Origin: Candidatus Aldehydirespiratoraceae bacterium
Lineage (GTDB): Bacteria > Actinomycetota > Acidimicrobiia > Acidimicrobiales > Aldehydirespiratoraceae
Assembly (NCBI GenBank): GCA_965221635.1
Contig: OZ244902.1
Coordinates: 1 to 64,000 of the forward strand
Length of the DNA stretch: 64,000 bases
Direction of reading: 5' to 3'
Shown here: in pieces, positions 1-64,000 of the stretch
Layout of the letters: the number at the start of each line of letters is the position of its first letter
Numbering within the stretch: the stretch's first letter is position 1
The notes under the pieces: model-generated
Told to the model about the DNA's origin: nothing
The model's database searches: none
The model's input: the letters and a program-made list of their open reading frames with translations, nothing else
Program-made: the position numbers and the translations under genes

Positions 1-279
1 ACACCAAGTGTGGCCAGCTGCAGCCCACCACCCCGGTCGCCGGACCTCTGCGGCGCCGGGCCGGTCTCGGGGGTGCCGATGATCCGACCCGCGCCGAAGG
101 GAATCTCCGCCACCTCGCGCAAGCTGTCGCCCGTGTCCTCGGGCAGAGGATCCTCGTCGTCGTCGGGGTGATGGGCCGGCACCAACCAGGCGCCTGCGGC
201 CACCGTCTGTGCAGCCGCGGCAGGTCCCACACACGTCAGGGCCACCAGCAGCACGACGATCACAGCCGAGAACCTCATG
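1..279 (-). CDS. Partial secreted protein (N-terminus only; continues beyond window start)
   Basis: Minus-strand ATG at 279-277 opens MRFSAVIVVLLVALTCVGPAAAAQ..., a typical signal peptide, followed by an Asp/Glu-rich segment. The frame stays open to the window edge. It is not in the ORF track because no stop lies inside the window. Confidence 0.35.
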
Positions 280-544
280 AGCATCCACCGCCACGCCAAA
301 CATGGGGGCAGTTCATCCCGGTCCCGTCCAGCAACGAGGCTCGCCCGGCCACCACTGCGGAGTTCCGCGGCATCACCGTTGACCCAGCCCCGGCACCCCG
401 CCGGTCTCAGGTTCACACCGAGGTGTTCTGGTGAGGCTCACCTTGGAAGTGTCGCAAGTGAACCCTTGCGAGGCAACGCCCCGCACCCGTTGCACGCACC
501 CTGCCAACAACCGGCCACAGGCGGGCGGCGCCTTGGGAGGTTTG

Positions 545-1579
545 CTACTCCTCGAGCACGGGGTGATGGCAGGCCACGAAATGATCCGCGCTGGGCGCCT
601 CGCGGGTCGCGGATGGCCTCGAGGACTTCAACTCCACTGCCTGCAGCACCGGCTCCTCGGTGCGGCACCGGTCGTCGGCGCGGGGGCAGCGGGTGTGGAA
701 ACGGCATCCCGGCGGCGGCGCGATCGCCGAGGGCAGCTCGCCTCCCATGTCGGCGTCGGACATGTCGACGCTGGTGTCCGGCTCGGGCACCGCGGCCAGC
801 AGAGCCCGCGTGTAGGGATGAGCGGGACGACGGTAGATCGGCTCGGTGGCCCCAAGTTCGCCAACCTTGCCCAGGTACATCACCATGATGCGGTCACTCA
901 CCGATTTCACCACCGACAAGTCATGGGATATGAACAGCATGGTGAGCCCGTAGCGGGCCTTGAGGTCTTGGAGCAGGTTGAGGATCTGCGCCTGGATCGA
1001 CACGTCGAGCGCCGACACCGGCTCGTCACAAATCAGCACTTTCGGGTTGAGCGCCAACGCCCGGGCGATGCCGATCCGCTGACATTGCCCGCCGGAGAAC
1101 TCGTGAGGGCGGCGCCCCCCGAAGGAAGCGTCGATGCCCACCGCTGCCATCAGCTCGTTGACCCGGTTGCGTGCCTGCTCCTTGGTTTCGTCGCCCCAGA
1201 TGGCCAGGCCCTCGCCGATCACGTTGCGCACCCGTCGCCGCGGGTTGAGCGACGAGATCGGATCCTGGAAGATCATCTGCAGATCGGGCCGCACCCTCCG
1301 CAACGCTCTGCCGTCGAGCCCGGCGATGTCGGCGCCGTTGTACACCACCTCGCCAGAGTCGATCCCCACGAGGCGAACAATTGCCCGCGCAACGGTGGAT
1401 TTGCCGCACCCGGACTCGCCGACAAGCCCGAGCGTTTCGCCTTCGGCCACGTCGAAGCTCACACCCGAAACGGCTTGCACGGAGCGTCTGCGACCCGCCG
1501 CGAAGGTCACCACCAAGTCCTGCACACGCAACAGCACGTCGTCGCGATCTCGTAGCGGCGCGTGGCCCGATCCGGCCAT
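545..1579 (-). CDS. Peptide/nickel ABC transporter ATP-binding protein (DppF/OppF-like)
   Basis: Walker A GESGCGKST, ABC signature LSGGQCQRIGIARAL, Walker B LICDEPVSALD and a C-terminal oligopeptide-transporter extension. The ATG at 1579-1577 overlaps the upstream gene's stop by 1 nt (ATGA), which indicates translational coupling. The ORF-track N-terminal extension to 1792 is rejected. Confidence 0.9.
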   Translation of the reverse strand: MAGSGHAPLRDRDDVLLRVQDLVVTFAAGRRRSVQAVSGVSFDVAEGETLGLVGESGCGKSTVARAIVRLVGIDSGEVVYNGADIAGLDGRALRRVRPDLQMIFQDPISSLNPRRRVRNVIGEGLAIWGDETKEQARNRVNELMAAVGIDASFGGRRPHEFSGGQCQRIGIARALALNPKVLICDEPVSALDVSIQAQILNLLQDLKARYGLTMLFISHDLSVVKSVSDRIMVMYLGKVGELGATEPIYRRPAHPYTRALLAAVPEPDTSVDMSDADMGGELPSAIAPPPGCRFHTRCPRADDRCRTEEPVLQAVELKSSRPSATREAPSADHFVACHHPVLEE

Positions 1580-2739
1580 CAGCCCGTGACCTCGTCGTTG
1601 TCGTGCTCGTCGAGGCGGAGACCCGCGGCTGTGACCCCGGCGGACTCGTTTGCGCTCAAAGCCACCCGGCCGCGTTCGGTGCCCACCGGGTGATTGCAGG
1701 CGAAGCGCCGCAGGCCGATCATGCCGCTGAGCCCTGGTGTGCGGGCCAGGCAATCGGGTTGTGCGTAGCGGCACCGGGGCGCGAAGGCGCACTCATCGGC
1801 AGGGTTGATCGAATCGGGTGGCGAGCCGGGGATCGGGTCGAGTCGCCGCCCTTGGGGGTCGCCCAGCCGGGGAATCGACCGCAGCAGCGCCTCGGTGTAG
1901 GGATGGCGCATGTCGGCGAACAACGTCTCATGGTCGGCGGTTTCCACGAGACGGCCCGCGTACATCACCGCGATCTCATCGGTGTTGTGGCGTGCCACGC
2001 CCAGGTCGTGAGTGATGAGAATCATCGCCATGCCGCGCTCGTCGCGAAGGCGCTGAAGCAGATCCAGCAGGTGCTTCTGCACGGTCACGTCCACCGCGGT
2101 GGTGGGCTCATCGGCGATCAGCAGCCGCGGTCGGCACGCCAACGCCATGGCGATCACCACCCTTTGACGCAAGCCACCGGACAGTTCGTGCGGATACTGC
2201 CGCACCCTGCGTGCCGGTTCGGGCACGTCCACCTGCCCGAGAAGATCAACCGCCTCGGCGTGGGCCTCCTTGCGCGAGTAGCCGAGGTGGTAGCGAAGGT
2301 TCTCGGCGATCTGCTCCCCCACCCGTTTCACCGGGTTCAGCGAGGTCATGGGATCCTGGAACACCATGGTCATCTGCACGCCCCAGAAGTGCTTCACTCC
2401 CGACTCCGCCAGGGCTCGTACGTCCTGGCCGTCGTAGGTGATGCGACCCGAAATGTGAGCGCTGCGAGGCAGGAGGTTCATCAACGCCTTGGCGGTGACG
2501 GATTTGCCGGATCCGGACTCGCCGACGATGCCCAGGGTGGCGCCCTCGTAAAGGTCGAAGCTCACCCCGTTCACTGCTTGCACCAGGCCGCGTTCGGTGG
2601 GGAAGCTCACCCGCAGGTCGCGCACCTCCAGCAGCGGATCCTGCCCGGGGGGACGAACCGTCTCCAGGGTGTCCTCCACCACCGCGGTGTTGACCGGAGC
2701 GGGCTGTCGTTTCGCCTTGCGGGCCCGCGACCCGATCAA
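1579..2739 (-). CDS. Peptide/nickel ABC transporter ATP-binding protein (DppD/OppD-like)
   Basis: Walker A GESGSGKSV, signature LSGGLRQRVVIAMAL and Walker B LIADEPTTAVD. It overlaps the upstream permease gene by 4 bp. Confidence 0.9.
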   Translation of the reverse strand: MIGSRARKAKRQPAPVNTAVVEDTLETVRPPGQDPLLEVRDLRVSFPTERGLVQAVNGVSFDLYEGATLGIVGESGSGKSVTAKALMNLLPRSAHISGRITYDGQDVRALAESGVKHFWGVQMTMVFQDPMTSLNPVKRVGEQIAENLRYHLGYSRKEAHAEAVDLLGQVDVPEPARRVRQYPHELSGGLRQRVVIAMALACRPRLLIADEPTTAVDVTVQKHLLDLLQRLRDERGMAMILITHDLGVARHNTDEIAVMYAGRLVETADHETLFADMRHPYTEALLRSIPRLGDPQGRRLDPIPGSPPDSINPADECAFAPRCRYAQPDCLARTPGLSGMIGLRRFACNHPVGTERGRVALSANESAGVTAAGLRLDEHDNDEVTG

Positions 2740-3656
2740 AACGCCAGCTCCTTCACGTCGAAGTACTGACGAATGCGGTCACCGGCGTAGTTCAGGGCCA
2801 GCACCGTGGAGAACATCGTTGCTATCGGGAACATGGCAACGTTCGGGGAGTTCTGAAGGTCTCGGATTCCCGAACCGTCAACGATCATCTTGCCCCACGA
2901 GATGGCCTCGTCGCCCGCCACCGACAACCCCAGGAACGCCAGCGCGCCCTCGGCCACCACTGTCACGGCCATTCCCAGCAGCACCAGCGCGCCCATGGGA
3001 ATCAGCACGTTGGGCAGCAACTCGCGCACGATTATTCGACGCTTGGACGCGCCCAGCACCTGGGCAGCGGCCACGAACTCGCGCTCGGCAAACACCAGCG
3101 TTGCGGCCCGCGCCAGGCGACCCACCGGCGCCACCGACAACACCCCCAGAGTGAAGCTCACCACCAGCAGGCTGCGTTCGAGGGTGACGGTGATCAGGAT
3201 TGCCAGCACCAGCGCGGGGAACGACAACAACACGAAGAACACGAACCCGATGATCGGATCGAGACGGCCTCTGAGCGAGCCCGCGAGCACCCCGAGACCA
3301 CCACCGAACACCATTCCGAACACGATGGCGAATCCACCCACCGCCAGGCTCACACGCGCCCCGTAAACGGTGCGGGCGAACACGTCACGGCCCAGGGCGT
3401 CGGTGCCGAACAGCGCCCCCCACGAGGGCCCCTCGCGTGGGCCGCTCACTCCCACCTCGGTTGGGTCGGCCAGCGGCAGCCACGGCGCCAACAGTGCCGC
3501 CGCGGCGGTGAGCGAGATCCACCCGACCGCGATCCAGAACAGCACCCCGAGCCTGCGTCGCACCACCAGCGAGTCAGTGGCGGCGGCGCCGGGTTCCTGG
3601 GTGGACAACGACCGAACTGTCGCTGCCGCTGCCGAGCGCGCCGGTTGGGGTGTCAC
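2736..3656 (-). CDS. ABC transporter permease (DppC/OppC-like)
   Basis: Multi-TM hydrophobic protein carrying the binding-protein-dependent permease EAA-like motif (AAAQVLGASKRRIIVRELLPN). It overlaps the upstream permease gene by 4 bp. Confidence 0.88.
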   Translation of the reverse strand: MTPQPARSAAAATVRSLSTQEPGAAATDSLVVRRRLGVLFWIAVGWISLTAAAALLAPWLPLADPTEVGVSGPREGPSWGALFGTDALGRDVFARTVYGARVSLAVGGFAIVFGMVFGGGLGVLAGSLRGRLDPIIGFVFFVLLSFPALVLAILITVTLERSLLVVSFTLGVLSVAPVGRLARAATLVFAEREFVAAAQVLGASKRRIIVRELLPNVLIPMGALVLLGMAVTVVAEGALAFLGLSVAGDEAISWGKMIVDGSGIRDLQNSPNVAMFPIATMFSTVLALNYAGDRIRQYFDVKELAF

Positions 3657-4666
3657 GCGCCCCTCACCCTGGGATCAAGCCACGTGTAGAACAAGTCCAC
3701 CAGGAAGTTCACCATCACGAACGCCACCGCGATGATCACCACGATTCCGAGCACCACCGGGAAGTCGTCGCGGATCACCGCGGTGACTATCTCGCTGCCG
3801 ATGCCGGGAATGCCGTAGATCCGTTCAACCACCAGCGAACCACCGATCAGCGCTCCGGTGTTCACGCCGTACACGGTGACAACCGAGAACATCGACGGTC
3901 TCAGCGCGTGACGAAACATGATCCGGGTGGGGCTGAGGCCCTTGGCCCGTGCCATGTGTACGAAGTCCTCCTGGAGGGTGGTGATCAAATCGGTGCGCAG
4001 CAGCCGCTGGTAGATCGCCGCGAGGGGCAGGCCCAGAGTTAGCGCGGGCAGAATCAGCGAGTAAACGAGGCGCACGAAGTTGTCGTCCTCGTACGCGGAG
4101 GGGAATATCTGCCAGCGCAGCGCGAACACGTACAACAAGATCACCCCGAACGCGAAGTTCGGGATCGACACAAGCCCGAACGAGGTGATCGTGGACGCCC
4201 GGTCGAAGCCCCTGTTGGCACGGTAGGCGGCGGCCACACCCCACGGAATGGCCACTCCCAACGACACGATTTGGGCCATCACCAACAGCACGAGCGTTTC
4301 TGGGAGCTTCTCGCGGATCACTTCGCTCACCGGCTGGTCGTTTTGAAACGAGACGCCCAGGTCGCCGCTGAGCACTCCTCCCAGCCACAGCCAGTAACGG
4401 ATCGGCACGGGCTCATCGAGGTGGTACGCGGCCTTGGCCTCGGCCAGGATCTCGCAGTCGCCCTTGGAGCTTTGCAGCGAAGTGGCCACATCTTCGGCCA
4501 GCCCGGCCTCCACGGCTGTGCAGTCCACTCTCGCCAGGGGGCCCACCACGTTCACCAGCGGGTCGCCCAGGAAGTTGAGCGCCGCGAAGGCGGTGAATGT
4601 CACCGCCAGCAACACCAGCACCAACAGCACCAGGCGCTTGGCGATCCTGGCAACCATCAGCGGCAC
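3653..4666 (-). CDS. ABC transporter permease (DppB/OppB-like)
   Basis: Hydrophobic 6-TM permease of DppB/OppB type. Its N-terminus RIAKRLVLLVLVLLAVTF is typical of that family. It is the first permease of the operon. Confidence 0.88.
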   Translation of the reverse strand: MPLMVARIAKRLVLLVLVLLAVTFTAFAALNFLGDPLVNVVGPLARVDCTAVEAGLAEDVATSLQSSKGDCEILAEAKAAYHLDEPVPIRYWLWLGGVLSGDLGVSFQNDQPVSEVIREKLPETLVLLVMAQIVSLGVAIPWGVAAAYRANRGFDRASTITSFGLVSIPNFAFGVILLYVFALRWQIFPSAYEDDNFVRLVYSLILPALTLGLPLAAIYQRLLRTDLITTLQEDFVHMARAKGLSPTRIMFRHALRPSMFSVVTVYGVNTGALIGGSLVVERIYGIPGIGSEIVTAVIRDDFPVVLGIVVIIAVAFVMVNFLVDLFYTWLDPRVRGA

Positions 4667-4855
4667 CTCAACCGCAGCAGAGCGTCGGCCCTGCTGGTGA
4701 CCCCGGGGCGATCCACGGTTCGTTGGCGCACGCGCCCGGTGGATGCCATGTACACGAAGCTCATGCCGGAATCGGCCCGGCTACAAGGCGAAGCGGTCAT
4801 CCGCCTGCTTGTGGCCGGGCCGACTCTGGTTACAGGTGGTTCGTAACGGTGGCGC

Positions 4856-6697
4856 CTAGCTGAGCCAGATCTGCTGGAGCATCACGCGGCCCTGGTTGTT
4901 GCAGAACAGGTCGACGCCTTCGGGGGTTTTGTTGCCGCAGATGTTCTGCACGTTGTTGCGCGCGCCGATTGTCCAGTTGGAGCTCGCCAGGAAGATGTAG
5001 GTGTAGGAGTCCCTGATCTCTTCCTGCACCTGATGCCAGATCTCCACGCGGCGGTCGAGGTCGTCGATGGATCGCTGCTCGAACAGCAACTCGTCACGAT
5101 CCGGGTTGCAGTAGCGGGGGAAGTTCAACGACAGCAACTGGATCGACGAGCACTGCAGCCACAGCATGTCGTTGGTGGGCACCGGTTCGCCGAACTGGCG
5201 CCAGGTGACCACGTTGTACTGGCCGGTGATCACCTGAGCGATGTGGTCGTCCTGGAGCAATTCCTGTTCGGTGACGTTGAAGTAGTCCTCCCAGCCGTCG
5301 ATCATCAGATCAGCGACACGGGTTTGCAGCACCGAGGGACCCGAGTACTGGAACTCCATGTTGATCTTCCCGTCGCTGCAGTTGTCGGGCACATCCGCGC
5401 AGTAGGCGTCCACGAGCGGCCCGGCCAGCTCGGGCATGTCCACCAACTGCACCACGTCGGGATTGTTCCAGATCAAGTCGTCATGGAACATCGTGTCCGC
5501 GGCGGGGGCCACGCCCTGCACGATCAGGTTCACGTAGGTGTCGCGTGGGGTGGCGTGGGTGAGCGCCTGGCGTGCCCTGATGTCGTCGAAGGGCGGAACC
5601 TGGGAGTTGATCACCGCGAACCGCTCGTCGAGGCGAACGTTCTCGATGGTGTACGCCTCGTCCGATTCGCGCAGGGTGAGCGTTGCCTCGGGGTTCTCGG
5701 TGACCACCAGGTCGATGTCACCCGCGTTGAGGCGCTCGGCCGCGATCACGGTGTCGGTGATCACGTAAATCTCGATCCGGTCGAGGTACACGTCGATGGA
5801 GTCGGCAGCCCAGTAGTCGGGGTTGCGCACCAGCACCGTCACCTCGTCCTGGGTGCGGCTCTCGATCATGTAGGGGCCGGTGCCGATCGGCTTCTGGCTG
5901 AGGGTCGGGTCTTCCTTCACCGCTTCGATGTACTCCGAGGGAAGCACCTGACCCAACTGGCTGGTGATGGTGGTGGGGAATCGTGCGAACTCGTGTATTG
6001 GGTTGTACTGCACCGTGAGGTCGTCGATCTTTGTGATGGCGTTCTCCTCGGGGAACACCGGCCTCACCGCCAGCGACACGATGAAGTCCGCTAGCTGGGC
6101 CTCGAAGGTGGCGATCACGTCATCCGCGTCGAGGGTGCTGCCGTCATGGAAGCGCACGCCCTCGCGGAGTTTCATCTGCCACGCCGAGGGGTTGCCCTCC
6201 ACCTTGGTGAAGGACTCGGCCAGCAGCGGCACCCAGTTGCCTTGCGCGTCCCAGTATGCGAGAGGCTCAAGCACCGGGTAGGTGGTGATGTAGGCCGACA
6301 CGGCGAAGCTGCCGGCGGTGGGGTTCAGGTTGTCCGTTTCGGCTTCCACGGCCACCCGCAAAGTGCCACCGAACTGAGGCTCGGGCTCGGGCGGCGCCGC
6401 TTCGCCTTCCTCGCCGGGTGGCGGGGCGGTGGTGGTGGTTGTGGTGTCCACCGGAACGATCAGCGGCTCCTGTTCGGCCTCCTCACCTTCGCCTTCGGCC
6501 GGGTCGGAACCCGAACCGGATTCGTCCTCGTTGGAGCCACCCGAGCCGGAATCGGTGTTGTTGTCGTCTGTGGCGGTGACGGTCTGGCCGTCCGAGGAGT
6601 CCCCCGAATCGTCTCCGTCTCCTCCACACGCCGCGGCAATCAGCGCAAAACTCAACAGCAACGCCAAACAAGTGACGAACGAACGCAACGGCTTCAT
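4856..6697 (-). CDS. ABC transporter substrate-binding lipoprotein (family 5, peptide/nickel)
   Basis: A signal peptide with lipobox (MKPLRSFVTCLALLLSFALIAAAC) precedes a roughly 100 aa D/S/G/E/T/P-rich disordered tether and then a family-5 SBP core. ATG verified at 6697-6695. The upstream ORF-track start at 6781 is rejected. Confidence 0.85.
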   Translation of the reverse strand: MKPLRSFVTCLALLLSFALIAAACGGDGDDSGDSSDGQTVTATDDNNTDSGSGGSNEDESGSGSDPAEGEGEEAEQEPLIVPVDTTTTTTAPPPGEEGEAAPPEPEPQFGGTLRVAVEAETDNLNPTAGSFAVSAYITTYPVLEPLAYWDAQGNWVPLLAESFTKVEGNPSAWQMKLREGVRFHDGSTLDADDVIATFEAQLADFIVSLAVRPVFPEENAITKIDDLTVQYNPIHEFARFPTTITSQLGQVLPSEYIEAVKEDPTLSQKPIGTGPYMIESRTQDEVTVLVRNPDYWAADSIDVYLDRIEIYVITDTVIAAERLNAGDIDLVVTENPEATLTLRESDEAYTIENVRLDERFAVINSQVPPFDDIRARQALTHATPRDTYVNLIVQGVAPAADTMFHDDLIWNNPDVVQLVDMPELAGPLVDAYCADVPDNCSDGKINMEFQYSGPSVLQTRVADLMIDGWEDYFNVTEQELLQDDHIAQVITGQYNVVTWRQFGEPVPTNDMLWLQCSSIQLLSLNFPRYCNPDRDELLFEQRSIDDLDRRVEIWHQVQEEIRDSYTYIFLASSNWTIGARNNVQNICGNKTPEGVDLFCNNQGRVMLQQIWLS

Positions 6698-6807
6698 GGG
6701 GCTCTCCCTTTCGTGAAGCGGCACACCGATGGCCGCTGCGCCGATACTACGACACTGCGTGGCCGCCGTCACGACTTGCACTGCGGTGACGGCCCGCCGG
6801 CCGCTGC

Positions 6808-7614
6808 TCAGGGGTGCTGGTTGCTCACCGACACAGCCTCGCCGGTCATGTAACCCGAAAGGTCACAAGCCAGAAACACCATCACGTTGGCCACCTCCCA
6901 CGGCTCCGCGGCCCTGCCGAACGCCTCCTGCGATGCCAGGTGCGACAGCAGCTCCTCGCTGGTGACCTTCGCCAAAAACGGATGCCACGCCAGGCTCGGC
7001 GCCACACAGTTCACCCTGATGCCGTGTTCGGCGGCTTCAACCGCCGCGCAGCGTGTGAGTGCCATCACCCCGGCCTTGGCCGCGGCGTAATGGGCTTGGC
7101 CTCTCTGGGCGCGCCAGCCCAGCGCCGAGGCGTTGTTGACGATGGCGCCGCCGGTGCCCTGGGCGATCATGTGACGCAGCCCGGCGCGCACGCAGCGCAT
7201 GGTGCCCTCCAGCGTGACCCCCAGCACCGCCGACCACTGCTCGTCGGTCATGTCCACCAGCAGCGCCGTGCCGCCCAGTCCGGCGTTGTTGATCATCACG
7301 TCGATACCGCCGAGTTGTGTTGTGGCGGTGGCGACCATTGCCTCCACGTCGGCTTCGGAGGTGACGTCGCACACCGTCACCGCCGGGCGGCGACCCGTTT
7401 GGGTTTCGAGCTGGGCGGCGGTTTCGGCCAGTCGCCGCTGGTGGGTGTCGGAGATCAACACGTGGGCGCCTTCGATGAGGCAGCGCCGTGCCGCCGCGGA
7501 GCCGATACCCGTGCCGGCCGCGGCGGTGATCACCACCCGCTTGCCGGTGAGCAGGCCCCGCCCCGGGGGCTCGGCGGGAACGGGACTGGCGGTTTGCGCC
7601 GGAGGTTCGGTCAT
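6808..7614 (-). CDS. SDR family oxidoreductase
   Basis: Rossmann motif VITAAAGTGIGSAAA, catalytic Y-x3-K (YAAAKAG) and NNAG motif. Confidence 0.85.
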   Translation of the reverse strand: MTEPPAQTASPVPAEPPGRGLLTGKRVVITAAAGTGIGSAAARRCLIEGAHVLISDTHQRRLAETAAQLETQTGRRPAVTVCDVTSEADVEAMVATATTQLGGIDVMINNAGLGGTALLVDMTDEQWSAVLGVTLEGTMRCVRAGLRHMIAQGTGGAIVNNASALGWRAQRGQAHYAAAKAGVMALTRCAAVEAAEHGIRVNCVAPSLAWHPFLAKVTSEELLSHLASQEAFGRAAEPWEVANVMVFLACDLSGYMTGEAVSVSNQHP

Positions 7615-7697
7615 CGCCGGATGGCAAGTGCTCGGAGCAGGCTCCGCCGTGTCGGGGCCCCTGGAGCGGTCACGCCGTTGACACCCCGACGCGGTGC

Positions 7698-8624
7698 TCA
7701 GTCGCCGCCGGCGGAATTGGCGGCCATTTCGGCCATGCGACGCTCAAGGTCGGCGATGAACGGGTTGGGTTCCTGGCCGACGGCGCCGGGGAGCATCTCG
7801 GCTATCTCCTCGGGGGTCCAGCGTTCACCCGGCGCCCGCATGGAGCGCAGTTCTGCGGGCTGGTTCCAAACCGAGATCCGGCCGCCCACCACGCTGTAGA
7901 TCTGCGAGTTCACGCCACGGCCGGAATCGCTGAGCAGGTACACCACCATCGGGGCCACATCCGCGGGGTCGCCGGTCTCGAACTCGAAGGGAACGTTCTC
8001 GCTCATGCGTGTGCGGGCGGTGGGGGCGATGCAGTTGGCGTTGATCGCCGGGCCGCCCCGCAACCGGATCGCTGCGGCTGTCAACGCCGCGGAGCGGGTG
8101 AGGCTCACCACGCCGCCTTTGGCCGCGGAGTAGTTGGCCTGAGCGGTGGACGCCACGAACGCACCCGAGGTGAACCCCACCAGCGAACCGCCTGTGGGTT
8201 GCTTGCGCATCCGTGCCAGCGCCGCCCGGTACACGTTGAAGTGGCCCTTGAGATGAACCGCGACTACGTGATCCCATTCCTGTTCGGTCATGTTGAACAG
8301 CATCCGCTCGCGCAGCACCCCAGCGGTGCAAACCACCCCGTCGATGGAGCCCCACCCGTCACACGCCGCGGCCACAATCTGCTCGCCGACATCGAACACC
8401 GACACGTCACCCGCCACCGACACCGCCTCGCCGCCGGCTGCGCGGATCTCGTTCACCACCGCGTCGGCCACCTCCGCGGTGGGGTTGGCGCCGTCGATGG
8501 ACACGCCGTAATCGGCCACCACCACCCTCGCCCCGGCCTGCGCGCACGCCAACGAAACGGCCCGTCCGATGCCGCCACCGCCGCCGGTGACTGCGACGGT
8601 CTTGCCGGATAGGAAGCCGCTCAC
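7698..8624 (-). CDS. SDR family oxidoreductase (MFE-2-like, extended C-terminus)
   Basis: Motifs TGGGGGIGRA and YSAAKGG. Total length 308 aa. Confidence 0.85.
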   Translation of the reverse strand: MSGFLSGKTVAVTGGGGGIGRAVSLACAQAGARVVVADYGVSIDGANPTAEVADAVVNEIRAAGGEAVSVAGDVSVFDVGEQIVAAACDGWGSIDGVVCTAGVLRERMLFNMTEQEWDHVVAVHLKGHFNVYRAALARMRKQPTGGSLVGFTSGAFVASTAQANYSAAKGGVVSLTRSAALTAAAIRLRGGPAINANCIAPTARTRMSENVPFEFETGDPADVAPMVVYLLSDSGRGVNSQIYSVVGGRISVWNQPAELRSMRAPGERWTPEEIAEMLPGAVGQEPNPFIADLERRMAEMAANSAGGD

Positions 8625-8755
8625 AACAGTCCGCAGCCGTGTTCGACGGTCACCAGAGGTCCCCCGTGCTCACCGTGAACGCGGCGCCCAGCGCCAACCG
8701 GGCGCCCGGCGTGAGCAGGCGCCCGCGCATGCAGCTTTGCCATTTTGGCCGGGCC

Positions 8756-10054
8756 TCAGTCGCCGTTGTCGTCGGTCTGGCGACGCAGCGACGCCAGGAT
8801 GTCCACCCCGGTGGTCGCCTCGATCTGCTCGGTCATGGCAACCAGCGAAGCCGGAAGCTGGCTCATCAGCCCCGGAATACCACCCGAGGGTGAGCCGTTG
8901 CCGTTCGAACCGCCGTTGCCGCCCGCGCCGGTGTCCACCACGGCCACCCGTTCGATGCTCACGCCCTGAACGGTTGCCACGATCTTCTCGATCAGATCGG
9001 GCAGCATGGTGAGCACCAGCACGTCGTGACCGTCGCTGCCGGCTGCCTGGTACTGGTCGGTGATGCGCCTGAACACCTCCACCTGCGCCTTGCCGTCCTC
9101 GATGATCGAGGCCGCCTCGGCCTGGGCCTTGAGTTGTTCGGCCTCCAGGTGTGCTCTCGCGGGCACCACCACGTCTGCTTCGATGCGGCGCTTCTCCAAC
9201 TCGATGCGCTCATGTTCGAGTTGTTGGCTTGCCACGGCCTTGGCCGTTTCGCCCGCCACCAGGGCCTCCTCCTCGCGGGCTCGTGACACCGCTTCTAGTT
9301 CCGCGGTGCGCACCCGCAAAGCGTTTTGTTGCTCCACGATGGCCTTGTCCGCCTCGATCCTGGCGATCTCGGCGTTCTGGCGGGCGGCCGCCTCGGCCTG
9401 CGCCGCCTCCGAGGCGCGGTTGGCCTCGGCCACCTTGGCGTCGCGAACCACCTCCGCGGTGAGGCGCCGCCCCACCGACTCCAGGTAGCTCACGTCGTCG
9501 GTGACGTTCTGGATCTTCAACACGTCGAGATCGAGGCCGAGGGTCTTGATGTCGTCGTCGGCTTCGTCGATGAGCTGATGCGAGAACTTCAGGCGATCCT
9601 CGTTCACCTCCTCGGGCGACAGGGTTGCCAGCACGCCACGCAGGTTTGCCTCGAGTGTCTCCTTGGCGATCTGGCCCACATGGGAGGTGGGCTGGCGAAG
9701 GAACCGCTCGGCGGCGTTCTCCAGCAGGCCCTCGCGGCTTGAGATCTTCACGTTGGCGATGCCCTGAACGTTGAGCGGGATTGTGCCCCGCGAGTAGGCG
9801 TTGGTTACCGACACCTCCAACGGGATGGTGTTGAGGTCCATCCAGTCGACCCTCTCGATGAGCGGTATGCGCAGCGTGCGCCCACCTTTGAGCAGCCGGT
9901 AGCCCACCACACGTCCGTCGGAAAGAGCGCGTTTGCGCCCCGATATCACCGCAACCCGGTTCGGCGGACAAATCACGATGAGGCTCTTGATCACCAAGAT
10001 GATGAGAATCATCGCCAAGGCCACCCCGAAGCCGATGACCACTGCGTATTCCAT
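8756..10054 (-). CDS. SPFH/band-7 flotillin-like protein (YqiK-like)
   Basis: N-terminal TM helix, SPFH domain, and a long Ala/Glu-rich coiled-coil (AEANRASEAAQAEAAARQNAE...). The NfeD partner gene lies upstream. Confidence 0.85.
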   Translation of the reverse strand: MEYAVVIGFGVALAMILIILVIKSLIVICPPNRVAVISGRKRALSDGRVVGYRLLKGGRTLRIPLIERVDWMDLNTIPLEVSVTNAYSRGTIPLNVQGIANVKISSREGLLENAAERFLRQPTSHVGQIAKETLEANLRGVLATLSPEEVNEDRLKFSHQLIDEADDDIKTLGLDLDVLKIQNVTDDVSYLESVGRRLTAEVVRDAKVAEANRASEAAQAEAAARQNAEIARIEADKAIVEQQNALRVRTAELEAVSRAREEEALVAGETAKAVASQQLEHERIELEKRRIEADVVVPARAHLEAEQLKAQAEAASIIEDGKAQVEVFRRITDQYQAAGSDGHDVLVLTMLPDLIEKIVATVQGVSIERVAVVDTGAGGNGGSNGNGSPSGGIPGLMSQLPASLVAMTEQIEATTGVDILASLRRQTDDNGD

Positions 10055-10163
10055 TTTTTGCCTCTCTTCCCCGGCGTGTTGACCCTCGGACGGCGTGGTG
10101 GCGCCGAGTCGTGTCAGCCGATGTTGTGGATGTGTGTGACCTGCTTTTGAGGCAGGGGGTTGA

Positions 10164-10691
10164 TTATTCCAACTCGATGTCGAGGCGCGTCACCAGGGCC
10201 ACGCCACTGTCGACACGCACGATGATCACCCGATCGCCTTCCCTGAGCTCCTCGTCGCCGTCGGTGAGTTGTGCCGTCATCTGGGTGCGCGACCCCGCCA
10301 CGTCGAGCACGATCCGGCCACGTCGTTCGGTGGACACCGGCAACGACACCATGGCGATGGAACCCTCAAGCTCGCGGTCGGTGACCTCGCTGGACACCTC
10401 GTTGTTGCGCAGCCACGCGAAAGCGGCGCTGTTGAGCAGCCCCGCCGCGCCCCCCAGAGCCAGCGCCAGGAACAGGGATCCGAACGCCCCGGCGCCAAGG
10501 AACTGGGTGACCAGTCCGGCCATGCCGAAGAACGCCATGAAGAACGCCACCGTGCTCAGCGGTATCAGCGAGAACACGCCACCGTCGGCGTCCGCGTCGG
10601 CGCCTGCGCCATCGGCGTCGCCCCCGCTGAAGGCGAACCACACCACCAGCGGCGCGCCTATCGCCAAGCAGATGATGTACAGCGCCGTCAT
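10164..10691 (-). CDS. NfeD-family membrane protein (YqiJ-like)
   Basis: N-terminal TM helices followed by a C-terminal beta-rich OB-like domain. It is adjacent to, and co-oriented with, the flotillin gene. Confidence 0.7.
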   Translation of the reverse strand: MTALYIICLAIGAPLVVWFAFSGGDADGAGADADADGGVFSLIPLSTVAFFMAFFGMAGLVTQFLGAGAFGSLFLALALGGAAGLLNSAAFAWLRNNEVSSEVTDRELEGSIAMVSLPVSTERRGRIVLDVAGSRTQMTAQLTDGDEELREGDRVIIVRVDSGVALVTRLDIELE

Positions 10692-11101
10692 GACCGCAGC
10701 ACCGGCTCAGCGTCAACCGGCTTTGTCATGGGTTCAAAGGTAGTGTCGCCACGCCCCGGAACGGCAGCCTGCCGCGTCCGTCAACCCCTCGCAGCCCTCC
10801 CTTGCCGGGCGCGGTGAGCGCCCCCTGAGAAAATTCTCCTGGACATTGATTGTCGTATGTGCTGCAATAACAGCGCGGGGAATTGCACCGGTTCGTCGCA
10901 GCTTGCTCACCACCCACGGTGCGAGAAAATCCATGGGAGGGTCCTTGCGCAGAGTCCGACAGGCTGTCCTGGAGGTACGCCTCGCGGTGTGCGACCGTAG
11001 GGTTTACCTCGACGCTGGTGCGCGTATCGGCCGCCGACGTCGCCAACGGCCAAGGCTGCGACCTGGTCAAGTCCTTCCCCCGAGCCCTCAAGGAGACCAC
11101 C

Positions 11102-12064
11102 ATGAGCTTCAGTGACGCCTTCTACGCCGTGCGAGACGACGTTCGCAACTGGGGGCGATGGGGTGACGACGACCGGCTCGGCACCCTAAATCTGATCACC
11201 GATTCGGCGGTGGCGCATGCCGCGTCGCTGGTGAAATCCGGGCGGCGAGTGTCCTGCGCGCTCGACCTGAAACACACCGGTGGCGTGCAGGTGGGTCAGA
11301 TGCACGGGCGGATCAACCCGCTGCTGACGATGGTGAAGATCAACAGCCCCGACCTCGGCGACCTCGACGGCGACGGCCTGGTGCCGCACTTCTCCGACGA
11401 CATCGTGGTGATGGCCCTGCAGGCAGCCACCCATTGGGACGGCTTGTCGCACGTGAGCTACGACAACACCCTCTACAACGGTGTGTCGGTGGGCACGATC
11501 AATCCCACCGACGGGGCCACCGTGCTGGGCATCGAGAACGTTCGCCATCTCACCGGCCGCGGGGTGCTGTTGGATCTGTGCGCGGCCAAGGGCGTGGACC
11601 GACTTCCGAGCGGCCACGAGGTGACCTGCGACGACCTCGACGAAGCGGCCGAGCACTGCCGGGTGGAGGTGCGCTCGGGTGACATCGTGTTGCTGCGCAC
11701 CGGAAGAATGCAGGTGTTTCGCGAGATGGGCGCGGGCGCCTACGTGGGCGGACCAGACGGTGACGGCACCAGCCCCGGGCCGGGCCTTGAAGCGGTTCGC
11801 TGGTTCCACCGCAACAACGTGGCCGCCATGGCCAACGACACCTACATCTACGAGGTGTTCCCCGGGCCCACCTGGGAGGACGCCTTGGCGGTTCACTGCA
11901 TCAACGTGGTGGACATGGGCTTCACCCAGGGCCAGAACTGGGATCTCGAAGAGCTTGCCGAGGCGTGCGCCGACGCGGGTCGCTACGAGTTTCTGCTTGA
12001 GGCAAATCCGGAGCCGTTCGTGGGTGGCTGCGGGTCGCCGGTGAATCCCGTGGCGGTCCTGTAG
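11102..12064 (+). CDS. Cyclase family protein (kynurenine formamidase-like)
   Basis: Cyclase-family motifs. The start is reassigned to the ATG at 11102, which is preceded by AAGGAGA. The upstream ORF-track start at 10883 is rejected. Confidence 0.78.
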   Translation: MSFSDAFYAVRDDVRNWGRWGDDDRLGTLNLITDSAVAHAASLVKSGRRVSCALDLKHTGGVQVGQMHGRINPLLTMVKINSPDLGDLDGDGLVPHFSDDIVVMALQAATHWDGLSHVSYDNTLYNGVSVGTINPTDGATVLGIENVRHLTGRGVLLDLCAAKGVDRLPSGHEVTCDDLDEAAEHCRVEVRSGDIVLLRTGRMQVFREMGAGAYVGGPDGDGTSPGPGLEAVRWFHRNNVAAMANDTYIYEVFPGPTWEDALAVHCINVVDMGFTQGQNWDLEELAEACADAGRYEFLLEANPEPFVGGCGSPVNPVAVL

Positions 12065-12147
12065 GACACCCACGCTGCGGACGCCCCGCAGGCGCCAGCC
12101 ACGCACCCGGAAGCGTCAACCGCACACCCGAAGCGTCAACTGCAAAC

Positions 12148-13185
12148 ATGGGTGACATGACCCACAACAACGCGCCCGAGGTGGTGGTGGTGGGCAGCGC
12201 CAACCTCGACCTGGTGGTGGAGGTGGAGACGATCCCCACCCCCGGTGAGACCGTGATGGGCGGCGACCTGCGCCGCGTGACCGGCGGCAAGGGCGCCAAC
12301 CAGGCCGTGGCCGCGGCCCGCCTGGGTCGGCGGGTGGCGATGATCGGTCGGGTCGGCGACGACGACGCAGGCGGCGCGCTGGTGGAGGCCCTCGCACAAG
12401 CCGGGGTTCACACCTCGGGCGTGACCGTCACCCCGGGGGTGCCCAGTGGGGTGGCGCTCATTGCTGTGGGCGCCGACGGGGACAACGCCATCGTGGTGAG
12501 CCCCGGCGCCAACGCCCGCCTCGGCGCCGCCGACGTGGCACGCCACGCGGACATGCTGCGCAGCGCCGCGGTGGTGTTGTTGCAGCTCGAGGTGCCCATC
12601 GAGGCGGTGACCGCCGCGGCCCGCCTCGCCGGGGGCGTGGTGGTGCTCAATCCCGCCCCGGCGCCTGCTGCGCCGCTTCCCGCTGAGCTTCTTGACCGTG
12701 TGGACGTGATCGTTCCGAACCAAACCGAACTCGCCACCCTCGCAGCCGGTTTGACTTCGACTTCGTCCACAACCGGGGCGGCCGACGGCGCCGTTGCTCG
12801 CACAACAGCACCCGGGGAATCCCCGCCGGCCGCCCCGAGTGTGGACGAGACGGTGGCTGCGGGCCTTGCACGCCTTCTGCCCACACGCAGGGTGGTGGTG
12901 ACCTTGGGCGAAAAAGGAGCGCTGGTGGCAGCAGGTGGCGACACCACGCTGGTGCCCGCGCCGAAGGTTCAACCCGTGGACACCACCGCCGCAGGGGACG
13001 CGTTTTGCGGGGCCCTCGCGGACGCGCTCGTCGCCGGTGACGACCTGGTGGCCGCCGCCGGGTGGGCTGTGCAGGTTGGCGCGGCCACGACCCTGCGCCA
13101 CGGGGCGCAACCATCGCTTCCCACCCGAGCCGAGATGGAGCAGATGAAAGGCGACGACCACCGCTTCGCGGGCCCCCGGCAGTGA
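12148..13185 (+). CDS. rbsK: Ribokinase
   Basis: N-terminal VVVGSANLDLVV...GGKGANQAVAAARLG and C-terminal PfkB motif DTTAAGDAFCGALA. Confidence 0.85.
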   Translation: MGDMTHNNAPEVVVVGSANLDLVVEVETIPTPGETVMGGDLRRVTGGKGANQAVAAARLGRRVAMIGRVGDDDAGGALVEALAQAGVHTSGVTVTPGVPSGVALIAVGADGDNAIVVSPGANARLGAADVARHADMLRSAAVVLLQLEVPIEAVTAAARLAGGVVVLNPAPAPAAPLPAELLDRVDVIVPNQTELATLAAGLTSTSSTTGAADGAVARTTAPGESPPAAPSVDETVAAGLARLLPTRRVVVTLGEKGALVAAGGDTTLVPAPKVQPVDTTAAGDAFCGALADALVAGDDLVAAAGWAVQVGAATTLRHGAQPSLPTRAEMEQMKGDDHRFAGPRQ

Positions 13186-13259
13186 CAACCGGCCACGGCG
13201 GGGTGATGAGCAAACGACCACTCTCGGGGTGTCGGTGCGTTTGAACAGCAACAACCCGG

Positions 13260-14240
13260 GTGCGGCACACGCCTAGCCTGCGCACCATGACCGCACCAAC
13301 GAGCCACGGCGAGTCTCGCCGACCCAAGATCGTGCTGGATTGTGATCCAGGGCTGGACGACGCCATCGCCATCATCACCGCGGCCCACTACTGCGACCTT
13401 GTGGGCATCACCACCGTGAACGGCAACGTGGGCATCGACCACACCACCCACAACGCCCTGATCATCACCCAGATCGCCGACATCGACGTTGACGTTCACC
13501 GGGGCGCGGCCCGGCCCCTGATCTCTCCCACCATGGACGCGGCGCGCATTCACGGCGCCACCGGCCTCGGCGAGGTGCAACTCCCCCCACTCGAACGCAC
13601 CCTGGCGTCACACGACGCGGTGGAGTTTCTGTGCGACACCGCCCGAAGCATGGACGGTTTGCACCTGGTGGCCGTGGGGCCGTTGACCAACGTGGCCCTG
13701 GCGCTGCGCCGCGACCCCGACCTGCCCAGCCACCTCGACGGCATCACGATCATGGGCGGAGGCGCGCACACCGGCAACGTGACCGCTGCGGCAGAGTTCA
13801 ACGTGTGGGCCGACCCCGAGGCCGCCGCCATCGCGTTCAGAGAGGCCGCGCCCATTTCCATGGTGGGCCTCGACGTGACCAACCAGGTGCTCTTCGGCCT
13901 GCCCGAGGTGAAACGCATGGCCTCGGCCGACACGCCGGTGTCGCGCTTGGCCGCGGAGTTGTTGAGCTACGCGTACGCGCGCTGCACCGAATGGGGTTTA
14001 ACCGCCGCGCCGGTACACGACGCAACCGCGATCATCTCGGTGACCCACCCGGAACTGTTCTCAAGGTCGCTGCATCCCGTGGCGGTGGAACTGAACGGCG
14101 AACACACCCGTGGAATGACCGTCACCGACACCCGTCCCCTCGTTGGCGACGAACCCCGGCCACCGCTCAGCGAGGTTGTGTGGACCGCCGATGCCGCCGC
14201 GGTCATGGACCTGGTAATCGAAGCGGTCACGTCCGTGTGA
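13260..14240 (+). CDS. Nucleoside hydrolase (IUNH family)
   Basis: The motif KIVLDCDPGLDDAIAI (DxDxxxDD) is the calcium-binding signature of this family. An alternative ATG lies at 13284. Confidence 0.85.
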   Translation: MRHTPSLRTMTAPTSHGESRRPKIVLDCDPGLDDAIAIITAAHYCDLVGITTVNGNVGIDHTTHNALIITQIADIDVDVHRGAARPLISPTMDAARIHGATGLGEVQLPPLERTLASHDAVEFLCDTARSMDGLHLVAVGPLTNVALALRRDPDLPSHLDGITIMGGGAHTGNVTAAAEFNVWADPEAAAIAFREAAPISMVGLDVTNQVLFGLPEVKRMASADTPVSRLAAELLSYAYARCTEWGLTAAPVHDATAIISVTHPELFSRSLHPVAVELNGEHTRGMTVTDTRPLVGDEPRPPLSEVVWTADAAAVMDLVIEAVTSV

Positions 14241-14320
14241 TGCCCGCGCCCTGCGGCGCCGGCACTCAGCGTCACGGTTCACAAGGCTCAAGCGTCACCC
14301 ACGCCGGCACGGGCGACCGG

Positions 14321-14803
14321 TCACCTCGGCATGTGAACTCGGGCCATCCAGTGCCCGTCCAGTTCGATCACGCACAGCCGCTCACACGCGTCCAAAAGCC
14401 AGTCAACCACCGCGGCGTGAGGGGTCGACGGGTGGGGCTGGGCCACTATCCCCGTCTTGGCGTGGTCCTGCACCTTGCGCCAACCCTCGGGCAGGCCCAC
14501 ACCAGCCGAAGCCAGGCGCTGCAGCGCCTTGGGCCCGGTGCCGTGCTCCAAACCCACCACCGCAGGCGTCGGCCTGCGCCCCGACCTGGGCGGAGTCCAG
14601 GTGCCCATGGGAACCGCAGGCCCCCGGCCCGAGAACCATCGACCAAGCGCCGTGGGCGCCGGCAACGCCGCGAGTTGGTCTTCGCGCAGCGCCGGGCCGA
14701 TGTTCACCCAACCCAAACCCTCGCCCGTTTGCGACAGGCGTTGCATCGCGGCCACAACTTCGGTGGTGTCGCTGCGGGCAAAAGTGAACTCCGAGACCTC
14801 CAC
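14321..14803 (-). CDS. Hypothetical protein
   Basis: 160 aa ORF with balanced composition and no recognisable domain. It stands alone between the nucleoside hydrolase and SDR genes. Confidence 0.4.
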   Translation of the reverse strand: MEVSEFTFARSDTTEVVAAMQRLSQTGEGLGWVNIGPALREDQLAALPAPTALGRWFSGRGPAVPMGTWTPPRSGRRPTPAVVGLEHGTGPKALQRLASAGVGLPEGWRKVQDHAKTGIVAQPHPSTPHAAVVDWLLDACERLCVIELDGHWMARVHMPR

Positions 14804-15056
14804 GGTGGCCGACGGTAGCGCCCGACCGGGGCACAGGACGCGGCTAGATTCGGGGTTGGTGGAACCAAAACGCGGAAACCCCCTCCGCGCTCACCGGGAT
14901 GCGCATGCCTGGGCGTGTGACGCAGGTGATGTCGCCATGACGCGACGGGCGTGCGGTGCAATGCCGTTCACGGGCAGTTCAACGCTCTGCCAACGATGAT
15001 CCTGCGCCACCGAAGACGATCTGTGACCGCGGCCATTACACGATGAACGGCACGCC

Positions 15057-15827
15057 GTGAGCAAACGACTCGAGGGACGGATCGCGCTGGTCACCGGTGC
15101 GGCGCGCGGCATGGGCGCGGCAACGGCCCGCCTGTTCGCGTCGGAGGGCGCCACGGTGATCCTCGGAGACGTGCTTCGCGAGGAGTTGCACCACACGGCG
15201 AACGAGATCGGCGACTCGGCCAAGGCTTGCCACCTCGACGTGTCGGCCCAGCACGACTGGCTCGAAGCCGCCGAGATCGCCGACACGCTCGGCGGACTCG
15301 ACATATTGGTGAACAACGCCGGACTGTTGCGAATCCGACCCATCGAACACGAAACGCTCGACGGGTTCCGCGAGATGCTGGACGTGAACCTGCTGGGCGC
15401 GTTCCTTGGCATGCAAACAGCGTTGCCGTTGATGCAGCGCCGCGGCGCGGGATCGATAGTGAACATCGCCTCGGTGTCCGCGCTCACCGGTCACGCCTAC
15501 CAAGGCGCTTACGGCGCTTCGAAGTGGGCGCTGCGAGGACTGTCGCGCAGCGCCGCGGTGGAATGGGGCCACCACAACATCAGGGTGAACTGCATCTGCC
15601 CCGGCGCGGTGAACACTCCGATGCTGCCCCCGGCGAAATCCTCGGCGGCGGGCGCCAACCGGTTCGCGCACCTTCCCCTGGGCCGGGCAGGGGAACCCAC
15701 CGAGATAGCAGAGCTGGCCGTGTTCCTGGCGTCGGATGCCGGCGCATGGGTGACCGGTGCAGAATTCACCATCGACGGCGGATCGATGGCCGGACCCCCA
15801 CCCCGATACGAATGGAGAGCCCAATGA
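15057..15827 (+). CDS. SDR family oxidoreductase
   Basis: Motifs TGAARGMGAA, NNAG and YGASKWA. Confidence 0.85.
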   Translation: MSKRLEGRIALVTGAARGMGAATARLFASEGATVILGDVLREELHHTANEIGDSAKACHLDVSAQHDWLEAAEIADTLGGLDILVNNAGLLRIRPIEHETLDGFREMLDVNLLGAFLGMQTALPLMQRRGAGSIVNIASVSALTGHAYQGAYGASKWALRGLSRSAAVEWGHHNIRVNCICPGAVNTPMLPPAKSSAAGANRFAHLPLGRAGEPTEIAELAVFLASDAGAWVTGAEFTIDGGSMAGPPPRYEWRAQ

Positions 15828-16936
15828 CAGCCCCAGTGGCAACCCTCACCCCACCCGCATCGGTGGCCGAAATCGACGGAGGCTGGCTCACCGCGGCCCT
15901 CCAACAAGCAGGCACCCTGCCCGAGGGCTCGTCGGTGGAAGTGGCCGCGGCCACCGCGCTCGGTGACGGGTCGGGTTGGATGTGCGAGGTCGCCCGGCTC
16001 GACCTTGAAATCACAGGCGACCGTGGATCGTTGCCGCAACAGGTGGTGGTGAAGATCCCCGTGGCCGACGAGAACGTGCGAGCCATGCTCGCCCCGGCAC
16101 GCCTCTACGAGCGTGAGGGCAGATTCTTCGAGCACGCAGCCGCAGAACTCGGCCACAGCGTGCCGCGGCCTTACCTGGTGATCGAGGATCCCGACAAGGG
16201 CGATCACTGTTTGATCATCGAATGGTTCGAGGGCGGCAGCTTCGGCGACCAGCGTGCCGGTTGCAGCGCCGCGCAGGCCGAGTCCGCCCTGGGTTGCATG
16301 GCCCGAATGCACGCCAGGTTCTGGGACTCGCCGGAACTCGACAGCTTCGACTGGCTGCCTCCCATCAACTTTGAGGGCAACACGATGGGGCCCGACCTGT
16401 ACCGAATGTCTGTGGACGGGTTCACCGACAAGTTCGGACACCTCCTTGATCCCGCCAACGAGGTGATCACCAACACTCTGCCCGACCACGGGCTGCGCCT
16501 GCTCGACGAGCTGGCCGAGCCTCCCCACACGCTCATCCATTTCGACTTCCGCCTCGACAACCTGTTCTTCGGTGACTCGGGGTCGGCTACCGCGGTGCAG
16601 ATGATCGACTTCCAAACCGTGAGCCGGGCCAATCCCGGCTACGACCTCGGCTACTTCCTCACCCAAAGCCTCGAACCCGACGTTCGTCGCCGCCACGAGG
16701 ACGAGTTGCTCGCCGCGTACCTCAACGAGCTGGCCGCCGCAGGGGTGAGCGGCTACAGCATGGAACAAGCCCGCCGGCATTATCGATGCGGCGCGCTGTA
16801 CGCCTGGATCACGCCGGTGTTCGTGATGGCCAACCTGGACATGTCCAACCCTCGCGCCACCGAGATGTGGAGCGCAGTCACACGCCGCTGCCAGGCTGCA
16901 CAGGTTGATCTGAGCCTGGCAGAGTTGATTTCCTGA
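15824..16936 (+). CDS. Phosphotransferase family protein (APH/EcKinase-like)
   Basis: Brenner and DFG-like motifs HTLIHFDFRLDNLFF and IDFQT. ATG at 15824 overlaps the SDR stop by 4 bp (ATGA). The upstream ORF-track start at 15227 is rejected. Confidence 0.8.
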   Translation: MTAPVATLTPPASVAEIDGGWLTAALQQAGTLPEGSSVEVAAATALGDGSGWMCEVARLDLEITGDRGSLPQQVVVKIPVADENVRAMLAPARLYEREGRFFEHAAAELGHSVPRPYLVIEDPDKGDHCLIIEWFEGGSFGDQRAGCSAAQAESALGCMARMHARFWDSPELDSFDWLPPINFEGNTMGPDLYRMSVDGFTDKFGHLLDPANEVITNTLPDHGLRLLDELAEPPHTLIHFDFRLDNLFFGDSGSATAVQMIDFQTVSRANPGYDLGYFLTQSLEPDVRRRHEDELLAAYLNELAAAGVSGYSMEQARRHYRCGALYAWITPVFVMANLDMSNPRATEMWSAVTRRCQAAQVDLSLAELIS

Positions 16937-16954
16937 GCCACCGGGAACCCAGGC

Positions 16955-17050
16955 ACCGGGCCCAGTCAGGGAACACAGACACCGGGCCCAGTCAGGGAAC
17001 ACAGCCACCGGGCCCAGTCAGGGAACACAGCCACCGGGCCCAGTCACCGG
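16955..17050. repeat. Intergenic tandem repeat: 26-bp unit accgggcccagtcagggaacacagcc, about 3.7 copies
   Basis: Read directly in the sequence between the phosphotransferase stop and the next SDR start. Confidence 0.8.
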
Positions 17051-17115
17051 GTGCAGTCACCGGCCACACAGTCAATGAGTACACAACCATCGGGCACACA
17101 GATTGGAGAGTTCTG

Positions 17116-17877
17116 ATGTACAGCGAATTCGCAAACAAGGTCGTGGTGGTGACCGGCGCCACCAAAGGCCTGGGGCGTGCCATCGCGGACGGTTTCGCCG
17201 GCTGGGGCGCGCAGGTGGTGATCACCTCAAGGTCACAATCGGACTGCGACGCCGTGGCCGACGAGATCGCCGAGGCCCATTCGGCGCCCCGTCCGCTGGC
17301 CGTGAAGTGCGACATGAGCAACGATGCCGACGTGCTCGCCCTCACCGAGCGGGTTCACGGCGACCTGGGCGCGGTATCGGTGCTGGTGAACAACGCCGGT
17401 TACAACCCGGGGCCCGACTTCGAGCCGCTCAAGTTCGACACGTACCGCCAGGTGTTCGACACCAACGTGTGGGGGCCGGTGCGACTCAGCGAACTGGTGA
17501 TCCCCAAGATGGCGGAGTCCGGTGGCGGCAGCATCGTGAACATCACCACCGTCGGCGCCTACCGGGGGGCGTTTCCGGTGTCGGTGTACGGCGCCAGCAA
17601 GGCCGCCCTGTTGAACTACACCCAGTCGCTGGCGATGCAACACGCCGCGGCCAACGTTCGGGTGAACGCCGTGAGCCCCGGCCCGTTCCGCACGCCGATG
17701 ATGGACTCCCTGGCCGAGGCCATTCCCGGGTTCTACGACTTCGCCGCGCAGGAGAACCTGATGAAACGGGTGGGCGAACCTCCCGAACTTGTGGGCGCGG
17801 TGCTGTACCTGGCCTCGAGCCACGCCGCTTACGTCACCGGCGAGGACCACGTGGTGGGCGGAGGCTTCTTCCGCTGA
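17116..17877 (+). CDS. SDR family oxidoreductase
   Basis: Motifs VVTGATKGLGRA and YGASKAA. Confidence 0.85.
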   Translation: MYSEFANKVVVVTGATKGLGRAIADGFAGWGAQVVITSRSQSDCDAVADEIAEAHSAPRPLAVKCDMSNDADVLALTERVHGDLGAVSVLVNNAGYNPGPDFEPLKFDTYRQVFDTNVWGPVRLSELVIPKMAESGGGSIVNITTVGAYRGAFPVSVYGASKAALLNYTQSLAMQHAAANVRVNAVSPGPFRTPMMDSLAEAIPGFYDFAAQENLMKRVGEPPELVGAVLYLASSHAAYVTGEDHVVGGGFFR

Positions 17878-18055
17878 CAACCGCTCGGCGGCGCCCCCCG
17901 ACGCGCCGTCGCCACAACACCCCAGCGGCGTGTGTCACCGGCTGCGCCAACCCCGAACCGCCAACCTGGGCCGCCTGAGGCCACCTCGGTGGCGGCCTCG
18001 CCTTGCGCGGTACTGTGACCTTCGTGGACGCCCACCCCCCACAGGAGCCCCTGCG

Positions 18056-19351
18056 GTGACCAGCCGACCGATGGGGTTTCGCACCCGGGCGCTGCACTCC
18101 GGGGCCATGCCCGACCCCACCACAGGGGCGCGGGCAACGCCGATCTACCAGTCCACCAGCTTCGTTTTCGAGGACGCGGCCGATGCGGCCGACCTGTTCG
18201 CGCTGCAGAAGTACGGCACGATCTACACCCGCATCTCCAACCCCACCAACGCCGTGTTCGAGGAGCGCATGGCCAGCCTCGAAGGCGCTATCGGAGCGGT
18301 GGCCACCTCAAGCGGACAGGCAGCGGAGTTCCTTGCGGTGACCGCGCTGGCCGGTGCGGGCGATCACATCGTGTCCGCGGCGGGGCTCTACGGCGGCACC
18401 TACACACAGTTCGACGTGACCTTGCGACGCCTCGGGATCGACACCACCTTCGTGGACGGCAGCAACCCGAACGCCTTCGCCGCGGCGGTTCAACCCAACA
18501 CGAAGCTGCTGTACACCGAGATCATCTCCAACCCCTCAGGCGGCATAGCCGACCTTGTGACCCTCGGCGATGTGGCCCAGGCTCACGGGCTGCCGCTGGT
18601 GGTGGATTCCACGTTCGCCACGCCGTACTTGTGCCGGCCCATCGAGCACGGCGCCGACATCGTGTTGCACTCGGCCACCAAGTTCATCGGTGGTCACGGC
18701 ACGTCCATCGGCGGGGTGATCGCCGAAGCGGGCCGGTTCAGGTGGGATTCGGGACGGTTTCCGCATCTCACCGACCCGATAGCCAGCTACAACGGGCTGC
18801 GCTGGTGGGACAACTTCGGCGAGTACGCCTACTGCACCAAGGTTCGCGCCGAGCAGCTTCGTGACGTGGGCGCCTGCCTGTCGCCGTTCAACGCGTTCTT
18901 GTTGTTGCAAGGCCTCGAAACGCTGCCGTTGCGAATGGAGGCCCACACCGACAACGCCCGCGAGGTGGCACACCGGCTCAACGACGACCCGCGGGTGAGC
19001 TGGGTGCTGTGGGCCGGTCTCGAGTCGCATCCCGATCACGAACTGGCCAGGCGTTACCTTCCCAAGGGGCCAGGGGCGATCTTCACTTTCGGGGTGCGCG
19101 GAGGGAGGGCCGCCGGGGCGAGGTTCATCGAAGCCCTGGAGCTTGTGTCGCACCTTGCAAACGTGGGCGACGCCAAGACGCTGGTGATCCACCCCGCGTC
19201 CACCACCCATCAACAGCTCTCCGACACCGAACTGGAAGCGGCCGGCGTTTCGGCGGACATGGTGCGCATCTCGGTGGGACTCGAAGACCTGGACGACATC
19301 TGGTGGGATCTTGATCAGGCCTTGACGGCGGCCACCTCCGACGGTGAGTGA
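18056..19351 (+). CDS. metY: O-acetylhomoserine aminocarboxypropyltransferase (sulfhydrylase)
   Basis: N-terminal [10 protein letters not shown]...TPIYQSTSF of the PLP Cys/Met-metabolism family, with the lysine motif [13 protein letters not shown] at 18056 is preceded by AGGAG, and an alternative ATG lies at 18071. The upstream ORF-track start at 17789 overlaps the SDR gene and is rejected. Confidence 0.9.
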
Positions 19352-19863
19352 GGTTCGGGGTGGCGGCCATGGGTGAGCGGATAGACGGGTGGACTCCCCC
19401 GTCTGCTGAGCAGCGCCGCCGGATCATCAACCGATCACGCACCGTGGCGGTGGTGGGGGCGTCCTCCAACCCGGCTCGGGCCGCGAACTTCGTTCTCACC
19501 TACCTGCTGTCTTCGTCCACGGATTTCGACGTGTACCCGGTGAACCCGCGAGAAACCGAAATCCTGGGCTGTCGGGTGTGGCCTTCGCTTGCGGATCTGG
19601 AGGTGACCCCCGACATCGTGTGCGTGTTCCGCCGTTCTGACCTGTTGCCGGAGGTTGCCTCCGAGGCGGTCGCGGCGGGCGCCGGCACTTTCTGGGCGCA
19701 GCTCGGCCTTTGGAGCGAACCGGCGGCTCGGCGGTGCATCGACGCCGGTGTGGACGTGGTGATGGACCGGTGCCTCAAGATCGAACACGCCCGCTTCGCG
19801 GGTGGACTGCACCTCGCCGGGTTCGACACCGGAACGATCAGCTCGCGTCGCCGACCTCGCTGA
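19348..19863 (+). CDS. CoA-binding domain protein (YccU-like)
   Basis: The motif VAVVGASSNP...PVNP is typical of this family. It overlaps the metY stop by 4 bp, a conserved metY–CoA-binding gene pairing. Confidence 0.75.
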   Translation: MRFGVAAMGERIDGWTPPSAEQRRRIINRSRTVAVVGASSNPARAANFVLTYLLSSSTDFDVYPVNPRETEILGCRVWPSLADLEVTPDIVCVFRRSDLLPEVASEAVAAGAGTFWAQLGLWSEPAARRCIDAGVDVVMDRCLKIEHARFAGGLHLAGFDTGTISSRRRPR

Positions 19864-19889
19864 CACCACCGCCGGCACCCCGCCGGGCC

Positions 19890-20000
19890 GCTCAGGTGAC
19901 CGGCCCAATCAGGTGACCGGCCCGATCAGTTGGGGTCCACTCAGGTGGCCGTCCCAATCAGGGGACCGGCCAATTCAGCCAGGAGTCAACTCAGGTGAGG
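19890..20000. repeat. Degenerate 17-bp tandem repeat (tcaggtgaccggcccaa-like), about 7 copies
   Basis: Read in the convergent intergenic region between the CoA-binding gene and map. Confidence 0.7.
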
Positions 20001-20950
20001 GGTTCTGTGAAGAGGTCGTGGGCGCTTTCGCCTGCGGGGGTGCGGGTGAGGATCTCGGCGCCGTCGGAGGTGCAACTGAGAGTGTGCTCGAACTGGGCGC
20101 TGCGACGGCCGTCGATCGTGACCGCGGTCCACTCGTCGTCCCACAACCTGGGCCGTGCCGAGCCCAAGGTGAGCATCGGCTCGATAGTGAAGGTCATGGC
20201 CTCCACAAGGCGGATTGTGGCCGCCTTGTCGTAGTAGTGGGGGATCTGCAACCCGGAATGGAACTCGGTGCCCACCCCGTGGCCGATGAACTCCCTCACC
20301 ACACCAAGACGGGCCTTGGCGGCGTGCATTTCGATGGCGCGACCAATGGCGTTCACCGGCTCACCGGCGCGCACTGCGTCGATGCCGGCGAACAACGCAC
20401 GGCGGGTGTGCTCCACCAGATGGCGCGAGTGCTGGTCGACGTCTCCAACCATGAGCGTCACCGACGTGTCCCCGTGTACCCCTTCGCGGTAGACGGTGAC
20501 ATCCACGTTCACTATGTCTCCATCCTCCAAACGCCGCGAATCGGGTATGCCATGACATATAACTTCGTTCACTGAGGTACACACGGACTTGGGGTAGCCT
20601 CTGTAGCCGAGCGGGCTCGGGTAGGCATCCGCGGCGATGGCGGCGTCGTGAACGAAACGATCGATCGCGTCGGTGGCGATGCCCACCCGCACCTGACGGC
20701 AAGCCCCGATGAGGATCTCGGCGGCGAGCGCCCCGGTGCGGCGCATGGCGGCCAGTTCGGCTTCGCTGCGCACAGACGACGATCTCGGCGGCCCGGGTTC
20801 TCCGTCGGGTCGACCCACATATGGGGGACGGCGGATGCCGCTGGGAACGCCACGACGGGGGCTGAGCAGTCCGGGGCGCACCGGCGGCCACGACACGTCA
20901 ACACGGGCGGCGCCCGCGGGAGTGACGGTTCTTCGTTTGCGTTTGGCCAT
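19991..20950 (-). CDS. map: Methionine aminopeptidase type I (type Ic with N-terminal extension)
   Basis: Metal-binding residues in the expected context (VCHGIP, DIVNVDVT, HGD, EPM). ATG verified at 20950. The upstream ORF-track start at 21064 is rejected. Confidence 0.9.
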   Translation of the reverse strand: MAKRKRRTVTPAGAARVDVSWPPVRPGLLSPRRGVPSGIRRPPYVGRPDGEPGPPRSSSVRSEAELAAMRRTGALAAEILIGACRQVRVGIATDAIDRFVHDAAIAADAYPSPLGYRGYPKSVCTSVNEVICHGIPDSRRLEDGDIVNVDVTVYREGVHGDTSVTLMVGDVDQHSRHLVEHTRRALFAGIDAVRAGEPVNAIGRAIEMHAAKARLGVVREFIGHGVGTEFHSGLQIPHYYDKAATIRLVEAMTFTIEPMLTLGSARPRLWDDEWTAVTIDGRRSAQFEHTLSCTSDGAEILTRTPAGESAHDLFTEPLT

Positions 20951-21029
20951 CACGTCAACGCCCGGCGAGGTGGCAGCGACACGTGGGAGCGAGAACAGGT
21001 GACTCTTGGAGGCGCTGGTTCGGGTGCCG

Positions 21030-21491
21030 TCAGCGCATGTAGCGCACGACAAGTTCGGCCACACAAGCCGGTTTGGATTTGCCGTCTATCTCTATGGTCA
21101 CCGTGATCACCGCCTGAACCCCGGCGCCCGCGGCGATCTGCTCCGCGGAGGTGAGCGTGGCCGACGCACGGATTTGGGATCCCACGGTGACCGGATGCGG
21201 GAAGCGCACCCGGTTCACGCCGTAGTTGATGCCCATGGAGACGCCGTCCACGCGCAGCACCTGGGGCAACATGCAACTCACCAACGAAAGCGTGAGATAA
21301 CCGTGCGCGATCGTGGCGCCGAAGGGCCCCGCCGCGGCACGTTCTGCATCGATGTGGATCCACTGGTGATCGCCGGTGGCGTCCGCGAACAAGTTGATCC
21401 GGTCTTGTTCCACGGCGAGCCAGTCGCTGTGGCCAAGGTCACGGCCCACGGATTCGAGCACTTCGTCGAGGTTGGCGAAAACGGTTGTCAT
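21030..21491 (-). CDS. MaoC-like (R)-hydratase / hot-dog fold protein
   Basis: Hot-dog hydratase motif DHQWIHIDAERAAAGPFGATIAHG. ATG at 21491. The upstream ORF-track start at 21725 is rejected. Confidence 0.8.
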   Translation of the reverse strand: MTTVFANLDEVLESVGRDLGHSDWLAVEQDRINLFADATGDHQWIHIDAERAAAGPFGATIAHGYLTLSLVSCMLPQVLRVDGVSMGINYGVNRVRFPHPVTVGSQIRASATLTSAEQIAAGAGVQAVITVTIEIDGKSKPACVAELVVRYMR

Positions 21492-21684
21492 GGGCCGCGA
21501 CGCTAGCGTGGGCTCCTGTCGCCTCGCGACGCCTTGCCACCACCGGCGCCGACCCGCCGGCCACCACCGACACGGCCCGCGGGCCGCATCCGATCCGCAC
21601 GGCCGGCGGTGGGCGACCCGTTGGTGGGCAGGCCCGCTGTGCCGGTGTGTGCGGCCACGGTTTCTGCAACACACTGGGAGCACG

Positions 21685-22398
21685 ATGCAACACAATCCGG
21701 CGCCGTTGAAACTGCACTTCACCACGGTGGGCAGCGGGCCTGCGGTGCTGTTGGTTCACGGAATGGCCGACGACTCGTCGGTGTGGGATGCCACGGTGGC
21801 CGCCGCGGGACCGAACCTGGCGTGTACCACGGTTGACCTGCCCGGGCACGGCCGCTCCCCCACACCCTCCGAGGAGGCCGCCTACCGGCGGGAGGCCGTG
21901 TTGGATGCTCTCGACGGTGTGCTGGCGCAGATCGGCCCGGCGGTGATGGTGGGCCATTCGTTGGGCGGCTATCTGGCGTTGGTGCATCATCTCACGCGTC
22001 CGGGGGTGCTGCGAGGGTTGGTGCTGGTGTCCACAGGGCCGGGCTTTCGTGACGCCGAGGCGATGCAACGCTGGAACGACCGGGTTCATGCCAACACCCC
22101 CAACCTGGACATGGCGCCGGTGGCGGCCACCATCAGCCTGCACACCGATTCGCTTGTGATCGAACGGCTCAGCGAGGTGTCGATCCCGGTGGGGCTGGTG
22201 GTGGGAAGCGAGGATCGCAACTTCTTCGGCGCCAACGACTACATGGAAACCAAGCTCTCCGACGTGCGTCGCGTCACCGTGGAGGGTGGGCGTCACCGGG
22301 TAATGCGCACCCATCCCGAACCGATCGCGGAGATGATCCACCAGGTGGTCGCCGCTTCGGAAAAACACGACCTTTCCAATCGCGGCGGGCGCGCCTAG
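21685..22398 (+). CDS. Alpha/beta hydrolase
   Basis: Nucleophile elbow GHSLGG with the HGMADD motif. ATG at 21685. Confidence 0.8.
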   Translation: MQHNPAPLKLHFTTVGSGPAVLLVHGMADDSSVWDATVAAAGPNLACTTVDLPGHGRSPTPSEEAAYRREAVLDALDGVLAQIGPAVMVGHSLGGYLALVHHLTRPGVLRGLVLVSTGPGFRDAEAMQRWNDRVHANTPNLDMAPVAATISLHTDSLVIERLSEVSIPVGLVVGSEDRNFFGANDYMETKLSDVRRVTVEGGRHRVMRTHPEPIAEMIHQVVAASEKHDLSNRGGRA

Positions 22399-22456
22399 TG
22401 TCACGCCACTTCTCGACGCCGGGAAGCCGGCACTTCATCAAGGAGGACTTGATCCC

Positions 22457-22858
22457 ATGACAACTGTGGCCAGCGACTTGGTCATCGAATTGAACAACGA
22501 ACCGGGAGAGCTGGCCAAGGTGGCCACCGCCATCAGCGACGCCGGGGTGAACATCGCCGCGGCTACCTGTTTCGGGGTGAGCCAAACCGCCGAATTGCAC
22601 ATCCTTGTTCCTCACAGCGAGCCGGTACACCGGGCGCTTGCCAACATTCACGGCCCCAGCGTCACCCGCGAGCGTGAGGTGGTGGTGGTGCAAGCCAAGG
22701 ACCGGCCCGGCGAGCTGGCCGAATTGGCTCACAAGGTGTCGAATGCGGGCATCAACCTCGACCTGGTGTACATCGCAACCAACTCCAGGGTGGTGCTCGG
22801 CTCCGAGAACATGGAAGCCCTAAAGGACGTGCTCGACGGGTTCTCGTTCTGGGACTGA
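22457..22858 (+). CDS. Tandem ACT-domain protein
   Basis: Two ACT-like halves (LVIELNNEPGELAKV and VVVVQAKDRPGELAEL). Confidence 0.75.
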   Translation: MTTVASDLVIELNNEPGELAKVATAISDAGVNIAAATCFGVSQTAELHILVPHSEPVHRALANIHGPSVTREREVVVVQAKDRPGELAELAHKVSNAGINLDLVYIATNSRVVLGSENMEALKDVLDGFSFWD

Positions 22859-22865
22859 GTCCCTC

Positions 22866-22960
22866 GGCCTGAGACACTCCGGCTGAGACACCCCAGCTTC
22901 GGGCTGAGACACCCGGGCTGAGACACCCGGGCTGAGACACCCGGGCTGAGCGCTTCGGGC
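22866..22960. repeat. 14-bp tandem repeat gggctgagacaccc, about 6 copies
   Basis: Read in the convergent intergenic region between the ACT gene and the SulP stop. Confidence 0.8.
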
Positions 22961-23023
22961 TCGACCCGCACACGCAGAGGCCTCACCAAATCTGCATTCA
23001 CCCGGGGCCGCCGGGGCCGCGGG

Positions 23024-24559
23024 TCAGGCGATGTAGTCGCGCAGTTCGATCAGCACCGCCCTCGAGGCGTTGTCGGGGATCGACACCACCCGCACCTGAA
23101 CGTCGGGCGGCACCCGCTCGTTGAGCACGCGATGCAGCCCCGCCGCGCCCGAGTAGTCGAGGCGGCCGACATTGCCGAGGTCGATCACCACCTGGTCGAT
23201 TTGGAGGTAACCGGCGAGCTCCTCACGCATGAGGCGCTCAACCTGGGTGACGGTGGCGAACCACATCACGCCGTGAGGGCGGATGGTGAGGGTTCCGTCG
23301 CTTCGTTCGGTGTCGATGGTCACGAACAGCTCGCGCCACAGGTGTACCGCCACGGCCAGGGCCAGGCCCACGAGCAGGCCGCGTTCCACCCTGGGGGCGA
23401 ACAGCAACGTGGCGAAGGTGGTGCCTGCGCCCACCACGGCCTGAGGAAACGACCGGCGCAGCATGTGGATCATGTGGGGCACCTTCACCAGGCCCGACAC
23501 CACCACGATCACAACTGCGCCCAGCACCGCAAGGGGAAGGTTCTCCAGCAACGGCGCCAGCGGCAGCACGGCCAGCACGACAATGCCGGTGACGGCGCCC
23601 GACCACGCGGTGGCCGCCCCCGCGGCGCGGTTCAGGGAGCTGCGCGAGAACGAACCCCCCACCGGGAACGCTCCCGCCACACCCGAGGCCAGGTTGGCCA
23701 CGCCCTGGCTGATCATCTCCCGGTCGGCGTTCCAGGCAAGGCGGTCGGCGGCGGCGAACTGGCGGCTCACCGAGGCGGCCTCGGCGAACCCGGCAAGGGC
23801 GATCACCGCGGCGGGGAGCAGCAGGCTGGGCGCCTCACCCCAACGAAAGTCCAGGTGAAGGTTCACGAAGCCGCCGTCGATGTCGCCGACCACCGCACCG
23901 GAGTATCCGAACGTTGAGACAACGATCACCCCGCCGATCACCGCAACGAGAACCCCCGGGAACAGGTGGTGGATCCACTTGCCGCCCAGCATCAACACCA
24001 CGGTCACCGCGGCGAACGCCACCGAGGCCCAGTTCCATTCCTCGCTGCGCGTCACGGCCCATAGGGCGCCTTCGAGCACGCTGCGGTCGCCGATGTCCAC
24101 GTCCACAATTCGGGGAAGCTGCGACGAGATGATCAACGCCGCCGCGGCCGCGGTGAACCCCACCGTGACCGTCTCCGACAGCAGGTACGCCACCCGACCG
24201 AGGCGCAGCACCCCCAACAGCACCCTGATGATTCCCACCATCACCGCGAGGAGTGCGGCCAGCTCGATGTAGGCGGTCATGTCGGCTTCGGGGTCCACCA
24301 CCACCGACAACGCCCCGAAGCTGAGCAGCGAGGTGAGCGCCACCGGCCCGGTTTGCAGATAGCGCGACGACACAAACGCCGCGGCCAGCAACGACGGAAG
24401 CGCCACCGCGTACAGGCCGTACTTGGCGGGAAGGCCGGCCAGCTCGGCGTAGGCCAGGGCCTGGGGTATCGCCACGAACGCAACCGACAGTCCGGCCAGA
24501 ACGTCGCCGGTTTGGGGTGGGGCGAAGTTCTTGCCGGTGAGCGAACGCAAAAGGGCCAA
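23024..24559 (-). CDS. SulP-family anion transporter with C-terminal STAS domain
   Basis: The motif AGLSVAFVAIPQALAYAELAGLP is a SulP signature. The protein has many TM helices and a C-terminal STAS-like domain. Confidence 0.9.
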   Translation of the reverse strand: MALLRSLTGKNFAPPQTGDVLAGLSVAFVAIPQALAYAELAGLPAKYGLYAVALPSLLAAAFVSSRYLQTGPVALTSLLSFGALSVVVDPEADMTAYIELAALLAVMVGIIRVLLGVLRLGRVAYLLSETVTVGFTAAAAALIISSQLPRIVDVDIGDRSVLEGALWAVTRSEEWNWASVAFAAVTVVLMLGGKWIHHLFPGVLVAVIGGVIVVSTFGYSGAVVGDIDGGFVNLHLDFRWGEAPSLLLPAAVIALAGFAEAASVSRQFAAADRLAWNADREMISQGVANLASGVAGAFPVGGSFSRSSLNRAAGAATAWSGAVTGIVVLAVLPLAPLLENLPLAVLGAVVIVVVSGLVKVPHMIHMLRRSFPQAVVGAGTTFATLLFAPRVERGLLVGLALAVAVHLWRELFVTIDTERSDGTLTIRPHGVMWFATVTQVERLMREELAGYLQIDQVVIDLGNVGRLDYSGAAGLHRVLNERVPPDVQVRVVSIPDNASRAVLIELRDYIA

Positions 24560-24677
24560 GAGCTTCAGGTTAGAAGCGCGACCCTGCGTTGACCGGCGCG
24601 TGTTGGCGGATCATCGCTCCCGGTGTGTGGCGAGGGTCGTCTTGACCGGCGCGTGTGTACCAATACGGTTGGGTTTC

Positions 24678-25097
24678 GTGAACTCGGGTGACGGCGCCGG
24701 GGCCGGGGTGGTGGAACCGGCTGCCGATGTGGTGACCAGCGACTGGGTGAGGTGGCTCGACCGGTGTCTCGACGCAAACCCGGTGGACGCCGACGCGGAG
24801 CCTCTTGTGGTGCAGCACAGGGTTGACGAGGGTGACGGGTCGGAGTTCTGCTGGTACGTGCGTATCGGCGACGGGCGCGCCCGGGCGTGTGAAGGCGTGG
24901 CGCCGCCTTGTGAGTCGATGGTGACGTTCAGCTGTGACCGTGCCACCGCGGTTGCCATAGCCGACGCCAAGGAGTCACCTCAGCGGGCCTTTCTGGAGGG
25001 CCGTCTCCGGCTCAGCGGTGACGTGCGACTGCTGATCGCGGCCCGCCCCGTTTTGCGAACCCTGCGACTCGCCGGAGACGACGACTCAACCGACTGA
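24678..25097 (+). CDS. SCP2 sterol-binding domain protein (start uncertain)
   Basis: C-terminal FLEGRLRLSGDVRLLIAARPVL is SCP2-like. The start is set at GTG 24678. The ORF-track start at 24531 overlaps the SulP gene. Confidence 0.5.
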   Translation: MNSGDGAGAGVVEPAADVVTSDWVRWLDRCLDANPVDADAEPLVVQHRVDEGDGSEFCWYVRIGDGRARACEGVAPPCESMVTFSCDRATAVAIADAKESPQRAFLEGRLRLSGDVRLLIAARPVLRTLRLAGDDDSTD

Positions 25098-25211
25098 CCT
25101 CTTGATCCGACCGACCATTTGGCCTGGGTGACTTGTCGGGGCGCCGGCATGGCGGGGCGCGCTTTTGGGACGCTTTGAGGTTGCGCCTCGGGGTGTGGGG
25201 CGGGGCGCTGC

Positions 25212-26081
25212 TCAGCGCAGGAATCGGCTGGTGGTGTTGTCGGCGAGAATCTTGCCCCCGGTTTGACAGGAGGCGCAGTAGGCCACCGTGTAGCGGCGGT
25301 ACTCCACCGCTCGGATCTCGTCACCGCAAGTGCGGCACGGCCGCCCGACTCTGTGGTGAACGTCGTTGGGCCGGTCCTGTGATCGTCCCATGTCGTCTCT
25401 GAGGCGTTCCGCGGCGAGGCCCCTGGCGATGCACTGCTTGATCGCGGCGTGCAGGCGGCCGATCGCGTCGTCGTCGAGGTGTGCGGTGCCGGCGAAGGGT
25501 GAAATGCGCGCCGTGTGACAGATCTCGTTGGCCAGCAGGCGCCCCATGCCTGCGAGGTTCCCTTGGCGCCGGAGGAAGCCGTGGACTCGTTCGTTGCCGG
25601 CCCGCAGCAGCTCGGCAAGTTCGTGGACGCTCACCGTGTCGGCGTCGGGTCCGAGCCCGGCGACCGGTTGGACCGTTTCGGGATCCGTGGCGATCAGCCA
25701 CACCCCGGCGCGTTTTTCGGTGCCGGCTTCGGTGAGCAGCAGGGCCGGGCCTTCGCTGAAGGTCCAGCGGGCCATGGCGTTGCGGGGCTTGCGGCTCTTG
25801 GTTTCGTCGGGGCGCAGGCGGCCGCCTTTCATCAGATGCACCACGAAAGTGAGGCGCTGCGGCGCGGCGTCACCGGGGCCTTCGGGCGGGTCGAAGTGCA
25901 GGTACAGGAACTTGCCGCGGTGCCCGGTGGCGCTCAGCGCCCGGCCTGCGGCTTGCTGCGGTGGCGGATCGAACGTCTTGAGCGCGGTCATGTGCAGCGG
26001 CGTGAACCGCTCCAGGGTGACGCCCCCGAAGGCGTCCGCCAGGCGTTCGGCGTGGGCTGCTATCTCGGGCAGTTCAGGCAC
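25212..26081 (-). CDS. Fpg/Nei family DNA glycosylase
   Basis: N-terminal MPELPEI with catalytic P2 and E3, and a C-terminal CxxC...CxxC zinc finger (CRTCGDEI...CASCQ). Confidence 0.85.
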   Translation of the reverse strand: MPELPEIAAHAERLADAFGGVTLERFTPLHMTALKTFDPPPQQAAGRALSATGHRGKFLYLHFDPPEGPGDAAPQRLTFVVHLMKGGRLRPDETKSRKPRNAMARWTFSEGPALLLTEAGTEKRAGVWLIATDPETVQPVAGLGPDADTVSVHELAELLRAGNERVHGFLRRQGNLAGMGRLLANEICHTARISPFAGTAHLDDDAIGRLHAAIKQCIARGLAAERLRDDMGRSQDRPNDVHHRVGRPCRTCGDEIRAVEYRRYTVAYCASCQTGGKILADNTTSRFLR

Positions 26082-26233
26082 AGCGGTGCGCGCTTGGCTT
26101 GGCCCCCGAAGGGATCGCCGGCCCCACGGTGCCGGGGCCGCAAGCGGTTGACGCTGCCGGGCGGTGCGACGGTTGGCGCATCATCGGATGCCCCCACGCC
26201 CGGCCCGGCTGCGGTGTCAGGAACCCTGCGGTG

Positions 26234-27301
26234 TCAGGAACCCAAGAGGCCCAACTCGGCGACGGTTCGGCGTTCGTCGGCGAGTTCGGCCACCGAGGCG
26301 TCGATCCGGGCCCTGGAGAAGTCGTCGATTTCCAGGCCGGTCACGATGGAGTAGTCACCGCCGGAACAGGTCACCGGGAACGACGAGATGAGCCCTTCGG
26401 GAACGCCGTAGCTGCCGTCGGAGGGCACAGCCATCGAAACCCAGTCCCCTGCCGGGGTGCCCAGCATCCAGTCGCGAACGTGGCCGATGGCGGCGTTGGC
26501 GGCCGAAGCCGCGGACGATGCTCCCCTGGCGTTGATGATCGCGGCGCCGCGTTGTTGAACGGTGCCGATGAAGTGCCCGGCCACCCAGTCCGGGTCATCC
26601 AAGGCGTCGAGCGCCGCTCTGCCCCACACCCGGCAATGCGACAGGTCGGGGTACTGCGTGGCGGAGTGATTGCCCCAGATCGTCATCTGGGTCACGTCTG
26701 CCACGGTTGCTCCAAGCCGGGCCGCGAGTTGCGCCTTGGCCCTGTTGTGATCGAGTCGGGTCATGGCGGTGAAGCGCTCCCGAGGGATTGCGGGCGCGTT
26801 GTTCATCGCGATCAGGCAGTTGGTGTTGGCCGGGTTGCCCACCACCAGAACCCTCACGTCCTGCGCGGCCCCCTCGGCCAGGGCCCGGCCCTGGGCGGTG
26901 AAGATGGCGCCGTTGGCTTCGAGCAGGTCGCTGCGTTCCATTCCCTTGGTGCGGGGGCGTGATCCGATCAGCATGGCGATGTTCACATCCGAGAACGCCT
27001 CGTTGGGGTTGTCGCTGAGGGTCACGCCGGCAAGCAGCTCGAAGGCGCAGTCGTCGAGTTCCATGGCCACACCCTCCAGGGCGCCCATGGCGGGCGGGAT
27101 CTCCAGGAGTTGCAGGATCACCGGCTGGTTCGCGCCGAGCATTTCGCCCGACGCGATGCGAAACAGCAGCGCATATCCGATCTGACCGGCCGCGCCGGTC
27201 ACCGCCACCCGCACCGGTGCGCGCCCACCACCGGGATCTGCTTCGGCGACGGGGCGGGGACTTGGCGCGGCGGGATCAGCAGAAGTTGACATGGCCGCCA
27301 C
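26234..27301 (-). CDS. mdh: Malate dehydrogenase (LDH-like/cytosolic type)
   Basis: Motifs [27 protein letters not shown] and [10 protein letters not shown]. Confidence 0.9.
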
Positions 27302-27398
27302 GGTAATGGCCGGTCGCGGCGGTGCCGGCGTTGCGTCGTGGCTGTGGATCAGGGCGAACGAACCAGCAGCCCGCCGGGTGCCGAAGGTGCCGGTGATC

Positions 27399-29336
27399 TC
27401 AGCGCGTTGTTGCGCTCACCGCGCCGATCCAGGACTGGTGCAGGCGGGCGTAGGCGCCCCCGGCGGCCACCAGTTCGTCGTGCGGACCGGTTTCGATGAT
27501 GCGACCCCGGTCGAACACCAGCACCACGTCGGCACGCTCGGCGGTGCTGAGCCGGTGCGCCACCGAGATGGTTGTGCGACCCTCGGCCACACGCGCCAGC
27601 GCCACCGCCAGGGCTTGTTCGGTTTCGGGATCCACAGCGGAGGTGGCCTCGTCGAGAACCAGCAGTCCGGGGTCGCTCACCTGGGCGCGGATCAGCGCCA
27701 CAAGTTGGCGCTCCCCCACCGAGAGGCGCCCGCCGCGTTCGCCCACCTGTGTGTGTACCCCTTGGGGCAGGCGTGCAATCCAGGCGCCCAAACCGAGCGT
27801 GTCCACGGCTGCGGCCACGTCTTGGGGGGTGGCTCCGGGGCGGCCGAAGCGAATGTTGTCCTCGATGGTGGCGTCAAAGAGGAACCCGTCCTGGGGAACC
27901 ATTCGCACGCCCTTGCGCCGCGACTGCGGGTCAACTTGGCGCAGGTCGATGCCGCCCACGTGCACCACGCCGGCGGTGGGGTCGGTGAGGCGGGTCACCA
28001 GGCGCGCGAAGGTGGTTTTGCCCGATCCGGTTTCGCCCACCACGGCCACGTTCGAGTTGGCCTCGATCGAAACGTCGATGTCGCGCAGCACCGGCGGACC
28101 GCTGCGATAGGCGAAGTCGACTCCCGCCAAGGTCACCGCCAGCGGGCCCTCGGGAAGCCACAGGCCGGTGCCCGACTCGGGTTCGGGCACATCGGCGGGC
28201 AGGTCGAGCACCTGCAGGATCTTCCACCACCCCGCCAGGGCTGTTTGGGTTTGATCCATCACGTCGCCGATCTCAGCGATCGGGTTCAGCAGCAGCCGCA
28301 CCAAGAACACGAACGCCACCAGTTCGCCCACGGCCAGGTTGAGGTCCGCCACCTGCCACACGCCCACCACCACGGCCGTCGCCAACGCCAGCGACGACAC
28401 CAGATCCACCACCGGCATCAGGATCGAGAACCAAATGTGCGCTCTGAGCTGCGCCTGGTACTGCCGGTCGATCGCGTCGTCGAGGCGGTTGCGCACCGGT
28501 TCGGCGTAACCGTATGAGCGGATCACCGCGGCCCCGGTGACCGTTTCGCTGATGTGGCCCATTGTGTCGGCCACCCGGTCGCGCACCCTGCCGTACGCCA
28601 CGAACTGGTGGCGTTGAATCCAGCGCAAAAACGGCACCAACGGCACGTACACCACGATCACCAGCAGCGTCAGCTGCCAGCTGTAGAAGGCCATCACTGC
28701 CAGCGTGGAGATCACCAGGGTTGAGTTCACGATCCAGGCAATGGCGCCCCACTGGGTGAAACGGGCCAGGGTTTCCACGTCGCTGGTGACCCGGGCCACC
28801 AGCACACCACGGCGGGCTTCGCTGTGTGACACCAGGCTCAGGCGGTGGATGTGCTCAAAGGCACGCACCCGCAAACCCAGCAGCACCGCCTCCGCGGTGT
28901 TCACCAGGCGGATGTAGGCGGCCCTGCCCACGAATGCCACCGTGACGGTCACCACCAACGCCGCCGAGCACAGCACCAATACCACGCCGGGTCGGTAGCC
29001 GGCGGTGCCCACCACGCCCCGGTCGAGCACCTGCTGGATCAGTATCGGCACCACCAGCCGACCCACCGCCACGCCGATCGCCATGGATGCCGTGCCCAAC
29101 AATCCTCGTCGCAGCTCGGGGCTCACCTGCAGCCCGCGGCGCAGCACCGTCAACAAGCCGACCTGCTCGCCGTCGTCGAGGTGGTCGCCGTTGCCGAGAT
29201 CGTCGCCCTGGCCGAGGTCGCCCGGATCGCCGGTCTTGCCGTTATCAACGAGCTTGCTGGTGTTGTCGGCGCGGCCGAGGTTCTCGGCTTGGCTGCCGTC
29301 GTCGCCTTGGCTTGTGGGGTCGTTGTCGGTGGTCAC
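27399..29336 (-). CDS. ABC exporter, fused permease/ATP-binding subunit
   Basis: Six-TM domain plus an NBD ([34 protein letters not shown]). GTG start. It overlaps its partner by 4 bp. The N-terminal 65 aa D/G-rich extension may be an over-call. Confidence 0.85.
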
Positions 29337-31228
29337 GATGTTGCCTCGGGCTGCGGGAGGCCGCCCGGCGCCTGGTCGCGCTCATAAGCGGTCACCAGCG
29401 ACCGGTAGTCGGCACGGGCGAGCAGCTCCTGGTGTGTTCCCACCGCGGCGATCCGCCCCGAGTCCAGGAACGCCACCCGGTCGGCGAGTTCGATGGTGGA
29501 CAGCCTGTGGGCCACCACCAGCGTTGTGGCGTGATGGCTGCGACGCAGATTGGCGAGAATCTCGGCTTCGACCACAGGATCCACCGCGCTGGTGGCGTCG
29601 TCGAGCATCAACAACCGAGGCGAGCGCACCAGGGCCCGCGCCAGGGCCACACGCTGACGCTGACCGCCCGAGAGGGTCACTCCCCTTTCGCCCACCACGG
29701 TGGCCGCGCCGTCGGCGAGTTCGGCCACGAAGGTGTCCGCTGCGGCGGTAACCAGCGCGGCGTGAACCTCGGCGCTCACCTCCGACGCGGCGGAGGGCCC
29801 AACCCCGGCAGCGTCGTTCACGAACTGCTGCGTGTGCGCCTCGGTGTGCCTGGCGTGCCGGGAGATCCCTTCGAGCGTTGTTGCGGCCTCGCGCAGGGTG
29901 ACGTTGTGGGTGACGGTGTCGGCGAACAGGAACGCCTCCTGGAACACCAGCGCCACCGTGTTGGTGAGTTCTGCGGGGTCGATCTCGCCGAGCGGCACGC
30001 CCCCGAGGTGAACGCTTCCGCCTTGGGTGTCGATCAGCCCGGCCACGGCTTCGAGCAGTGTGGTCTTGCCCGACCCGGTGGCGCCCACCAGCGCCACGGT
30101 CTCGGCTGGTTCCACGCTCAAGGTGACGTCGCTCAGCACCTGATGGTCGCCGTGAGCCACGGTGAGGTTCTCGATCCGCAGCGACAGTGGGCCCGTCGGG
30201 AGCCTTCGACGGCCCGACACCACCGGCGGGTCCACGGGCAGGTCGAGCACCGAGTCGACCCTCTCCAGTGACACCACCGATCGGGGCATCTCCTCCAGGA
30301 AGAAGCCGACGATGCGCAGCGGCATCGCCAGCATCGAGAACAGCGTGGCCGACAGCACCAGATCGCCCGGTGATGCCGATCCTCGTTCCACGAGCCAGGC
30401 GCCCACCAGCATCAGCGCGATGGTGCCCACCGTGGGCAGCATGTCGATCACCGGTTCGAAGGTGGCTCGCATGCGACCAACCCGGATGCGTTCGTCACGC
30501 AATCCTTGCGCGGCGAGGCGCAGCCGCTGCACCTCGTCACTCTCGCGACCGAGGGTCTTCACCACCACTGCGCCGTCGAAGCTCTCATGGGCCACCGAGG
30601 ACACCTCTCCAACCCGGCGTTGCACCTCAGCGGAGGGCGCCAGCACCCGCTTGGTGTACACCCTGCTGATCACCGCCAACGCCGGAAACAGCACCGCCGC
30701 GATCAACGCCAGCAGTGGATGCACCGTGAGCAGCACCGCCAGCGCCACGGCCACCATCAGCACCACGCTCACCGAGAAGGCCAACGGTTGCAGCACCATC
30801 GTGGCTGTTTCCAGGTCGGCGTCGGCGTGGGCGAGCAGCTCACCCGCGGGGCGCGCCCGGTGGAAGCTGAGCGGCAGGTCCACGTAGCGGTGCAGCAACC
30901 GGCGTCGCCAGTCGCGCTGGGTGCGAAGCGTGGCCATCACCAGAAACCAGCGGCGGGCCACCACCGACAAGCCGCTCGACAGCGAGATCGCCACCACCGC
31001 CGCGGCGCCGATTGCCAGCTCCTGGCGATCGACGGGGCCGTCGGTGGCGTCGAGGATTATCTCGTCGGTGACCCAGCCGAGAACCCAGGCGAATCCGATG
31101 GTGGCCAGCACGAAACCGAACGCTCCGGCCATGGCCGCGGCGTGAGGCCCCGGATGGGCGCGCAGCGACCTGAGGATGAGGCGTGCGCCCCGGCGGTAGA
31201 CGCTTTGGGTGGGCTTCGGGTCGCTCAC
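29333..31228 (-). CDS. ABC exporter, fused permease/ATP-binding subunit (partner)
   Basis: TMD plus NBD (GATGSGKTT, LSGGQRQRVALARAL, LMLDDATSAVD). It pairs with the adjacent gene as a heterodimer. Confidence 0.85.
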   Translation of the reverse strand: MSDPKPTQSVYRRGARLILRSLRAHPGPHAAAMAGAFGFVLATIGFAWVLGWVTDEIILDATDGPVDRQELAIGAAAVVAISLSSGLSVVARRWFLVMATLRTQRDWRRRLLHRYVDLPLSFHRARPAGELLAHADADLETATMVLQPLAFSVSVVLMVAVALAVLLTVHPLLALIAAVLFPALAVISRVYTKRVLAPSAEVQRRVGEVSSVAHESFDGAVVVKTLGRESDEVQRLRLAAQGLRDERIRVGRMRATFEPVIDMLPTVGTIALMLVGAWLVERGSASPGDLVLSATLFSMLAMPLRIVGFFLEEMPRSVVSLERVDSVLDLPVDPPVVSGRRRLPTGPLSLRIENLTVAHGDHQVLSDVTLSVEPAETVALVGATGSGKTTLLEAVAGLIDTQGGSVHLGGVPLGEIDPAELTNTVALVFQEAFLFADTVTHNVTLREAATTLEGISRHARHTEAHTQQFVNDAAGVGPSAASEVSAEVHAALVTAAADTFVAELADGAATVVGERGVTLSGGQRQRVALARALVRSPRLLMLDDATSAVDPVVEAEILANLRRSHHATTLVVAHRLSTIELADRVAFLDSGRIAAVGTHQELLARADYRSLVTAYERDQAPGGLPQPEATS

Positions 31229-31395
31229 TTTGGGCTCATCGATCTCTCACCGTGCGACAGTTGCACTTCGCGCCGCCGGGCCGCGGGGTGCGGCCCAGGC
31301 GCCTTGTGACGCAGTGGCCATGCCCAACCGGCGGACGTGTGCTACGGGCGGCCCGGTGCTACAGAGGTCTACAGTCCTGCAGAAGGCCCACCGGC

Positions 31396-32610
<1,215 letters not shown>

Positions 32611-32742
32611 CGCACCCCCAACCCCAGCCCGCCCCTAGTGAGCGGCGCAGCTCTACACCATCACCAGAGTGCCGCAGGTTCAACAGAGCGGGAGGGGACC
32701 GTCCCAGGTTGCCGCAGACCCACCCGCTCGGGGGCTCCGGTG

Positions 32743-34602
32743 CTACGTCTCCCTGTCTCCGGCCGGAACCAGCTTGAGGAAGCAGGACGGCTCGGTGGTT
32801 ATTTCTCCGTGGCGCGTCCGGCGGGTTCTGGCGCGAGTCAGCAGCAGCACTCGGCGTGCCCTGGTGACGGCGACATGGAAGTCCTGAAGTTCCGCGGTTT
32901 GCTCCTCTTGCGAGGTGGCGCGGTGATGCGGAAGCTGACCCTGATTCAAGCCCACCACGGCAACCGCTCGGTACTCCCTTCCCCGTGCCTGATGGATGGT
33001 CTGAAGCCTGATCCCAGGCGAAGTGTCGACGAACCACTGTCGACGAGCCACGAAGGTGGCGAAGTTGATCCACACTTGGGCGGACACGCCTGTCTCCTGC
33101 TGGAAGGATGACCAGGAACGCATCAGCAGATCGGCGTCTGCTTCCCACGCAGCTAGTTCATCCTCGGGCGTTTCGCTTCCGGGATCAAGGCCTGAGAGGT
33201 GCTTCATGTACGAGGCGGGATCCTCAATGGGCACAAGCCCGGCAAGTTGCCTCAGTGCGTGGTCCTCCTGGCGCTCCAGAACCGAAGCGAGTTCTTCAAG
33301 AGTCTGCATCTCGCGTTCGTCTGTTCCGAGTAAACGCGTCAGACGACGCCGCGCCGAGCGGTGATGAGCCACACTGCGGAAACAGGCCACTTCGAAGGCG
33401 ACCTTTCCGATAGTGGACGCCAGCCAAGCGTTGGCGGCGCTGGAACATGCCGGTTTGTGTCCCGCCTTCCGAAAGGCGGTTTCGGTGGCACTGAGGCAGC
33501 CGGCTGACCTGCCCAACACAGCAATGCTCTCGGCTTGGATCGAGGCCGATTCTCCGGGGACGAGGAACTGCTCCGGCATACCGTCAGCCATCATGCCGAG
33601 TGCCCAATTTGCGACAAAGTCACCCTCGGTGGCCTCGTTCGCTGCTTCTGTGACCATGACCGTGCCTTGGGCTGCGTAGATGGTTGAGGACAGATCTGAG
33701 CCGAGTTGCCCAAGGGCCCGCGAGACGGTGCCGCCGAGAGATGCGATCAGCCGGGCGGAACGGAAGTTGCGAGTCAGCTCATAGCACGTGGCGTTGTACT
33801 CCTTCTCAAACCTTCTCATCAGCAGCGGGTCAGCCCCCCCAAGCCCCGCAGTTGGCGCCTTGTGATCGCCTACGATCATCGTCTTGATGTGGTCCCCGCC
33901 TTCATCAGGCGGGGGACCGATGAGCGAAGCAAGTAGCGAGTACTGAGCCGTGGTGAGATTCTGGGCTTCATCGACGATCACATGCTTGTAAAGACGGGCG
34001 AGCAATTTCCGTATTGACGCAAACTGCAGGAGTTCCTCCGCACCGGTGAGCATGCTCCCGTAATCGACGGCCCCTGTCAGGGCCAGCGTCTCGTGCCACT
34101 CCCGAGCCAGTGGAGAGGGTTCTTCTCGGGCGCGCGCCAGGTCAAGGTGATGGAGTGTCGCGTGCAGGTCCTTGGGAACGGGGCGGCCTTCGTCCACAAG
34201 GTGGCGCTCCAGCACCTCCGCTCGGTCCATGTCCCTGCTGAGCACCCCTATATCGACTGGAAGGCCAATCTTTGTGCCGTGTTGGCACAGGAGTGAGTGT
34301 GCGAAGTCGTGGATGGTTTGACAATGCACCCGGGAGTGCTCCACGCCCAAACGCTCGCGGATGCGGTCGTCCAACACCTTGACAGCCCCGATCGTGTGCG
34401 AAAGCGCAAGCACCCGAAACGGCTTACCCGTAGACTCCCGCCACAGGCGCTCGATTCGACGTGCCACCACCTCGGTTTTCCCACTGCCGGCGCTTGCGAC
34501 AACCAGAATCGCGGGAGCGTCGCTGTATACGGCCTCCCTCTGTTCAGGACTCAGCAGGTAATCGGTGGTGGAACTCATGATGATCTCACAGAAGCTTCGC
34601 AT
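32743..34602 (-). CDS. gajB: UvrD/PcrA-like superfamily-1 helicase (GajB-like)
   Basis: Walker A ASAGSGKTE, motif II VIVDEAQNL, motifs V and VI (TIHQARGREY, VAVTRARR). It lies in the low-GC island, just downstream of and overlapping the OLD-family gene. Alternative starts are ATG 34578 (7-nt gap) and TTG 34605. Confidence 0.85.
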   Translation of the reverse strand: MRSFCEIIMSSTTDYLLSPEQREAVYSDAPAILVVASAGSGKTEVVARRIERLWRESTGKPFRVLALSHTIGAVKVLDDRIRERLGVEHSRVHCQTIHDFAHSLLCQHGTKIGLPVDIGVLSRDMDRAEVLERHLVDEGRPVPKDLHATLHHLDLARAREEPSPLAREWHETLALTGAVDYGSMLTGAEELLQFASIRKLLARLYKHVIVDEAQNLTTAQYSLLASLIGPPPDEGGDHIKTMIVGDHKAPTAGLGGADPLLMRRFEKEYNATCYELTRNFRSARLIASLGGTVSRALGQLGSDLSSTIYAAQGTVMVTEAANEATEGDFVANWALGMMADGMPEQFLVPGESASIQAESIAVLGRSAGCLSATETAFRKAGHKPACSSAANAWLASTIGKVAFEVACFRSVAHHRSARRRLTRLLGTDEREMQTLEELASVLERQEDHALRQLAGLVPIEDPASYMKHLSGLDPGSETPEDELAAWEADADLLMRSWSSFQQETGVSAQVWINFATFVARRQWFVDTSPGIRLQTIHQARGREYRAVAVVGLNQGQLPHHRATSQEEQTAELQDFHVAVTRARRVLLLTRARTRRTRHGEITTEPSCFLKLVPAGDRET

Positions 34603-36316
34603 CAAGCGATGTCATCAGTTCCCTCAACGAAGACGGCCAAGTGGCTGCATCACTGTGCTTCTCGATGAGCATCCGCGCCATCATTGCACCAACGTACCCC
34701 TTCACAGTTGCCAGCATCACAAGCGTCGCCTGATTCTCGCTCAGGCCTGGCCGAACGGCGAGGCAAGCTTCTCGGCAGAGAACTTCATCAAAGCCAACCA
34801 TCATTTGTTCGAATGCGCCCTGACCCTTGTCCGAAGCCGGAGTGTCTGACCGGATCCACACGATGCGCGACTCATCTCCCTCGGCAAGTCTTCGAGCTGC
34901 GTGCAGCCCGGGGCTGTCGCTATCGCTGAACAGCAACCAGGGAATGCCCACCAGCTTTGCGAACTTCACCGCAGCATGAGCTAGCGGATCACCGAGGCTC
35001 CCCGGATCGATCACGCACACACCATTGGCTCGGGATCCGAGGGCGTGGCTGATCACGGGTGGCAGGAACGCTCGCTCGGTCGCGCCGTCGCCGACAACAA
35101 CCGCCCCGGCGAACAACAGCTCACCAAAGGGTCGCTCGACCAGCCGCTTGAGCTTCTCCATTTCTTCGACGTGCATCCCCGGTCTCAATGCACGATGATC
35201 CGCCTCAACCTCACTTGGAGCAGGGCTCAGGTCGACCACGACAGTCGCGTCTTCATCCTGGCGGAGCAGCCGGATGCAACGCGGTTCCACCGACGTGACC
35301 ACATGGGAGGAGTGCGTGGATGCGATTACTTGACCGGGAAGTCGTTCGAGCAGGCCGGCGAGCTCGAACTCTGCCTGAGGGTGCAAGTGCGCCTCGGGCT
35401 CTTCGACGAGCGTGACGGGATGAGGGCGAGTTGAAGGTCCGTCTCTACCGAGTCTCCGTTCGTAGTTAAGCCCTTGAATCTGCAATGACGCCAAACTCCG
35501 AGCGCCGGCACCATGGAGCCGTAGGGGCAGAGCGCCACGCCCGGTGTCGAGGTCGATGTCGATCGACCGGGCGAGTTCCTCGAGGCGAGTCGGCAGCGGA
35601 TTGAGAGCGGGTTCGCCCAACGACGCCATGTGCCTGCCAAGGATTTGAAGCGAATCCCGAACAGCCTGCAACGCGGCGCTCTGGGCAACGATTCTGCTGC
35701 TCAGTGCAGCCAGTTGAGCTTCAAGCTGTCTTCTTGACCGGATGTCAACTTCAAGGTCACTGAGAATTCGCCTGACAGCGGAACCTCGTTTTGAGAGTTC
35801 CTCGAACAGGTCGCGTCGGGTGTCAACGAGCTCCACCGACAGCACTGATCGCTGTTCCCGACTAAGCGCGGAGGGGCGCGACGGGAGCGCCCACCTCTCG
35901 GTTCGCTCGTCAAACTCCAGTTGGCATGTCTCGGAACGCGCCCCAAGGCCCTCGCCTGACCTGACGATGCGGGTTCGCCAAGCGAACCGCTCGATGAGCG
36001 GGCCTTCGCTGATGACCTGTGCCTTGCCCAGGCGGTCAGTGACTGACTCCGAGAAAGTCTCCTCACCCGAGGGACTCGCAGTTGGGAGCGGGGCGATCAC
36101 GACATCCACAGATGGTGCGTGTGTGGTGCCCACCGTGAAGTCGTCCACTTCCGCCGGAGCACCAAGTGCCACCGCCAGGGCGCGCAGGACCCGAGACTTC
36201 CCCGCGTTGTTGCGCCCCACCAGCAGCGTCAAGCTTGGTTCCAACCTCAGCAAGCAGTCGTCAAGACCTCGAAAATGCTGAATATGACAAGTTTCAACAT
36301 ATACAGGTGCGAACAT
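34586..36316 (-). CDS. gajA: OLD-family ABC-ATPase/TOPRIM nuclease (GajA-like)
   Basis: N-terminal AAA_15/ABC-ATPase domain with Walker A LVGRNNAGKS, ABC-signature-like LHGAGARSLASLQ, Walker B VTLVEEPE and H-loop STHSSH. C-terminal TOPRIM domain with AVVVGDGATE and FSDSDSPG acidic motifs. Total 576 aa. Confidence 0.85.
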   Translation of the reverse strand: MFAPVYVETCHIQHFRGLDDCLLRLEPSLTLLVGRNNAGKSRVLRALAVALGAPAEVDDFTVGTTHAPSVDVVIAPLPTASPSGEETFSESVTDRLGKAQVISEGPLIERFAWRTRIVRSGEGLGARSETCQLEFDERTERWALPSRPSALSREQRSVLSVELVDTRRDLFEELSKRGSAVRRILSDLEVDIRSRRQLEAQLAALSSRIVAQSAALQAVRDSLQILGRHMASLGEPALNPLPTRLEELARSIDIDLDTGRGALPLRLHGAGARSLASLQIQGLNYERRLGRDGPSTRPHPVTLVEEPEAHLHPQAEFELAGLLERLPGQVIASTHSSHVVTSVEPRCIRLLRQDEDATVVVDLSPAPSEVEADHRALRPGMHVEEMEKLKRLVERPFGELLFAGAVVVGDGATERAFLPPVISHALGSRANGVCVIDPGSLGDPLAHAAVKFAKLVGIPWLLFSDSDSPGLHAARRLAEGDESRIVWIRSDTPASDKGQGAFEQMMVGFDEVLCREACLAVRPGLSENQATLVMLATVKGYVGAMMARMLIEKHSDAATWPSSLRELMTSLDAKLL

Positions 36317-36403
36317 GCCTGAAATATACTGTTAATGTTCCCAAGAGCAAAGAGCGATCCCGACTTGCTGTCCGCCCAATGGCCGCAAGGCGGGCGAGGG
36401 GGG
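36317..36403 (-). promoter_or_regulatory. AT-rich putative promoter/5' region of the gajA-like gene
   Basis: The segment catgcctgaaatatactgttaatgttcccaagagcaaagagc is strikingly AT-rich for this genome. It lies immediately upstream of the gajA start. Confidence 0.3.
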
Positions 36404-37081
36404 TTAGGGGGCGGCGAGGTCTTGGGCTTCGGTGAAGGCCTTTTGGAGGCTGGTGGTGACCTCTTTGGAGAGGCGGGTGAGGGCGGGTCTGCTCATGCGG
36501 GTCTTTGGGGGGTGGATTGGTTCTGCGGCGACTATGGCGACCCTCACCCTTTTGGGCAGGCGGGTGCCCTCGGACATGGCCGCCTCGGTGCCGGCTATCC
36601 CCACCGGCACTATGGCCGCGCCGGTGCGTGACGCCAGCCAGCTCATGCCGTCGAACACGCCGGTGACCTCGGGGCCGCTTTGGCGGGTGCCCTCGGGGAA
36701 CACGACCATCGCCTCACCGGCGCGCAGGATCGCCTCGGCCGCTCGCATGGCTTCGCGGTCGGCTTCGCCGCGGCGCACCGGAAAGGCCCCGATTGACGCC
36801 ATGAACGCGGTGAGCACACGGTTGGGGAACAGCGATTCCTTGGCCAGCGACCGGAAACGACGCTTGCACAGCCCGCCGATGAGCGGGCCGTCGAGATTGG
36901 AGCGATGCACCGGGGCGATGATCAACGGCCCGTCGATGTTGAGATGCTGCGCACCCCGGTGCCGCACCCTGAAGTAGCGGAACGCCACCACGATCACCAG
37001 CCACCGGATCGTGCCGTACACCAGATGCGAGGCCCGTCGAGCCGCTATGGCCTGAACCCTGCGCTGCAGTTCGGACTCCAT
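36404..37081 (-). CDS. 1-acyl-sn-glycerol-3-phosphate acyltransferase (PlsC-like)
   Basis: HX4D motif PVHRSNLD and FPEGTR motif. ATG verified at 37081. The upstream ORF-track start at 37546 is rejected. Confidence 0.8.
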   Translation of the reverse strand: MESELQRRVQAIAARRASHLVYGTIRWLVIVVAFRYFRVRHRGAQHLNIDGPLIIAPVHRSNLDGPLIGGLCKRRFRSLAKESLFPNRVLTAFMASIGAFPVRRGEADREAMRAAEAILRAGEAMVVFPEGTRQSGPEVTGVFDGMSWLASRTGAAIVPVGIAGTEAAMSEGTRLPKRVRVAIVAAEPIHPPKTRMSRPALTRLSKEVTTSLQKAFTEAQDLAAP

Positions 37082-37140
37082 GGCGCCCCTTGTTCTAGTC
37101 CGCCAGAGCTTGCAGTTTGCGCCTGGGCCTGCCGCAGCCG

Positions 37141-37260
37141 CGGCCGGTTGCCGCAAGAGTGCCGGGCTTGCCCCTACAAGACTGGGCTTGCCGCAAAGAG
37201 GGTGGGCTCGCCGTAACAGCACTGGACTTGCCGCAACAGCACCGGGCTTGCTCACGATTG
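37141..37260. repeat. About 20-bp degenerate tandem repeat (actgggcttgccgcaacagc-like), 5–6 copies
   Basis: Read in the divergent intergenic region between the plsC-like gene and the SDR gene. Confidence 0.7.
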
Positions 37261-37307
37261 TGCCGCCGGAGGGCCGCAGCGGGCGGGTGACGAGGCCAGA
37301 CTTGGCC

Positions 37308-38087
37308 ATGGCCCAACTTGAAGGCAAGACAGCGATCGTGACCGGCGCAGGCGAGGGAATCGGACGGGCGGTGGCCCGAGCGCTTGTGGCCGAAGGCGCG
37401 CAAGTGATGATCGCGGAGATCAGCGAACGCCTCGGGCGAGAAGCCGTCGACGAGTTCGGCGACGCGGCGCGGTTCGCACACACCGACGTGGGCGACAAGG
37501 ACTCCGTGGAGCACATGGTGGCGCGCACCGTCGAGGAGCTCGGCACGGTTCACGTGCTGGTGAACAACGCCTGGGGCGGTGGCGAGATCAGCCGGGTGGA
37601 GCACAAGACGGACAAGGGCCTCGCCCGGGCCATGGCGGTGGGCTTCTACGGGCCTCTGTGGGCAATGACCACAGCCCTGCCGGTGATGAAGGACCAACGC
37701 TGGGGCCGGGTGGTGAACATGTGCTCGCTCAACGGTGTGAACGCCCACATGGGCACCGCCGAGTACAACTCGGCCAAGGAGGCGCTGCGGGCCGCCACCC
37801 GCACAGCGGCGCGCGAGTGGGCGCCGTGGGGCATCACGGCCAACATCGTGTGCCCGGCCGCGAAGTCGGCGAGCTTTCACCGGGTGATGGGCCAACACCC
37901 CGAACTGCTCTCAGCGGCCGACGCGTCCAACCCGATGGGCCGCATCGGCGACCCCGACACCGACATTGCGCCGGTGGTGGTGTTCTTGTGCAGCGAATCC
38001 AGCCGTTACCTCACGGGCAACACGCTGTTCGCCGACGGTGGCGGTCACATCAACGGCTCGGCCTGGAAGCCCGACCTCGGCGACTGA
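37308..38087 (+). CDS. SDR family oxidoreductase
   Basis: Motifs TGAGEGIGRA, NNAW and YNSAKEA. ATG at 37308. Confidence 0.85.
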   Translation: MAQLEGKTAIVTGAGEGIGRAVARALVAEGAQVMIAEISERLGREAVDEFGDAARFAHTDVGDKDSVEHMVARTVEELGTVHVLVNNAWGGGEISRVEHKTDKGLARAMAVGFYGPLWAMTTALPVMKDQRWGRVVNMCSLNGVNAHMGTAEYNSAKEALRAATRTAAREWAPWGITANIVCPAAKSASFHRVMGQHPELLSAADASNPMGRIGDPDTDIAPVVVFLCSESSRYLTGNTLFADGGGHINGSAWKPDLGD

Positions 38088-38270
38088 CCGCTCGCTTCAC
38101 CTCGACCGCGACGCGTGTGGACGTGTTGCGGGAATGTGCGAACAAGGCCATGCCGCGCAACCATCGGCGGCGTCACTCGCAGACCCCCGGCAGGCAGCAC
38201 CACAGGCAGCACTTCCGGACGTGGAGTGCGTGGCCTCACGCGGGTGGGGGCGGTGGTACCGTCGGCGGCG

Positions 38271-39131
38271 ATGTCCGACCACCCGTCCGATGGTGACCAT
38301 GGCGGCTCGCCGTTGGGCAGCTACGGCGACGGGTTCATCATTGTGGAGCGACCACAGGACGATGTTGCACTGTTGCGGCTGAATCGGCCTGAACGCATGA
38401 ACGCCATGGCGTTCGCGGTGATGGTTCCCTTCGCTGAGGCGCTGCGGGCGATCAACAACGACAACAACACGCGGGTGCTGGTGATCACCGGCGCAGGTGA
38501 CGCCTTTTGTTCGGGCGCGGACCTCACCAACGCCGGCCGCCCTCCCTACATCGACGGCCTAACCCCGGCCACGATCGCGCACCGCGCCGCCGATCGGCTC
38601 CACGAGGTGATGGAGCTGATCCACGGGCTGCACCAACCGGTGATCGCGGCGGTGAACGGGGCGGCCGTGGGTGGCGGGATGTGCCTCGCTCTGGGATGCG
38701 ACATCCGTGTGGCGTCCACCAATGCGTGGTTCCGTCCAGCGGGAATCAACAACGGTCTCACCGCATCCGAACTCGGCCTCAGCTACAACCTGCCCCGCGC
38801 CGTCGGGAGCTCACGAGCCTTTGAGATCATGCTCACCGGGCGCGACGTGGACGCCCACGAAGCCGCCCGGATCGGTCTGGTGAGCGAAACCGTGGAACCC
38901 GACGCCCTGCTGGATCGCTGCTGCGAGATCGCAGGCCGGATCGCCTCGTTCAGCAGGCCCGGCGTGGAACTCACCAAACGAATGCTGTGGGCCGGCATGG
39001 AAGCCTCCGGCTACGGCGCGCACATGCGAGCCGAGATGAACGCGCAGCTCCTGGTGAAGATGACCACCCGCAACTTCGAGGAGGCCATCCTCGCCAGACG
39101 GGAAAATCGCCCTCCGGTGTTTCTCGACTAG
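38271..39131 (+). CDS. Enoyl-CoA hydratase/isomerase (crotonase) family
   Basis: Oxyanion-hole motif GAGDAFCSGADL and the AAVNGAAVGGG motif. ATG at 38271. Confidence 0.85.
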   Translation: MSDHPSDGDHGGSPLGSYGDGFIIVERPQDDVALLRLNRPERMNAMAFAVMVPFAEALRAINNDNNTRVLVITGAGDAFCSGADLTNAGRPPYIDGLTPATIAHRAADRLHEVMELIHGLHQPVIAAVNGAAVGGGMCLALGCDIRVASTNAWFRPAGINNGLTASELGLSYNLPRAVGSSRAFEIMLTGRDVDAHEAARIGLVSETVEPDALLDRCCEIAGRIASFSRPGVELTKRMLWAGMEASGYGAHMRAEMNAQLLVKMTTRNFEEAILARRENRPPVFLD

Positions 39132-39244
39132 CAGCCGGACTCGCTGCTCATCCCACCGGGCGGGGCTGGGTTTCACCGTCACCCACCAAAGTCGGGGCGA
39201 ACAAGCGCCCGTGGGAGCGGAACCTTGGTGAACCAGCACCTGGG

Positions 39245-40702
39245 TCAGGCAGTTTCGATGGCTTGGCGGACCCGTCCCGACTTGAGCGCGGCGTGCATGC
39301 CGCCAGCGGCTTCAACCTGTTGCATCTCGGCCCATGCTCGTTGTGCCAGCGAACGAGTGAGGGATTCCACGTAGTAGGAGCCGCCCGCCGGATCCGCGCT
39401 GCGAGCCAGGTGCGACTCCCCCACCAGCAGCAGAGAGGTGTTGCGAGCCAGTCGCCGACCCAGTTCCGACCCCGACCCTGCGTCTGAGCCCGACGCTTGG
39501 CCCGACCCCGACGCTGGGCCCGACCCCGACGCTGGGCTTGAGCTTGTATCCGGATGCGATGCAGCATCCGAGTTCGACTCGGCGCCAGATTGCGGCCCGG
39601 CGTCCCGGCCCGGATCGGCGTGATCGGGTCCGTCGGTGGTGACTCCCTCGCACACGTCGAAGGGCAGAACCGTGATTGCGTCGGCGCCGCCCACACCCGC
39701 GGCCAGCGCCGCGCTCGTGGAGCGCAGAAGGTTGCTCCAACGGTCGCGTCGGGTGAACATCGACTCCGCAGTCAGCACGTGCTGGTGCTGCAACGCCGCA
39801 TCTTGGGAACCCCCGGATGCCGTGATCACCCGTGCCCACATCAGGCGTGCCGCCCGCAACGCAGCGATCGTCATGAACTGATCGGCGCCCACGGCGAATC
39901 GGAACCCAATGAGCCCTGCCGCCTCGTCCACGGAAACGCCCGCGGCCTCACCGTGGCGCAAGTACTCGATGCCGGTGGCCAACGCCCAGCCGAGCCACTG
40001 CGCCTCGGTGGCGCCGGCATCGCAGTAACGCACTGCGTCCACAGTGAGCGCCATCGGAGCCCGTGGCGGGCCCTCAAATCCCTGCCGGTCGTCGCCCGCC
40101 CCAGCCTCTCGGGCCCGGAGCGCCAATCGCGCCGCCTCGGCCACTGCACCGGTCACCACCTCACGGGCCGGAAGGTTGCCCGAGCCGGCCCACTCGCCGA
40201 GCGGATCAACACCCAGAGTGCTGCCCGGCGCGGCCGCGGCGGCCTCCGCGAACAACTCCCCCAGAGCTGCGGCGGCGCCCAAATCGAGGTGGGGTGACAG
40301 GCAAACCCCCGTTTCGCCGAGGCTCACTCCCTCCAACAACTCCCCCGCACAGGGAATCAACGAAGCGTCAAGCTCCACGGAGGTGACTCCCCCTGCCAGG
40401 TCGTCCAACAGCGCTGCGCGCAATTTGGGCAGGTCGCCGCCGCGAAGTTGGCTGCGTATGTCCCACCCTCGGCTCAACCGTCGAGGCTGAACCACACCAC
40501 GCTCGGCCCCATGCCTTGCCACAACCGCATCGGCGTCGCCACCGTCGGCGTCATCGGCCACATAGAGCGGCTGAATGTCGATGCCGTCACGGGTGGCACA
40601 CACCAGCACGTCGTCGAAACTCCGCCCGCGCAGCACCCGCTCAACAAGTTCCATCCAACGCCCATGGTCACCACCACGGGCAGTGTCAGTCGCGGCCATC
40701 AC
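39245..40702 (-). CDS. Methylmalonyl-CoA mutase family protein (small/beta-subunit-like) with internal Ser/Gly-rich repeat linker
   Basis: The MCM TIM-barrel region (VDAVRY...FAVGADQFMTIAALRAARLMWA) is followed by an S/G-rich low-complexity linker encoded by an in-frame 18-bp DNA repeat. Confidence 0.65.
   Translation of the reverse strand: MMAATDTARGGDHGRWMELVERVLRGRSFDDVLVCATRDGIDIQPLYVADDADGGDADAVVARHGAERGVVQPRRLSRGWDIRSQLRGGDLPKLRAALLDDLAGGVTSVELDASLIPCAGELLEGVSLGETGVCLSPHLDLGAAAALGELFAEAAAAAPGSTLGVDPLGEWAGSGNLPAREVVTGAVAEAARLALRAREAGAGDDRQGFEGPPRAPMALTVDAVRYCDAGATEAQWLGWALATGIEYLRHGEAAGVSVDEAAGLIGFRFAVGADQFMTIAALRAARLMWARVITASGGSQDAALQHQHVLTAESMFTRRDRWSNLLRSTSAALAAGVGGADAITVLPFDVCEGVTTDGPDHADPGRDAGPQSGAESNSDAASHPDTSSSPASGSGPASGSGQASGSDAGSGSELGRRLARNTSLLLVGESHLARSADPAGGSYYVESLTRSLAQRAWAEMQQVEAAGGMHAALKSGRVRQAIETA
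39462..39545. repeat. Coding 18-bp tandem repeat (gcccgaccccgacgctgg-like, about 3–4 copies) encoding the (SGPASG)n linker
   Basis: Read in the sequence. The repeat period is a multiple of 3 and keeps the reading frame. Confidence 0.7.
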
Positions 40703-40705
40703 AAT

Positions 40706-40831
40706 GCCCCTTGATGATGTGGGGCCCCTTGATGCTGTGGGGCACCTTGATGCTGTTGGGCCCCTTGATGCTGTGGGGCACCTTGATGCTGTTGGGCCCC
40801 TTGATGCTGTGGGGCACCTTGATGCTGTGGG
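40706..40831. repeat. 18-bp tandem repeat (gccccttgatgctgtggg), 7 copies with alternating ccc/cac variants giving a 36-bp higher-order period
   Basis: Near-perfect copies. It starts 4 bp upstream of the MCM-like gene's start codon and ends near the stop of the next gene. Confidence 0.9.
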
Positions 40832-40849
40832 CGCCCCATGGGTGGGCGC

Positions 40850-41695
40850 TTACATCGTGAAGGCAAGGCTGCGGGCCGCTGTCTCGCCCCAGTGCGGATC
40901 GCCGCTCCAGGTGATCTCACCGGCGTCGATCTTCTGTTGAGGATCGACCCGCCCGCAGCCCAACATGATGAAGTTGGTGGAGTCCACCGTGAGCACCACG
41001 TCGGGCGATTCGAGATCCGCCGGGTCAACGGCGCGGGCGCGGCCGTCCACCACCACCGCAATGCTGCGTGCAAGGGGGCCGGTCACGTCAACTCGGAGGC
41101 TCATGCCGTCGGGCAGGCCGATCTTCTTGCCCACGATGAACCCGATGGATCCCTCGATCTCCTCCAGGGTGATCTCGGCGCCGGGGCCGAAATCGTCACC
41201 CGAGAGGCCCAACGGGATGGTGCAGTCGCGCACGTGTACCCAAAGGTCGAAGATGCGGATCGCCATGAACCGTCCGTAGGTCTGCACGCCAACCGGAGTG
41301 AACGACGGCACCGACATGTCGTCGTCGCTCAGCGAGGCCAGCTCGGCACGGCGGGCGTCGAGTATCTCACCCACCCGGGCGGCGAACGCAGCCGAGGACA
41401 GGTTCGGCGCCTCCGCGGTGAACTTCAGCATCTTGGCGAACGCGGGCGGGTTGTCGGTGCTCACCTCCCAGCCCAGAAGGGCGTCCTCCACGCCCACGGT
41501 GTGTCCGATCGTCTCGCGAACGGTCCAGTCCGGGCACAACGACTGAACCTGCCATTGCTCGTCGCTGAGCGAGGCACACAACCCCTCGATCTCGGCGAAG
41601 CAGGCTTCCATCGTTGCAAGCAGATGTTGACGGGAATGTTGACGCATGAGTCTCCTTCGGGTCACGCCCGACTGTGCAGGTGTCGAACCGGGCAA
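40850..41695 (-). CDS. Mycothiol-dependent maleylpyruvate isomerase-like (DinB/TIGR03083) family protein
   Basis: N-terminal DinB/MDMPI-like helical domain with the WTVRETIGH motif, followed by a C-terminal SCP2-like domain. An alternative start lies at internal M17. Confidence 0.65.
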   Translation of the reverse strand: MPGSTPAQSGVTRRRLMRQHSRQHLLATMEACFAEIEGLCASLSDEQWQVQSLCPDWTVRETIGHTVGVEDALLGWEVSTDNPPAFAKMLKFTAEAPNLSSAAFAARVGEILDARRAELASLSDDDMSVPSFTPVGVQTYGRFMAIRIFDLWVHVRDCTIPLGLSGDDFGPGAEITLEEIEGSIGFIVGKKIGLPDGMSLRVDVTGPLARSIAVVVDGRARAVDPADLESPDVVLTVDSTNFIMLGCGRVDPQQKIDAGEITWSGDPHWGETAARSLAFTM

Positions 41696-41841
41696 GTCTG
41701 CCGGTGACCTGAGCCGATGCGACCATCGGCGAGCACCCGGCGCTCACCACGGCATCAACGAACACCGCCCCGGTCGGCAATACTGAATCACACGGCCTGA
41801 TTGAACAGCGCCCCCGAGCGCCGACCTGATAGTGAGGTCCC

Positions 41842-43128
41842 ATGACCGACACCGCAACCATCACAGCCACCGAGAATCGACCGTCCACGGCGAAGCCGCC
41901 CGCCGAGGCCGCGCCGGCGGGCCCCTCAGCCGATGATCCTCAGCTTCGCAAGGTGGAGGACGCCATCGCCGCGCTGTTGGCCGAACACGACCCCCGTGCG
42001 GAGTCCAACATCGAGTTCCGCGGCCACCGCTACGACGCCGGCCTGGCGTGGGTGGACTATCCGGTGGGTTTCGGAGGTCTCGGCGTGCGACCCGAACTGA
42101 ACCTGCATGTGGAACGCCGCCTCCAACAGGCGGGGGCCAAACCGCCGGATCCGTCCACTTTCTTCTTGGCGCTCGGCGGCCCCACCATCGCCACCCACGG
42201 AACCGACGAGCAAAAGCGGCGCTTGCTGCGACCCATGTTCACAGGCGAGCATCGCTGGTGCCAGCTCTTCAGCGAACCAGGCGCCGGTTCGGATTTCGCG
42301 GGTCTCGGAACCCGGGCGGTGCGCGACGGCGACGAATGGGTCGTGAACGGCCAGAAGGTTTGGAACACACTGGCGCACATCGCGGACTGGGGCCTGCTGG
42401 TGACCCGCACCCATCCCGAACTGCCCAAACACAAGGGCCTCACCTACTTCGCCTTGGACATGACCCTGCCAGGCGTGGAGGTTCGCCCGTTGCGCCAGAT
42501 CACCGGCGAGGCCGAGTTCAACGAGGTGTACCTCACCGATGTGCGCATCAGCGACCGTGATCGCATAGGCCCCCCAGGCGCAGGCTGGGCGGTGTCGCTC
42601 ACCACGCTGATGAACGAGCGCAGCGCCATCGGCGGCGCATCCGGTGGCCGCTCCAAGGCCGGTGCGGTCACCGCCGACCTGGTGGCCGCCTACCAGCGGA
42701 TGGACGAGTCGGTTCAACGCCAAGCCGTTCGTGACGAGGTGATGAAGCTGTGGATCCGCGGCGAGGCGCTGCGGCTCACGAACATGCGAGCCTCACAGAA
42801 CCGCAAGGCCGGCAACCCGGGCCCGGAGGGATCGGTGAGCAAGCTGATGATGGCCGAGTTCAACAAGGACCTCACCGTGGCCGTGCTGGGCCTCGAAGGC
42901 GCCGCAGGCATGGTGGATTACGACTACTCGTTTCGCCGTCCAGGAGAGGTGATACTCAACAGCGCCGGCGCGGATCCGCATCACAGCTTCCTGCGGGCAC
43001 GGGCCAACTCGATAGAGGGCGGCACCAGCGAAATCATGCGCAACATCCTGGGCGAGCAGGTGCTGGGACTGCCCGGCGAGCCCCGAGTGGACAAGGGCAT
43101 CTCCTGGCAGGACGTGCCCCGCAACTAG
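41842..43128 (+). CDS. Acyl-CoA dehydrogenase
   Basis: The motif QLFSEPGAGSDF and the NGQKVW motif are typical of this family. The protein is 428 aa. Confidence 0.88.
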   Translation: MTDTATITATENRPSTAKPPAEAAPAGPSADDPQLRKVEDAIAALLAEHDPRAESNIEFRGHRYDAGLAWVDYPVGFGGLGVRPELNLHVERRLQQAGAKPPDPSTFFLALGGPTIATHGTDEQKRRLLRPMFTGEHRWCQLFSEPGAGSDFAGLGTRAVRDGDEWVVNGQKVWNTLAHIADWGLLVTRTHPELPKHKGLTYFALDMTLPGVEVRPLRQITGEAEFNEVYLTDVRISDRDRIGPPGAGWAVSLTTLMNERSAIGGASGGRSKAGAVTADLVAAYQRMDESVQRQAVRDEVMKLWIRGEALRLTNMRASQNRKAGNPGPEGSVSKLMMAEFNKDLTVAVLGLEGAAGMVDYDYSFRRPGEVILNSAGADPHHSFLRARANSIEGGTSEIMRNILGEQVLGLPGEPRVDKGISWQDVPRN

Positions 43129-43246
43129 CCGCCGGACTTCGATCCTGCACGAACCGCCAACGGCACTTGTGATCGCGCAAGGCTGACCTAACTCTTCCAA
43201 CCCTCACCGGTCGTCCGCTTGCGGCGGATGTCCCGCGCCCAAGGAG

Positions 43247-44119
43247 GTGCCCCGAATGCCCATGCCCACCGATGTGGGGATCATCGACACCATGATCGGA
43301 TTTCCCGCCGAGAACTTCGATCAGTACAACTTCATCCGCAGACAACTCAAGGACGCCGAATCCGCGGAGTTCGAGTTCCCCGTTGAGTACATGTTCAAAG
43401 CGGTGCCCAAAGAAAAGTACGGCGCAGCCGACCCGGTGGGTCTCACGCTGTCGGAGATGGACCGCTACGGCATCGAATGGGGAATGGTGGGTTGCGAGGG
43501 AGAGGTGGGCCGCAAGGCGCTGGCCGACCATCCCGACCGTTTCGTGGCCACATGCTCGGTGGACGCCAACGACGTGATGGGATCGGTGCGCAAGATCCGC
43601 CACTACCACGAAACTCACGACATTCGCGCCGTGGGAGCGTTTCCCGCGGGATGCGAACCGCCTGTTCCCATCGACGACGCCAAGTGGTACCCCACTTACG
43701 GGGTGTGCTGCGAACTGGACATTCCCATTTTCGTGTGCGCAGGGGTGCCCGGCCCGCGCCTGCCAATGGCGCCCCAGCACGTGGAACGCATCGACCAGGT
43801 GATGTACGACTTCCCCGAGCTGACGCTGGTCACACGCCACGGCTGCGAACCCTGGGAGGCGCTCGCGGTGAAGCTGATGCTCAAATGGCCGGGCCTGCAC
43901 TACTCCACCTCGGCGTTCGCGCCGAAGTACTACCCCAAGGCCATAGTCGACTACGCCAACACCCGGGGCGCGCACAAGATCATCTACGCCGGTTACTTCC
44001 CTATGGGTTTGAGCCTCGAACGGATAATGACAGACATGCCTCACGTGGATTTCAGGGATCACGTGTGGCCGCAGTTTCTGCGCGACAACGCCGCCCGGGT
44101 GCTGAAAATCGACCAGTAG
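43247..44119 (+). CDS. Amidohydrolase-2 family protein (ACMSD-like)
   Basis: TIM-barrel metal-dependent hydrolase family. The ATG is preceded by CAAGGAGG. Confidence 0.8.
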   Translation: MPRMPMPTDVGIIDTMIGFPAENFDQYNFIRRQLKDAESAEFEFPVEYMFKAVPKEKYGAADPVGLTLSEMDRYGIEWGMVGCEGEVGRKALADHPDRFVATCSVDANDVMGSVRKIRHYHETHDIRAVGAFPAGCEPPVPIDDAKWYPTYGVCCELDIPIFVCAGVPGPRLPMAPQHVERIDQVMYDFPELTLVTRHGCEPWEALAVKLMLKWPGLHYSTSAFAPKYYPKAIVDYANTRGAHKIIYAGYFPMGLSLERIMTDMPHVDFRDHVWPQFLRDNAARVLKIDQ

Positions 44120-44183
44120 CCCCCGTCTGTAACCGGAGCGGGGCGGGGCCCGCCCGGGCCGTGGGCGGACCGGGCCTGGCGGG

Positions 44184-44978
44184 TTACACGGTGTAGCCGC
44201 CGTCCACAGCGATGTGTTGACCGGTGATGTAACGGGCACGGTCCGACGCCAAGAAACAAACCGCTTCGGCGATGTCGGTGGCACGCCCGAAACTGCGCAG
44301 CGGAATGTTCGACCGGGCCACCTCCAGGGCTCGTTCGTCGAGATCACCCGACGCCATCAGCCGCTGCGCCATGCCGTCTGTGAGCATCCCCGGCCCGACG
44401 CTGTTGGCGCGCACCCCGAAACGTCCCTCCTCGGCGGCGATTCCCCGCACCAACGCCAACACGGCGGCCTTGGGCAGAGTGGAGAGGCCGTCTCGCACCG
44501 GGAACCGGTCAAGCGCGGCGGTGCTCACCGCCACCACGCTGCCCTTCGACGCCCGCAGGAATCCCAGCGTGGCGTGCGCCGCCGAGAAGAACCCCGCTGC
44601 GTCCGAGGCGAGCTGGGCTCGCACCAGCGACGGCTCAATCCGGCTCAGGTGAAGTTGGGGAATGTTGGGACCCGCCGCGTACACCAGCGTGTGGACGCCA
44701 CCGGCCTCGGCGGCGAGCGCCTCGATGGCGGCCGCCACCATGTCGTCGTCGTTGAGGTCCATTTCGGCCACGTACGCGTGGCGGCCGTTTTGTTGAATCG
44801 CTTCCACGGTGGCGTCGGCAGCGGCCACGTTGTTGCGGTAGGTGACCGCCACGTCGCTTCCCCGTTGCGCCAGGTGAACCGCGATCACCGCACCGAGCCC
44901 GCCGCTGCCTCCAACCACCACAGCGGCCCCCTCCCGGGAGGCGAAGTCGGCGCGAAGATCGGTTCCGTGTTCGTTCAT
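44184..44978 (-). CDS. SDR family oxidoreductase
   Basis: Rossmann motif VVVGGSGGLGAV. Total length 264 aa. Confidence 0.8.
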   Translation of the reverse strand: MNEHGTDLRADFASREGAAVVVGGSGGLGAVIAVHLAQRGSDVAVTYRNNVAAADATVEAIQQNGRHAYVAEMDLNDDDMVAAAIEALAAEAGGVHTLVYAAGPNIPQLHLSRIEPSLVRAQLASDAAGFFSAAHATLGFLRASKGSVVAVSTAALDRFPVRDGLSTLPKAAVLALVRGIAAEEGRFGVRANSVGPGMLTDGMAQRLMASGDLDERALEVARSNIPLRSFGRATDIAEAVCFLASDRARYITGQHIAVDGGYTV

Positions 44979-45192
44979 GACTCAATCGTGCCCACCACCG
45001 CTGCGAAGTCCACCGCCGCGCCGCGGCCCGGACGATGACGTTGGCCAACTGCCGGTGTGGCGCCGGGGTTTGCGCGGGCTTGCTTGCGGCCGGTGTGGGC
45101 TCTACCGGTTTGCACCTGCGCTGTGAGTAGCGAACCCAACGGTCTCCTGCCGCCAGGTCCCCGAAGCGACCGGCGACCCGGCAACCTTGAGG

Positions 45193-45630
45193 TCAACCAA
45201 GCGGAATTGTTGGACGGCTTGTTGGGTTGTTGGGGTCGCGTGGGGGGTGGGTGGTGTTGATCAGGTGGGTGGCCGCGTTGTCGAAGTAGGCGACCATGGC
45301 GGCGTGAATGTGATCGGGCAGATCCGCGGCGTCGAGCGCGGCTTGCATGTGACCCATCCAGGCGTTGCGCTCGTTCACGCCGATGGCGAACGGCGCGTGA
45401 CGCATGCGCAGGCGGGGGTGGCCCCGCTGGGCGCTGTAGTGCGGAGGCCCTCCCCAGTACTGAGCCAGAAATCCGGCCAGATGTGCCCGCGGGGCGGTGA
45501 GGTCTTCGGGATACATGGGCCGCAGCAGCGGGTCGCCTGCCACACCCTGGTAGAAGCGGTCCACCAACTGATCAAAGAACGCCTGGCCGCCCACCGCTTG
45601 GTAAACGGTGATCGCTTGTTGGTCTGTCAC
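45193..45630 (-). CDS. glbO: Group II truncated haemoglobin (trHbO)
   Basis: The motif FFDQLVDRFYQGVAGDPLLRPMY...HAPFAIG is typical of trHbO. Confidence 0.85.
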   Translation of the reverse strand: MTDQQAITVYQAVGGQAFFDQLVDRFYQGVAGDPLLRPMYPEDLTAPRAHLAGFLAQYWGGPPHYSAQRGHPRLRMRHAPFAIGVNERNAWMGHMQAALDAADLPDHIHAAMVAYFDNAATHLINTTHPPRDPNNPTSRPTIPLG

Positions 45631-45635
45631 CGCCG

Positions 45636-46094
45636 ATGATCCTAGGACGCCTCGTTAGGCTCGCCCGCATGGAACTGGTACCACTCGGCAAGTTCACCGT
45701 GACGTTGGCCCCCAAGGGCATTTTCGATGTTGGCGCCACCTCGGCGGGGCATCGCATGATCTTCGAGGTGTCCGACGGTCGCTTCGAGGGCGAAAGGCTG
45801 AACGCCTCGCTGAAGGGCTCCGCCGCGGCGGACTGGTCGACCACCGACGCCGCGGGCACGATCAGCCTCGACGTGCGCTGCCTGCTCGAAACCGACGACG
45901 GCGCGCTCATCTACATGACCTACACCGGCAGGGGCGACTTCTCGGCCGGGCCCGGCACCAAGCCGCTCTACACGGCGATCAACTTCGAGACCGGCAACGA
46001 CGACTACCGCTGGCTCAACAGCGTGCAAGCCGTTTCCAAGGGCACGTTCACCGGCCCGCTCGGGATCGTTTACGACGTTCACGAACTTCGCTGA
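45636..46094 (+). CDS. DUF3237-family protein
   Basis: Beta-rich protein of about 150 aa. The start may be an internal M (MELVPL). Confidence 0.55.
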   Translation: MILGRLVRLARMELVPLGKFTVTLAPKGIFDVGATSAGHRMIFEVSDGRFEGERLNASLKGSAAADWSTTDAAGTISLDVRCLLETDDGALIYMTYTGRGDFSAGPGTKPLYTAINFETGNDDYRWLNSVQAVSKGTFTGPLGIVYDVHELR

Positions 46095-46134
46095 GGCCGC
46101 GCCCGTCACTCTTGAAACCGGTCGGCCCCTTGCG

Positions 46135-46677
46135 CTACTCGGACGCTTGGCCCTGCTTGCCCCAGAAGGCCACCCAGGCGGGATCCTCGTAAGGAATTGA
46201 TCCTCTGCCCACCTGACGCTCGGGCCAGTTCGCCGGGGGCTGATCCAACGGCGACCGGCTGCGAGCGGCGCCGTACCACAACAAGTGCCGGCGGCGGGCG
46301 AACAGCCACGTGCCGTTGATTCTCGTATAGCGATCCTCGTACTTGATGAGCTGCTCGATGAAGCCCTCGCGGTGGTCGTCCACATGGGCGTGGCACCACA
46401 CCGAGCCGTGGGCCGCCACCGCGCTGTGGAAGTCCACGATGTGGTTGGTCACCAACAGCACCGCCACTCCCACCTGAGCAAGTGACTCCTCGCTGAGGCG
46501 ACGGCAGGCATCGGGCCCGGTGCCGTATGACCCGAAGCGGGCATCGGGAGCGAACAACGACACCATCAAGTCGATGTCGCGCCGGTCCACGGCGTCGGCG
46601 TACCGGTAAGCCAGTTGGCGGATCTCGTCACGGGCCACCACCTGCCACGCAGGGGTCACCACACCGAATTCACTCAT
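46135..46677 (-). CDS. SnoaL-like/NTF2-fold protein
   Basis: The segment IRQLAYRYADAVDRRDIDLMVSLFAPDARF is typical of SnoaL-like polyketide-cyclase or limonene-epoxide-hydrolase folds. Confidence 0.6.
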   Translation of the reverse strand: MSEFGVVTPAWQVVARDEIRQLAYRYADAVDRRDIDLMVSLFAPDARFGSYGTGPDACRRLSEESLAQVGVAVLLVTNHIVDFHSAVAAHGSVWCHAHVDDHREGFIEQLIKYEDRYTRINGTWLFARRRHLLWYGAARSRSPLDQPPANWPERQVGRGSIPYEDPAWVAFWGKQGQASE

Positions 46678-46684
46678 TGGGCCA

Positions 46685-46795
46685 CCTCATTGCGCCACCC
46701 AAATGCGCCACCCAAGTGCGCCACCCAAATGCGCCACTTCATTGGGTCACCTCACCGCGACCGCTCATTGCGCCACGCCCCAGCGGCGACGGTGC
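46685..46795. repeat. 13–14-bp tandem repeat (gcgccacccaaatg-like), about 8 copies
   Basis: Read between the SnoaL-like gene start and the 3' end of the inositol monophosphatase-like ORF, which it overlaps. Confidence 0.75.
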
Positions 46796-47574
46796 GCCCT
46801 GCGGGCCGGCACGGCCAGGGCCTCCAACACTCGCTGCGCGAGTTCGGGTCGGCAGATCACCAGGCCTTGTTGCCACGGGTCGGGATTGTTGAACCGCAAC
46901 GGCGTGCCGTCGGGGGCGCTCACGTGCAAACCGGCCGCCGCGGCCACCGCGGCCGGGGCGCAGGCGTCCCACTCGTAGAAGCCTCCGGTGTGGGCGTACG
47001 CGTCCACCTCGCCACGCACCACTGCCATTGCCTTCACCCCCACCGATCCCATTGCCACCACCTCGGCGTCGAGCGCGGCGGCGAGGCGGGCGCCGTCCAC
47101 GTTGCGCTGAGATCGCGAAACCACCACCCGGCAGCGGCCAACCCGGCACATCGTGGGACGCGCAGGCGGGTGCGAACCGAACGTCTCACCCCATGCGGGC
47201 ACCGCCACCGCACCGGCGATGGGTGCGGCGTCCTCGCACAGCCCCACATGCACCGCCCAGGCGCCGCTCCAGCCGAAATCGCGTGAGCCGTCCAGCGGGT
47301 CCACGATCCACACCCGCCGGTCGCTCAGGCGGCTGCCGTCGTCGTGGCCTTCCTCTGAGAGCACCGCGTCATCGGGCCGATGTTTGCCCAGCTCTTCGCA
47401 GAGCAGTTCGTGGGCCAGGCGATCACCGGCGTACTCCAGCGATCCCAAACCCCACGCCGCCGCGGCGTTCGCCCCGTTGCGCGGCTCGGCGCGCCCCTCA
47501 AGCAGCTCCAGCAGCCTCTGCCCGGTGATGTGGGCCAGCCTCGCCGCCAGGGCGTGATCGTCACCAGCGGTCAC
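46765..47574 (-). CDS. Inositol monophosphatase / 3'(2'),5'-bisphosphate nucleotidase (CysQ-like)
   Basis: Motifs WIVDPLDGS, EEG and WD...A. The C-terminal tail runs into the tandem repeat, so the exact 3' end is uncertain. Confidence 0.75.
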   Translation of the reverse strand: MTAGDDHALAARLAHITGQRLLELLEGRAEPRNGANAAAAWGLGSLEYAGDRLAHELLCEELGKHRPDDAVLSEEGHDDGSRLSDRRVWIVDPLDGSRDFGWSGAWAVHVGLCEDAAPIAGAVAVPAWGETFGSHPPARPTMCRVGRCRVVVSRSQRNVDGARLAAALDAEVVAMGSVGVKAMAVVRGEVDAYAHTGGFYEWDACAPAAVAAAAGLHVSAPDGTPLRFNNPDPWQQGLVICRPELAQRVLEALAVPARRAHRRRWGVAQ

Positions 47575-47644
47575 GACTCACCACACACCCAGGCCAAACC
47601 CCGGTGGAAGCCGCTGTTGACGGCCCGCGCGGCGCCGAGCCTCA

Positions 47645-48394
47645 TCATTCGCCCCGCAGCGGCGCTCGGTGCGCGAACACCGCATAGTCACCCCCGTCAT
47701 AAGGGCCGCGCTCCCACGTGGCCCAGCGGTGCGCCAACTCAAGCCCGGCATCCGCGGCGGCATGCTCGTAGCCGTTCACCCCGAGCGGGCTGCGGCTCAG
47801 CTGGAACCCTGCCAGCAAATGCCCTCCGGGTCGCAAGTGCCGGGCCATGTTGGCCACCACGTCGGCTTCGGTGCCCGGCGCCACGAACACCATCACGTTG
47901 CCGGCCATCACCACCACATCAAACCCGAACGCCGCAGGCGCAGTCGCCGTTCCCTCAGCACCCGAGGAAGTCTCAGCGCCGTGAGAGGCCTGACCGTGCC
48001 GGCCACCAGGTGACCCGACCGTCACGTCCACAAGGTCGGCGTGGATCCACTGCAACTGCGGCGCCTTGCGACGGGCCACCGCCAGCATCGCCGGATCGAG
48101 ATCCACGCCAACGGCCCGCACACCTCGCCGGTGCAGTTCGATCGCCACCCGGCCCGTGCCGCAGCCCGCGTCGAGCACAGTTTCGGGCTCGAACCAGCTC
48201 ACCAGGTCGGCCTCGCCGTGAGGCCACTGCCCCGAGGCCTCCATGGCGCGCCAGCGCTGGTCGTACACCTCGCCACGGGGGACGGTGCCCAGCGAGCCCC
48301 ACTTGCTGGAAGTCGGATCGGGCGGGGCGCTCGGCGACGGCACGTCTTGCGCATCGGCGCCACCGCTGCGCCCCACCACCGGCCCCGAAGTCAC
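47645..48394 (-). CDS. Class I SAM-dependent methyltransferase
   Basis: Motif I VLDAGCGTGR. Confidence 0.8.
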   Translation of the reverse strand: MTSGPVVGRSGGADAQDVPSPSAPPDPTSSKWGSLGTVPRGEVYDQRWRAMEASGQWPHGEADLVSWFEPETVLDAGCGTGRVAIELHRRGVRAVGVDLDPAMLAVARRKAPQLQWIHADLVDVTVGSPGGRHGQASHGAETSSGAEGTATAPAAFGFDVVVMAGNVMVFVAPGTEADVVANMARHLRPGGHLLAGFQLSRSPLGVNGYEHAAADAGLELAHRWATWERGPYDGGDYAVFAHRAPLRGE

Positions 48395-48649
48395 ATTTCG
48401 ACCATAACGGCGCGTCGGGGCAACCTCGCCACCCGCGCCTCGGCAGTCTCGCCCAAGCGCGCCACCCGGCCGTCAACGCTTTGCGCAGCTGCGGGCCCCC
48501 GCAACCACCAACAGCGCAAACGGCTAGCCTCGATCACAGGTCTGCGGCCCACAAACAAGCCGCGCATCAACGAGAGCGGACCCGACCGGGGTGACCAGTA
48601 TCTGTTGCCGGTGACCGCCGAGGTCGGCCCACCCCCCAAGGAGGCAGCA

Positions 48650-49954
48650 ATGGAGTTCGGGATCTTCCAAAACGGCTACATTCCCGGCCCGTCGGCTCAC
48701 ATACCCGCACATGAGCATCTGATGCTCAAACGCGAGGCGTCGTTTCCGATCCTTGCCGACAAGCACAACTGGAAGTTCGCCTGGTTCGGCGAGCATCACT
48801 GTCTCACCGAGTACAGCCACATGTCGGCCCCCGAGGTGATGATCGGCTGGATCGCCGCCCAAACCAACTACATCCACCTCGGCACGGCCATCACCAGCCT
48901 TCCCACCACCAAGGAGCACCCGGTTCGCATCGCCGAACGGGCCGCCATGCTCGACCATTTCTGTGACGGACGTTTCGAGTTCGGCACCGGTCGTGGCGCC
49001 GGCAGCCACGAGGTCGCCAGCTTCAACGGCACCGAAACCTCCGAAACGAAAGCCATGTGGGACGAGGTCGCCCGTGAGATTCCCCGCATGTGGGCACAAC
49101 GCGACTACTCCTATGAGGGCGAGCATTTTCGGGTGCCGCCCAACCACAACATCTTGCCGAAACCCCTCGACGGCACCCATCCCCCTCTGTGGGTGGCGTG
49201 CGGAAATCCCGCCACGTTCGCCAAGGCGGGAAGCCTCGGTATCGGCGCCATTGCGTTCAATTTCGAGCCCGCGCCGGCTTTGAAGGGACGCATCGACACC
49301 TACAAGGAAGCCATCGCCGGGTGCGAGGAGCCGCTCGGTTCCTACATGAACGACAACGTGATGATGACCAACGCCGTGGTGTGCCTCGAGGATCGTGACC
49401 GTGCCCGTGAGATTGCGCTCACCAGGGGCAGGGGCTACCTGTACTCGATGGTGTGCCTGTATCACGACACGATCCCCAAGAACCCGGCGGCGGCCACCTG
49501 GCCAGAACCGGTGCAGGGCCTGCCCAACGAGGAGTTCCTGGACTTTGCCATCGACGCCGGTTACATGCTGTGCGGCACACCAGAGGAGGTGTGCGAACAG
49601 CTCGCCAAGTCCTACGTGGCTGTGGGAGTGGACCAGTTGGTGTTCGGACTGCCCGGAGAGGGATTCGAATATGAGGAGATCTTGCAGATGATCGAGATCT
49701 TCGGTGATCAGGTGATCCCTGAGTTCGACACCGACCGGGTTCACTCCACCGAGCGTTACCGGGCCAACGCGGTTCGCAAGTATCCCGAATGGAACGCCGA
49801 GCCGCCAAGGTTCGATGTGACCTTGCCGGTGAGTGCCTCGATGCCAATCCCCTACAACGGCGACGCCACCGGAAACGGCGACGCCGGCGGGAACGGCGCG
49901 GGCAGCGTCTCAGCCCTTGATGAGGTCCACGGCGAGGCGGCACTCAGCAGGTGA
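48650..49954 (+). CDS. LLM-class flavin-dependent oxidoreductase (luciferase-like monooxygenase)
   Basis: The ATG at 48650 is preceded by AAGGAGG. The TIM-barrel LLM family fold is followed by a G/N/D-rich C-terminal tail. The upstream ORF-track start at 48041 is rejected. Confidence 0.85.
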   Translation: MEFGIFQNGYIPGPSAHIPAHEHLMLKREASFPILADKHNWKFAWFGEHHCLTEYSHMSAPEVMIGWIAAQTNYIHLGTAITSLPTTKEHPVRIAERAAMLDHFCDGRFEFGTGRGAGSHEVASFNGTETSETKAMWDEVAREIPRMWAQRDYSYEGEHFRVPPNHNILPKPLDGTHPPLWVACGNPATFAKAGSLGIGAIAFNFEPAPALKGRIDTYKEAIAGCEEPLGSYMNDNVMMTNAVVCLEDRDRAREIALTRGRGYLYSMVCLYHDTIPKNPAAATWPEPVQGLPNEEFLDFAIDAGYMLCGTPEEVCEQLAKSYVAVGVDQLVFGLPGEGFEYEEILQMIEIFGDQVIPEFDTDRVHSTERYRANAVRKYPEWNAEPPRFDVTLPVSASMPIPYNGDATGNGDAGGNGAGSVSALDEVHGEAALSR

Positions 49955-50944
49955 TCTCGCGGCGACGTTGATCATTGTCACCGGGGTGCGTCGCCACGCT
50001 TCGAGGCGTTCGGCGATCCGCCCGGGTGGCCCCACCAGGGAGATCTCGTCGGCGAACTCGGTGGGCACCGCGGCCACGGCCTCGTGGCGGCGGCCGGCCA
50101 TGAACAGATCCTGAATCTTGTGGGCCTCCTCCTCGAAACCCATTCGGGCCATCAGCTTGGTGTGATAGTTCTGACCTTTGGCGCCCATGCCGCCGATGTA
50201 GAACCCGAGCGTCGCCTTGGTGGGCGCCAAAGCGGCCTCGATGTCGTCGCCCACCCTGAAGTTCACATGCACCGCGATTTCGAAACCGTCGGGTGCGCCT
50301 GCTAGCTGATCGGCGTACACCTCGGGCCTGAACGGCGAATAGTAAAGCGGCAGCCAGCCATCGGCGATGGCCACGGTTTGTGCCACGTTGCGTGGCCCTT
50401 CGGCGCCGATGAACACCGGAATCCGCCCCAGCGGGTGGGTCATGATCTTGAGCGCCTTTCCCAATCCGGTGGCGCCGGGCCCGGTGTAGGGATGCCGGTA
50501 GTGGTCGCCTTGGTGGATCAGCCGGCCTTCACGTTCGAACACCTGCCGCAGGATCGCCACGTACTCGCGGGTGCGTGCCAGCGGCCACCGCGACGGCATG
50601 CCGTACCAGCCTTCCACCACTTGGGGCCCCGACACGCCAAGCCCGAGAATGGCACGACCGCCGGAGATGTGATCAAGTGTCACCGCGTGCATGGCTGTGG
50701 CGGTTGGGGTGCGAGCCGCGATTTGCACCACGCCGGTGCCGAGACGCACACGCTTGGTGTGAGCCGCGATCAGCACCAGCGGCGAGAACGCGTCCGAGCC
50801 CCACGATTCGCCGGTCCACACCGCGTCGAAACCGGCGTTCTCGGCGTCCACTGCCTGCTGCACGAGGCCTTCGGGCATTGCCCGTCCCCAGTACCCCAAC
50901 GTGAGACCCACCTGCACCACGCTGAACCTAACTCGCAAGTTCAT
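49910..50944 (-). CDS. LLM-class F420-dependent oxidoreductase
   Basis: The N-terminal segment VGLTLGYWG...GFDAVWTGESWGSDAF is typical of the LLM / F420-dependent family. Confidence 0.85.
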   Translation of the reverse strand: MNLRVRFSVVQVGLTLGYWGRAMPEGLVQQAVDAENAGFDAVWTGESWGSDAFSPLVLIAAHTKRVRLGTGVVQIAARTPTATAMHAVTLDHISGGRAILGLGVSGPQVVEGWYGMPSRWPLARTREYVAILRQVFEREGRLIHQGDHYRHPYTGPGATGLGKALKIMTHPLGRIPVFIGAEGPRNVAQTVAIADGWLPLYYSPFRPEVYADQLAGAPDGFEIAVHVNFRVGDDIEAALAPTKATLGFYIGGMGAKGQNYHTKLMARMGFEEEAHKIQDLFMAGRRHEAVAAVPTEFADEISLVGPPGRIAERLEAWRRTPVTMINVAARSPAECRLAVDLIKG

Positions 50945-51006
50945 GCCCGAGCGCCATTAGCCTGTGTGCAAGTTGCAGGCGGGGCAACCAACATGATCAC
51001 TCCTTC

Positions 51007-52326
51007 ATGCCGATGAACACTTGGCGCCCGTCCCCTGAGCGCGTGAGGCCCCCGCAACCGCCGCGGCTGCGTCGGGGCCGGTTGCGGCGCGTCGGCGGGT
51101 TGGTGCTGGTGGGGTTCGTGAGCGTCGCCGGGCTGCACGCCGCGCAAGTTGGAGCGCACGACGAATCCGAGCTCAACGAGCTGCGCGAGCAACGCCAGGA
51201 ACTCGCCCAGGCCCAGGCGCAGGCCGCCGCGGCGATCGACGTGGCCGAAGCCGACGCCGAAGATCTGGTGGACGCTCTCAACAAGGCCCAGGCCGCGGTG
51301 GACGCCCAAACCGCGGCGGTGGACGCAGCCGAACAAGCCGTGTTCGAAGCGGAGTACCGGCGACTGGAGGCCGAGGAGAGGGTCGCCGAATTGGAAACCG
51401 AGATGGCCCAAGCCCGCAAAACCATGCGTGAAGCGGTGATCAGGTCTTACATGACGTTCCAAACGCCGCAAGGTTCGGTGGGGGTGCTCGGCGACGACCT
51501 GTGGAGCAACGCCCGCGACGAGGCGCTGGCCGGTTACGCCACCGGCACACGCATCGACGACATTGACGTGCTGCGAACCCTCGGCGCGGGACTCGACGAG
51601 TACCGGGCCATCGCCGAGGAGGCCGCCGTGGAGGCCGAACAGCACCGCCACGACATGGCCGACCTTCTCGAGGATCTAACCGTTGCGCTCGAACAGGAAC
51701 GAACCCTCACCGAGCAAGCCGAGGCCAGGGTGGAGACCCGCCTGTACGAAGCGCAGGCGTTACGCGAACTCGACGCGGCGCTCGCGGCGGAGATCCTGCG
51801 CGAGGAGCGACTGGTGGCCGAGGCGATCGCCCGTGCCAGAGCCGAGGAAGAGGCACGACAGCGGGCCGCCGAGCAAGCAGCCGCGGCTGCCGCCGCCAAT
51901 CAGGCGCGTGAAGCCTCCGCTGCGCAGACACGCAGCGCGAGCTTCACGCTGGTGACGGTGCGGGGCATCGTGGTGAACGCGGACATCGCCACCGACACCG
52001 AGAACCTGCTCGCTGCGATGGAAGCCGAGGGTTTCGTGCTGGGTGGTGGCGGTTACCGAAGCCACCAGGCGCAAATCAACACCCGCAAACGCAACTGTGG
52101 CACGTCGGAGTACGCGATCTGGCAGATGCGGGCCAGTCAGTGCCGCCCGCCCACGGCGCGTCCCGGTTTCAGCGACCACGAGACCGGCAACGCCATCGAT
52201 TTCACCTACAACGGCCGGATCATCACCAGCCGCAGCAGCGCCGTGTTCCAAGCATTGGAGAGGGTCGCTCCCCAGCACGGCTTCGTGAACCTGCCAAGCG
52301 AACCCTGGCACTGGTCCAACACCTGA
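51007..52326 (+). CDS. Secreted coiled-coil protein with C-terminal peptidase M15B (VanY-like D,D-carboxypeptidase) domain
   Basis: N-terminal signal/TM segment, about 250 aa of Ala/Glu-rich coiled-coil, then the zinc-ligand motifs SxHxxGxAxD (SDHETGNAIDF) and a terminal EPWHW. Confidence 0.75.
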   Translation: MPMNTWRPSPERVRPPQPPRLRRGRLRRVGGLVLVGFVSVAGLHAAQVGAHDESELNELREQRQELAQAQAQAAAAIDVAEADAEDLVDALNKAQAAVDAQTAAVDAAEQAVFEAEYRRLEAEERVAELETEMAQARKTMREAVIRSYMTFQTPQGSVGVLGDDLWSNARDEALAGYATGTRIDDIDVLRTLGAGLDEYRAIAEEAAVEAEQHRHDMADLLEDLTVALEQERTLTEQAEARVETRLYEAQALRELDAALAAEILREERLVAEAIARARAEEEARQRAAEQAAAAAAANQAREASAAQTRSASFTLVTVRGIVVNADIATDTENLLAAMEAEGFVLGGGGYRSHQAQINTRKRNCGTSEYAIWQMRASQCRPPTARPGFSDHETGNAIDFTYNGRIITSRSSAVFQALERVAPQHGFVNLPSEPWHWSNT

Positions 52327-52370
52327 CGCTCCGCCCCTCGCGGGCGGGGTTACCCCTGCCGGGGGTTACC

Positions 52371-53150
52371 TCAGCCGGTGTGGGTCCACTGGGCTTGGCG
52401 CTTCTCCAGGAACGCCTTGGGCCATTCGGCGCCGTCGCCGGTGGCCGCTGAGCGGGCCATCACGTCGATGGCGAAGTCGTAGGCGTCCCCGATGGGCATG
52501 TCCATCTGGCGGTACAACGACTGCTTGCCGACGCCCTTGGAGTAGCGGCTGCCCCTGGTGGCGCGGCGCAACAGGTCACGAGCCTCCGCTTCGAGCCGGT
52601 CGGCGGGCACCACCCGGTTCACCAGACCCCAGTCGAGCGCCGTGGCGGCGTCGATCACGTCGCCCGTGAGGGCAAGCTCGGCGGCGCGTTTGCGTCCGAT
52701 GGGTCGAGCGACGGCCACCATCGGCGTGTGGCAGAACAGCCCGCCCTTGCCGCCGGGGGTGGCGAACCCGGCGCCTTCGGCCGCCACCACCAGATCGGCG
52801 CTGGCAGCGAGTTGCGCGCCGGCGGCGGTGGCCAGCCCCTGCACCTGGGCCACCACCACCTGTGGGATTTCGGCCATGGCCATCATCGCCGAGGAGCACA
52901 CCGAGAAAAGGTCACGAAGCCCTTCCTCGCCCATGTCTCGCATTTCGGCCAGGTCGTGGCCCGAAGAGAACACCGGCCCGGTGGAGGCCAACACGATCCC
53001 CGAAGCGGTGGAGTCGTCACCCACGGTGCGCAAGGCGTGGTCGAGTTCCTTCAGCACCCCCGAGGACAGGCAGTTGCGCCGTTCGGGACGGTTGAGCGTG
53101 ATCGTCACATGATCACCCTCACGTTCGCAAAGCAGGTTTTGGTATTCCAT
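52371..53150 (-). CDS. Enoyl-CoA hydratase/isomerase family protein
   Basis: Crotonase fold with motifs VITLNRPERRN and FSSGHDL. Confidence 0.85.
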   Translation of the reverse strand: MEYQNLLCEREGDHVTITLNRPERRNCLSSGVLKELDHALRTVGDDSTASGIVLASTGPVFSSGHDLAEMRDMGEEGLRDLFSVCSSAMMAMAEIPQVVVAQVQGLATAAGAQLAASADLVVAAEGAGFATPGGKGGLFCHTPMVAVARPIGRKRAAELALTGDVIDAATALDWGLVNRVVPADRLEAEARDLLRRATRGSRYSKGVGKQSLYRQMDMPIGDAYDFAIDVMARSAATGDGAEWPKAFLEKRQAQWTHTG

Positions 53151-53420
53151 CGCTCGGCAGTCCTTCCGGTTGGTGTTGGCCGTCAGATCGGTCGGGTGGT
53201 TGCGCGCATTCGGAGCGTCCGGGTGCGGCCCCCGACCCGAAGCGACCCTGTCACCTTAGACGCACCCGAGTGTCACCCGAGCGCCCAGCCGGCCCGCAAG
53301 CCGGACGAGCCCGGCGCCGCCACTTGTGATCAGTCAGGCGTGCCATGGGTTCGCAACGCCCAGCCTGCGCGTCACCCCGGCAGAAACCTGGCGGGCCGAC
53401 ATCGTCCCCGCTCGTCACGG

Positions 53421-54398
53421 CTAGCCGGCCAGGGCGGGCAGCACCTTGTCCACGGTGAGTTGCACGCTTGACCAGGCTTCGTCTATCGGCATTCCGCCCA
53501 CCAGGGGATGCAACCCGAGCGCGCCGTTGGTGCGGCCCAACTCCACCGCCTCGGCGGGGGTGAGCACCTGGTAGATCCGCTCCGCTCGCAGCTCTTCGGC
53601 GGTGGTTGCGTCCGAGCACACCGCGGAGGTTTGCCCTTCGGGCTGCCACTGCTTGTAGCTCATCGCTTCGAGCATGAAACAGTCGCCGTAAAGGTCCCAC
53701 ACCCGATCCGGGTCTTCGGCCACGTGCAACATCACCACGTTTTCGGGTTTCACGCAAAAGCCCTGAGTGCCGTGCTTTTCGCATTCGGCGTAGTACAGGG
53801 CCTCGATTTCGTCGAACTTGCCGGGAAGCTGCAACGGCAGGCCCAGGCGTGCCGCCCTGCGAGCCGACGCCTTCGCGGAGCCGCCCACCAACACCATCGG
53901 ATGGGGCCGGGTGTAGGGCATCGGCATCACCTGCACCATTTCGCCGTTGTACTCGAAGGGCTCGCCCTTCCAGGCGGTGATCATCACCTCCAGCGCCTCC
54001 TCGCACGCAGCACCCCGACGCTTCCATTCCTTGTTCATCGCCGCGTACTCCACGGGGCGGTAACCGATGCCCACACACACCGCCAGGCGCCCCCGGCCCA
54101 CCAGGTCGAGCACGGCGATGTCCTCCGCCGCACGGATCGGGTCGTGCAGCGGCAACAACAACGCCGAGAGGCTCACCAACAGGTTCTCGGTGTTGGACAG
54201 CATCATCCCCGCAGTGAGCAACGGGTTGGGGCTCCATCCCATCGGGTTGCTGTGGTGCTCCTCGAGGGACACCGCGTTGAATCCGCGGCTGTCCACCCAT
54301 CGGGCCAGTTCCACCCCGGCGCGGTAGCGGTCGCTCATCGCTTCGCCGTCGGAGGGATCCGGGGACATGAAATTGAAACGCATCAGTGTGTAGGCCAT
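53421..54398 (-). CDS. LLM-class flavin-dependent oxidoreductase
   Basis: Luciferase-like family member of 325 aa. Confidence 0.85.
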   Translation of the reverse strand: MAYTLMRFNFMSPDPSDGEAMSDRYRAGVELARWVDSRGFNAVSLEEHHSNPMGWSPNPLLTAGMMLSNTENLLVSLSALLLPLHDPIRAAEDIAVLDLVGRGRLAVCVGIGYRPVEYAAMNKEWKRRGAACEEALEVMITAWKGEPFEYNGEMVQVMPMPYTRPHPMVLVGGSAKASARRAARLGLPLQLPGKFDEIEALYYAECEKHGTQGFCVKPENVVMLHVAEDPDRVWDLYGDCFMLEAMSYKQWQPEGQTSAVCSDATTAEELRAERIYQVLTPAEAVELGRTNGALGLHPLVGGMPIDEAWSSVQLTVDKVLPALAG

Positions 54399-54471
54399 GG
54401 CTCAGTCTGCCCCGCGCAACCCCTGGCCCCAAGCCTCAGTTGGCGCAGTCACCGCCGTGGGGGCGATGCGT

Positions 54472-56208
54472 TCAGGGGACGAGGCCGGCGGTGTGCATCT
54501 GATCCACGGCGCTCACCACCGCGCGAAGCGACGCCGACACGATCGATTCGTGCAGGCCCACACCCCAGGTGCTGCGACGGCCGCCCGTCTCAACCTCCAC
54601 GTAAGCCGCGGCGGTGGCGTCGCTGCCCTTGCCGATGGAGTGCTCGTAGTAGTCCACCAGCTTGCCCACGAACAAACCGGCTTCGCTGAGCGCCGCCACG
54701 AAAGCGTCGATCGGGCCGTTGCCGGTTCCGTGCAGGGTGCGCTCCTCGCCACCCACACGCAGACGTGCCTCCATCTTGGTGCTGCCGGCGCCGAGAGTGT
54801 CGGTAACCGAACGGTGACCGATCAGTTCGATCCAGCGACCCTCGGGTTCCACGTAGGTGCCGTTGAACAGCCGGTGGATCTCATATGAGGTGATCTCGGT
54901 GCCGGTGTCCTCGGTGACGGTTTGGATCTTCTTGGAGAAGTCCACCTGCAAACCCCGCGGCAGGTCCAGGCCGTACTGGTGCAGCAGCACGTAGGCCACG
55001 CCGCCCTTGCCGGACTGGCTGTTCACCCTCACCACCGCTTCGTAGCTGCGCCCCAGGTGACGGGGATCCACCGGCAGGTACGGCACGTCCCACTGGTCGT
55101 AGTCGCCCACCAGCGCCTCGCCGGGGGCCACGTCGTACAGGGCGGCCATGCCCTTTTTGATGGCGTCCTGGTGGCTGCCAGAAAAGGCGGTGTACACCAG
55201 GTCTCCAACGTAGGGGTGACGTTCGGGGACGGTCATCCGGTTGGCGTACTCGAACACCCGCCGGGCTTCGGTGATGTCGCTGATGTCCAGTTCGGGATCC
55301 ACGCCCTGGGTGAACAGGTTCAGCGCGATGGTCACCACGTCCACGTTGCCGGTGCGTTCGCCGTTGCCGAACAGGGTGCCCTCCACACGGTCGGCGCCTG
55401 CCATGATCCCGAACTCGGCCGCGGCCACCGCGGTGCCGCGGTCGTTGTGCGGGTGAAGCGACAGCACGATCGAGTCACGGTCGCGAATGTCGCGGTGGAA
55501 GCGTTCGATCATGTCGCCGTACAGGTTGGGGGTGGACATTTCCACCGTGGCGGGCAGGTTCAGGATCAGCGGCCAGTCCGGTGTGGGGCCGATCACGTCC
55601 ATCACCGCTTCGCACACCTCCACCGAGAAGTCGCATTCGGTGCCGGTGTAGCTCTCGGGCGAGTACTCGAAGCGGATGCCCTCGGCGTCGCCACGTGCCT
55701 GGGCGCGTTGCAGTTCTCGCATGCACTGCTCGGCGCCGTTCACGGCGATGGCCACGATCCCGGCCCGGTCGGTGTCGAACACCACCCGTCGCTGGGTCAC
55801 CGACGTGGAGTTGTACAGGTGAACGATCGCCCTGGGCGCGCCGACGATTGCCTCGAAGGTGCGTGCGATCTGCTCGTCTCGGGCTTGGGTGAGCACCTGG
55901 ATGGTGACATGATCGGGGATCAGGTCGCTTTCGATGATGTGGCGACAGAAATCGAAGTCCGGCTGCGATGCCGCGGGGAACCCCACCTCGATCTCGGTGA
56001 AGCCCATGGCCACTAGATGGTCGTACATGCGCTGCTTGCGGGCGATGTCCATCGGGTCGACAAGGGCCTGGTTGCCGTCGCGCAGGTCAACTGAGCACCA
56101 AAGCGGCGCCTTGGTGATGCGCCGGTCGGGCCAGGTGCGATCCGCGAGATCCACCTGGGGATAGGGCCGGTACTTGGTGAACGGCATCTTGTTGGCGACT
56201 GCGTTCAT
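54472..56208 (-). CDS. leuA: 2-isopropylmalate synthase (long actinobacterial form)
   Basis: HMGL-like catalytic domain (LRDGNQ, HxH) plus the C-terminal LeuA dimerisation/regulatory domain. The ATG at 56208 is preceded by GGAGATGAGACG. Confidence 0.92.
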   Translation of the reverse strand: MNAVANKMPFTKYRPYPQVDLADRTWPDRRITKAPLWCSVDLRDGNQALVDPMDIARKQRMYDHLVAMGFTEIEVGFPAASQPDFDFCRHIIESDLIPDHVTIQVLTQARDEQIARTFEAIVGAPRAIVHLYNSTSVTQRRVVFDTDRAGIVAIAVNGAEQCMRELQRAQARGDAEGIRFEYSPESYTGTECDFSVEVCEAVMDVIGPTPDWPLILNLPATVEMSTPNLYGDMIERFHRDIRDRDSIVLSLHPHNDRGTAVAAAEFGIMAGADRVEGTLFGNGERTGNVDVVTIALNLFTQGVDPELDISDITEARRVFEYANRMTVPERHPYVGDLVYTAFSGSHQDAIKKGMAALYDVAPGEALVGDYDQWDVPYLPVDPRHLGRSYEAVVRVNSQSGKGGVAYVLLHQYGLDLPRGLQVDFSKKIQTVTEDTGTEITSYEIHRLFNGTYVEPEGRWIELIGHRSVTDTLGAGSTKMEARLRVGGEERTLHGTGNGPIDAFVAALSEAGLFVGKLVDYYEHSIGKGSDATAAAYVEVETGGRRSTWGVGLHESIVSASLRAVVSAVDQMHTAGLVP

Positions 56209-56440
56209 CGTCTCATCTCCTGGGGTGGTGTGGGTTGGTTCCGCCGTGGCGGTTGTGGTTGTGACTGTTGCCTCGGCGCCGGGGGTGAGCGTTGGGCTCG
56301 TTCCGGCGCCTGTACGCGAAAATCCCCCTGGCCGGATGGCACAAGGGGATTCGGGCGAGCACCGTATGTGTGGTGCTCGCCTACATGAGAGCGAGGATGG
56401 TTGAGGCGCTGTTCACTTCCACGGGCCACACCCTAGCCGC
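56209..56440 (-). promoter_or_regulatory. leuA 5' leader with candidate short leader ORF and stem-loops (putative attenuator)
   Basis: The minus-strand leader holds a GTG-initiated 11-codon ORF, VNSASTILALM*. It is followed at once by a perfect 10-bp-stem hairpin GGCGAGCACC-n8-GGTGCTCGCC (plus-strand 56354-56381). A second inverted repeat AATCCCC/GGGGATT follows at 56323-56351. Confidence 0.3.
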
Positions 56441-56446
56441 GGCCTG

Positions 56447-57391
56447 ATGTGGCAGGCAACCTCGCGCCACGCCGCCGGGAGGCGCAGGGCCGGGGGTGCG
56501 TGTCGGTGGGTTTTGGGCCATCATTGGGGTGTGAGTTTTCTGGTGTGGGACGCCGACCTTCCCGAGTTGGACGCGCCGGTGATGGTGACGGCGTTTCGGG
56601 GATGGTTCGACGTGGGCGGCGCCGCCACCGGCGCGGTGGAATGGCTCAGCGAACGATCGGGTTCGATGCAGGTGGCTCACATCGATCCCGAGGAGTTCTT
56701 CGACTTCACCGAGGAGCGGCCCCTCACCCGCATCGTTGACGGTGAGCGTGAGATCAAGTGGCCGGCCATCGACATTCACGCCCACAGGGCGCCAAGCGGG
56801 CGCGACCTGGTGATGGTGGTGGGCGTGGAGCCGCACCTGCGCTGGCGGGCCTTCGCGGAGATCATGGCCGATGTGGCCTCACGCACCGAGGCGTCGATGG
56901 TGGTGACCCTTGGCGCGCACATTTCAGACGTTCCCCACACCCGCCCGTTCGCGGTGGCGGGGTCGGCTTCGGATCCCGACCTGGCCAAGACTTTGGGTTT
57001 GGAGCTTCCCAGCTACGAGGGCCCCACCGGAGTGGTGGGTGTGCTGCACGAACGCTTCGAGAAGATGAGCCTTTCGGCGGTGTCGCTGCGCACCGGCGTG
57101 CCGCATTACGTGACAGGTTCGCCCAACCCGAAGGCGTCGCGGGCGCTGCTGGAGCGCTTCGAGCGGATCACCGGCATGCCCACCGGGTGGGCCAAGCTCG
57201 ACGACGCCGCCGAGCAATGGGAACAGAAGGTGAACGAGGCGATGCTCGAGGACGACGACGTGGTGGCCTACGTGCGCCGCCTGGAGTCCCGTGCCGACAA
57301 GCGTGCCGCGGGGGCGGTTCCCAGCCCCGATGACCTCGCCGCCGAGTTCGAGCGCTTCTTGAAGAACCAGGCCAACCAGGACGACATCTGA
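56447..57391 (+). CDS. PAC2 (proteasome assembly chaperone) family protein
   Basis: PAC2-family ATP-grasp-like fold. The true start is probably downstream of 56447 (GTG near 56530). Confidence 0.7.
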   Translation: MWQATSRHAAGRRRAGGACRWVLGHHWGVSFLVWDADLPELDAPVMVTAFRGWFDVGGAATGAVEWLSERSGSMQVAHIDPEEFFDFTEERPLTRIVDGEREIKWPAIDIHAHRAPSGRDLVMVVGVEPHLRWRAFAEIMADVASRTEASMVVTLGAHISDVPHTRPFAVAGSASDPDLAKTLGLELPSYEGPTGVVGVLHERFEKMSLSAVSLRTGVPHYVTGSPNPKASRALLERFERITGMPTGWAKLDDAAEQWEQKVNEAMLEDDDVVAYVRRLESRADKRAAGAVPSPDDLAAEFERFLKNQANQDDI

Positions 57392-57575
57392 CCGGCCGCG
57401 GTTGCCGGTGGTGACCGGTGGCCGGCCACAGCGCAGCATGCCTGGTGGGCCTGCGCTCACGGGGCTCAACTCGCACAGGGCGCACGGCAGACTCAGCGAT
57501 CAGAGAAGAACCAGGAAACGAAGAGCCAGGAAGAGAAGCACCAGAAAAAGCAGAACCAGGAGAGGTGGACCGGAG

Positions 57576-58052
57576 ATGAGCGTTGAAGCGGCTGCCGCGG
57601 GCGGTGAGGCGGTGGCTATTCACAGAGGGGCTCAGGAGATGCCTTGGGCCGATGCCGGTGGTGGTGTGGAGTTGAAGGTGCTCATGGTGCGCGCCGACGA
57701 GGGCCTGTGGGTGGTTCAGAACCGGTTCGCTGCGGGGGTGGTGGTGCAGAAGCATCGTCACACCGGCCCGGTGTACGGCTACACCGTGAGCGGCGCCTGG
57801 AAGTACGCCGAGTACCCGGAGGTCAACCGCGCCGGGTCTTTCCTGTTCGAACCGGCCGGCAGCGTTCACACCCTCACGGTGCTGGAAGCCAACACCGAGG
57901 CGACCGAGGTGTGGTTCCACATGTACGGCGTGAACCTCAACCTCGACGCCGAGGGCAACGTGGAGTCGGTAACCGACGGGCCTGGTGTGCTGGCCGCCTA
58001 CCGAGCCCTGTGCGAAGCCCAAGGCCTGCCCCGCCCCAACGTCATCACCTGA
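57576..58052 (+). CDS. Cupin-domain protein (2,4'-dihydroxyacetophenone dioxygenase-like)
   Basis: Cupin motifs HRHTGPVYGYTVSGAW and FEPAGSVHT. The start is set at ATG 57576. An in-frame upstream extension to 57402 would add an Arg/Lys-rich N-terminus. Confidence 0.7.
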   Translation: MSVEAAAAGGEAVAIHRGAQEMPWADAGGGVELKVLMVRADEGLWVVQNRFAAGVVVQKHRHTGPVYGYTVSGAWKYAEYPEVNRAGSFLFEPAGSVHTLTVLEANTEATEVWFHMYGVNLNLDAEGNVESVTDGPGVLAAYRALCEAQGLPRPNVIT

Positions 58053-58099
58053 GAGCGCCGCCCCTGATCTGGCCGCGCCTCATCAACCGCCACTGATCA

Positions 58100-58206
58100 G
58101 CGGGAGACATTGAGCCTCACCGGCTGACCGGTCACAATTGCGCACCGGTCACCCAGGGCGGCCAGCTCTCTTAGCGGGTGACATTGAGCCTCACCGGCTG
58201 ATCCGG
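58100..58206. repeat. Two copies of a roughly 33-bp direct repeat (agcggg[a/t]gacattgagcctcaccggctga[c/t]ccgg), spaced about 73 bp apart
   Basis: Read in the convergent intergenic region between the cupin gene and the SDR gene. Confidence 0.75.
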
Positions 58207-58290
58207 TTGCAACTGCCGCGCAGCGGCCTGCGTGGTTGTTGTGCCCGGTTGGTGGAGACGGTCCACCGCGGCCGGCCAGGTCGCGGCTTG

Positions 58291-59130
58291 TCACATGGCG
58301 AAGGTGCCGTCCTGGCGCACCTTCCAGGATGCTGCGGCGACGGTTCCTCCGTCCACGGGTATCGACGAGCCGGTCACGAAACCGGCCATGTCCGACGCCA
58401 GGAACACGATCACCGCGGCGCACTCGTCGGGGGTGGCCATGCGACGCAGCGGCGTGGGGTGCAGGCCCTCGATCATCGCCGAGGACACCTCCGCGAGGCC
58501 GGCGTCACCGGGGGTGGCGATCATGTCGGGCGCCACGCAGTTCACCCGTATGCCGCGGTCGCCAAGTTCGAGCGCAATGGATTGCGTGAACTGGGTGACC
58601 GCTGCTTTCATGGCGGCGTACACGGCGAAGCCGGGAGCGGCGTGATAGGCCTCCACCGAGGTGACGTTCACAATCGACGCGCCTTGTGCCATGAGCGGCA
58701 CGCCGTGACGGACACAGTTGGTGACGCTGGTGAAGTTCTCGGCCACAAGGGTGGCTTCGCCTTTGGGTGACACCTGATCGAACGGCGCCCAGAATCCGCC
58801 GCCCACGTTGTTCACCAACGTGTCGATCGGCCCCAACTCGCTGTGTACACGCCCAAGGAAGCCGGCCACGGCGTCGCCGTCGCGTCCGTCGAGCACGTCG
58901 CTCACGCAGCGCCGTCCCGCCGATTCGACCTGGGCGACCACTTCGGGCAGCGCTTCGGGGTTCATGTCGAACACGGCCACATCAGCGCCAAAGCGGGCCA
59001 ACGCCACCGCGGTGGCAGCGCCGATGCCCTGCGCCGCGCCGGTGACCACAGCCACCCTGTTTGTGAGCAGGATGCTCTGGGGTGTGAGATCCATAAGTTC
59101 GCCGCCCGCGTAGCCACCTGGGAGTGCCAA
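58291..59130 (-). CDS. SDR family oxidoreductase
   Basis: Motifs VVTGAAQGIGAA and YAAMKAA. An alternative start lies at M13. Confidence 0.85.
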   Translation of the reverse strand: MALPGGYAGGELMDLTPQSILLTNRVAVVTGAAQGIGAATAVALARFGADVAVFDMNPEALPEVVAQVESAGRRCVSDVLDGRDGDAVAGFLGRVHSELGPIDTLVNNVGGGFWAPFDQVSPKGEATLVAENFTSVTNCVRHGVPLMAQGASIVNVTSVEAYHAAPGFAVYAAMKAAVTQFTQSIALELGDRGIRVNCVAPDMIATPGDAGLAEVSSAMIEGLHPTPLRRMATPDECAAVIVFLASDMAGFVTGSSIPVDGGTVAAASWKVRQDGTFAM

Positions 59131-59251
59131 TTCCTACCCCCGCACCCCCAAATCACCAACACCCCGACGTGGCGACCAGTGTCGTAGGGTGCCGGTGGAA
59201 TTGATCACACCTGGTGGTGGGAATCCTACCGCAGAGCGAAAGGGACGCGTC

Positions 59252-60031
59252 ATGGGAGAGTTCGTGCGAGTGGAGCCGGGGCCTGCGGGGGTTGTGACGA
59301 TCCGCCTCGACCGGCCAAAGGTGAACGCCATCAACGACCAGCTCACCTCCGAGCTGGCAGAAGTGGCCGCGCAGGTGGCCGCCGATGGCGACATTCGAGC
59401 CGTTGTTGTGTGGGGCGGGCCCAGGATTTTCGCCGCGGGCGCCGACATCGGCGGCTTCACCGGGCTGAGCCCCCAGCAGGGCCAGGCGCTGTCCAAGAGG
59501 ATCAACAACGCCTTGCTGGCCCTCGAGGGGCTTCCCCAAATCACGATCGCCGCGGTGAACGGCTACGCGCTCGGTGGCGGCATGGAGCTGGCGATGTCCA
59601 CGGAGTTTCGGGTGGCCGCGGATGACGCCACTTTCGGTCAGCCTGAGATCTTGCTGGGGATCATCCCCGGCGGCGGCGGCACGCAGCGCCTGCCGCGGCT
59701 GGTGGGGATCACCAAGGCCAAGGAGATCATCTACACCGGACGCCAGGTGAGCGCCTCCGAGGCGCTCGACATCGGCCTGGTGTCGTCACTGCACCCCGCC
59801 GAGGACGTTCACGAAGCCGCCCTGGACCTGGCCGCCGGCTACGCAGCAGGCCCCGCCGCGCTGCGAATGGCCAAACAATCCATCATGGACAGCCTCACCC
59901 TGCCCCTTGCCGAGGGCGTGGCCCGCGAAGCGGAACACTTCGGCGCCTGCTTCACCACCAGCGACGCCACAACAGGCATCGAGAGCTTCCTGAAGCAAGG
60001 CCCAGGCAAAGCCGCCTTCACAGGCCACTAA
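59252..60031 (+). CDS. Enoyl-CoA hydratase
   Basis: Crotonase motifs FAAGADI and AAVNGYALGGGMELA. ATG at 59252. Confidence 0.85.
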   Translation: MGEFVRVEPGPAGVVTIRLDRPKVNAINDQLTSELAEVAAQVAADGDIRAVVVWGGPRIFAAGADIGGFTGLSPQQGQALSKRINNALLALEGLPQITIAAVNGYALGGGMELAMSTEFRVAADDATFGQPEILLGIIPGGGGTQRLPRLVGITKAKEIIYTGRQVSASEALDIGLVSSLHPAEDVHEAALDLAAGYAAGPAALRMAKQSIMDSLTLPLAEGVAREAEHFGACFTTSDATTGIESFLKQGPGKAAFTGH

Positions 60032-60062
60032 CCCTCACCCCCACCGGGGCAGCGGGGCTGGG

Positions 60063-60854
60063 TTAGGTGATGGTCATTTGGTTTAGGCGGGATGTGGTGG
60101 CTGCTATTGCGCCGATGGTTGCTGCGAGCAGCACTATGACCGCGGTGGCTGTTGACACTGAGGCCACGCCCAGCTCGGCGTTGGTGGGGTTTTCGAGCAG
60201 CGACCGGGTGTAGCCGTGCAGCGACAGGCGGGCCGGCAGCCTGGCAATGGTGGCGGCGATGCCTTCCCACACCAGCATGTAAGCGAGCCCCCACAGGACT
60301 GCCCGTTTCAGCAGCACCCCGACCAGCACGAACACGCTGCTGTAGGCGAGCGTTCCGTACACCGACGCCCACACTGCACCCACCACAAGTTCACCGGCAG
60401 CGGTCGTGTCCCCACCCACGATGAACGCGGTTGCCACCGTGGGGATCACCACCAGCGGCAGGCCCACGGTGGTTGCAGCCGCGGCGGCTGCGATCGCTAT
60501 GGAGGAGCGGTCCATGGGACGCAACCACAGGTACATCAGCGTTCCGTCGTCGCGGGCGTTGGCCAGCACCGAAATGGCGAACAGCAGAGTCACCAGCGGC
60601 AGAACCACGATCAGCCCGAAACCGTCAACGAAACGGGCAGCGGCGGTGACTCTTTCCTCGTCGGAAACGAAAGAGTCGAAGCTGAGGCGAATCCCCAGCC
60701 CGGTGAGCATCATCGCCACACCGAGAAGCCCCAGCGCCACCAGGCGGCCCGGGCCGAGGATTTGGCGTAGCAGCACCCTGTAGCAGAGCGCCACCGCCTT
60801 GTGCCGCGGCACGAACCGCTCCCTGTGGGGCGTCGAGCGCGAAGGCGGGGTCAT
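60063..60854 (-). CDS. ABC-2 type transporter permease
   Basis: Six predicted TM helices. It overlaps the upstream ATPase gene by 4 bp. Confidence 0.7.
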   Translation of the reverse strand: MTPPSRSTPHRERFVPRHKAVALCYRVLLRQILGPGRLVALGLLGVAMMLTGLGIRLSFDSFVSDEERVTAAARFVDGFGLIVVLPLVTLLFAISVLANARDDGTLMYLWLRPMDRSSIAIAAAAAATTVGLPLVVIPTVATAFIVGGDTTAAGELVVGAVWASVYGTLAYSSVFVLVGVLLKRAVLWGLAYMLVWEGIAATIARLPARLSLHGYTRSLLENPTNAELGVASVSTATAVIVLLAATIGAIAATTSRLNQMTIT

Positions 60855-61807
60855 CGGCGACCCTCCACCAGGTAGCGGAATACCGATTCGAGGTCGTCGT
60901 CGAGGGGATCCACACGGCTGAGGCGCACACCGAGACGGCCCGCCAGCGGCGCCAGTTCGCGCCCGAGGCGGTCAACGGTGAAGGTGTCCACCACCAGCGA
61001 CGAATCCCCCACGCTCAAACCCACCACGGCACCCGATTCCACCAGCGCCGCCCCGAAACGCCGCGGTTCGGACACCCCGAGGTGGATCCGGTGGGGGCGG
61101 TCGTCCATCATCTCGCGAAGCGTGCGGTAGTCACCCGCGGCGGCGAGACGGCCCTGGGCGATCACCAGCACCCTGGATCCGAGTCGTGCCACCTCTTCGA
61201 GAACATGGCTCGACACCAGCACGCAACGGCCGCGGTCGCCGAGGTCGTGGAACAGTTCGATCATGCGGCGGCGCTGCAACGGGTCGAGGCCGGTGAGGGG
61301 CTCGTCGAGGATCAGCACCTCCGGGTCGTGAACGAGCGCCGCGGCGAGCTTCACCCGCTGGCGCATTCCCTTGGAGTACGCCGACACCGGTTTGGGGTCG
61401 CCATGGTCGAGTTGCACCACCTCCAAAGCGGAGCGAGCCGCATCGTCGGGGGCTTCCAGGCCGAAAGTGGCAGCAGCGATCTTCACGAACTGCAAGGCGC
61501 TGAGCCGGTCGAACAGGGCGTCTTGTTGGGGCACCAAACCGATGCGGCCCCGCACTCCCCTGTCGAGGCGCGCATCGGAGCCCAGCACCCGCACCGAGCC
61601 CTTGGACGGGGGCGCCAGGCCACAGATCATGTGAAACAAGGTGGACTTGCCCGCGCCGTTTGGGCCGAGCAGAGCGGTCACGCCGGGCCGCACCGAGAAG
61701 CTCACGTCTGACACGGCCACCACGTCGCCGAATCTCTTGGACACGCCGGCCACCTCGATCATCGCAGGCGCTTCAGCGGCAACGGTGGCGGCCATGTCGG
61801 GCGGCAT
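60851..61807 (-). CDS. ABC transporter ATP-binding protein (ABC-2/DrrA-like)
   Basis: Motifs GPNGAGKST, MRQRVKLAAAL and ILDEPLTGLD. ATG verified at 61807. The ORF-track start at 62149 overlaps the upstream gene and is rejected. Confidence 0.85.
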   Translation of the reverse strand: MPPDMAATVAAEAPAMIEVAGVSKRFGDVVAVSDVSFSVRPGVTALLGPNGAGKSTLFHMICGLAPPSKGSVRVLGSDARLDRGVRGRIGLVPQQDALFDRLSALQFVKIAAATFGLEAPDDAARSALEVVQLDHGDPKPVSAYSKGMRQRVKLAAALVHDPEVLILDEPLTGLDPLQRRRMIELFHDLGDRGRCVLVSSHVLEEVARLGSRVLVIAQGRLAAAGDYRTLREMMDDRPHRIHLGVSEPRRFGAALVESGAVVGLSVGDSSLVVDTFTVDRLGRELAPLAGRLGVRLSRVDPLDDDLESVFRYLVEGRR

Positions 61808-61830
61808 CGAATCGTTGGCGGCCACGACGA

Positions 61831-62751
61831 TCAGCCTGCGCCCAGCTTGCGGTAACGCCACCACACCACGGCGCCGCCCACCGCGATCCAGCCAAGGTTG
61901 GCCGCCAACACCAGCAACGAGGAAATGCCCGGATAGAGGCCCCGTTCGCCGTAGATGCGGAACACAAGCTCGTAAGCAATGTCGCTCACCGACAGGAGCA
62001 TCAGGTGCTCGCTCAAGTCGGCTTCGTTCACCAGCCCGCCGATCACCAAACCCGTGGCGAACAGGAAAACGATCACGCCGACCGAGGCCAGGGCACGCCG
62101 GTCGGTGAGGCACGCGGCGGCCAAGGCAGCAACCGCGAACGGGGCACACACCGCAACGCCGGCGACGATGATTCGCAGCAGGGTCAGCAGCCAGTTACCG
62201 AACCCGTCGGGGCCGGACCCGCCGAAGGTGTGGCCGATCAGCAACACCAGCACCGGGCCGATGGTGATGATGCTCAACGCCAGAGCCACTGCCGCGGTCT
62301 TGGAAGCAAGGTAGCTGCCGGTCTGCAGCGGCGTGGAGAGGTACAGCGGCAGCATCCCACTGCGACGGTCGCTCACCAGCACCTCGGGAACCACGATCCC
62401 GCAGAACAACAACAGCAGGAGCGCGATCCCCTCCAAATATTCGGAGTAACGCACAAGCGCATCCGGCTCGATCACCGCGGAAAACACCAGCGTTATGCCC
62501 ACGACCACCATGGCCGGCACCAACGACAAGGCGATCACCAGCCACGGCAGGATCTTGTGACGGGCGCTGCGGCCCAAACCCAAACACGACCGCAGCGAGA
62601 ACACCGTCACCGAACGCATCGAACCCGACAAGCCGAACCGCGGTCCGGTGTAGGCGCGGTAACCCCGATCGAAGATCTGGTCGCCGCCGTCGTTGCCGAC
62701 GGGCCCGCCGTTTGGCGTGCTGTTGGTGGTGCCTGCGCCGGGATCGGTCAT
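61831..62751 (-). CDS. ABC-2 type transporter permease
   Basis: Multi-TM protein. ATG verified at 62751. Confidence 0.7.
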   Translation of the reverse strand: MTDPGAGTTNSTPNGGPVGNDGGDQIFDRGYRAYTGPRFGLSGSMRSVTVFSLRSCLGLGRSARHKILPWLVIALSLVPAMVVVGITLVFSAVIEPDALVRYSEYLEGIALLLLLFCGIVVPEVLVSDRRSGMLPLYLSTPLQTGSYLASKTAAVALALSIITIGPVLVLLIGHTFGGSGPDGFGNWLLTLLRIIVAGVAVCAPFAVAALAAACLTDRRALASVGVIVFLFATGLVIGGLVNEADLSEHLMLLSVSDIAYELVFRIYGERGLYPGISSLLVLAANLGWIAVGGAVVWWRYRKLGAG

Positions 62752-62806
62752 GACTCGACCCTGTCGAACGGCACGGCGATCGCCGCCGGTGTTGCCCTGT
62801 GCTCGG

Positions 62807-63736
62807 TCACGCTGCTGACCTGTCGAAGAGGTCTTCGAGGCTGCGGCGCCGTCTGCCGAGCCGGTTGATGCGCGCCCCCTCGGCGGCCACGGCGTCTCTT
62901 GTGTGGTCACAAAGCGCGTCGAAGTCGGCGCCGGTGATCACCATTCGGGTGGCGTTGCGGTCCACCGTCAAACCCGCGGCCACCAATGCTGCGTGGACGC
63001 CTGCCACGGAGGGCGCCAGATCGCCAAGGTCGGACAACTCCAACATCAAGCCTTCGTCGTCGCCAACCAGGTCGGCAATGGCGCCGCCTGCCACCATCGT
63101 GCCGGCGTCGAGCACCACCACGTTGTCACACACTCGCTCCACCTCTCCGAGCTGATGCGACGACAACAGCACGTCCATGGAGAAGTCCTCGGCTATCTGG
63201 CGGATCAGTGCCAGCATTTCGGTGCGCTGCACCGGATCGAGGCCGTCGGTGGGTTCATCCAGCAGCACCAGACTCGGATCGGAGGCCACGGCCTGAGCGA
63301 GCTTCACCCGCTGGCGCTGCCCGGTGGACATGGTGCCCAACGTGCGGAAGCGCTCCTCACCGAGGCCCACCAGCCACAACACGTCCGAGGCTCTGGTGCG
63401 GGCCTCGCCGCGCGGCAGGCCACGAACTTCGGCCATGTGGCGCACGAAGTCCACGGCTCGCATGTCGTCGGGCAACACGTTGCGCTCGGGCGCGAACCCC
63501 AGCAAGGCCCGCAACTCGGCCCCCGCGGCGAAAGGGTCACGGCCCAGCACGTTCAGCGACCCGGAGGTGGGTCTGCGCAAGCCCAGGATTGCGTTCATCA
63601 AAGTCGTCTTGCCTGCGCCGTTCGCGCCCACGAGGCCGGTCACGCCCGGCGCGATGCCGGCAGTCACGTCGTTGAGCGCAACCGTGTGCCCGAAGCGTTG
63701 AGTGAGCGACATGGTCGCCACCACGGGATCGCTCAC
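62807..63736 (-). CDS. ABC transporter ATP-binding protein
   Basis: Motifs GANGAGKTT, MSTGQRQRVKLAQAV and VLLDEPTDGLD. Confidence 0.85.
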   Translation of the reverse strand: MSDPVVATMSLTQRFGHTVALNDVTAGIAPGVTGLVGANGAGKTTLMNAILGLRRPTSGSLNVLGRDPFAAGAELRALLGFAPERNVLPDDMRAVDFVRHMAEVRGLPRGEARTRASDVLWLVGLGEERFRTLGTMSTGQRQRVKLAQAVASDPSLVLLDEPTDGLDPVQRTEMLALIRQIAEDFSMDVLLSSHQLGEVERVCDNVVVLDAGTMVAGGAIADLVGDDEGLMLELSDLGDLAPSVAGVHAALVAAGLTVDRNATRMVITGADFDALCDHTRDAVAAEGARINRLGRRRRSLEDLFDRSAA

Positions 63737-63792
63737 GGCGCCCCTACTCCCGGCTTGCGCATACTGCGTTCAACATAATGCGAGTTCCGCCG

Positions 63793-63845
63793 CCTGGTGG
63801 GCATCACTGGTGGGCATTGCTGGTGGGCATCACAGGTGGGCGATG
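63793..63845. repeat. 12–13-bp tandem repeat (ctggtgggcatca), about 4 copies
   Basis: Read at the 3' end of, and just downstream of, the partial permease gene. Confidence 0.7.
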
Positions 63846-64000
63846 GCGTTGAGGATGTTCATCCGACCGGCCCGACGAGCGGGGAAGATGGCCGCCACAA
63901 GCCCGGCCACTCCGGCCAGGATCACGTACACCAACAGCGTGACCACCGGGATGGCCACGTCGTCCACGAAAGTGTCGGGAATGGCGATGGTGGCCGCCAC
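63830..64000 (-). CDS. Partial CDS: FtsX/MacB-like ABC permease C-terminus (5' end beyond window)
   Basis: The minus-strand frame translates ...VTLLVYVILAGVAGLVAAIFPARRAGRMNILNAIAHL*. The PARRA motif is typical of the C-terminus of FtsX-family permeases. Confidence 0.4.
   Translation of the reverse strand: MAATIAIPDTFVDDVAIPVVTLLVYVILAGVAGLVAAIFPARRAGRMNILNAIAHL

Follow-up and report, generated by a model that had tools for sequence, protein, structure and literature searches.

Two genes in the plsC–icd interval

In the genome of this uncultured Acidimicrobiales bacterium, the interval between a plsC-type acyltransferase gene and the isocitrate dehydrogenase gene icd holds exactly two long ORFs in the ORF listing, both on the minus strand. 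The first, gajA (34586..36316), starts with ATG and encodes a 576-residue OLD-family (class 2) nuclease. The second, gajB (32743..34578, minus strand), encodes a full-size UvrD/PcrA/Rep-like superfamily 1 helicase of 611 aa when read from ATG 34578, the start favoured by the N-termini of homologues; TTG 34605 (620 aa) and ATG 34602 (619 aa) are alternatives. The preliminary description rightly placed two co-oriented genes between icd and a PlsC-like acyltransferase gene, and called them overlapping, which holds for TTG 34605 (a 20-nt overlap) but not for ATG 34578 (a 7-nt gap). A distance of −20 to +7 nt from the gajA stop to the gajB start implies tight coupling. Downstream, the host flank is icd itself (31396..32592, minus strand; Iso_dh 2.4e-90), with a likely start at ATG 32592. 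Upstream lies the 3′ part of the acyltransferase gene (36404..37000, minus strand; PF01553 4.5e-21), ending in a TAA codon at 36406-36404. The same arrangement recurs in another assembly of this strain (L081), in which 7 kb align with 0 mismatches.

The 87-nt plsC–gajA spacer (36317..36403, minus strand), read directly, is GC-rich for its first ~35 nt past the plsC stop; next come TTGCTC (36350-36345) and, after a gap of 16 nt, TATATT (36328-36323), with 6 nt left between it and the gajA ATG. Because a consensus scan upstream of gajA returned nothing at its thresholds, we can only infer a promoter here: TATATT is possibly a −10 element driving it, in which case the gajA mRNA would be leaderless or nearly so. 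No Shine–Dalgarno sequence precedes the gajA start. The gajB–icd spacer of about 130 nt (32611..32742, minus strand) was delimited by comparing junctions with six loci at which the site is empty (L001-L006), and it arrived together with the insert, whose right border falls at ~32610-32620, just upstream of GTTAGCCTCG (32608-32599), a conserved block that lies ahead of icd in the empty-site genomes. The RNA fold of this spacer is no better than those of shuffles (z = −1.03), and it has no Rfam match. At the borders there is no integrase, tRNA, direct repeat or inverted repeat to explain the insertion.

Insertion and distribution among relatives

In nine related Acidimicrobiales genomes (L001-L007, L011, L015), icd follows plsC directly and the site is empty, with spacers of 0–69 nt from the plsC stop to the icd start in the sequences compared. 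Icd is 85–89% identical to its L001-L006 copies, and the plsC product is 64–66% identical to that of the gene directly abutting icd there. Among 80 icd loci retrieved, not one carries the gene pair. Together with the adjacency in the nine relatives, this identifies the cassette as an insertion; the two genes are not a conserved feature of the icd–plsC interval. Composition departs from that of the host as well. The cassette has a GC content of 0.613, against 0.670 for the remainder of the window (the whole 64-kb stretch analysed), of which it is the lowest-GC 3.7-kb stretch; the dip is real, if modest in absolute terms. GC3 is 0.655 in gajA and 0.700 in gajB, compared with 0.831±0.021 (minimum 0.79) in 30 host genes, and a CAI-like index gives 0.44 and 0.49 against 0.658±0.031, so that both measures put the genes over 5 SD away from the host mean; icd has a GC3 of 0.87. 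The segment is thus poorer in G+C than its flanks, as the preliminary description had it, and neither the GC nor the codon-usage profile across the region is flat. The AT-rich upstream region that it also mentioned exists as a ~28-nt patch directly 5′ of the gajA ATG (about 36% GC) and not elsewhere.

Acquisition, then, follows from the empty sites and the composition, but the earlier qualifier "recent" can be upheld only in a relative sense. The nearest empty-site genomes share 85–89% identity in Icd, yet only about 65% in the neighbouring ABC transporters. Furthermore, within the same Gabija clade cassettes remain low in GC even at a conserved site, and therefore low GC alone cannot date the insertion. 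The gene pair recurs in several other genomic contexts, one of them a mobile element. It lies between tatA and Band_7 at L082, L083 and L088 and beside a DEAD helicase gene at L086, in a genome whose own plsC–icd site (L006) is empty; in L090 it adjoins integrase, TrwC relaxase and methylase genes. In all clade contexts examined, OLD gene and helicase gene stay side by side, and many GajA and GajB matches fall on shared contigs.

Such a distribution is difficult to reconcile with an ancestral housekeeping repair pair, in which a nuclease and a UvrD paralogue would belong to the core genome and would have been lost from relatives. The helicase is indeed very UvrD/PcrA-like, and the neighbourhood is purely metabolic. 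Nevertheless, the nine empty sites are independent, and the NCBIfam uvrD, pcrA and rep models score the helicase at about 130–139 bits against cut-offs of 911–1144. The empty sites and 0/80 icd loci, the foreign codon usage, the recurrence of the pair in other genomes, both at positions unrelated to this one and within an integrase/relaxase element, and these NCBIfam scores effectively refute the proposal, which retains next to no credibility.

The nuclease and the helicase

GajA has the PADLOC GajA model PDLC00067 as its top match (6.6e-70, residues 5–468), a model matched by 35/35 clade members, and in Pfam it matches AAA_15 (3.7e-21), AAA_21 and DUF2813. Its N-terminal ABC-type ATPase carries a Walker A motif (G34-K40-S41), a signature-like motif (G269-G271-R273-S277), the Walker B/catalytic pair E305-E306 and the H-loop H335. 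The motifs quoted in the preliminary description, LVGRNNAGKS, LHGAGARSLASLQ, LVEEPE, STHSSH, VVGDGATE and FSDSDSPG, are all found in the translation. The Toprim and C-terminal helical domain occupies residues about 395–576 (34589..35134, minus strand); residues 401–467 match the full profile of Pfam OLD-like_TOPRIM at 23.1 bits, 0.1 short of the 23.2-bit cut-off. After strand β1 the Toprim fold reads D410-G-A-T-E414 in place of the E-G-x-x-D/E of other OLD proteins, and it continues with G432 and a DxD motif, D465/D467; alignment to the Thermus scotoductus OLD protein (TsOLD) pairs D410 with the Toprim Glu and E414 with the Asp that comes next. In the helical domain, spacing and invariance single out E503 as a candidate metal-B Glu and K539 as a candidate catalytic Lys. 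All of these Toprim and helical-domain residues are invariant in 35 clade members, and only one deviation occurs at the near-invariant columns of the clade: GajA is under clear constraint.

Residue roles were taken from E400/E404/D455/D457/E508/K562 of the Burkholderia pseudomallei protein BpOLD (PMC6755086) and from E379, G409 and D432/D434 of B. cereus GajA, or BcGajA (PMC10781630). With the class 2 OLD proteins of B. pseudomallei and Xanthomonas campestris (Schiltz et al., 2019, PMC6755086), GajA shares the Toprim plus C-terminal helical domain, the DxD motif and a further acidic residue that follows the first by four positions, and its helical domain would likewise bear an extra Glu and Lys. 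If these correspondences hold, D-G-x-x-E replaces BpOLD E400-x-x-x-E404, A501-x-E503 replaces T506-x-E508, and 36 residues instead of 51 separate the DxD motif from the helical-domain Glu.

The best solved match is the class 1 protein TsOLD (PDB 6P74), at 8e-10 by single sequence, 1.9e-17 by profile and 7e-22 by a Foldseek comparison of the GajA AF2 model (pLDDT 76.7); the ATPase and Toprim domains are arranged alike. The same model matches B. cereus GajA (8u7i/8x5i/8sm3) at 1e-17 to 1e-19. One might accordingly suspect a different OLD/ABC-ATPase system (a stand-alone class 1 OLD, PARIS AriA, Septu PtuA or a retron-associated OLD) that happens to lie beside an unrelated helicase, and there are weaker PADLOC matches to Old, AriA and PtuA. 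GajA models, however, beat all three by at least 47 orders of magnitude, and neither AriB, PtuB/HNH, a reverse transcriptase nor an ncRNA accompanies the cassette. The 528-aa TsOLD is encoded by a lone gene, without a helicase partner, whereas here a helicase gene adjoins; since class is defined by gene context, the context is class 2. The kept OLD–helicase adjacency and the shared contigs also oppose a chance neighbour, and we consider such a system very unlikely. PADLOC, AAA_15, the near-cut-off OLD-like_TOPRIM match and the fold all agree with the earlier assignment of a GajA-type OLD nuclease.

GajB likewise has the PADLOC GajB model PDLC00132 as its top match (6.8e-74) and matches UvrD-helicase (9.6e-30) and UvrD_C (1.3e-12). 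Its AF2 model (pLDDT 88.9) resembles UvrD/PcrA/Rep at about 1e-36 in Foldseek, with four subdomains, similar size and motifs Q, I, II and VI in common. It departs from these enzymes in lying far below the NCBIfam equivalog cut-offs, in being always paired with an OLD nuclease, and in being foreign to the host genome. The kept motifs comprise Q13 of the Q-motif, Walker A G31-G33-K34-T35, DEAQ D203-E204 and motif VI R573/R576; SAGSGKTE, VDEAQN and VAVTRARR appear in the translation, bearing out the earlier reading of a superfamily 1 UvrD/PcrA-like helicase. That reading also took the protein to be longer than typical GajB and so a divergent variant. It is longer than B. cereus GajB, or BcGajB (494 aa; PMC10681800), but not than members of its own clade (about 600–613 aa), and PADLOC GajB models reach 635 positions; length is no ground for calling it divergent.

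The one oddity of the cassette is that GajB has lost several otherwise invariant motor-motif residues. It is degenerate in motifs Ia, III and V and in residues next to VI, with 19–24 deviations at near-invariant columns; counted over columns on which at least 95% of 118 homologues agree, it has 19, against a median of 1 and a full-length maximum of 8. Non-conservative changes include Y61H, K64G, E68V, W126H, Q241A, S242P, G516F, D551H, F552H and Y568H. Motif III (33820..33873, minus strand) reads VGDHKAPTAGLGGADP, where 35/35 aligned homologues have VGD(D/E/A)(K/N)Q(S/A)(I/L/V)(V/I)xF(A/S)G(A/G)(D/N)x; the UvrD counterpart is VGDDDQSIYGWRGA. Neither the motif III Gln nor the aromatic residue survives, and the aromatic/Arg pair of UvrD/PcrA/Rep is missing. 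The motif III DNA is identical in L081, and none of the alternative reading frames convincingly restores the consensus. The lost residues of motifs Ia, III and V are conserved ssDNA-contact and coupling positions, while the ATP-binding motifs I, II and VI are kept. Judged from this pattern, GajB most likely retains ATP binding and a scaffold function, and may translocate on DNA poorly.

With so many near-invariant sites substituted, the motif III Gln among them, the system may be impaired. Taken further, the cassette would be a decaying or partly disabled Gabija remnant in which selection on GajB relaxed after transfer: the ORFs remain intact, but the helicase no longer couples ATP hydrolysis to DNA, leaving little or no defence, or GajA alone. 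The 19 deviations against 1 in GajA, many of them non-conservative, the agreement of the GajB sequence between both assemblies, and a GajB/GajA distance ratio of 1.24 against 1.10±0.065 in 14 other matched pairs all point this way. Yet the 611-codon ORF runs without stop or frameshift, the Walker A, DEAQ and motif VI arginines are intact, and GajA is clearly constrained. Moreover, no in vitro unwinding is seen with B. cereus GajB, although defence requires its presence in the complex (PMC10681800), and therefore loss of motor residues need not abolish Gabija function. A remnant is accordingly an unlikely reading.

Kinship with known Gabija systems and expected mechanism

Gabija is a very common kind of antiphage system. 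The locus is very probably a horizontally acquired cassette of this type, a class 2 OLD GajA with a UvrD-like GajB, forming a bare ~3.8-kb two-gene unit in the plsC–icd spacer. The PADLOC matches and tight coupling favour the Gabija/class 2 OLD–helicase pair named at the outset, and the HMM search recovered the families expected for it, with OLD-like_TOPRIM 0.1 bit short of its cut-off. As in the B. cereus VD045 system (a 4:4 complex; PDB 8SM3, 8U7I, 8J4T), gajA precedes gajB, GajA joins an ABC ATPase to a Toprim nuclease at nearly equal length (576 vs 578 aa), and GajB is a superfamily 1 UvrD-family protein. The differences are nonetheless considerable. Identity to BcGajA is about 12–14% by structural alignment, the clade profile reaches it with no better than 4e-5, and solely in the Walker B/H-loop region, and its Toprim Glu E379 is Asp D410 here. 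In contrast to the shortened BcGajB, GajB is near-canonical, full-length and UvrD/PcrA-type, its clade profile matching PcrA at 2.7e-60 and BcGajB at 1.5e-16. By sequence, this actinobacterial clade (GajA about 590 aa, GajB about 610 aa) is remote from the B. cereus proteins that have been characterised, and mechanistic transfer is correspondingly weak; our literature search found no experimentally tested member of the clade.

A mechanism can be outlined by analogy with the studied B. cereus and P. aeruginosa systems, with PMC10781630, PMC6755086, PMC10568477, PMC12407980 and bioRxiv 10.1101/2023.05.02.539174 as templates. GajA and GajB would assemble into a hetero-oligomer in which the ABC ATPase domain of GajA binds nucleotides and holds the nuclease off at normal NTP pools. 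GajB would serve as the DNA-end-sensing, NTP-hydrolysing partner. The Toprim site would then cut invading DNA through two-metal catalysis, presumably at D410/E414 and D465/D467 and probably with E503/K539. Phage DNA, with linear ends free of host end-processing machinery, would thereby be destroyed.

Gene content and assignment to Gabija

The cassette (32611-36403) contains two long ORFs and no more. The OLD-family nuclease gene gajA (34586-36316, minus strand) encodes 576 aa from an ATG start, and the UvrD/PcrA-like helicase gene gajB (32743-34605, minus strand) encodes either 620 aa from a TTG or 611 aa from the ATG at 34578, so that the co-oriented gajB begins within the interval from 20 nt ahead of the gajA stop to 7 nt beyond it. 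Together they constitute a two-gene OLD plus UvrD-like operon that is foreign to the host and intact as ORFs. The preliminary description had placed this pair between icd and a PlsC-type acyltransferase gene, and Pfam matches both flanks: icd downstream (Iso_dh, 2.4e-90) and the acyltransferase upstream (PF01553, 4.5e-21), the listed ORF of the latter being over-extended at its N-terminus. The peptide motifs that it quoted are likewise all present in both translations. The wider neighbourhood is purely housekeeping, with two ABC exporters, malate dehydrogenase, an SDR, enoyl-CoA hydratase, methylmalonyl-CoA mutase, acyl-CoA dehydrogenase and LeuA.

By the class 2 gene-context definition and by HMMs, the cassette is a Gabija system: a co-oriented UvrD/PcrA/Rep-like SF1 helicase gene immediately adjoins the OLD gene. 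The earlier reading of the pair as Gabija or class 2 OLD thus gains support from PADLOC, Pfam, predicted folds and gene context. A class 1 stand-alone OLD is rejected, as the helicase gene is coupled to the OLD gene here and in every homologous locus examined, where gajA and gajB are always adjacent or overlapping. PARIS, Septu and retron Eco8-type OLD systems fare no better: the insert carries only two genes, with no AriB, PtuB or reverse transcriptase, and on the first protein the GajA models far outscore the HMMs for AriA and PtuA. Rfam gave no retron or other ncRNA match in 31-38 kb.

GajA matches PADLOC model PDLC00067 at 6.6e-70 over residues 5-468, and ten more GajA models rank ahead of the first Old, AriA or PtuA match. 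Pfam assigns AAA_15, AAA_21 and DUF2813. OLD-like_TOPRIM covers its full profile and scores 23.1 bits, the cut-off being 23.2. An AlphaFold2 model built with 35 homologues as input (pLDDT 76.7) finds the Thermus scotoductus OLD protein TsOLD (6p74, 7e-22) first, then B. cereus GajA (8u7i, 8x5i and 8sm3, 1e-17 to 1e-19) and then the retron Eco8 OLD. The architecture is an N-terminal ABC-type ATPase, with Walker A, Walker B and H-loop all found, joined to a C-terminal Toprim domain. A PDB single-sequence search with the Toprim half alone returned no meaningful match, and a structure model together with a profile was needed for that comparison. The protein is close in length to B. cereus GajA (BcGajA, 578 aa), TsOLD having 528 aa. 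Class 2 OLD proteins exceed class 1 by ~50 aa because a helical domain accompanies their Toprim fold (PMC10568477), and in the GajA model five helices (H502-575) follow the DxD strand region. The PADLOC GajA alignment stops at residue 468, which marks the C-terminal domain as divergent.

The homologues form a clade within the Actinomycetota that includes Serinicoccus, Gordonia, Nocardioides, Rhodococcus, Mycolicibacterium and Acidimicrobiales MAGs, with GajA homologues of ~590 aa, GajB homologues of 600-613 aa and many of the two sets of matches on common contigs. The best homologues are 66% identical for GajA and 56% for GajB; a fragment pair at 100% identity comes from a second assembly of the same strain. 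Within this clade the predicted catalytic and nucleotide-binding residues of GajA are conserved. G34 and G39-K40 of Walker A are invariant in 35 members and S41 nearly so, while the signature-like G269/G271/R273/S277, E305-E306 and H335 are invariant in the same 35. In the Toprim domain the DxD pair (D465/D467), the conserved glycine (G432) and the second acidic residue (E414) are all clade-invariant. GajA deviates at one near-invariant column, both against 35 and against 118 homologues.

One position departs from the family pattern. Directly after beta1, GajA has an aspartate, kept in 35/35 members, in the motif D410-G-A-T-E414, where TsOLD, BcGajA and the Burkholderia pseudomallei protein BpOLD have a glutamate; in the TsOLD alignment D410 lies opposite the Toprim Glu and E414 opposite the following Asp. 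Residues 405-414 (window 34589-35134) thus carry the clade form D-G-x-x-E, as against E-G-x-x-D/E in other OLD/Toprim proteins. Because the D410/E414 swap is invariant across the clade, the alignment marks it as a clade trait rather than damage, and this variant may lie behind the 0.1-bit shortfall of OLD-like_TOPRIM. E503 and K539 are also invariant, and by their spacing alone plausibly correspond to the metal-B glutamate E508 and the catalytic lysine K562 of BpOLD.

Composition and insertion between plsC and icd

The cassette has a GC content of 0.613, compared with 0.670 for the remainder of the window, and is the lowest-GC 3.7-kb stretch in the whole 64 kb. The GC dip claimed for the region is therefore real; its description as AT-rich was overstated, A+T-rich sequence being confined to ~28 nt just 5' of the gajA start codon. 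The codon statistics are more telling. GC3 is 0.655 in gajA and 0.700 in gajB, against 0.831±0.021 in 30 host genes (minimum 0.79), and a CAI-like index constructed on the same 30 genes gives 0.44 and 0.49 for the two cassette genes, against 0.658±0.031 for the host genes.

The site itself was followed in an Icd-anchored scan of 80 loci, one genome per species, none of which carries a gajA or gajB homologue. The nearest Icd loci (85-89% identity) belong to Acidimicrobiales MAGs, including Candidatus Aldehydirespirator. In L001-L007, L011 and L015 the plsC stop and the icd start are separated by 0-69 nt, as read from the spacer sequences. A conserved GTAGCCTCG block before icd in these empty sites recurs as GTTAGCCTCG at 32608-32599, and the right border of the insert therefore lies at ~32610-32620; the left border is the plsC stop. 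The second assembly of the strain, L081, has the identical plsC-gajA-gajB-icd order; across 7 kb it shows no mismatch and nine indels of one base each, mostly in short same-base runs and none at motif III of gajB. This contig (ERZ26695579, 2.36x coverage) has gajA, gajB and icd fragmented by the indels in its gene calls, which illustrates that low-coverage long-read contigs can create false pseudogenes.

As for the vehicle, no integrase or transposase lies in or beside the insert, an ARAGORN scan placed no tRNA within 14 kb of it, and a search for direct and inverted repeats across 32400-36700 returned only short chance-level matches and no convincing border repeat. An integrase-borne genomic island, an ICE or a prophage is accordingly rejected, there being no integrase, tRNA/att target or convincing flanking repeats. 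The segment may have entered by homologous recombination in its flanks, following transfer from a relative, or by an illegitimate event, these being the obvious candidates. Elsewhere in the window ARAGORN calls a 92-nt tRNA-His(GTG) at 18063-18154 (minus strand), but this call falls within a gene for a PLP enzyme of Cys/Met metabolism (ORF 17765-19351, PF01053, 7e-127) and is probably a false positive.

At the plsC-icd position other lineages have MTHFR or else an ABC transporter or binding protein of the branched-chain type. Two relatives at a greater distance (L010:9642-9959 and L012:9642-9959) have a PemK/MazF-type toxin gene (PF02452, ~1e-16) immediately upstream of icd, so that accessory genes have been taken up there more than once, which is too little for calling the spacer a defence hotspot.

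Homologous pairs occupy quite different contexts. In three related actinomycetotal genomes gajA-gajB sits between tatA and Band_7/whiB (L082:8001-11607; L083:8001-11611, with L084; L088:3775-7436); between these genomes the flanking proteins are 84-95% identical, GajA 76-79% and GajB 72-82%. The cassettes there are ~0.50 GC and the flanks 0.68-0.71. Since such low-GC cassettes occupy a site common to three relatives with 0.68-0.71 GC genomes, low GC is weak proof of recency, and its use as such proof for the present insert is undermined. Repeated allelic replacement or selection for low GC are possible explanations of this persistent 20-point deficit. In an Acidimicrobiales genome (OZ241331.1, L086:8001-11650) the pair, with a GajA 55% identical to that of the window, adjoins a DEAD/DUF3516 helicase gene; the plsC-icd site of this genome (L006) is empty and lies ~200 kb away. 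In an Acidimicrobiales MAG (JBPCOD010000117.1, L090:46-11617) the pair lies directly downstream of a tyrosine integrase and other element genes, the upstream series comprising the integrase, a LexA-like repressor, a TrwC relaxase, an MTaX1-domain protein and a DNA methylase. Judged by its gene content, this locus looks like an integrative conjugative or mobilisable element with several defence-type genes, a context which shows that the clade travels on integrative mobile elements. PLSDB plasmids hold no close relatives (best 28% identity), and INPHARED phages gave no match.

A helicase partner with altered motifs

GajB matches PADLOC PDLC00132 (6.8e-74) and Pfam UvrD-helicase (9.6e-30) and UvrD_C (1.3e-12), but its scores stay far short of the cut-offs that NCBIfam sets for the uvrD, pcrA and rep equivalogs. 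In the structure comparison the GajB model (pLDDT 88.9) pairs with UvrD, PcrA and Rep over their full length, at ~1e-36. The preliminary description took the helicase to be unusually long and hence divergent; clade homologues run to 600-613 aa, so its length is normal and that argument falls away. Divergence of another kind separates the clade from the B. cereus proteins. The clade GajB profile reaches ~1e-60 on PcrA/UvrD and 1.5e-16 on BcGajB, the B. cereus partner; the clade GajA profile scores 1.9e-17 on TsOLD, and on BcGajA reaches E = 4e-5 in the Walker B/H-loop region alone. BcGajB (494 aa) lacks several UvrD elements and shows no DNA unwinding in vitro (PMC10681800), whereas the GajB described here conforms much more closely to the SF1A type, and particulars of the B. 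cereus mechanism may for that reason not carry over.

The nucleotide-handling motifs of GajB are intact, namely Q13, GSGKT (31-35), DEAQ (203-206) and motif VI VAVTRARR with its arginines. Elsewhere the protein is an outlier within its own clade. At columns at least 94% conserved among 35 homologues it has 24 deviations, the others having a median of 4 and a maximum of 10; at columns at least 95% conserved among 118 homologues it has 19, where other GajBs have a median of 1, a 90th percentile of 5 and a full-length maximum of 8. Tested on alignment columns, the clade-invariant motifs Ia, III and V are not kept. Motif Ia changes from SYTVKAADEL to SHTIGAVKVL (Y61H/K64G/A66V/E68V), motif III from VGDDKQSIVSFAGADP to VGDHKAPTAGLGGADP (Q241A/S242P/F246L) and motif V from HKAQGRE to HQARGRE (K530Q/Q532R); LPDFRA becomes LPHHRA (D551H/F552H), and Y568H lies beside motif VI. 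The glutamine and the aromatic residue lost from motif III align with the Q and W of UvrD VGDDDQSIYGWRGA. In SF1 helicases this motif couples ATP hydrolysis to ssDNA binding, as work on PcrA established. Motifs Ia, III and V are not defining for Gabija; their loss bears on the functionality of this particular copy.

Technical origins of the motif III sequence were weighed. A compensated frameshift is rejected as unsupported, the other two frames failing to restore the QSIV consensus, and a DNA comparison with L082 and L083 was ambiguous. An assembly error was judged unsupported, the L081 DNA being identical at motif III, though there is a slight chance of a systematic error in the G7 run at ~33830-33836. 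The GajB/GajA distance ratio is 1.24 here, and 14 other matched pairs give 1.10±0.065. Of two biological readings, one is that selection on GajB relaxed after transfer and the other that the protein shifted to an ATP-binding or scaffold role; both are possible. That the Gabija system as a whole is functionally impaired, as the lost motifs might imply, seems unlikely.

Proposed mechanism and significance

By analogy with the B. cereus and P. aeruginosa Gabija systems, GajA would oligomerise and bind GajB into a hetero-oligomer. Nucleotide bound to the GajA ATPase domain would restrain the Toprim nuclease, while GajB would sense DNA ends and hydrolyse (d)ATP and (d)GTP. Linear invading DNA unprocessed by the host end-resection machinery would then be cut, and the cell protected from phage. 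For expression, TTGCTC, a 16-nt spacer and TATATT ending 6 nt before the gajA ATG, with no Shine-Dalgarno, were read from the sequence; a consensus promoter scan found nothing, and the element weakly suggests that the gajA transcript is leaderless. Translation of gajB might follow by coupling, through the overlap or across the 7-nt gap. The gajB-icd spacer was rejected as a structured RNA or terminator, its fold being no better than shuffles (z = -1.03) and Rfam giving no match.

Gabija has been reported from some 8.5-15% of the prokaryotic genomes sequenced (PMC10568477, PMC10781630). It ranks among the commonest defence systems, and this cassette is an unremarkable example of it. One extra copy changes no picture, and what modest interest there is lies in the degenerate helicase partner. 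The locus does provide a clean example of insertion, in which a bare two-gene defence unit occupies a housekeeping intergenic spacer with documented empty sites and no mobility gene. It also belongs to an actinobacterial/Acidimicrobiales clade in which the helicase partner resembles PcrA/UvrD far more than it resembles the one GajB studied structurally. Taken from this clade, a pair with consensus motifs could usefully serve as a second system in which to ask if any GajB truly works as a helicase, and the present GajB, an outlier in the motifs that link ATP hydrolysis to ssDNA binding, is a natural experiment on which GajB activities Gabija needs.

A more far-reaching idea, which we regard as a long shot, is that the actinobacterial clade works differently from the B. 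cereus paradigm. Set against B. cereus, its features are the full-length PcrA/UvrD-like partner, the DGxxE Toprim variant and the low-GC cassettes, whose GC content stays 6-20 points under that of the host even where the site is conserved. The clade pair could be a true translocating helicase-nuclease, or the low GC could be functionally maintained, for example through control by a nucleoid-associated silencer of AT-rich DNA. If the clade did differ in this way, the GajB of the window would be a natural variant that has shed its ssDNA-motor residues and kept ATP binding, and its role would be that of a sensor or scaffold with no need for translocation.
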